A stretch of 64,000 bases of DNA, from NCBI GenBank assembly GCA_964016885.1, contig OZ024757.1, positions 41,416,001-41,480,000 on the forward strand, read 5' to 3'. The translations under genes and the position numbers were made by a program. The notes beneath the pieces were generated by a model. It was not told where the DNA came from and did not search any database. It saw only the letters and a list, made by a program, of their open reading frames with translations. This DNA comes from Eledone cirrhosa (taxonomy: Eukaryota). This document shows, one piece after another, positions 1 through 64,000 of the stretch; the first letter of the stretch is position 1; every line of letters starts with the position of its first letter.

Positions 1-489
1 TAAATGTTTTATATATATATAAATATATATATTTACACACATAGACATTTATACATATATATATATATGTATACACATACACATTTATACATATATATAT
101 CTACACAAAACACACACACACACACACGCACACACATATACACATTTATACATACATGTTAATTAAAAATTGCCAGATATTGTTAATGTTGAGATATAAA
201 ATATAATTTAATAATGTAAAAACATCATTATCATTATCATCCCCTTTTCCACCCCCACAACCATCACCAACACCACAACACTCATCATCATCAATACCAC
301 CACCACCTCCACCACCAGCCTCGTCATCTTCACACATCATTATAATCATTATTACCATTATTATTATTATTGTGGATAGGCAGTACATTCACTAGAGAAT
401 CAGACGGCGTTTTATGGCATAGTTATGTCCCTTTACGTTCTAGGTTCAAATCCCACCGAGGTTTGCTTTGTCTTTCATCCTTATGAATG

Positions 490-2007
490 CTAAAGGGTTA
501 AACCAGCTGAATCCAGCCAAAATTCCTTCACCTGTTTCTGTTAAAACCGGCTGTAAGTAGCCACTCATACCGATGTTAAGGTATTGTTCTCAAAATAAAT
601 ATCAAGATCTCATAGATTCGATACCATGTGAGGTAATTATGTAAAGTAAAGACTTTACCAAGAAAACATAATAGTAAATATAGAGTAATGTAAATTCTAA
701 AGGGTTAACTCTTTAGCATTTAAACCGGCCATATCTGGCCAGAATTCTCTCAACTCTTTCTGTTCAAACTGGCTATAACTAGCCACTCATATTGATGTTA
801 AGGTATTGTTCTCAAAATAAATATCAAAATCTTATGGGTTTGATAGCATGAAAATACAATAGTAAATATAGAGTAATGTAAATGTTATGTGAGATATTAT
901 GTGAGGTAAAGCCTTTACCATGAAAACATAATAGTAAATATGGAGTAATGTAAATACTAAAGGGTTAAAAGTAACGTATAACATACATACAGTAGTAAAT
1001 ATAGAGTAATGTAAATACTAAAGGGTTAAAAGTAACGTATAACATACATACAGTAGTAAATATAGAGTAATGTAAATACTAAAGGGTTAAAAGTAACGTA
1101 TAACATACATACAGTAGTAAATATAGAGTAATGTAAATACTAAAGGGTTAAAAGTAACATATAACATACAGTAGTATATATAGAGTAATGTAAATACTAA
1201 AGGGTTAAAAGTAACATATAACATACATACAGTAGTAAATATAGAGTAATGTAAATTCTAAAGGGTTAACTCTTTAGCATTTAAACCGGCCATATCTGGC
1301 CAGAATTCTCTCAACTCTTTCTGTTCAAACTGGCTATAACTAGCCACTCATATTGATGTTAAGGTATTGTTCTCAAAATAAATATCAAAATCTTATGGGT
1401 TTGATAGCATGAAAATACAATAGTAAATATAGAGTAATGTAAATGTTATGTGAGATATTATGTGAGGTAAAGCCTTTACCATGAAAACATAATAGTAAAT
1501 ATGGAGTAATGTAAATACTAAAGGGTTAAAAGTAACGTATAACATACATACAGTAGTAAATATAGAGTAATGTAAATACTAAAGGGTTAAAAGTAACGTA
1601 TAACATACATACAGTAGTAAATATAGAGTAATGTAAATACTAAAGGGTTAAAAGTAACGTATAACATACATACAGTAGTAAATATAGAGTAATGTAAATA
1701 CTAAAGGGTTAAAAGTAACGTATAACATACATACAGTAGTAAATATAGAGTAATGTAAATACTAAAGGGTTAAAAGTAACGTATAACATACATACAGTAG
1801 TAAATATAGAGTAATGTAAATACTAAAGGGTTAAAAGTAACGTATAACATACATACAGTAGTAAATATAGAGTAATGTAAATACTAAAGGGTTAAAAGTA
1901 ACGTATAACATACATACAGTAGTAAATATAGAGTAATGTAAATACTAAAGGGTTAAAAGTAACATATAACATACAGTAGTATATATAGAGTAATGTAAAT
2001 ACTAAAG
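490..2007. repeat. Tandem MITE copies with 61-bp arrays of the MITE end
   Basis: A ~560-bp block is duplicated (680-1260 and 1240-2007). The unit TATAGAGTAATGTAAATACTAAAGGGTTAAAAGTAACGTATAACATACATACAGTAGTAAA is repeated about 5x and 8x. Confidence 0.9.
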
Positions 2008-2917
2008 AAAAGTTCACATAATTTTGGCAGAATTTACTTTGCTGTTGTGAAGTTAAAGCTTTCACAAGATGTTTGGTTGTGTAGAATGAAAATATATTGT
2101 TTGAGATGGAACATTAATGACTAAAGATGTAAAGAAGAGAACTAATTCTAATATATTCCCCCGGGATAGGCAGCCATTATTCTTTATCATCTTCCTAGAA
2201 TTGGAAATGTCTTTAGAATTTTAGGATTGTTTTATTGTTATATGACCTCTGTCTGTTCTCATCATCAAGGAATGGATCACTGCAGCAGCTGGATCATTAA
2301 AATATTAATATTGCAAGTAGCTGAGCATTCCACAAATATATATACTGTATAACCATGACAGTTCTCAGGGAGATTCGGTATGACATAGTATATGACAAGG
2401 CTGGTCCTTTGAGTTACATGAAGTCCATCTTGTACTATATTGAATTTAAGTGGCTGAGTATTCCACAGACATCTATACCCTTGATATTGTTCTCAGGGAG
2501 ATTCAGAATGACATAGTATGTGGCAAGGCTGGTTCTTTGAGTTACATGTAAAGGCTGTCATATCCTTGATACAACTAAAGGGTCCTACCAACCCTTTGTT
2601 TGGCAAGCTTTCTATAGTTGGATGTCCTTCCTGTTACCAACCACTTTACAGCATGTACTGCGTGCTTTTATTCTATAGATCAGCATATATATAGTTATAT
2701 ATACATATGGTGATCTATAGAATATATAACCTATATGTATATATTTATATTGTTATACTTGGGGAGGGTCATATTGTTGTAATAATATTGCCAGACATAA
2801 TAAGAGAACACAGTCACTCTTATAAGTATAATAATATTTGTTTTGACACGATTTTATATCAAAAACCTTGCAAGGATAAGGAACAAGGATTCAGTGTTGC
2901 ATCATAACATATTTAAT

Positions 2918-3011
2918 AACATATTACATATGTTTCACTATCGATCAGCTCGAGGCAAGACCTATTATAGATCGAACCTGACTCTCTGATCGAAAGGTCG
3001 TCAGATATGTT
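2918..3011 (-). ncRNA. Type I hammerhead ribozyme with long stem II
   Basis: Minus strand reads AACATAT-CTGACGA-CCTTTCGATCAG...CTGATCGATAGT-GAAA-CATATG-TA-ATATGTT. Stem I is 7 perfect bp, core intact, stem II has 10/12 pairs (C.U at 10.1-11.1), stem III palindromic, GUA triplet. Confidence 0.8.
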
Positions 3012-3292
3012 TCCTATGTGATCTTGTCTCCGATTCTATATATAATGTGAAGTGTGTGTATCTGCGTATACATATACACACACATGTGTATGTGTTTGTG
3101 TATGTCAATGAATCTTATCTGTATATGTGTTTATATATACATATAGATATGGACATACATATATGAGTTTGTGTATATGTAAGTGTGTGTGTGTATATAT
3201 ATATATAAGCGAAAACCAACCCAAACTAAACAGTGAGTGTGTTCTGTTATTATTTCTGGCAATATTATCACAATATGACTCTCCCCAAGTAT

Positions 3293-3336
<44 letters not shown>

Positions 3337-3343
3337 GAATATA

Positions 3344-3374
<31 letters not shown>

Positions 3375-3504
3375 CTCCCAAAATTAAATTAAATTAAAGA
3401 CGTCATGTCTGAGAATATCAGAAATATACGCCATACCACCTGTAGAATAGGGTCAAAGATTCTAAGGAGTAAATCTGTATATATACATATACATATAAGA
3501 ATAT

Positions 3505-3953
3505 ATATATGAAAACAGGGAGAAAGAGACGATTATTAGGAAGAAAAATTTTTTTTTTTCCTTTTTTGTTTCTCTCTCTCTTTTAAAACGAAATGTTTTA
3601 CTTTGTGTGAAGTGTTAAGGTATTAGTTGATTTATTTATTATTTAACAATGGCATTTATTTATCTATTTATATATTTAATTATTGTATAATAATAATTAT
3701 TTATATATTTATATATATTTATATATTTATATATTGTATAATAATAATTATTGTATAATAATATATAATAATTAAATATATAAATAGATAAATAAATGCC
3801 ATTGTTAAATAATAAATAAATCAACTAATACCTTAACACTTCACACAAAGTAAAACATTTCGTTTTAACCATTTTCTAACCCAGAAAAAAGAGAGAGAAA
3901 TAAAAAAGGAAAAAAATATTTTTTTCTTGCTAATAATCGTCTCTTTCTCCCTG

Positions 3954-3965
<12 letters not shown>
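3505..3965. repeat. Large AT-rich foldback (~180-bp arms)
   Basis: 3505-3683 is the reverse complement of 3768-3965 (e.g. AAAACAGGGAGAAAGAGACGATTATTAG / CTAATAATCGTCTCTTTCTCCCTGTTTT), TA-flanked. Confidence 0.9.
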
Positions 3966-3992
<27 letters not shown>

Positions 3993-4881
3993 TAACTCGT
4001 GTGCTTCCTCTCCACATTATACTGTCAGAGAAAAAGTGTTAAATTATGATGATGGTGATGATATATACTCTATGGAATCTTTTATATAATAATAATGAAA
4101 TTATTGTTTACAGTGCTCAGGTGCACTACCATTTATAAAAGGTTCATGTATAGTACATAGAATAATATACAAATGTCAGTGAATAGTGTATGAGTCATGA
4201 TATACATGTGTGTGTGTATGGAGGGGGAATATTAGGTGTAGTGTTGGCGAATTTAGTAAAGAAATTTTACTTCTGAAACAAATATTTTTCTCTTTCCATA
4301 TTTTTCTGCATGTATAAAAGAAAAAAAAATTTTTTTTTGTTTAGGTAATTTAGAAAATTTTTCGTTTTTTTTTTTTTATTTTATTTCATCTAAAAACGCC
4401 GACCTTTGCCCAATAAATTCTTGCAGTTTTTATAAAGTCTTGCCGTTTTCCTGCTACAACAAAGACTGGACCGCAGCAAATGATGGTTAAAATTTATGAA
4501 AGATTTCATATTTTTGCAGTCTCTATTCTCTCCATTCTCTAACATCATCATCATCATTAGTTATTATAAAGAAATACAATGACAAAAAAATTATAGTTCT
4601 ACACATAACAAAGAATTTGTTAATTGATGAAACCATTCTTGATCAACTTCTAATTAAATAGTCACTTTGCTGCTCAAAAAAAAAAAAATATTGGAATTCA
4701 TTGGAATCATATTTTTTTATTTTTCTATAAAAATATTTTTAAAGAATTTTTTTGTAAATTTTTCCTAATATTATTTTTAAAAAACTTAGTTATTAAGAAC
4801 AATGACATTTTGTGTATCGCCTAACAGAGATATTTAGTTCTACTTGTTCTGTTTATTGATATTATATTAACAAGGTAAAAA

Positions 4882-5220
4882 AGGTGGTGGAGTGGCAGTT
4901 AAATCAGTAGAGTGTCGGACAACGTGAGCATTACAGTTACAGTTATGGACACATAGTTACAACGGCCCTTTACTGTCTGAGTTCAAATCTCTCCAGGGTT
5001 ACCTTTGCTTTAGATCTTTATGCGGCTGATAAAATAAAGTACCAGTAATGCACTGGGTCTATTTAATTCTTTGTGGCATAGTTAAAATGGTCCTTTATGT
5101 TCTGAGTTTAAATCTACCCAAGGTTAGCTTTGCCTTTCATCTTTACACAGCTGATAAAATAAAGTACCAGTAATGTACTGGAATCGGTTTGATCAACTTG
5201 CCCCTTCCCCTAATTGTAGA
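4882..5220 (+). mobile_element. Two diverged SINE copies
   Basis: B boxes CTGAGTT(C/T)AAATC and GATAAAATAAAGTACCAGTAATG each occur twice. Another partial copy lies at 390-485. Confidence 0.75.
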
Positions 5221-5244
5221 TTAGTAGTGTTGGCATACTGATAA

Positions 5245-5612
5245 CCCATACCCAGTAAACTCTGTAAAGTGGTAGTACTGGTGCTATGATAAAATGCACC
5301 CAGTACACTCTGTAAGGTGGTAGTGCTGGTGCCACAATAAAATACACCCAGTACACTCTGCAAAATGACAGTGCTAATGCTGTGAGAATATGTACCCAGT
5401 ACACTTTGTAAAGTGGTAGTGCTGCTGCGACAATAAAATACACCCAGTACACTCTGTAAAGTGGCAGTGCTAGTGCCATAATATATGTAAAATTGTAGTG
5501 TCGGACACTGATAAAGCACACACAGTACACTCTGTAAAGTGGCAGTGCTGGTGCCACGATAAAATGCACCCAGTACACTCTGTAAAGTGGATGGCATCTT
5601 AGGGTAGAAAGC
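5245..5612. repeat. 48-bp minisatellite from the SINE internal repeat
   Basis: Unit CACCCAGTACACTCTGTAAAGTGGTAGTGCTGGTGCCACAATAAAAT(A/G), about 7 copies, which explains the 16-aa repeat ORFs. Confidence 0.85.
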
Positions 5613-5744
5613 ATGCTATAATTAGAATATATATGTGAGATTTGGATTATCGAAATGTCGAGGAAGAGAATAGCTTTGATTAAATATTGATTGGGTTAGA
5701 GAACACTTTGTCTAACCAATGACAATGTGGAATGGTGGATATTG

Positions 5745-6102
5745 AAGATGGTGGTGTGATGATGATGGTGATGATGTTGATGACTATGGTGATGGTGTAA
5801 CAATGGTGATAACGATGATGGTGATGACAATGGTAGTGATGGTGGTGGTGAAGAGGATGGTGATGGTGGTGTTGGTAACAATGATGGTAACGATGATGGT
5901 GATGACAATGGTGGTGATGATGATGATGATTGTGATGGTAATGTTGATTATGGGGCTGATGATGATGGTGATGGCGGTGATCATGGTGATGATGTCGATG
6001 GTGATGTTGATGATTATGGTAAGGTCGAGAATGTCAATTGTGATGATGATGATGATGATGACGTCGGTGATGGTGGTGTTGATGATGGTGATGGCAATGA
6101 TG
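5745..6102. repeat. (GAT/GGT)n compound microsatellite
   Basis: Direct reading. Similar tracts at 7388-7612, 21665-21970 and 62533-62682. Confidence 0.95.
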
Positions 6103-6414
6103 AAATTTAAGATGCAAGAGAGATGAGATGAAATTACAGGTAGTTAATTTTATCAGGACATAAGGGACATGGGTGGGAGAGGTGGCGAGAGGCGGGGTGC
6201 TGAACGAAAGTTGACCGTGGTAGGGGTGAGGGGTGAAACATTCACAGGAAATAAATTAATTGTGTCACCTATCATCTCTAATAGCCGTTAATAATCATTA
6301 AATTAATATTAAACTAATTGCTGAAGAACAAGACAAGACAGGACAACTTTACAGTACTATTTCATGTGACATGAAATATAGAAAATGACATCGAGGGAGA
6401 TGTTTGTATTGACT

Positions 6415-7156
6415 GGGGGCTGTGGCCTACTGGTTAGGGTGCTGGACTGGGGAGGGCTGTGGCCTACTGGTTAGGGTGCTGGACTGGGGAGGGCTGTGGC
6501 CTACTGGTTAGGGTGCTGGACTGAGGACTGGGGAGGGCTGTGGCCTAGTGGTGAAGGTGCTGGACTGGGGAGGTCTGTGACTTAGTGGTTAAGGTGCTGG
6601 ACTGAGGACTGGGGAGGTCTGTGGCTTAGTGGTTAGGGTGCTGGACTGGGGAGGTCTGTGGCCTAGTGGTTAAGGTGCAGGACGGGGGACTGGGGAGGTC
6701 TGTGGCCTAGTGGTTAAGGTGCTGAACTGAGGACGGGGGAGGTCTGTGGCCTAGTGGTGAAGGTGCTGGACTGAGGACGTGGGAGGTCTGTGGCCTAGTG
6801 GTTAGGGCGTTGAGGGAGATGTTTGTATTGACGGAGGACAGAGGAGGTGATGGCCTAGTAGTTAGGGTGTTGAGGGAAGTAGTGGCCTAGTGGTTAGGGT
6901 GTTGGACTTAGGTTGGAGGAGATGTTTGTATTGAGAGGGAACTGTGGAGGTCCATGGCCTAGTGGTAAGGGTGTTAGACTTAGGTTCATAATACCTCAAC
7001 TAGGTTGTGTGTTGTGTTCTTGAGCAAAACACATCATTTCATGTTGCTCCAGTGGTAAGGGTGCTGGACTTACAACCAAAATGTCATGGGTTTGATTCCT
7101 GGAATGGATTATGTGTTGTGTCCTTGAGCAAAACTCTTCATTTCCCATTGCTCCAG
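6415..7156 (+). repeat. Tandem array of tRNA-like SINE heads ending in CORE-like SINE bodies
   Basis: About 14 repeats of TGTGGCCTA(G/C)TGGTTAGGGTGCTGGACT (A box), then two GTGTTGTGT(C/T)CTTGAGCAAAAC segments resembling the CORE domain. Confidence 0.8.
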
Positions 7157-7632
7157 TAATAGCTGGGAAGAAGGCAAAGAAAGATTTAACTCCAATAAAA
7201 TGATACCTCTCTTCATAAGATACATGTTTATTTTACTTAAGGGTTCAGCCAGCCCTGAGTGTGTTAAGGGGACATATGGCTATGTGGTTGTGGAATACTC
7301 AGCCACTCTATATGTTAATTCAATGATTGATTGGTTTAGTTTATTGGACTGTTGAATACTCATACATCATTTATAGCAGGAGAATCAATCATCATCACCA
7401 TCATCACCACCATCATCATCATCACCACCACCATCATCATCACCACCACCACCATCATCACCACCACCATCACCACCATCATCATCACCACCATCATCAC
7501 CACCACCATCACCATATTCATTATCATCACCATCACCATCATCATCACCATATTCATTATCATCACCATCATCATCATCACCATCATCATCATTGACAAC
7601 ATCATAACCATCATTATATATATATATATATA

Positions 7633-7820
7633 GGGCGGTGGATTGGCAGTATCGGTAGAGGGTCGGACGCCATGCTTTCCAGCGTGTTACGTCCCTTTAC
7701 GAACTGAGTTCAAATCCCGCCGAGGTTGACTTTGCCTTTCATCCTTGCGGGGTCGATAAAATAAAGTACCAGTAATGCACTGGGTAATTGCTGGCCTTGT
7801 GCCTAAAGTAGAAACAATTA
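7633..7820 (+). mobile_element. tRNA-derived SINE, full length
   Basis: A box TGGCAGTATCGG, B box GAGTTCAAATCC, central GCCTTTCATCCTTGCGGGGTCGATAAAATAAAGTACC (resembles the MetaSINE domain, from memory), ATT/TA tail. Confidence 0.9.
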
Positions 7821-9598
7821 TATATATATATATATGTGTGTGTATGTTTGCTAGTCTGCAGCTTACATCCTGATTATGTGTGTGTCTGTGTTTCTGTATG
7901 TTTGTGTGTGTGTGTATCCGTGCCTGACTGTGTGTGTGTGTGTGTATGCAGTATGTGTGTGTACTGTGTACTGTGTGTGTGGTGTGTATGTGTATTGTGT
8001 GTGTGTACTGTGTGTGTGGTGTGTATGTGTATTGTCTGTGTGTACTGTGTGTGTGGTGTGTATGTGTACTGTGTCTGTGTGTTTACTGCAGTGAAACATT
8101 TAAACCTAAATTCTATACAGAACACACAGACACACATACATACTAACACATGTACACATACATACTAACACATGTACACATACATACTAACACATGTACA
8201 CATACATACTAACACATGTACACATGCACATGATCACATACACACGTACACACACACATAAACACAAGCAAGAACACACACACAAACACAGACAATGAAT
8301 ACACATACACATACATACATAAACACACATACACATACATACATAGACACATATACATACATGAACACACACAGTTTCTGTACACACACACACACACACA
8401 CAATTCCAGTAACGACACAAGTACTATTTTGTTGCTACCACCACCACTACTACTACTACCACCACCATAACCACAACTACTACCACTACCTCTACTACTA
8501 CCTCTACTACCACTACCACCACCACCACCACCACCACTACTACCACTACCACCACTACTACTAATATACCCATGTACTATTTTGTTCCACTATTCTGTGC
8601 CTATTTCTCTGGAATTAAACCAATAATAGTTTCACTGTTACCAAAAAGAAGCCACACCTTCTTTTGAATATCATTACATAGCTCCACCCCTTTATCTGGT
8701 CTACAGTGAATTGACTCCGCCCACCACATAGGAACAGAAGTTACTATCTTCCAAGTACATCTGTCACAACCCAACGCACACACACTACATATTACACACA
8801 CATAGGTATACATATACACACACATACATATACACACACATACATATATACATACATGAACTCACCCGCCTCCACCTACTACACAGGAGAGTCTTCACCC
8901 CTCCCCCTCTTTAATATTATTATTATTACTAAACCCCACCCCTTCATTTGGTATGCGGGCGGAAACGTCTCCACCCCCAACTCACATCTTTACTGAAGAA
9001 TACAAACTGATTTGCTTCAAATAGATTTCTGTGTCACAACTCATTACACACACACATACACAGCACATTACACACATACACAGCACATTACACACATACA
9101 TACACATTACACACACTGCCCATTAAACCCACACATACACAGCACATTACACACACACATACACAGCACATTACACACATACACAGCACATTACACACAC
9201 ACATACACAGCACATTACACACATACATACACATTACACACACTGCCCATTAAACCCACACATATACACACACTCACACACAATCCATTACATGCACACA
9301 CAGACATACATACACAACACATTCCACACATACACACATACATACATACACACATACATACATACACACATACATACACACATACATACATATAGCCCAT
9401 TACACACACACATACATACACACACTCTCCCTTATCTGCCTACTACACAGGAGATTCTGCACACACATGCCCTTCTTCAATATCATTGCTAAACCCTGCC
9501 CCTTTATTTGGTGTAGAGGGGAATGGCTCCACCCATTTTACTAATGAATAAATATTTTATTGTTTAAAATACATTTTTTAAATATCTGATATAGATAT

Positions 9599-9808
<210 letters not shown>

Positions 9809-9952
9809 ACTCCTGCCTTACATAAACATACACATTAATCTTCACCACTATCTCACACTAAAACCCCCTCCCCTTATCATACACTCACACATACTAAACT
9901 CCACCTCCTATTGTCATGCATATACACACACACACTAAGCTCCACCTTTTGC

Positions 9953-9983
<31 letters not shown>

Positions 9984-10129
9984 TAAGCTCCAGCTTTTGA
10001 CACACACACACACACACACACACACTAAGCTCCACCTTTTGCCACACACACACACACACATACTAAGCTCCACCTTTTGTGCCATACATACGCACTAAAC
10101 TCCACCTCTACGCTAAACCCCACCTTAAA

Positions 10130-10440
10130 ATCCAGTAAAAAACGATAGACACTGACACTTGATGGCATTGCTCCAGCATGGCCAAGGTCTAATAACTAAA
10201 ACCAGTAAATGGCAGTGCCCCGGCATGGCCAAGGTCTAATGACTGAAACCAGTAAAAAGCAGTGCCCCAGCATGGCCAATGTCTACTCACTGAAACCAGT
10301 AAATAAAAAGACACTGACACTTGATGGCAGTGCTCCAGCATGGCCAGTCTAATGACTGAAACCAATAAATAAAAAGACACTGACAATTTCTGGCAGTGCC
10401 CCAGCATGGCCAAAGTCAATTGACTGAAACCAATGAAGGA
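10130..10440 (+). repeat. Tandem SINE/LINE tail repeats
   Basis: Five copies of GGCAGTGCCCCAGCATGGCCAAGGTCTAATGACTGAAACCAGTAAA, with a related single copy at 20878-20930. Confidence 0.75.
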
Positions 10441-11004
10441 AGAGTAGAAACAGACTAACCCTAACAGCCACACACTAAAAGAAATAAACAATAACATTGC
10501 CATAGTTAAAGCAGATAATAAAATTTGGATATCATTCCCTCAGTAAAACCTTAAACAATAAATGATTCATTTTACGAGGCATTAAGTTGCATTTCATACA
10601 AAAGAATGCCCTAGCTATAACCTCGAACATACAAAAGTCATTAAAAGTAGCAGCCGTTATAACAACGTTGTTAAAAGTAGCAACCTCTATAACAAAGCCA
10701 TTAAAAGTAGTAACATCGTTAAATTAAAAAATGCCATTAAATGTAGTAATATCTATAACATTTATTTTTCAGTTTCAATAACATAACCCTATAGCATTTA
10801 AACTGGCCATATCCGGCCAGAATTCCTCACCTCTTTCTGTTCAAACCAGCTGTAACTGGCTGCTCATACTTATTTTAAGGTTTTCAAAATAAATAATTCA
10901 AATTCTCATCGATTCGATATTATGAGATAATTATGTGAGGTTTATGGTGAAAATACAAAGTAAATGTAGATTAATGTAAATGCTGTTGTTCTTGTTATTG
11001 TTGT

Positions 11005-11400
11005 CATTGCTGTTTAACCTCAATGTCCTGGTTAAGCCAACATATGACCAAACGCATTCCAGTTGTGACCACCACCACGTTTTTTCCAATAATAAAGTAT
11101 ATTTTTCACTGTTTCAACTTAATCTATCTGTTATAGGCTATTGTTGTTGTCACTGTTTAACTTCAAGGCTGATACTGAGTGGTCATATGATGAAAGGCGT
11201 TCCAGCTGTGACCATCCTAACATTTTTTCTAGTAATCTATAAAATATAATTTTCAAACTTTCAATAAGTAAACCAGAAATTATAGGCTATTGTTGGTATT
11301 ATTGTCACTGTTGTTGTTGTTGTAGTTTAGCCTCAAGGCTCTGACTGAGCCAACATATGGCCAAAAGTGTTCCAGCTGTGACCATCCCAACATTTTTTCC
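11005..11400. repeat. Three diverged ~150-bp repeats
   Basis: GTTTAACCTCAA..CATATGACCAAA..TTCCAGCTGTGACCATCC recurs at ~11010, ~11155 and ~11325. Confidence 0.7.
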
Positions 11401-11673
11401 AGATATAGTCTATCTGATCGAAAGTAATTTTAACTAGGACTATATTTCAAAATCTATAATAATAATTTTCCTTGTTTGAATATCTTGAACTCGCTATTAT
11501 AGGATGTTATTGCTGTTGTTGTTGTTTAGTCTCACACCAGCCTGTTATTGGGTGGGGTGGGGGTATGAGAAAGGAGAATCCCCCCCCTCAATACTTTTCA
11601 TTGAGTTAAAAAAATTTAGTGATATTTTTATTCCAAAGCTCCATATTAGAATCATATATACACTCACAACTAA

Positions 11674-11788
<115 letters not shown>

Positions 11789-12063
11789 GAATCTCATAAG
11801 TCTATGTATATGTATGTATGCATATATATACACACACGTACATATATATTTACTCATGGAAAATTAAAGTTAAACGATGATGATGAAACTCACTCATATA
11901 TACATATACATACTCATATATACACATATACATACATATACGCACATATACATACATATACGCACATATACACACACACACGTACATATACATGCATATA
12001 TATATATATATATACACACACACATATATACATTCACATACACATGTATACTCATACATATTT

Positions 12064-12094
<31 letters not shown>

Positions 12095-12293
12095 CACACA
12101 TATACACAGACATATATACATACACATATACATGTATACACATACATATATATATATATACACACATAAATATATTACAATACCCAGATCCATCTATATT
12201 CCTAATTCCATTTGTAAATGTTAAAAAAAAAAAAGTTAAATTAGAAAAAAAAAACGCTAATAATATTTTCTATAATAATACTAATAATGATCC

Positions 12294-12329
<36 letters not shown>

Positions 12330-12676
12330 TCCGAAAATCTATAAAACCTGACAACTAGGCAACCCCAACAAGGCCACATTGCAGGAACTGTTTTGTCTTG
12401 TAGGCTTATTATTTGACAATATAGATAATGAAGTGAGAGTCAGCACTGTGGCACTTCTCAGCTGGTGGTTGACCACAACAAGGTGAATGTGTGACTGGGG
12501 TGTGTAATATCCATAGGGTCAGACGTAATCACTGTTCAACAGTGCTCTAGCTAAGTTAAGCTCAGCTCAGCTGGTGGTTCAAATCATCTGGTTCATGTGT
12601 AAAGACATACACAGTCAGTCAGGCAGTTAGTTATAGAGTAAAGATATATATATATATGTGTGTGAGAATCTCTCTC

Positions 12677-12708
<32 letters not shown>

Positions 12709-12746
12709 CATATATATATGTGTGTGAGAATCTCTCTCTCTATATG

Positions 12747-12777
<31 letters not shown>

Positions 12778-13125
12778 ATGTATATGTCTAACCCATGCTA
12801 GCGTGGAAAATGGACGTTAAACGAAGATAATGATGATGATATATATATGAATCTCTCTCTCTCTCTATATATATATAGAAAGATAGATATATGTATATCT
12901 ATATTTATATATATATGAGAGAGAGAGAGCGATAGAGTGGGGGAGATAGATATATATATAGAGAGAGATATAGATAGATAGATGTATATATATATATATA
13001 TAATGCAGCTTATATTATGTTTAAGAAGAGCAGAGACTTACATGCTATATAACAATTGACTTTGATTTTATTAATGAGTTTCATTAGAAATTTTAAAAAA
13101 TTAAATAAAAATAAAATGTTGCACC

Positions 13126-13191
<66 letters not shown>

Positions 13192-13347
13192 AAGAAGCCA
13201 TGAATACAGATATGTACATAAATATATATATATATATGTATATATATACGTATGTATATATATATTTAATATATATGTATATATATTTAATATATATATA
13301 TGTAAATATATACCTCACTACGCAATGCTTCAAGTAAACTACCATTT

Positions 13348-13391
<44 letters not shown>

Positions 13392-13545
13392 GTATATCTA
13401 TGTAGATGTATGTGTGTGTGTATGTATATATATATTTATATATATATATATATACACACACACACGTATAAATGTAAATAAATCTATATACATATATGTA
13501 AGTATATATATATATGTATATATATGTATATATATATATATATGT

Positions 13546-13576
<31 letters not shown>

Positions 13577-13620
13577 CAATGATATTAAATAAATGGAAAC
13601 TATATTTATAAAACCATATT

Positions 13621-13683
13621 TATTTTATTATATATATTTCAAGGGTACCAAAACACATAGGTACGCTTTCCTCAGATAAAATA
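13621..13683 (-). ncRNA. Type I hammerhead ribozyme, family A copy 1
   Basis: Minus strand reads TATTTTAT-CTGAGGA-AAGCGTACC-loop-GGTACCCTT-GAAA-TATATA-TA-ATAAAATA. Stem I is 8 perfect bp, stem II 8/9 bp, core intact. Confidence 0.85.
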
Positions 13684-16244
13684 CAAAGTTTGTTTTATAA
13701 ATAGAGACATACCCAGGAAAATCATACCTTATCAGTTGGATATTCTCTAGATAGTGGAAATATTAGGGATATTTCGAAACTTGTGGCTGAATATGCAAAT
13801 GAATATGTAAATTATTGAAAAACAACCGTTTATTTATACGACTATGGAGAGAAAGAAGAGAAAAGAGAAGGATAAAATAGAGAGAAAGAAGGGAAAAAAA
13901 GGGAAGATGAATAAAAAAAACTCATATAACGTTAATTTGAGGGAAATATATTCAAACATCTGACTATGTATATATGTAAGTATATATCTTAATATGTATG
14001 TGTATTTATATTCAAGGGATATTTTACGATTATTAGTTGTTTAAAATTTGTTTACAATATAATATTTTTCTTTTGTTATAAGTAGATAAATAAATAAATA
14101 GATGGGTATATCATGTTATAGATAGTTGTTCTAATGAGTTATGAGGGATATTGGTTTTGTATTTTATATAAATAAATATGTATTTAAAATTGAGAATTAA
14201 ATAAATATGTATTTAAAATTGAGAATGATTTAAAATTAAGTTAAATTAAATTAAATTAACTGATTTAAGTAAGAATATTTATATTTATATGATTGAAAAG
14301 GGAAGATAAGGAAAAAACTCCGGTTTTATTTATTTATTCGTTAGTGTGAGACTATTTAGTCAAAATAAGTATGGATGTTTAATATACATTTAGCCATAAT
14401 CAGTTAGTGGTTATTAATCTATTGAAAAAATATTGAAACATTTTTTTTTTATTTTAATTGAAAAAAAAAAAAAAAATAGTAAATAATTTTTTTTTTATTA
14501 AAAATGAAATAAAAAAAAATAAATAAATAAATTTAAAAAATTTTTTTTTAATTAAAAGAATTTTTTTTATTTATTTTTATTTTTTCAATATTTCTTCAAT
14601 ATTTTTTCAATATTTTTTTTCAAAACTTGTAAGATATCTTCTAAACGCCAATTCTATGAGAGGTTTCCCTTATGTTATGTTACTAAATGCTTCCAAATTC
14701 TTCATTAGTTCCAAAATTATTTTTTTTAAATCTCAAGAAGCATCTTTTTATTATAAAAATATGGGAATTAAAGGGTTAATAAATATATTTTAAAGTTTTA
14801 TTATATATATTTTATATTTTTAAATACATATGGAACGATGGTAATAGTCAAATGGTGTCGACACTTGAGATAAAATAATTGAAACTTGTTCTAAAACTAT
14901 TTTAAGTTTTAGTCATAAGAGGGAACGACCATTTTATCAATTTATATATTTTTACCTTTATATTTATTTCATATTTTATTTTTATATTCTATTTTTATAT
15001 TTTATTTATATATTTTATTTATATATTTTATTTATATATTTTATTTATATATTTTATTTATATATTTTATTTTTATATTTTATTTTTATATTTTATTATA
15101 TTTGTTGCTATTTTACTTTCTGTTTCTCTCTCTCGTCGTCATTTCAAACGTCCATTAAGAAATTAAAAGATATCAATATTTCTCCAACGTATCAAATATG
15201 GAAATATTTAGGAAGAAAGTTGGCTGTAAGTGGTGATATGTGTGTCGAAGGATTGAAGAAGATTTGATGTCAGAAATTAAACACGGTCATCAATTGATTG
15301 AAGATGCTTGACACCTATCAATCACTTGAGATATTTTTATTTTTCTCTTCTGGCTAAACAAAATCTATAACTTTCACTCATCACTTTATATACGAGACAT
15401 ATGATGGAGTCACTATATACAATCATTTAACCCTTTTGTTAACCAATTCCTAATGAAAGACACTGCCTATGATGATTTTCAATTAATTTTGAAAAGAAAT
15501 ATCAAGAATTTTGGCACTTTGGTATTGAGCACTCTTTCTTAGTGTTTATATATATATCATGACCTGAGCATAAAATTTAATGCGCAAATTTGTATTACAC
15601 AAGTACTGTATACCCCCCCCCCCTCTCCACACAGACACACATAGAAACACACACACACACCATTGCTAAAATACAATTTGTTTTATGCAATTTAATTTAT
15701 AACAATTCTTCTTTCCATTGAAAAATATTCCTCAATAAATCAGATCTAACCCACAAAGCTTGTCGTAATATTTCCAATGAAATGTTTCACAGATATTGAA
15801 AGATTTTCAGATGTTATATATTAGTAAGAATATATCATTATGATTTCTTATATTTTTAACCTATTTCTGTTCTATCTTCCTCTCTTTCTTTTTCTTTTCC
15901 TTTTATATGATCTTTGAGATGAATGAAAGTATACCAAAATAAAATTTTATAAAAATGTTGATAAGAAAGGAGGTAGTAGTAGTAGAAGAAGAAAACCTTT
16001 AGAAATATAATGAATGAAGAAAGCAATTTTTTTTGTTAAAACAGGAATTTTTCTCAGAACAACAACTTTACCATAAAAGAATTCATGCCAGAGAAATAAT
16101 TTTTAATCTTTACATATCTCCTTAAATCCAATTGGAACTGTTATATTGCCCAAAAGATGGGAAATATTGTTTTATGTGTGGATGGGAAGAAGAAATAGAG
16201 AATGGATTTTTCTTGCTTTATATACAAATCATGTCTTGAAAAAT

Positions 16245-17180
16245 ACACCACACCACACCACACCTCACTACACCTCACAACACTAGAGTATTACAGCTCA
16301 TCTCACCACACCTATCAATACTGCAACACAACAGAACACAATACATCTCACAACACACCACCTCACCTCACACCACACCACACAATACAGCAACACAACA
16401 GAACACAATACATCTCACAACACACCACCTCACACCACACCACACCTCACAACACACCACCTCACACCACACCACACCGCACAACACCACACCGCACAAC
16501 ACCACACCGCACAACACCACACCGCACAACACCACCTCACACCACACCTCACAACACCACCTCTCACAACACCACCTCACACCACACCACACCTCACAAC
16601 ACCACCTCACACCACACCACACCTCACAACACACCACCTCACACCACACCTCACAACACCACCTCACACCACACCACACCTCACAACACTACAGTATTAC
16701 AGCTCACCTCACCGCACCTCTTAATACATCAACACAATACACCTCACAACACCACCTCACACCACACCACCTCACACCACACCACTGCCACACTATGCCA
16801 CCAACACACCACCACCACACTGCCACACCACACCACCAACACACACACACCTCCACCAAACTGCCACACCACACCAACACACCACCACCACCACACATTG
16901 CCACACCAACATCACCAACACACCACCATCACCACACCACCATCACCACACCACCACCACCACCATCACCACACCACCACCACCACACACCAACACACCA
17001 CCACCAACACACCACCACCAACACACCACCAACACACCACCAACACACACTGCTACACCACCACCACCACCAACACACACTGCCACACCACCACCACACC
17101 ACCACCAACACACCACCACCAACACACTAACACACCAACACACTAACACACCAACACACTAACACACCAACACACCACAT
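16245..17180. repeat. CACCA/CAC-rich low-complexity tract
   Basis: Direct reading. Explains the 314-aa H/T/P ORF. Confidence 0.95.
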
Positions 17181-17234
17181 ATGACCTGGGTTTAATTCTA
17201 AATATTTAAAAATAAAAGAATTATAAAACCATAC

Positions 17235-17359
17235 CCCTTCTTGTGTATCCAATAATATTTGAATATTTGTCTTGTACGATTTAGGATATTTCTTGTGGCG
17301 CTCTTTCATAAGATTATGGATTCCAACAGCAGAACTAACGCCTTTGGCATTAAACATCT
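17235..17359 (-). CDS. Candidate internal coding exon, product unknown
   Basis: Pyrimidine tract TTTTTGTTTATTTGCCTTAAAG acceptor, open frame (E)MFNAKGVSSAVGIHNLMKERHKKYPKSYKTNIQILLDTQEG, donor GG|GTATGG. Unique, non-repetitive sequence. Confidence 0.35.
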
Positions 17360-17865
17360 CTTTAAGGCAAATAAACAAAAAACAATAACCACAGAAAATA
17401 TAAAAAACAAAATTTAATTTATAGTTTTGAAAATATATATGAATGAGTCAGAAGCCCGCTGGCTGAGCTCTTGCCCTTTCAACAGTTAGTTCATGTTTCG
17501 AACTAGCTGTTAAAACTGCAAGAGTTCAAACGTTGGGGGTCCCGATTCTTTATAATATAACCAAACTCTACTACCCCGAGTATTGAGTACTCTGGTGAGC
17601 AATGGTCTAGCATGGAAGATGGACATTAAACGAAGATGATATATATATATATATATATATAAGTTAAAACAATGAAATAAAAAATCAAGTCATTAGAAAT
17701 ATACTTCACTGCTTTATGATCGTTTCTAGGTGATGATAATACATCGTAACTATACTTCGTTATCGATCTATGTGTATATATATATATATATTTTCCGTTT
17801 GTTCATAGATTGCACCAAAGTGGTTTTTCAACCCATGTAATTTAAAACACACTTCTTTGTGTGTT

Positions 17866-18135
17866 TCATCATCATCACCGTTTTACGTCCGTTCTTCCAT
17901 GCTAGCATGGGTTAGACGGCTTGTCCTGTTGCGGGCAGTGTCTGGTCAGCTGACCATGCCTTGCTCATACAGGAACTGATTTTGGCTTGATTTCTACAGC
18001 TGGATGCCCTTCCTAACACCAACCTCATTTACAGTGAGTGCTGGGTGCTTTTTTTTCCGAGGCGCCTACACGTCCACTTTACAGTGTGGGCTGGGTGCTT
18101 TTTTGCCGTGGCACCTCCACGACCACCTTGCAGTG
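17866..18135 (-). mobile_element. SINE family ending AACCCATGCTAGCATGGAAG..GGACGTTAAACGATGATG
   Basis: Same tail at 12790-12840, 19640-19858, 24541-24590, 26625-26770, 28795-28960, 30742-30782, 34660-34700, 38385-38422 and 50330-50372. Contains a 48-bp internal repeat. Confidence 0.8.
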
Positions 18136-18257
18136 GGAGGGTGTGGTGGCATATTGTCTATATGCTTCAGCTTGTACCCATAGGAGGTCGGGTACTCTGT
18201 ATTACTGCGTGACGCCAGAGGTCACGGTCGTGTGTCATCGCCTTTGAGAGGTGCAAC

Positions 18258-18410
18258 TGGGTAAGGTCGGCCCCTATCACCTCAACCCAGGGCTTCTTGG
18301 GTCTCCCCACTCTGCGGCTTCCATTGACTTCTAGTGCTCTGCACCTTTTTATGCAGCTTCATCCTTCATACGCATTACATGTCCATACCAACGCACACAG
18401 CATTTGATTC
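18258..18410 (-). mobile_element. RTE LINE fragment
   Basis: Minus strand encodes RWYGHVMRM and, after a frameshift, EVNGSRRVGRPKKPWVEVI. Confidence 0.7.
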
Positions 18411-18488
18411 CTCTGATGCTCAGTCTCTCTCTCAATTCATTTATGCTTTGCCGTTCGCGTATATTACTATTATATATATATATATATA

Positions 18489-19366
18489 CAGGGTGCGGAC
18501 GATATTTGTTCGCAATTTTCAACTGCTAATTTTATGCAAATTTTTTTTACTTCCATTGTCACTCTTGTCTTCATAAAAACAGTGACTATATTTCCATCAT
18601 TTATTTTCAGAGTAATTGATTATGAATAATTTTGAACCTCCAAATTTGTGGAAGAGACACGGAGTTCTTCTCGGAATCCGCGCTGGGAGGACAAATAAGA
18701 CCAGAAGATCAACTCCCAGAACAACAGGTGGCTTGCTGTCTCATCCAAAGAAGTGCCCAGAGTCATGCAGACAAAGTTTCCAGCGACAACATTGGTCTTG
18801 GGTGTCGTCAGCAGTCAAGGTGACATCATGCCACCTCACTTCTTCCCTGAGGGCCTCAAGCTGAACACCGATGGCTACATCCGCGTTCTGAGCGAGGTAG
18901 TAAAGCCCTGGATCGACCAGGTAGCTGCAGGTAGGCCGTACGTGTGGCAGCATGACTCAGCGCCCTGCCATACCAGCCGAAAGACCCAAGCCTGGCTGTC
19001 AGAGAACTTTGTTGACTGCACTTCACCTGACATCTGGCCTCCCAGCTCGCCTGGCTGCAACCCCCTCGACTTCTTTGTGTGGGGCACAGTGGAACGAGAC
19101 ACCAACAGATCTAGCTGCAATACGAAAGACGATCACAAGTGCCTTTAGGGGCCTAAGTCGGGGGACAGTGACGAAGGCTTGTAGCCGGTTCCGAGGCCGC
19201 CTTGAGGTCGTCATCAAAGCCAATGGCGGGTTTATCAAGTGAGATCGAAAGAACAAGTCATGAAGACAAACTGACCCAAGTTTGATAAATAAATCTTAAA
19301 AAATAAAACTACTGTGTTATTTTTTCCTAGACAGTAATCTTGCGAACAAATATCGTCCGCACCCTG
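18489..19366 (+). mobile_element. Tc1/mariner DD37D (maT-type) transposon, internally deleted, 878 bp
   Basis: Perfect 27-bp TIRs CAGGGTGCGGACGATATTTGTTCGCAA (18489-18515 and 19340-19366) with TA flanks. ORF 18753-19148 has WQHDSAPCH and WPPSSPGCNPLDFFVWG, with 37 residues between the 2nd and 3rd Asp. Confidence 0.95.
18622..19242 (+). pseudogene. Disrupted DD37D transposase
   Basis: Short N-terminus (MNNFEPPNLWKRHG) joins the catalytic region near 18690, so the DNA-binding domain and first Asp are missing. A frameshift near 19130 separates the C-terminus (KACSRFRGRLEVVIKANGGFIK). Confidence 0.85.
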
Positions 19367-19369
19367 TAT

Positions 19370-19416
<47 letters not shown>

Positions 19417-20338
19417 AAAAGAGTCAGCACCCCGATGGCTGAGCTCTGGCTGTTTCGACTAGGTCTGAACTAATGCAGTAGCGTCAGGACTGTAGTAGTC
19501 TAGCTGAACTTATCAAGGGGTAATTCCATATATGGGCATGCAATGAGAGCGTAATAATATTCTCATATCAAACAATTCTAAAAGTTGTGGTTTTTCATTT
19601 CTGTCATGGGGAGTGGTTATATATAAATGTTTGTACCACAAAACATCCAGCCCACTCTGTAAAGTGGACGTGCAAAAGACACGGCAAAAAGCACCCAGCA
19701 CACACTGCATATGTGGTTGACGTTAGGAAGGGCATCCAGCCATAGAAAACCAGTCAAAAACAGACCAACCCAACCGAACTTGCCTCTAAATAGGACAAAC
19801 CCATCTAACCCATGCTAGCATGGAAGATAGACATTAAACAATGATGATGATGATGATGACATATATACGAGTATAGTGTTGCTGGTTTCAGCCATTAGGC
19901 AAGAGACATAGTACAGCCCTACATTGATTTCATTGATGGTTTAGCCCTGAGTAGTTAATGTTTCAAGTATGAGAATGATTTTGAAGACAGCTGAGACCGA
20001 AGAATACATGGTGGGAGAGGAGGGGGAGGAGGAAACAAAAGATGGAGTTGAAGGAATGGAAGAAGACGGACGAGGAAGAAAATGAAGGAGAAGCAGATGA
20101 AGTAGAAGGAATGAACGAAGAAGATAGATGAAGAAGCAGGAAATGAAGAAGGAATGAAAGGAGAAGGACAAAGAAGGCGGAGGGGAGCCCCCCCCCCCAT
20201 CCTCAGTGTTTGTAAAGTTGAAAAATATAAAATATAAAAATATAAAATATAAAAATATAAAATATAAAAAAGCTGAAAAATATAAAATATAAAATATTGA
20301 AAAAAGAGAAAAACAATACACAAAAACATAACGATAAT

Positions 20339-20725
20339 AATTGTTTCTACTTTAGGCACAAGGCCAGCAATTATCCCAGTGCATTACTGGTACTTTATTT
20401 TATCGACCCCGTAAGGATGAAAGACAAGGTTAACCTCGGCGGGATTTGAACTCAGACCATAAAGGGGCATAACTCTATGCTGCAAAGCATGGTGTCCAAC
20501 CCTATACCGATACTGCCAATCCACCGCCCTATTGTAATAATAATATGAATAATTGTTTCTACTTTAGGCAAAAGGCCAGCAATTTGGGGAGAAACGAAAG
20601 TCAATTAAATCGACTCCAGTGTATTACAGATACTTTATTTTATCGACCCAGTAAGGAGGAAAGGCAAAGCTAACTTCGACAGGATTTGAGCTCAAAATGT
20701 AAAGGGCCGTAACTCTATGCCACGA
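20339..20725 (-). mobile_element. Two tandem copies of the same SINE
   Basis: Reverse-complement matches to 7633-7820: full at 20339-20530, 5'-truncated at 20550-20725. Confidence 0.9.
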
Positions 20726-21166
20726 AGTATGTGTGTGTGTGTGCATACATGCGTGTATGGATGTATCTATGTTTATGTGCATACCTGTGTCTGCAATTAT
20801 GTCTCGTATCAATAAAATAAATAGGTACAAGACTTTTAAAAAAAAGTACTGGGTGTTTGATATGAAGGACTAAATCAAGGGAGTGCTCCAGGATGGAAAC
20901 AGTTTCAATAACTGAGAACCAATAAAAGAAAATTTTTTAAATGTTCATTCTCAAATAACAATACAAAATTTACATTCTTTTTCCCTGAACCATTCTTTCC
21001 TGACACCAAATAACAAGTCTTTTTGTGTGTTTATTTAACAACAAATTATTTCTCCTGTAATAAATTTTCATTAACAGAATGGGGAGGAACATTTTCTATT
21101 TATTTGTGGATTACAATTATTTAATTACAGGTTTTCTATACAGTTTGGTAACTGCCGATCATTCTA

Positions 21167-21214
<48 letters not shown>

Positions 21215-21335
21215 GGTCTGAGTTCCAATCCCACCGAGGTTAACTTTGCCTTTCATCCTTATGGGGTCGATAAAATAAAGTACCAGTAATACACTGAGAT
21301 AATTGCTGGCCTTGTGCCAAAAGTAGAAACAATTA
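21215..21335 (+). mobile_element. 5'-truncated SINE copy
   Basis: B box through tail matches 7704-7820. Confidence 0.85.
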
Positions 21336-22029
21336 TTATTATTACCATTTTGTTGCTAGAAAGTTACAATTCGCTCTTAATTATTTAAATATTACAGTAT
21401 TTAGAATGTTAAATTTAATTATAGTTTATTATGATTGATTAAAAATTCAAGTTTTATTAAGTTGGTGTTATAATATAGTATAATATATTAATGTATGATA
21501 CAATATAATATAATACAATACAATATAATTAAATATAATATAGTATAGTATAAGATAATTAAAATCTAAGCTTAAGATTTACTGGTAAAAGACTTTCGGA
21601 CCTCGTAAATATTATATAGAAATTTATACAACAGATATATATTATAGTATTGAGTAATAAAGGGTGGCAGTGGTGGTGGTGGTGGTGGTGTTGGTGGTAG
21701 TTGGTGCTGTTGTTGTTGATGGTGGTGATTGTGGAGGTAGTGGATGGTATGATTGTGGTGGTGGAGGGTATGATTGTGGTGGTGGTGGTAGTGATATTGG
21801 TGATGGTGGTGATAGTTGGTGCTGTTGTTGTCGGTGGTAGTGGAGATGGTGGTGATAGTTGGTGCTGTTGTTGTTGGTGGTAGTGGAGATGGTGGTGGTA
21901 GTTGGTGCTGTTGTTGTTAATGGAGGTGATTGTGGTGGTGGTGGTGGTAGAGACATTGGTGATGGTGGTGTTAAAATAGGCAGATACTGCTAAGACACCC
22001 AACTATCAGGTGTCAGTGTTGATCGTAAT

Positions 22030-22285
22030 AATTGTTTCTACTGGCACAAGGCCAGCAATTACCCAGTGCATTACTGGTACTTTATTTTATCGACCCTGTA
22101 AGGATGAAAGGCAAAGTAAACCTCAGCGGGATTTGAACTCAGAATGGCAAGGACCGTAACTCTATGTGTCAAAGCATGGCATCCGACCTTCTACCGATAC
22201 TGCCAATCCACCGATAGTAATAATAATAATTGTTTCTATTTTTGGCACAAGGCCAGCAATTACCTCAATGCATTACTGGTACTAT
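22030..22285 (-). mobile_element. SINE copy plus extra tail fragment
   Basis: Reverse-complement match to 7633-7820. Confidence 0.85.
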
Positions 22286-22866
22286 ATTTCACATAATTAT
22301 CTCAAACAATATCGAATCTATGAGATTTTGATATTATTTATTTTGAGAATAATACATTAACATAAGTATGAGCAGCTGGTTATGGCCGGTTTGAACAGAA
22401 AGAGGTGAGAGAATTCTGGCTGGATACGGCCAGTTTAAATAATAAATGACTAACCAATTTTCATTCTTTCCTTCAAATTGCTGGCCTTGTACCAAAACTA
22501 GAAACAATTATTATAATTATTATTTAAAATTAAAACCAAAATATTTTTTATTTGTTGTTCGCCATTCCAAACCACACAAAGGAAAAATAAACAAGAATAG
22601 TTTAGCCATAATTTCTTTGGTTTATTTTTTGTATTTTCAAGTGTTAAAGAGATGAACTTCCATCCCAAACCATTTCACATTCACGAGCTTTGTTTTCATT
22701 TTATTAATTTATCAAAGGTCACAAACAAAATATTAAATTAAAATATTTCAACCTTCATGATACTTTCAATAGAATGAAATAATTTGCTGAATGTGAAATA
22801 TGAAGTTTTTTTTTGGTTTTTTTTCAGTGTGTATGTGGAGATGGGTTGGGGGAAGGGTGTTCAATA

Positions 22867-22897
<31 letters not shown>

Positions 22898-24015
22898 AAG
22901 ATATATTTAAAAACTATCAAAAATAAAATAAAGAAATTTCTATAGAAATAAATGGTAAATTATCTATATAAACAATATATAGCAAATTATACATACATAT
23001 ATATTGTATATATATATATATATTGTATATAGAATACATATATATAAATTATATGTATAATATATATATATATATTGTATATATAATTTATATATATGTA
23101 TTCTATATACAATATATATGATGATATTGTATATAAAATACATATATATAAATTATTATATATATGTTATATATTAAACAAATATATGTAAAAAAATTAT
23201 CAATAAAAAAATATATACAAAATTATATATGTGTATGTATATGAATTATATATAAGATACATAAATATAAGATACATAAATATAAATAAAAATATATATG
23301 TATATATACATATACATATGTATTTATTTATAAAAAATATTTATAGAAATATATATAAAAAATATTATATATATATATATAAAAAATTATACAAAAAAAA
23401 AAATATATATATGTATATTTAGAGAGAGAAATATATTAAAAAAATTCATACTTATATAGAAAAACGCACATAAAATAAAATCATATATATAATTATGAAA
23501 AATTAAATGTAAAAATTTATATAGAAAAACAATAATAATATTTTGGCAAGTGAATCGTGTATTTTTGACTTCACACCATTTTGCCATAAATCCCAAATAT
23601 TGGTATAGTTAAATGCTGCACACCTTTTGTTATTTTCATGATAAATAAATTCGATACAAATGATTGGTTAAAGCTACACGCTTGAGTAAATTTCACCAGT
23701 GTAAATTTTACCTTTGGGAATTCAAAAGCCAGACAGGGGAGGTCATCCTTACTGTTTAACTATACTTAATGTTTTGTATTATGTTTGATTACATATTCAC
23801 CCATATGTAACATAAACGCATATACACACATATATATATACCTACCTACATACATACATACATACATACAATGTCCAAAGAATACTGTAAGGGAAAACAA
23901 ACTTTAAATAATGATATATATATATATATATCATCATTTAAAGTTTGTTTATTTATATATATATATATATATACACACACATATATGTCTGTCTATTGTC
24001 ATAAGATATACACTG

Positions 24016-24059
<44 letters not shown>

Positions 24060-24853
24060 TATATGTCTGTCCATTTTCAAAAGGGTAAACAGACTTTAAA
24101 TGATGATGATAGATATGTATATATACAAATAAAATTGAATATATATGTGTATATATATATACACACTGATGATATATATATATATATATATATCATCAGT
24201 GTATGTATATATATATATATCATCATCATCCTCATTATATATGTATGTATGTAAGTTATGTTTACATATATTCGCTGGTTATGTGTCAATACTTGTTGTA
24301 AATATGAAATGTTTGTTTATCAAGGAATATACTCACAGTCCCTCACACATACAAGTGTATCAGTGTGTATGTGTGTATATATGTGTGTGTGTTTCCTATC
24401 AAGAGAGAAATCAGAAAATATGAAGCTATATATGGGTATGTTTATGTGCATACCCATATATATATATATATGTGCGTGTGTTTATATATGGGTATGTGAG
24501 TGTATACATATTTATGTGTTTATATATATTATGTATATATAACCCATGCTAGCGTGGAAGATGTGCGTTAAACAAAGATGATGTTGATATGTATGTGTAT
24601 ATGTAAAAGAGTTGTAGCTATGTATGTATATATGTGAGTGTAAAAATGTAATATAATAATGTAGACTTCACAATTGAGTATAAAAAACATTAAAAACAAC
24701 TCGTCATTGTATTGGCTGTTATTGTGTTGCTTTATTTAAATAACAATACTTTAAAGACACTATAGCATATATATATGTGTGTATATATATATATATTATA
24801 CATATGCACACAAATATATATATATACATACATGTATAAATATATATATATAT

Positions 24854-24894
<41 letters not shown>

Positions 24895-24935
24895 CACATA
24901 TATATTTATATATATATATATATATATATACATAC

Positions 24936-24974
<39 letters not shown>

Positions 24975-25001
24975 CATACATATATATATATATATATACA
25001 T

Positions 25002-25154
<153 letters not shown>

Positions 25155-25155
25155 C

Positions 25156-25207
<52 letters not shown>

Positions 25208-25349
25208 GTGTGTTTGTGTTCTATAAATGACAATGTTTCGAGACTATGCATTTGAGTCTATCATCTGTGAAACATGTAATGTGTAATATTACATCTGCAA
25301 TAAAATCATTTTAAAGTGATATTTTGTTATCCCATCGAAAATACATATG

Positions 25350-25380
<31 letters not shown>

Positions 25381-25637
25381 ATATATAGAATACATGTATA
25401 TATATATACATATATAGATATTCATATGTATGTATATATATATATATTGTTATATTTGGGGATGGTCATGTTGCCAATAGAAAGAAACACACAGCATATA
25501 ATTTTTACTTTATCTTTATTATTCTTTATTGAATTTTTTGTCAAAATTCTATTGTCACACATTCTATAACCTCTTCCATGACTATCTGGATTGTGCCTGC
25601 ACTTTTTATATATACATTAGTATATATATATATATAC

Positions 25638-25709
<72 letters not shown>

Positions 25710-26097
25710 GAATATATATATATTAATGGTAACCATAATCTTATTCAAGACAATAATCAGTGATAAACCAATTCTAAGTGAGCTTTTAATTAAAGTGCCT
25801 AATTAATGTTGGTGGCTTTATATCTACTGAACTTCAGTAAATTAATCGGTAAATTTTACTGCAGCAAATTTTACAATGCCACTATATATCTCAACTTTTA
25901 GAGATTTACAAAAAAAAAAAGAAATTAAATAAAAAACAGGCTTTCTCTTCTTCATGTCTTTATTTTAATTAAGAGACATGTTTAGCTTCTTCATTATATC
26001 AGTGAAACATTTAATATTATTATTTCACTTGATAACATCCAGGATTTCACAAATTGCGATTAAAATCTTTTCCATTAATAGCTCTGTGTGTATATAT

Positions 26098-26312
26098 CAT
26101 CATCATTTTACGTCTGCTTTTCCCTGCTTGTAAGGGTAGGACGGGTCCTATTCAGTACAGCATCTCTCCACTTGTCACGGTCCTTCGTCATCTCCTCCGT
26201 GAGCTTCAGCGATCTGAGGTCTGCTTTCACCACCTTCGCCCATGTTTTTTTCGTGGTCTTCCTCTACTATGTCTTCCTTCTACTGACATTTCTTAGCACT
26301 TCTTCACCCATC
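26098..26312 (-). mobile_element. RTE LINE 3' fragment, same family as 37340-37690
   Basis: Shares CCCATGTTTTTCGTGGTCTTCCTCTACT with 37470-37497. Tail AAAAGCAGACGTAAAATGATGATG also occurs at 30860-30965 and 38310-38360. Confidence 0.85.
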
Positions 26313-26316
26313 GGTC

Positions 26317-26363
<47 letters not shown>

Positions 26364-26369
<6 letters not shown>

Positions 26370-26615
26370 GATTGAAAAGTAAATCTTTATTTTAAAATAT
26401 TCATTATTTATTTCTTAACTATAATTTTTACAAGAAAAGAATATGAGAAGAAAGTGTATAGCATGGAGTTTTATTTAATATTCGATATGGTTACCAGTAT
26501 TCCCCACCAGCTTCTCAAAACACCCAGGAACCGCATCAACTGATTTCACCAGGAACTCTTGTGGGGTGGAAGACATAACTTCTCATATTCCCCCTTTAAG
26601 TTCTTGGTTTGGTAA
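26364..26615 (-). mobile_element. 3' fragment of a second Tc1/mariner transposon
   Basis: Minus-strand translation ELKGGI*EVMSSTPQEFLVKSVDAVPGCFEKLVGNTGNHIEY* resembles a Tc1/mariner C-terminus. Ends in a TIR-like sequence abutting (TA)n. Confidence 0.6.
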
Positions 26616-26871
26616 TGTAGACATGCTCCAGGGAATCCAGCTGTAGAAACTAAGCCAAAAACAGTCCTGTTTGAGCAAGTCATAGTAACTGGATCTTGCT
26701 TGTCTCATAACTAGGCAGCTCGTCTAACCCCTGCTAGCGTGGAAAATGGACGTTAAATGGCGATGATGCTAAATATGAGTCCTGGGTTCAATCGGAGGTA
26801 GCCACAGTTAGTAAGGTACTCAACACATTAAAAGACATTTCTGTATTAAACTTTATATATACACACATACC

Positions 26872-26930
<59 letters not shown>

Positions 26931-26933
<3 letters not shown>

Positions 26934-27659
26934 AATTAATATATCTACCAACATATGTATACAGATGCATACCTATGCTAGCAAATATATATGTTTTGTC
27001 TTAGTAACTTTGTGGTTCAATGCAAGGGGATGCAGAACAATTATATGAAACACGTAAATAAGAAAATTATGAAAATTAACTTACTTACTAAAATTTCACT
27101 CCAACTAATTAGTTTCTGTAAGGGAATAAATATGGTTACGTAACGCACCCATAGAGAATCCTTACGTCATCAGGGAGTCTATTCTCAGCTAAGCTCCCAG
27201 GCAATGCGTGGACACAGGGAACTTATATAAAAATAATACAGTGGATGGAAAAAAGCGAGCGGGGACTAAATTCCAGGACATTGAAAAAATTCACTGCCTA
27301 CTAGGTCAGTGGCAAATTCAAAAGAATCAATCACGTGACACTGAGGTTAATCAGTGAGGAGTGGAGTGCTAATAAAACAAGAACCTAACTACTACCATGA
27401 ACCATAGTAGTAATTTCGGCAAGTTTTGCTCAACAAATAATTTGGAGCTAAATATAAAGAATTAGTATATCTACCAACATATATATACAGATGCATACCT
27501 ATGCTAGCAAATATATATGTTTTGTCTTAGTAACTTTGTGGTTCTATGCAAGGGGATGCAGAACAATTATATGAAAGACGTAAATAAGAAAATTATGAAA
27601 ATTAACTTACTAAAATTTTAGTAAGTTAATTTTCATAATTTTCTTATTTACGTCTTTCA
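26931..27659 (-). mobile_element. Retrozyme-like / non-autonomous Penelope-type element with ~165-bp terminal direct repeats
   Basis: Direct repeats at 26931-27096 and 27457-27618 (offset ~522-526 bp), HHR at 27098-27178, perfect 44-bp-arm palindrome at 27572-27659, TA repeats on both sides. Confidence 0.7.
27098..27178 (-). ncRNA. Type I hammerhead ribozyme inside a terminally redundant element
   Basis: Minus strand reads ACTCC-CTGATGA-CGTAAGG...CCTTACA-GAAA-CTAATTAG-TT-GGAGT. Stem I 5 bp, stem II 6 bp after a C.A mismatch, palindromic stem III ACTAATTAGT, GUU triplet. Confidence 0.8.
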
Positions 27660-28584
27660 CATATATATATATACATACATATAGAGAGAGAGGGAGATTC
27701 CTGTATGTATATACACATATATATCCATACACGCAAACACATATACACTCATGCAATAAAATTAACATCTCATACACACACACAGACAAGAAATGAAATA
27801 CATGCACGCACACACACAGACCCACACATATACACACATATACACACATACACACACACATACACATACACACACACATACTTATACACACATACTTATA
27901 CACACATACACACACACACACGCATACACACACATACACACACATACTTACACACATACTTACACACACATACACACACATACACACACACACATACGCA
28001 CACATACTTACACACAATGCTGCTTGGTTGGCTAAAGCAAAGCAACTGTATTTATTGAGCGAGAAAATATATTTGACAAGTAACAATGTGAAGAGGAATG
28101 GTGACCAGTTGATTGAAGATGGATGTCTTATGGTAACTATTAAATCCAGGTATAAATGAGATAAAAGGAGCTTAAACGAGAAGATTAATAATCATTTCTT
28201 AATTAGGCATGAAGTTGTAGCCAACTAGAGTTAAGTGTCTTGGCAAGACTCGTCAATATACAATGCTTAGAGCAGAATATAATCTTGAAGATCTACAGAA
28301 GTTCTCGTGAAATTTAATCACTTTCTACTTGATCTTTATATCATGGTAATTGTTTCGGCTACATGAAGTATCGTTGAGAATCTTCCAGAGTCTGCAGTAG
28401 ATAATGAAAAGAAAGGACAAAATTGAAAGAATGAGCCCCTTTTTTAAGTGGTTGTTGAAAGTAAATAGTATCCCAAATTTGCCCCTCAAATTATACCCTA
28501 CCATTTAAAATACGGAAAGGGTGATATTGGATGTTGTAGCCCTAAATTATCATCATCATCATCATCATCATCAACATTGTTTAA

Positions 28585-28793
28585 CCCTTTAACATTTAAC
28601 ATTTACTCTATATATACAATTATATGTTTATGGTAAAGGTTTTACCTCACATAATAGCGAATCTATGAGATTTTAATATTTCTTTTTAAAACAATACCTT
28701 AACATCAGTATGAGTGACCAGTTACAGCTGGTTTGAACAGAAAAAAAGTGAATTAATTTTGGGCCGGATACAGCTGGTTTAGATGCTAAAGGG
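28585..28793. mobile_element. piggyBac-type MITE
   Basis: TTAA on both sides (28581-28584, 28794-28797), termini CCCTTTAACATTT / AGATGCTAAAGGG. Related copies at 500-970, 1266-1530, 10785-10985, 22290-22440 and 57515-57680. Confidence 0.75.
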
Positions 28794-28939
28794 TTAACAT
28801 CTATTTTTGCATGCTAGCATAGGTTAGATGAGTTGTCTTGTTGTGAGAAATGCCACATCAGGTGACCATGTCTTGCTCATACAAAACTATTTCTGGCTTG
28901 GTTTCTACAGCTGGATGTCCTCTCTAATGCCAACCACAT

Positions 28940-29385
28940 TTACAGTGAGTACTGGGTGCTTTTCTGTCATGACACCTACATGACCACTTGACAGTGTGGG
29001 CTGGGTGCTTTTTGTCATGACACCTACATGACCAATTGACAGTGTGGGCTGGGTGCTTTTTCTCATGACACCTACATGACCACTTGACAGTGTGGGCTGG
29101 GTGCTTTTTGTCATGACACCTACATGACCACTTGACAGTGTGGGCTGGGTGCTTTTTCTCATGACACCTACATGACCACTTGACAGTGTGGGCTGGGTGC
29201 TTTCTGTCATGACACCTACATGACCACTTGACAGTGTGGGCTGGGTGCTTTTCTGTCATGACACCTACATGACCACTTGACAGTGTGGGCTGGGTGCTTT
29301 TTCTCATGACACCTACATGACCAATTGACAGTGTGGGCTGGGTGCTTTTTGTCATGACACCTATACAACCACTTTACAGAGTGGG

Positions 29386-29388
<3 letters not shown>
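28940..29388. repeat. 48-bp minisatellite from the same SINE segment
   Basis: Unit ACAGTGTGGGCTGGGTGCTTTTTGTCATGACACCTACATGACCACTTG, about 9 homogeneous copies, continuous with the SINE tail at 28795-28940. Confidence 0.9.
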
Positions 29389-29428
<40 letters not shown>

Positions 29429-30224
29429 TAAGATGGTAATATGGATGAAGCAAGAGAAAAAAGCCTTATTCAGCTGTTAACTGCAGATCATAGATGTTTC
29501 GGTGCTTAAAACAGGACATCGAAAGCGATCAGCAGCGCGCCCAGGGCCTTTTATTAATCAAACAGCGCGCCCAAGGCCTTTTATCAATCAAACAGCGCGC
29601 CCAAGGCCTTTTATCAATCAAAAAGCCTTGAGGGAAAGAAAAAATTAGTGAGGAGAGAGGAAGAAAAATGAAGTAAACTAACCGAATGAAGGGGGGACAG
29701 AGGACAATGGAACATGCAAGTGAGTAACTGAGGAGAAAATATGGTGTCCCATAAACATTTTTAACCACTAACTATATACAACAGTGAGGTACATCTTGCT
29801 AAAGGACATAATGCATGGCCCAACCTTGGAATCAAACTCACAACCTCACAATATTAGTTCTCTAACCACTAAGCCATTCTACAGTAATATAATGAACCAG
29901 AAAAATGTTCTTAGCTGTTTGATTACTAATCAATTGTCTTTAAGTAATTTTACAAAGTGCCATCTTGTGTAATTAGAATTTCTGTGAGTTGAAGCTGGCT
30001 TCTGATGTTAATAAGAAGTAGGAATCAGAAATTTAAAGTTATAAATCTTCTTAGAATCCACTAATGTATTATAGTTAATAGGTTTCTCCCCTTAAACATC
30101 AAATATGACAGCATGTACACTTTCATTTCTTCATATCTACACTATAACTTTCTAGCAAGCATATTGTTGTATTTCTATATATACATACATATACATACAT
30201 ACACATATATATATATATAACAAA

Positions 30225-30426
30225 ATTTAATATAGAAATGGTTTCTACAGGAATAGAACTGTTTCATTCGAAGGAAATCATCCGGGCTTTCCTGATAATT
30301 TCCTTTGAATGAAACAGTTCTAGTCCTGTAGAAGCCATTTCTATATTAAATATTGTTGTAAACCCTCTACTAATGTATTGAGTACATTACATACTGTGGT
30401 TACCCACAATTGAACCGGGGACTTAC
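30225..30426 (+). mobile_element. Family B palindromic-head element
   Basis: Hairpin 30225-30351 with the same arms, axis and tail as 37103-37292. Confidence 0.7.
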
Positions 30427-30479
30427 ATATATCTATCTATCTAGGGCGGGTAAAATTCCTGAGATCCATGGACGAGTTC

Positions 30480-30728
30480 TCTCCAGTGGTCTCTGTCCCT
30501 CATTATCGCTGCCATGTCCTGCGTCTCCAAGAGACCAGTGTCTGTCCCTCATTATCGCTGCCATGTCCTGCGTCTCCAAGAGACCAGTGTCTGTCCTTAG
30601 GGCATCAACATATGTTAACCTAGGTCTTCCTTTTCCAGTGTGTCCATGCAGGGTCTCCCACAGGAGCACTGAGTGCAGTGTCAACTCTGGATGTCGGTGA
30701 GCATGTCCAGCTAACCTCAGTCTCCTCT
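30480..30728 (-). mobile_element. RTE LINE 3' fragment, different subfamily
   Basis: Translation RRLRLAGHAHRHPE..VLLWE..HG..KGRPRLTYVDALRTDTGL, with an internal 48-bp duplication. Confidence 0.8.
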
Positions 30729-31377
30729 ACATATATATATATCATTTAATGTCCATTTTCCACACTAGCATAGGTTAGACGCTGTTGGATCTAGCTGTCA
30801 AAACGACTGGAGCTCAGCCGTCGGGGTCCTGAATTTTTTCATAATATATATGAAAGCTCACGGTGGTGATGATGAAGGACTGTGATAAGTGGAGAGATGC
30901 TGTGCTGAATAGGACCTGTCCCACCCTTGCAAGCAGGGAAAAGCAGATGTGAAATGATGATGATGATATATATATGATGATGATGATGGCTGCAACTTGA
31001 TTTTGAGTAATGCCATCGCTTGATACTTAAGCATGAGCATCACGGATGTGGCTTTTTAGTCCTGCTAGGGACTTGCCTGTGGCCAGCAATACCATACATC
31101 ATGAAAAATGTCACATATCAAGCGATGCCTGTGCTTAAAACATTTTTATGTGATGAAAGGCTTTACATGAGGGCAACCCCACTCTTTGAACATCCAATAC
31201 ATTTGCCCAAATAGAACATCAAAGTTGCAGGTTTTATATACATATATACATACACACATATATATATATATACACACACACGTGTGTGTGTGTAAAAAGC
31301 AGACGTAAAATGATGATGATGATATATATACACATATTTATATATACACATATTTATATATATACATATTTATATAT

Positions 31378-31734
31378 ACACAGTTCCTATGACTTTCGGA
31401 AACATTTTTTCGCGCTCAGAGTTGCTGAAGCATGGAACAAACTACCTGCATCAGTTGTTAGCTGTCGAGACACTGCATCCTTCAAAACCTCCATGGAACA
31501 AACTACCTGCATCAGTTGTTAGCTGTCGAGACACTGCATCCTTCAAAACCTCCATGGAACAAACTACCTGCATCAGTTGTTAGCTGTCGAGACACTGCAT
31601 CCTTCAAAACCTCCATGCTTCCCGAGATTCCAACACTACACCTAATGTTCCCCCTCCATACACATATCATAACTCATACACTATTCACTTACCTGACATT
31701 TGTAGTGCACCTGAGCACTTTACACAATAATTTC

Positions 31735-31740
<6 letters not shown>
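31378..31740 (+). mobile_element. CR1/L2-type LINE 3' end with a 61-bp triplication
   Basis: Translation [21 protein letters not shown]...SFK is typical of a CR1 ORF2 C-terminus. The 3' UTR recurs at 4085-4255 (-) and 57343-57385 (-). Confidence 0.8.
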
Positions 31741-31783
<43 letters not shown>

Positions 31784-31933
31784 GTATACACACATACATA
31801 TGTATACACACACACATATATATACACATACATACATACATACATACATACATACATACGTACATATACGTACATATACATATATATATATATATATATA
31901 TACGTACATATACATATATATATATATATATAC

Positions 31934-31964
<31 letters not shown>

Positions 31965-31976
31965 CGTACATATACA

Positions 31977-32012
<36 letters not shown>

Positions 32013-32023
32013 CGTACATATAC

Positions 32024-32054
<31 letters not shown>

Positions 32055-32107
32055 CGTACATATACATATATATATTTATATATATACATATATATATATA
32101 TATATAC

Positions 32108-32147
<40 letters not shown>

Positions 32148-32799
32148 TTCCAATGCCCTATTGCACTATTTAGTGAAATGAAAAGCTATTAAAATCAACA
32201 AGCTCTCTAGAAATGTGTTAAGTCATAAGTTGGAAACATTCCCCCCATGGTCATTTAGAAATAAGCTTCTTTCCCAAAATGTTTATTGTCTGATAAATTT
32301 CTCTTCCGCATTTAAACAGCATAATTGCGTTTTTCGATTGTCGATATATTGTTGTTCTTGTTGCTGCTGCTGCTGCTGTTCTTGGTGGTGGTGGGGAGGG
32401 GGGCGGGATGTTGAAGGTGATTTTGGTGATTGTGATAATGATGGTATAGGTGGTGGTGTTGGTGATGGTGGTAGTAATGTTGCTGTTGGTGTTGTTGTTG
32501 TTGTTAATGGAGATAGTAAAGTGCTGCAGCTAATGATGATGATAATGATGGTTTAATGAGAGTGAAGGTGATATTGATGGTAGTCATGGTCACAGTGTTG
32601 ATGAAAATGATGGTTTAATGGTTGATTGACAATTTATTGGCAGTGACTTCTTCTTCTTCTTCTTGTTCGGGTCCTGTCAGAAGCAACCATTCGCTGCTGG
32701 ATCCCCAAGCATGACCAGTCAAGATCATGGATGTTATCCAACCATCTTTCTCAGTCTATCATTGTGTCACCTGTTAGTTTGTTTTACCTGTAAAATCTG

Positions 32800-33870
32800 T
32801 CCAGCAATTCTTTCCTCAGACATTCTAACCACATATCTGTAGTATCAGAGCTGTGATCTGTCAATCCAGCAATTCTTTCCTCAGACATTCTAACCACATA
32901 TCTGTAGTATCAGAGCTGTGATCTGTTAATCCAGCAATTCTTTCCTCAGACATTCTAACCACATATCTGTAGTATCAGAGTTGTGATCTGTTAATCCAGC
33001 AATTCTTTCCTCAGACATTCTAACCACATATCTGTAGTATCAGCGCTGTGATCTGTTAATCCAGCAATTCTTTCCCCAGACATTCTAACCACATATCTGT
33101 AGTATCAGAGCTGTGATCTGTCAATCCAGCAATTCTTTCCTCAGATTCTAACCACATATCTGTAGTATCAGAGCTGTGATCTGTTAATCCAGCAATTCTT
33201 TCCTCAGACATTCTAACCACATATCTGTAGTATCAGAGTTGTGATCTGTTAATCCAGCAATTCTTTCCTCAGACATTCTAACCACATATCTGTAGTATCA
33301 GCGCTGTGATCTGTTAATCCAGCAATTCTTTCCCCAGATATTCTAACCACATATCTGTAGTATCAGAGCTGTGATCTGTCAATCCAGCAATTCTTTCCTC
33401 AGATTCTAACCACATATCTGTAGTATCAGAGCTGTGATCTGTTAATCCAGCAATTCTTTCCTCAGACATTCTAACCACATATCTGTAGTATCAGAGCTGT
33501 GATCTGTTAATCCAGCAATTCTTTCCTCAGACATTCTAACCACATATCTGTAGTATCAGAGCTGTGATCTGTTAATCCAGCAATTCTTTCCTCAGATATT
33601 CTAACCACATATCTGTAGTATCAGAGCTGTGATCTGTTAATCCAGCAATTCTTTCCTCAGACATTCTAACCAAATATCTGTAGTATCAGAGGTGTGATCC
33701 CTCAATTCAGAGAAGTAGCAACTCTACCTGGAATGACTCTTTGATCTCCAAGCTACACATTCTTTCCTCAGACATTCTAACCACATGTCCATAGTATCAG
33801 AGCTGTGATCTCTCAATTCAAAGAAGTAGCAGCTCTACCTGGAGTGACTCTCTGATCTCTTAGCTATGCA
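32800..33870 (-). repeat. 65-bp minisatellite (~14 units) derived from an RTE coding segment
   Basis: Unit TCCAGCAATTCTTTCCTCAGACATTCTAACCACATATCTGTAGTATCAGAGCTGTGATCTGTTAA translates on minus to RSQL*YYRYVVRMSEERIA (RTE RQLRWYGHVxRM motif). An RTE-like 3' end lies at 32648-32800. Confidence 0.9.
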
Positions 33871-34527
33871 TTTTATCAAGTAACATTACTCCAAAGACTC
33901 TTCAGAGGAACCCCATTTTGGCCGCTTTTATTTGCAATCATTTGTGTGTTTGTGTGTGAGAGAGAGAGTGTGTGTGTGAGTATGTGTATGTGTGAGAGTG
34001 TTTGTGTGTGTATGTGTAAGAGAAAGTAAGTGAAGGTGTGCGTGTGTGTATGAGTAAGAGAGAGAGAGTGTGTGTGTGAGTATGTGTATGAGAGAGAGAA
34101 TGAAGGTGTGTATGTGTGTGTAAGAGAGAGTAAGTGAGGATGTAGGTGTGTGTGTGTGTGTGTGTATATATATGAGAGAGTGAGTGAAGGTGTGTGTATG
34201 CGAGAGAGTGAAGGTGGTTATGTGTATGAGTAAGAAAGAGAGAGTATGTGAGAGAGAGACTGAAGGTGTGTATGTGTATGAGAGAGAGAGAGAGAGTTTT
34301 ACATGTGTGTGTTCAAATCCCAGGAGAGTTGACATTATTTTCTGGTCATCTACAACAGCTAGATTGATGGACATCTATTAAACTAATCCCCACCACCACC
34401 ACCACTGCTGCTGTTGCTACATACATACCCGCACACACATACAAGCATAAACCAACACATACACAGATTGGTGTGTATGTGTTGGGCCAGTTTCAAAAAC
34501 CATTCCACATACACACACACGTGTGTG

Positions 34528-34558
<31 letters not shown>

Positions 34559-34589
34559 GTATATATATATACACACACACGTGTGTGTG

Positions 34590-34628
<39 letters not shown>

Positions 34629-34694
34629 ATAATATGCATATATATATGTATATATATACTCATGCTAGTGTGAAAGATGGACGTTAAACGATGA

Positions 34695-34744
<50 letters not shown>

Positions 34745-35269
34745 TATATATATAGTATATACACTATATATATAATATATATATATAGATAGATATATGC
34801 ACACACGCACACATATATATATATACAAATATATATAATCATACACTATATATATATATATATATATACAAATATATATATACATACACTATATATATAT
34901 ATATATATATACAAATATATATATACATACACTATATATATAATATATATACACAAATATATACACATGGTGTGTGTAAGCAGGGGAAATAAAAATGGTA
35001 GAGTGCCAGATGAAATATCTTAAGTGTTTCTGTTGTGTATTCCAAGTCGGAATCCCATCAGAACGGACATTCGGACTTTCTCTTTTATCTGTTTAGGGGT
35101 TAATGAAATATCGGCCAGCCTTGTAATGGAATCAATTCTACAGAGCTAAAGCCATCTCTTCTGCTGCTAAAATATATGGCCGCTTGCCAAATGTAAAGAA
35201 TCTCTTGTTCCGCTTTTTGGTGTGAGTGGTTTCAGTGCAGTGGTTGTATATACATAGGTGTGTGTGTGC

Positions 35270-35308
<39 letters not shown>

Positions 35309-35322
35309 CGTGTGTGTGTGTG

Positions 35323-35353
<31 letters not shown>

Positions 35354-35762
35354 TTGTGTGTGTGCGTATATATATATATATATATATATATGCGTGTGTG
35401 TGTGTGTATATATATATATGTGTGTGTAATACACACACACACACATACACACACACACATATATATAATGTGTGTGTATATGTATATATATATATATTTA
35501 TGTGTGTGTATATATATATATATATATATTTATGTGTATGTATTTATATATATGTATTTATATGTATAATATATATATAATGTACATATGTATATATATC
35601 TATGTATACATATGTATATATATATGTATACATATGTATATATATATGTATGTATATGTATGGTATGTATGTCTATTTGTATATACATGCAGGTGTATAT
35701 AATCGACCAATAAGTAAGTATGTCAACATCATTTTACATTTGTTTTGCCACGCTTGCATTTA

Positions 35763-35807
<45 letters not shown>

Positions 35808-35933
35808 GAGGTTATATTTAATTTGTTGGGATTCAACACGCTTAAAAATGTTATAACTGATATAAAGCACTCAACAATTTAGTGGAGTAAATATTCAATA
35901 TATTAATAAATGGAAACTATATTTACAAAACCC

Positions 35934-35994
<61 letters not shown>

Positions 35995-37102
35995 GTACAA
36001 GGTAAACAGAAATAACAACACAATCGGTACAGTATATGGAAGGGATATACTATATATATATATATACGATATATATATATATATATATATATATAGATAT
36101 ACCTACATCTGTATATATATATATATATACCTACATCTGTATATATATATACCTACATCTGTATATATATATACCTACATCTATATATATATAGATATAC
36201 CTACATCTGTATATATATACCTACATCTATATATATATATATACAGATGTATGAGAGAGCGAGAGAGAGAAATTAGAAGAGAGAGAGAGAGGAGGGACAG
36301 AGAGAGAGAGAGGGGGGGACAGAGAGAGAGGGGGGGACAGAGAGAGAGGAGGGACAGAGAGAGAGGAGGGACAAAGAGAGAGAGGAGGGACAGAGAGAGA
36401 GAGGAGGGACAGAGAGAGAGAGGAGGGACAGAGAGAAAGAGGAGTAAGAATTATGTATGAGCAGCATTAAAGGTGAGAAGAAAGGAGGAAAAGAAAGAAG
36501 ACAGGAGAAGAAAAAGAGGAAGAGATAGAAGAGGAAGATTGAGAGGAAAATGAAGAAGAAAAGCAAGAAGACAGGTTTCTTCTTTTCCTTCTTCTAAGAT
36601 TAATTAATTAATTATAATATCTAATTAATATCACCTTTGATTTCAGCTGTTAATGAAGTTTTTAAGGTTTGATCTTCTACATATGTATATAAGATTAACA
36701 TTTTCAACTCTTAATTATCTGACTTCGTTAACTAATTATAATGAGTATTAATGAAGAAAGAGATTGGTTACTAGACTAGAAGAGAGAGGGGAGAGGATAG
36801 AGAGAAAAAAGAGAGAGAGGGAGACAGAGAGAGAGAGAAAAAAAGAGAGGAGGAAAAAGAGGCAGAGGTGAGAGAGAAAGAGGATAAAAGGGAAGGGGGG
36901 AGAAAGTGGATGAAAGAGAGAGAGAGAGAACAAGAGTGGAGGAGAGAGAGAGAGCAATAATTAATGGCACCCTGCTTTCCTATCTCACCATTTTAACATT
37001 TCAATATTTTATCATTTTACTATTTTACTAACAATAGATGAACTGTCATGAACTATATATATTATAGAGATTTTCAGATATATACATATATATGTATATA
37101 TA

Positions 37103-37292
37103 TAATATAGAAATGGCTTCCACAGGACTAGAACTATTTCATTCGGGAGAAATCATCAGGCTTCCTGATGATTTCTCCTGACTGAAACAGTTCTAGTCCT
37201 GTAGAAGCTATTTCTATATTAAATATTTATACTCTATGTATTGAGTACCTTACTTACTGTGGTTACCCCCGATTGAACCCGGGATAAACTTA
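37103..37292 (+). mobile_element. Family B palindromic-head element with HHR-like core
   Basis: Hairpin 37103-37221 whose right arm reads CTGATGA-TTTC..GACT-GAAA-CAGTTCTAG-TC, then tail TATTGAGTACCTT..CTGTGGTTACCCCCGATTGAACCCGG. Confidence 0.7.
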
Positions 37293-37339
37293 TATATATA
37301 TATTTAATTACATAATAAACAACAATGAATCATCATCAT

Positions 37340-37690
37340 CATCACATCACATCCCTACTTGCAAGGTTGGAACGGGTCCTCTTCAGCACAACATCTCTCC
37401 ATTCATCACGGTCCTTTGTCATCTTCTCCGTGACCTTCAGTGATCTAAACTCACCTCTCACCACCTCCGCCCATGTTTTTCGTGGTCTTCCTCTACTGTG
37501 TCTTCCTTCCACTGGGATTACCTGGCACTTCTTTACCCAGCGGTCATCCTCCATGCACATCACATGTCCATACCATCTCAGTCTTCTCTCCTGCACACTA
37601 CAGTTTATTCCTCTTCTACACAGTTTCTCTCTCAACTCGTCCATGTTTGGTCATTCACATACATTGACATTGTACATCCATCGGAGCATT
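37340..37690 (-). mobile_element. RTE-clade LINE 3' fragment
   Basis: ORF contains RRLRWYGHV...VEGRHSRGRPRKTW...DRDEWR, followed by a (GAT)n tail. Confidence 0.9.
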
Positions 37691-38247
37691 TTGGTGTGTT
37701 GGTGTGATGTAGTGTACTATGTGGTGGGGTGTGTTATTGTTGTTGTACAGTATGTGTTAGTGTGCCAGTGTGGTATATGTTGTTGTTCTATACAATATGT
37801 TACTGTGCCAGTATGTTAGTTATATTAAACCATCTCACATCTCACATTTCACATTTAACCATCCATTAATTACATCACAACAAGAAAAAGAAATAAAAAC
37901 AAAAAGGTGAGAGAAAACTAAAACGACGACAAAAAGAAAGAAGAGGAAAGTTGGATGTAGACGAAATAATAATGGAATCAGTGAAACCTCACAAAGGAAA
38001 ATTTCACTTTAAAACCTGTTTATTTTCAGCCGACCTCCGCTGAAATTAGAAGGTAACTACACCTGACCCTAATTTATAGGTGGTTAAGAAAGAGTTTAAT
38101 TGAAAGACTGCTTTGATGTGTAACAATATTGCCAGAGTGCATAGAGGCCAGATAAAGGTTAATAAGACAAGTGAAGCCAGCTGAATGATGGAATCTTAAC
38201 AATTGAACAATTGAATATTACCTGGCTGATTGATAATTAACTTTCAT

Positions 38248-38299
<52 letters not shown>

Positions 38300-38574
38300 T
38301 ATATAGTTCCCGTCTCACCCTTGCAAGCAGGGAAAAAGCAGACGTAAAATGAAATGAATGAAATGATAGCATCATCATCATCATCATTGATTAATGTCTA
38401 TCTTCCACACTAGCATGGGTTTGTCGCATTTAGAAGCAAGTTGTATGTCTGTAGGTATATATATGTGCTGATAAATATATATATATACACACTTATATAT
38501 ACTCATATATACATTGAATATATATATTTATATATATTTATATATACATAAATATCTCTCTCTCTCTCTATCTA

Positions 38575-38612
<38 letters not shown>

Positions 38613-38666
38613 CACTTATATATACTTATATATATATATATAAACACTTGTATATACTTATATATA

Positions 38667-38710
<44 letters not shown>

Positions 38711-38738
38711 ACTTGTATATACTTATATATATATATAT

Positions 38739-38770
<32 letters not shown>

Positions 38771-38789
38771 ATATGATATATATATATGT

Positions 38790-39060
38790 AGAGGTTATAT
38801 TTAATTTGTTGGGATTCAACAAGCTTAAAATTTTTTTAACTGATATAAAGCACTCCACAGGTTAGTGGAGTAAATAAACTATCCAGGAAGCTCCAACCGT
38901 TAAGGTTGTCTTTTTTCCGGGTATGTCAATATTTATTTATAAAACAAATCTGTATTTTATCTGATGAAAGCGCACCATAATTTGCCTTGGTTGCCCTTGA
39001 AATATGTATAATAGAATAAATATGGTTTTATAAATATAGTTTCCATTTATTAATATATTG
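38790..39060 (+). mobile_element. Family A hammerhead-bearing short element (~270 bp)
   Basis: Starts GAGGTTATATTTAATTTGTTGGGATTCAAC, carries the HHR, ends TTTCCATTTATTAATATATTG. Related pieces at 13585-13756 (-), 35808-35935, 40000-40100 and 43540-43720, all embedded in (TA)n. Confidence 0.75.
38953..39018 (+). ncRNA. Type I hammerhead ribozyme, family A copy 2
   Basis: TATTTTAT-CTGATGA-AAGCGCACCA...TGGTTGCCCTT-GAAA-TATGTA-TA-ATAGAATA. Homologous to 13621-13683. Confidence 0.85.
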
Positions 39061-39290
39061 TATATATATATATATATATATACATACATCTATATGTACA
39101 TACCTACCTATATCTAAATTTTCATTCACTAAATACAATACAAGCTAACCTGTACCTGCATGAGGATAAACCAGTGTGAGTGATACAAAAGCATTTCATG
39201 TCTAAATGTTGGTAATTAGGTGTGACAGAGTATTCATTTATTAAATTAAAAATAATTAAGCCAGGCTTATTTCACCATAATTGCTTTATT

Positions 39291-39341
39291 GCATGATATA
39301 TATTTCTGTTACATGGTTATGCATGCAACATCATCAGATAC
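39291..39341 (-). ncRNA. Type I hammerhead ribozyme (canonical core, AUC triplet)
   Basis: Minus strand reads GTAT-CTGATGA-TGTTGCATG-CATAAC-CATGTAACA-GAAA-TATATA-TC-ATGC. Stem II 9 bp, stem I 4 bp, palindromic stem III. Confidence 0.8.
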
Positions 39342-39545
39342 TTATACAATCATAGGTATAGTTAATGCAATCATGGGGCTATGTTACTGACTGGTCATGT
39401 ATTACCATCTCGTTGTGATGCCAGCAGACATATATATATATATATATATATTGCAAGGTTTTTGATATGAAATCGTGTGTCGAAACAAAGAAGAAAATAT
39501 AAATGGCGTAGACATACAATACAAAAGGAGGAAACATAATAGTAC

Positions 39546-39583
39546 CACTGATGATGTTGCAGATGCGCAACGAAAGAACTTTG
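39546..39583 (+). ncRNA. Hammerhead-like motif with weak stems I and III
   Basis: CA-CTGATGA-T-GTTGC-AGATGC-GCAAC-GAAA-GAAC-TT-TG. Core and stem II intact, stem I only 2 bp. Confidence 0.5.
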
Positions 39584-39589
39584 ACAGAC

Positions 39590-39620
<31 letters not shown>

Positions 39621-57874: not shown

Positions 57875-58105
57875 TTAGAATTTAGCTTCAACATAGCTGT
57901 ATACAAATATGTATTTGAATTTCGTATTTCTAAAGATATACGGTATGTTTATAAATAAATATTTTGGAAGCCACAACTATGAATAGAAGACTGGTGGCCA
58001 ACACTGCTGAACAGTGTCCAGTAGAATGTATATATATATATATATATATATATGTATTATAAAATAACAGGAGGCTTGACTGGTGTAATTCCTTAAAGGT
58101 TTATT

Positions 58106-58163
58106 ATACTATGAACATTTCAATGACAGGGTTCAGTAAAAATCTGGTGACATCATCAGGTAT
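58106..58163 (-). ncRNA. Candidate type I hammerhead with imperfect stem II
   Basis: Minus strand reads ATAC-CTGATGA-TGTCA...TGTCATT-GAAA-TGTTCA-TA-GTAT. Stem I 4 bp, core intact, stem II register imperfect. Confidence 0.5.
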
Positions 58164-58303
58164 TCCAAAATTTAACAAAAGAATATAACAATCCATGGGG
58201 CTGAAAAAGCAGAGAGATGCCCAAGACGACAAGGTGGCCAAAAAATTAATATATATATGTGTGTATGTATATATATGTATATATTTATATATATGTATAT
58301 ATG

Positions 58304-58359
<56 letters not shown>

Positions 58360-58724
58360 CAGTGTGTGAGGAGTGGGGGAGAGAGAAGGTGGTCAAGGAA
58401 GGAAAGAAATGGCAACATGAGGAATAGATATAAAGTGTTCAGAGTAAAAAGCTTGCAAAGAAAAATATCAACAGATACGTTTCTTAAGATTTTGCTTCTT
58501 TTTATTTATTTAGTTTTTTTACCATAAATTTTTTTTTTTATTCTATTTTATTTATGTATTGCTATGGGGAATTTTTTTGGGTGGAGGGGTGATTCTGGGA
58601 GGGGGTTCAATGATGATTGATGAGAATGAGCTAAAAGATATTCTCTTTTAGCAGCTTTCGATTTCTGATTCTCAGCTATTTTTACCTATTGCTCATCTAT
58701 ATATATAGATGATGATGATGATGG

Positions 58725-61717
<2,993 letters not shown>

Positions 61718-62126
61718 TTCTTTCTTTCCTTGATGTTCAACTGCCCCAACCCTCGTGCCACCACCACACCTACTCCCAACTCTCGTACCTTTCATTGCCA
61801 AAACGTTTATGCTGAAAGTTGTGTTGTTTTTTTCTGTGCCAACTTAATGACTCTAAAGTTATTTTATTGTAAACTATAAATAATTTTATTTGTCCCTCCA
61901 GGATTCTGGGGGAAAACTTGCTTTATTTATTTATTTTTTATTATTACTATTATTATTATTATTATTATTGTTGTCGTTGTGTATTTCTTGTTTATGGTTT
62001 ATCTACATATAAATAACAGTAAATAACTGCCTCTGAATATTATATCTTATTATTATTATTTGTATTGTCCCCTATATGTCGGCCCTTGTGGCCAATAAAT
62101 GAAATCATTATTGTTATTATTATAAA

Positions 62127-62468
62127 GGGCGGTGGATGGGCAGTATCAGTAGAGGGTCGGACGCCATGTTTTCCAGCATAGTTACGTCCCTTTACGATCT
62201 GAGTTCAAATCCCGCCGAGGTTAACTTTGTCTTTCATCCTTACGGGGTCGATAAAATAAAGTACCAGTAATGCACTGGGTAATTGCTGGCCTTGTGCCTA
62301 AAGTAGAAACAATTATTATTATTAATATTATTATTATTGAGGTCAGTGGATTGGCAGTAGAATCGGTAGAGCATCAGACAACAGGCTTTGTAGCATAGAA
62401 CTATGGCCCTTTATGGTCTGAGTTCCCACCAAAGATAACTTTGTCTTGTCATCCTTACGGGGTTGATA
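62127..62468 (+). mobile_element. Full SINE followed by an older partial copy
   Basis: 62127-62314 is nearly identical to 7633-7820. A diverged copy follows at 62340-62468. Confidence 0.9.
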
Positions 62469-63151
62469 TGAGAGGGATTTAATAAAATGAAATAAAATAA
62501 AATAAAATTTAATAAAATAAAATATAGTTTAATGTGGTGGTGGTTGTGGCGGTTGTGGTTGTCATGGTGGTGGTGATGATAGTGGAGGTGGTGGTGGAGG
62601 TAGTAGTGGTGATGGTGGGGAATGTGATGGTGATGATGGCGGTGGTGATGGTGATGGTGGCGATGGTGGTGGTGGTGGAGATGGTTGCGAGTGACAGAAT
62701 ACAGTTGAGAAATTTTTGAAAAGATGCAATTTCCTGGCTTGCAATTCTCTTCATCACGCTAGAAATTATTACTTATTCTGAAGATTTCCTCATCAAAAGA
62801 TTGATTTTAAAAAAGTTGTTTTAATACTTCAGGCCTTTTGAATTTAATTAAATGTCTATTTTCTATAAGTAATGAATGACATAATAGAATATATTTCACC
62901 TTGGGAAAATATAACATTTCGACAAAAAAAAAAAAAAAAATCATTTTAATTTTGTCAAACAACTCCGCAACTAGCTCAGGTAAATAAAATTAATTATCTT
63001 CCCTCTTATTTCATATTTCATGAGATTCAGAAAGAATAGGATGAGAAATTTTACTACTATGAATTCAATTATCTAAATAATTTTCCTTTTAAAATAACAC
63101 TAAATATGTATTTTAAGTGTTTATGTACAAAATAATTAGCTCTTAGACTTT

Positions 63152-63592
63152 TCCTTAACATATTTCTAATGTAAGACACTACCTATGTCAGTAACCCTTT
63201 CATTACCATATTTCTAATGAAAGACACCGTCTATGTCATTAATCCTTTCATTACCATATTTCTAATGAAAGACACTGTCTATGTCATTAATCCTTTCATT
63301 ACCATATTTCTAATGAAAGACACTGTCTGTGTCAGTAACCCTTTCATTACCATATTTCTCATGAAAGATACTGTATATGTCATTAACACTTTCATTACCA
63401 TATTTCTAATGGAAGACACTGTCTATGTCATTAATCCTTTCATTACCTTATTTCTAATGAAAGACACTGTCTATGTCAATAACCCTTTCATTACCATATT
63501 TCTAATGAAAGACACTGTCTATGTCATTAATCCTTTCATTAACATATTTCTAATGAAAGACACTGTCTATGTCATTAACACTTTCATTAACC
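63152..63592. repeat. 48-bp minisatellite
   Basis: Unit ATTTCTAATGAAAGACACTGTCTATGTCATTAATCCTTTCATTACCAT, about 9 copies. A single related TTAACCC-initiated copy lies at 15427-15475. Confidence 0.9.
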
Positions 63593-64000
63593 TGATAAAT
63601 ATGAACACTTTAAAATAAACATTTTCATTTTGTAGAATATTTCGAGACATTCCAATTATGAAACTTTGAAGCTATGTTGTCAACTTCTGAAAATATATAT
63701 ATTGTTTTTCTGAATGTATTGTATTAGGAATATTTTGTGTTTTGCCAGTAGCATCTGTTGAGAATCTAGCAGAACACTAAAGCACAAGAACTTCCTCTGA
63801 ATGATAAGGATCGAAACTTGAATGAAGTATCCATATTTGATTGAAGAGTGAACTTGTAAAGGGAACTAACTTCATGAAAAAATTATTTCATTTAACAAAA
63901 AAAACAAAAAATTAAAAATTAAAAAAAAATATTAAAACCTGAATTGTTTTATAATAATTCTTAATTTTGGGTTGTTGAACAATTCAGATGAAATTGTAAT

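What the first reader, a model, noticed from the sequence alone, without database searches (positions are those of the whole stretch)
13585..13756. Family A ribozyme shows compensatory covariation across three dispersed copies
Seen: stem II reads AAGC-GT-ACC/GGT-AC-CCTT (13.6 kb), AAGC-GC-ACCA/TGGT(T)-GC-CCTT (38.9 kb) and AAGC-AC-ACCA/TGGT-GT-CCTT (40.0 kb). Paired positions change together, a C.C mismatch is retained, loops diverge freely, stem I changes only to G.U wobbles and the core varies only at N7. Inference: selection acted on RNA structure in the source elements, so the ribozyme was functional in a ~270-bp non-autonomous element.
Basis: partly seen in the sequence, partly recalled or inferred. 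Interest (0 to 1): 0.75.

Follow-up and report, generated by a model that had tools for sequence, protein, structure and literature searches.

The report
Penelope retroelement hammerhead ribozyme ends
These three look-alike stretches are broken-off ends of a very common jumping gene and carry a likely self-cutting RNA fold, which is a known arrangement; the new detail is a small twice-repeated motif beside both places where copies end, which may tell the copying enzyme where to start.

Summary
The three hammerhead motifs and their paired changes are real (the 13.6-kb copy lies on the minus strand). They are not a 270-bp non-autonomous element. Each is a 5'-truncated end of a Hydra-clade Penelope-like retroelement. 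All three lineages occur about 190 nt upstream of an RT-endonuclease ORF, and full ribozyme-ORF-ribozyme copies exist. The genome holds about 30,000 intact-core matches and 43,818 exact tails.

Across 28 lineage representatives, 7 of 9 stem II pairs change on both sides. A tree-aware test finds 6-9 compensatory events against 1.5-1.7 expected (0/300), but no single pair is significant over all column pairs. Individual copies decay, so selection acted on source elements. Stem III is self-complementary, which points to dimer-type cleavage. Cleavage is untested and no RNA run was listed.

Such ribozymes and their covariation are published, and this scan noted Hydra-clade ends before on other DNA. 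Not found in print: copies stop at two fixed points about 92 nt apart, each just before a copy of one motif, inside a covarying 5'-leader fold. This is a candidate signal for internal initiation of reverse transcription.

The parts
13569..14569 (-). 5'-truncated copy (about 1.0 kb of 3' UTR plus pLTR) of a Hydra-clade Penelope-like element; ends at fixed end A and runs into (TA)n 13138-13576
   Evidence: Colinear with the 3' UTR of ORF-bearing copies L062 and L100; TA array
13621..13683 (-). Type I hammerhead: stem I 13683-13676/13628-13621, core C3 13675, stem II 13668-13641, self-complementary stem III 13637-13630, predicted cut after A 13629
13603..13703 (-). Extended stem I: 12-bp outer helix 13703-13692 with 13614-13603 beyond an internal loop
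   Evidence: Sequence, folds, pair counts (88.7% paired, only 1 pair with a double change)
38779..38882 (-). Inverted tail piece, i.e. the first ~95 nt of the element's 5' leader between fixed ends A and B; holds motif copy 1, the 5' arm of the long helix and the inner hairpin
   Evidence: Matches the leader of read-through copies L310 and L338
38878..39060 (+). 5'-truncated pLTR copy, ends at end A then (TA)n
38953..39018 (+). Type I hammerhead with bulged stem II 38968-38998; stem III 39002-39009; predicted cut after A 39010; outer stem I helix 38934-38945/39025-39036
   Evidence: the same stem II lies upstream of a 741-aa ORF in L350
39996..40102 (+). Short pLTR copy of a third lineage; hammerhead 40000-40064, predicted cut after A 40056; 5' arm of the outer stem I lost by truncation
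   Evidence: this lineage flanks an ORF in L352 (one base differs in stem II) and precedes one in L338
35774..35956 (-). Same family, tail piece up to end B without the ribozyme core
43503..43741 (.). Same family: inverted tail (about 43530-43607, minus) joined to a forward copy that lacks the CUGANGA half of the core

Best explanation
The three motifs are hammerhead folds in the terminal repeat (pLTR) of a Hydra-clade Penelope-like retroelement, left behind as 5'-truncated copies in TA microsatellites, and they likely cleave as dimers in the element's RNA. Shown: a full element reads ribozyme, ~190-nt leader, ORF, long 3' UTR, ribozyme. Shown: stem II changes in compensating pairs between lineages. 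Shown: copies stop about 50 nt past the predicted cut site (end A) or about 92 nt further on (end B). Inferred: two ribozymes share an 8-bp stem III, possibly helped by the element's protein, and cut after AUA to trim the RNA to unit length. Inferred: selection acted only on source copies that kept transposing. Inferred: reverse transcription starts internally at ends A and B on RNA not cut at that ribozyme, and one insertion uses both starts on opposite DNA ends, giving the inverted structure seen at 38.8 kb.
For: Linkage to the ORF: 27 of 73 ORF starts have an intact ribozyme within 300 nt upstream, 26 of them 185-204 nt from cut site to start codon; all three window lineages are represented. 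Same-strand ribozymes lie about 1.1-1.3 kb behind the ORF in many copies. Three of 5 long-frame loci fetched show two same-strand ribozymes 3.8-4.2 kb apart around the ORF. ORF motifs RW[R/C], DKT, CxCX5C, YVG, CxxC and CxH match the Hydra definition (PMC8557442 section 11). Covariation: 7 of 9 stem II pairs have double changes, 94.1% of cells paired, slid controls 38-54%. Tree-aware test: 6 and 9 same-branch compensatory events vs null means 1.45 and 1.72, 0/300 each. Stem III centre is U-A, U.G or C-G, all pairing in a dimer. Double-hammerhead energy is -20 to -22 kcal/mol vs -8 to -10 for two monomers. In a sample chosen by the tail alone, 72 of 97 are intact and the nine single-base core changes each occur once (read by eye). 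177 of 212 ends run into TA repeats.
Against: No cleavage data. No Rfam hammerhead match. No Pfam or PDB hit for the ORF, so its domains rest on motifs. No single pair is significant over all column pairs (best E 0.5-0.9), and the test is my own, not R-scape. Stem II pair 8 is unpaired in 6 of 28 rows; the outer stem I shows little double change. Monomer folding z-scores are weak, -0.6 to -2.0. The cofold minimum is not the double hammerhead in any of the 4 pairings, being lower by 1.6-8.4 kcal/mol. Published PLE hammerheads cleave poorly alone (PMC4209133). One needed the element's protein and was dispensable for insertion in vitro (PMC11167929). The fold could therefore be kept for protein binding more than for cutting.
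Confidence: 0.85

Rival explanations
1. A short non-autonomous element (retrozyme- or SINE-like, ~270 bp) with its own ribozyme, mobilised in trans.
For: Most copies are short. Only 506 exact matches of the pre-ATG motif stand against 43,818 tails. Retrozymes are proposed to derive from pLTRs (bioRxiv 10.64898/2026.07.22.740005, passages).
Against: 5' ends are ragged while 3' ends are fixed. The 13.6-kb copy runs 1.0 kb into the 3' UTR. Every window lineage has ORF-bearing members. I saw inverted pairs and occasional direct twins, but no arrays of short monomers (seen in loci; not counted systematically).
Confidence: 0.05
2. The fold is conserved as a protein-binding or translation element and cleavage is weak or incidental.
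For: Copies extend past the cut site, so templates were not cut there. Position 10.1 varies (A, G, U) against a mostly fixed U. In Anolis the ribozyme was dispensable for insertion in vitro (PMC11167929). Ribozymes in viral 5' UTRs promote translation (PMC13725137, passages).
Against: All catalytic core positions stay fixed across lineages whose stems differ, also in the tail-selected sample. The dimer-compatible stem III and the NUH site are kept.
Confidence: 0.15
3. The apparent covariation is shared ancestry of a few subfamilies plus CpG decay, with no selection on structure.
For: The three copies give only two double changes. A.C mismatches recur at a CpG. Per-pair E-values over all column pairs are not significant.
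Against: Events were counted on a tree, also on one built without stem II: 6-9 vs 1.5-1.7 expected. Double changes occur at seven different stem II pairs. Ranks 1, 2 and 4 of 5671 column pairs are structure pairs.
Confidence: 0.05

Closest known systems
Hydra clade of C-terminal EN+ Penelope-like elements, including Hydra-1_Obim (Craig et al. 2021, PMC8557442; passages, section 11, supplement part 2 and passages)
   Same: DKT, CxCX5C linker, C-terminal CxxC/CxH, (TA)n targets, 5' truncation with inverted piece and tail. Type I hammerhead near the 3' end with a short self-complementary stem III; several listed Hydra ribozymes have U.U at the base of stem II.
   Different: The ribozyme sequence differs from that of Hydra-1_Obim and from all rows of File S2 (by eye), so this is another family. 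Stem II is longer (9-10 bp with C.C) and stem I is extended. Unit length is 3.8-4.2 kb vs generally under 3 kb. The tail is about 92 nt vs the 30-40 bp given for PLEs. Tens of thousands of copies.
Minimal/dimeric hammerheads of metazoan PLEs (Cervera and de la Pena 2014, PMC4209133; parts 1-2 of 4 read)
   Same: [quoted passage not shown]
   Different: No G10.1-C11.1 pair with an extra unpaired base. Here 10.1.11.1 is N.U, followed by two pairs and a fixed C.C.
PAc Poseidon element of Anolis (Frangieh et al. 2024, PMC11167929; parts 1-2 of 4 read, supplements not read)
   Same: Two fixed genomic ends that bound a 'tail', downstream of the ribozyme; there shown to be two internal RT start sites.
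   Different: There both starts lie in one AC-rich stem-loop inside the ORF. Here the two ends are about 92 nt apart in the 5' leader, and each is followed by a copy of one motif.
Metazoan non-LTR retrozymes (PMC7229834, passages; bioRxiv 10.64898/2026.07.22.740005, passages)
   Same: Type I hammerhead, AT-rich, high copy number, related to pLTRs.
   Different: Retrozymes are non-coding tandem monomers of 150-450 bp. These copies are ragged ends of a coding element.

Membership tests
Type I hammerhead ribozyme | Core CUGANGA ... GAAA ... NUH in type I order | tested here: met
   All three copies, site AUA
Type I hammerhead ribozyme | Stems I and II paired, with compensatory changes | tested here: met
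   inner stem I 100% paired, stem II 93.7% with 7 of 9 pairs doubly changed; 0/300
Type I hammerhead ribozyme | Stem III formed | tested here: inconclusive
   Unfavourable in the monomer by 2.9 kcal/mol; 8 legal pairs in the dimer, but the dimer is not the cofold minimum
Type I hammerhead ribozyme | Match to an Rfam hammerhead model | tested here: not met
   No hit at gathering score or at E<=10 and E<=1; this tests the library's models, not the ribozyme class
Type I hammerhead ribozyme | Site-specific self-cleavage | not testable with these tools
   No assay; no RNA holder listed
Hydra-clade PLE | DKG modified to DKT | tested here: met
Hydra-clade PLE | CxCX5C linker before a C-terminal GIY-YIG-type endonuclease | tested here: met
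   Motif CxCX5C then VVYK...YVG; the domain is called from motifs, Pfam gave no hit
Hydra-clade PLE | N-terminal RWK motif | tested here: inconclusive
   Aligned position reads RWR or RWC here; RWK or RWR in the 10 unnamed homologues
Hydra-clade PLE | C-terminal CxxC and CxH motifs | tested here: met
Hydra-clade PLE | CCHH motif absent from the endonuclease | not tested
   No alignment with canonical PLE endonucleases was made
Hydra-clade PLE | Insertion into (TA)n | tested here: met
   177 of 212 ends run into TA repeats
Hydra-clade PLE | Hammerhead in the pLTR, 5' truncation, inverted piece, tail | tested here: met
   an inverted piece within 1.4 kb upstream in 12 of 30 loci
Hydra-clade PLE | Placement in the clade by RT phylogeny | not tested
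   Only compared by eye with the printed Hydra-1_Obim protein; no tree
Non-LTR retrozyme | Non-coding, non-autonomous | tested here: not met
   ORF-bearing members in all three lineages
Non-LTR retrozyme | Tandem arrays of 150-450-bp monomers | tested here: inconclusive
   None seen in the fetched loci; not counted genome-wide
Non-LTR retrozyme | Abundant circular RNA | not testable with these tools
   No RNA holder listed

The most novel reading that the evidence does not exclude
Hydra-clade elements carry a duplicated RNA signal (RCUCC-N6-9-GUYGAGYRCU, a bulged hairpin) that positions their telomerase-like RT for internal initiation. One copy stands just 3' of each of the two fixed ends, so a protein dimer could start at both sites of one RNA and copy onto both ends of a cut TA repeat. 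The two copies can alternatively pair with each other across the covarying long helix, forming a pseudoknot right before the AUG. That would give a switch between a replication fold and a translation fold on a ribozyme-trimmed, uncapped RNA.
Probability: 0.35. Interest if true: 0.65.

Novelty: new member of a known kind. Interest (0 to 1): 0.36.

Why it matters
The ribozyme and its covariation are expected for Penelope-like elements and add one more family. What could matter is the leader. How these telomerase-related elements choose their two internal start sites is open, and my paper searches found only one element studied in vitro (PMC11167929). This family offers tens of thousands of insertions, two mapped ends, a motif copy beside each end and a covarying fold across lineages. 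Together these give a precise mutational test of the initiation signal and of what the ribozyme is for.

Tried and rejected
Searches without result. Rfam: no hammerhead or other relevant match. Pfam and PDB: no hit for the ORF; the homologue search gave 38 unnamed proteins at 30-46% identity. RNA evidence: no RNA holder listed; contigs of 4 runs show presence only. No read-through copy was found for the most divergent lineage, L208. Of 2 hits, one (L348) read through to an ORF and one (L349) did not. Look-up of earlier notes by sequence found nothing.

Pseudoknot versus two local hairpins in the leader: not decided. Both are at least 91% paired and neither has a double change in the deciding helix; single-sequence folds favour the hairpins.

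Calls not used. Searches (inner hairpin; two helices) had my structure string off by a column; replace them. The core tally was mis-registered. One search was read in the wrong frame. End offsets were blurred by AT-rich alignment into the TA repeat; one search replaces them. The 'no core change among shared haplotypes' line is circular, because those haplotypes were picked by an intact-core pattern.

A heterodimer of the 38.9-kb and 40.0-kb copies is possible on paper, but they are separate insertions of different lineages and nothing shows co-transcription.

Full report
Observation. The three motifs are present as described. The 13.6-kb copy is on the minus strand (core C3 at 13675); the others are on plus (38961, 40008). 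Each reads as a type I hammerhead: an 8-bp AU-rich stem I, CUGANGA, a 9-10-bp stem II with a C.C mismatch at position 4, GAA, an 8-nt self-complementary stem III, and a predicted cut after AUA. A further 12-bp helix extends stem I beyond an internal loop. Among the three copies only two stem II pairs change on both sides. Rfam has no matching model.

Copy number. The window lies in a 3.0-Gb genome (G000); earlier scan notes call it a cephalopod, which I did not test. Each window copy has near-identical relatives elsewhere. An intact-core pattern matches 18,154 times. A second pattern for other bases at the foot of stem II matches 12,014 times. The 27-nt stretch behind the ribozyme matches 43,818 times. 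Reversed controls were 0 each time.

What the element is. Longer copies continue upstream into a long AT-rich UTR and then an ORF. The window's 13.6-kb copy itself covers about 1.0 kb of that UTR. The ORF has RW[R/C], DKT, YxDD, CxCX5C, VVYK...YVG and C-terminal CxxC and CxH. These are the marks given for the Hydra clade of Penelope-like elements (PMC8557442, section 11). Pfam and PDB gave no hit, so the domain calls rest on motifs and on a by-eye comparison with the printed Hydra-1_Obim protein. The published Hydra-1_Obim ribozyme has a different sequence, so this is another family. Of 73 ORF starts examined, 27 have an intact ribozyme upstream, 26 of them 185-204 nt from cut site to start codon; all three window lineages are among them. 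Of 5 long-frame loci fetched, 3 have two same-strand ribozymes 3.8-4.2 kb apart around the ORF. L351 holds an uninterrupted 742-aa frame with all motifs. L350 holds a 741-aa frame (YxDD not matched) behind a stem II identical to the 38.9-kb copy.

Covariation. 234 distinct contexts gave 81 stem II haplotypes. For the alignment I took 21 of the 30 haplotypes seen in two or more loci and added 7 divergent copies (A3). The 9 left out were close variants of included lineages. Two of them carry an A.C mismatch or a changed C.C, so the percentage paired is somewhat flattered. Result: 94.1% of cells paired; 7 of 9 stem II pairs change on both sides; inner stem I 100% paired; slid controls 38-54%. My own tree-aware simulation (not R-scape) found 6 same-branch compensatory events with a tree from all columns and 9 with a tree built without stem II. 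Null means were 1.45 and 1.72, reached by 0 of 300 simulations each. Ranks 1, 2 and 4 of 5671 column pairs are structure pairs, but none is significant over all pairs (best E 0.5-0.9). Against: pair 8 is broken in 6 of 28 rows, and the outer stem I helix has one doubly changed pair of 12.

Where selection acted. In 97 copies chosen by the tail alone, 72 have an intact core and stem III. The other 25 are truncated, deleted or point-mutated, and the nine single-base core changes occur once each (read by eye). In 61 distinct full-length copies the core differs from the nearest shared haplotype at 11 of 671 sites, like stem I at 15 of 976. Single copies therefore decay, and the structure was kept in the propagating lineages. 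It is also already in print for PLE hammerheads in general (PMC4209133).

How the ribozyme likely works. Stem III costs 2.9 kcal/mol in a monomer. Two copies can share an 8-bp stem III, and that double hammerhead is 11.6-12.6 kcal/mol better than two monomer folds, though it is not the cofold minimum. The centre of stem III is U-A, U.G or C-G across lineages, all pairing in a dimer. The natural partner would be the second pLTR of the same transcript; this is inferred. Published PLE hammerheads cut poorly alone (PMC4209133). One needed the element's protein and was not required for insertion in vitro (PMC11167929). No RNA run was listed, so expression and cutting are untested.

The ends and the leader. 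Of 212 distinct downstream contexts, 130 stop at end A (about 50 nt past the cut site), 72 at end B, 8 between, and 2 read through; 177 run into TA repeats. The sample is enriched for end A, because my DNA queries stopped there. In 23 read-through copies the leader holds two copies of RCTCC-N6-9-GTYGAGYRCT, 91-99 nt apart. For end A, 116 of 118 placed copies first depart from the read-through sequence 2-9 nt before motif 1 (26 unplaced). For end B, 33 of 33 placed copies depart 3-10 nt before motif 2 (33 unplaced). TA similarity blurs the exact base. Motif 1 persists in lineages whose surroundings have diverged. As a check on a lineage not used before, a pattern search found one read-through copy, L348. 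The pattern fixed only the first 4 letters of motif 2; the rest of the motif and an ORF followed. In 13 leaders, a 12-bp helix closing just before the AUG has 4 pairs changed on both sides, three of them visible in L348. Each motif can fold as a bulged hairpin, or the two can pair with each other across that helix as a pseudoknot; the counts do not separate these. In the Anolis element the two ends bounding the tail are internal RT start sites (PMC11167929), so I infer the same here, with the motif as the likely positioning signal. Earlier scan notes on two fixed ends in retrozymes of this genome prompted the count. A note from another genome mentions a small hairpin in a Hydra tail (seen after my analysis, not checked).

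Novelty. Paper searches found the ribozyme class, the clade (with an octopus member) and the two-start mechanism in print. They found no description of this family or of a duplicated motif beside both ends. The library lacks most subscription journals; the supplement of PMC11167929 was not read, and bioRxiv supplements are closed. What I saw: PMC8557442, passages, section 11, supplement part 2 and passages; PMC4209133 and PMC11167929, parts 1-2 of 4; PMC7229834, PMC13725137 and bioRxiv 10.64898/2026.07.22.740005, passages. Hammerhead numbering and the NUH rule are recalled.

Verdict. Observation confirmed; interpretation partly supported. This is a new family of a known kind, already noted in outline by this scan on other DNA. 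Interest 0.36, carried mostly by the testable leader motif.

Noticed in passing
window 39337 (minus strand, about 39295-39345): A separate hammerhead with a 9-bp stem II, self-complementary stem III and AUC site lies between the 38.9-kb and 40.0-kb copies.
   Followed up: no
window 53597 (minus strand): A short-stem minimal hammerhead of another family.
   Followed up: no
window 39883-39915 (+) and 39549-39590 (+): Two more hammerhead-like remnants, one with a damaged core; four or five such motifs fall within 1.1 kb.
   Followed up: no
L308, L309, L315, L346 leaders: Both motif copies read GTAGAG instead of GTYGAG in the same sequences (4 of 42), a concerted change that would fit recognition by one factor; probably a single event, and L314 does not follow it.
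   Followed up: partly
L189, L203, L209 (GGAC lineage): The outer stem I has a different sequence but can still pair, in another register; the alignment did not capture this.
   Followed up: no
L063, L064, L040, L154 flanks: Fragments of other Hydra-type ORFs (30-60% identical) lie next to or inside these insertions, consistent with nesting in TA repeats.
   Followed up: no
window 14482-14618: A short inverted piece of the 3' UTR at the 5' end of the 13.6-kb copy, overlapping its last bases.
   Followed up: partly
window 932-2007, 28933-29388, 32800-33699: Minisatellite arrays of 61, 48 and 65 bp; no long non-repetitive open frame of 200 codons or more was found in the window.
   Followed up: no
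runs X5, X6 (organisms B and C): A few contigs match the family at 85% or more at low depth; this could be relatives or carry-over.
   Followed up: no
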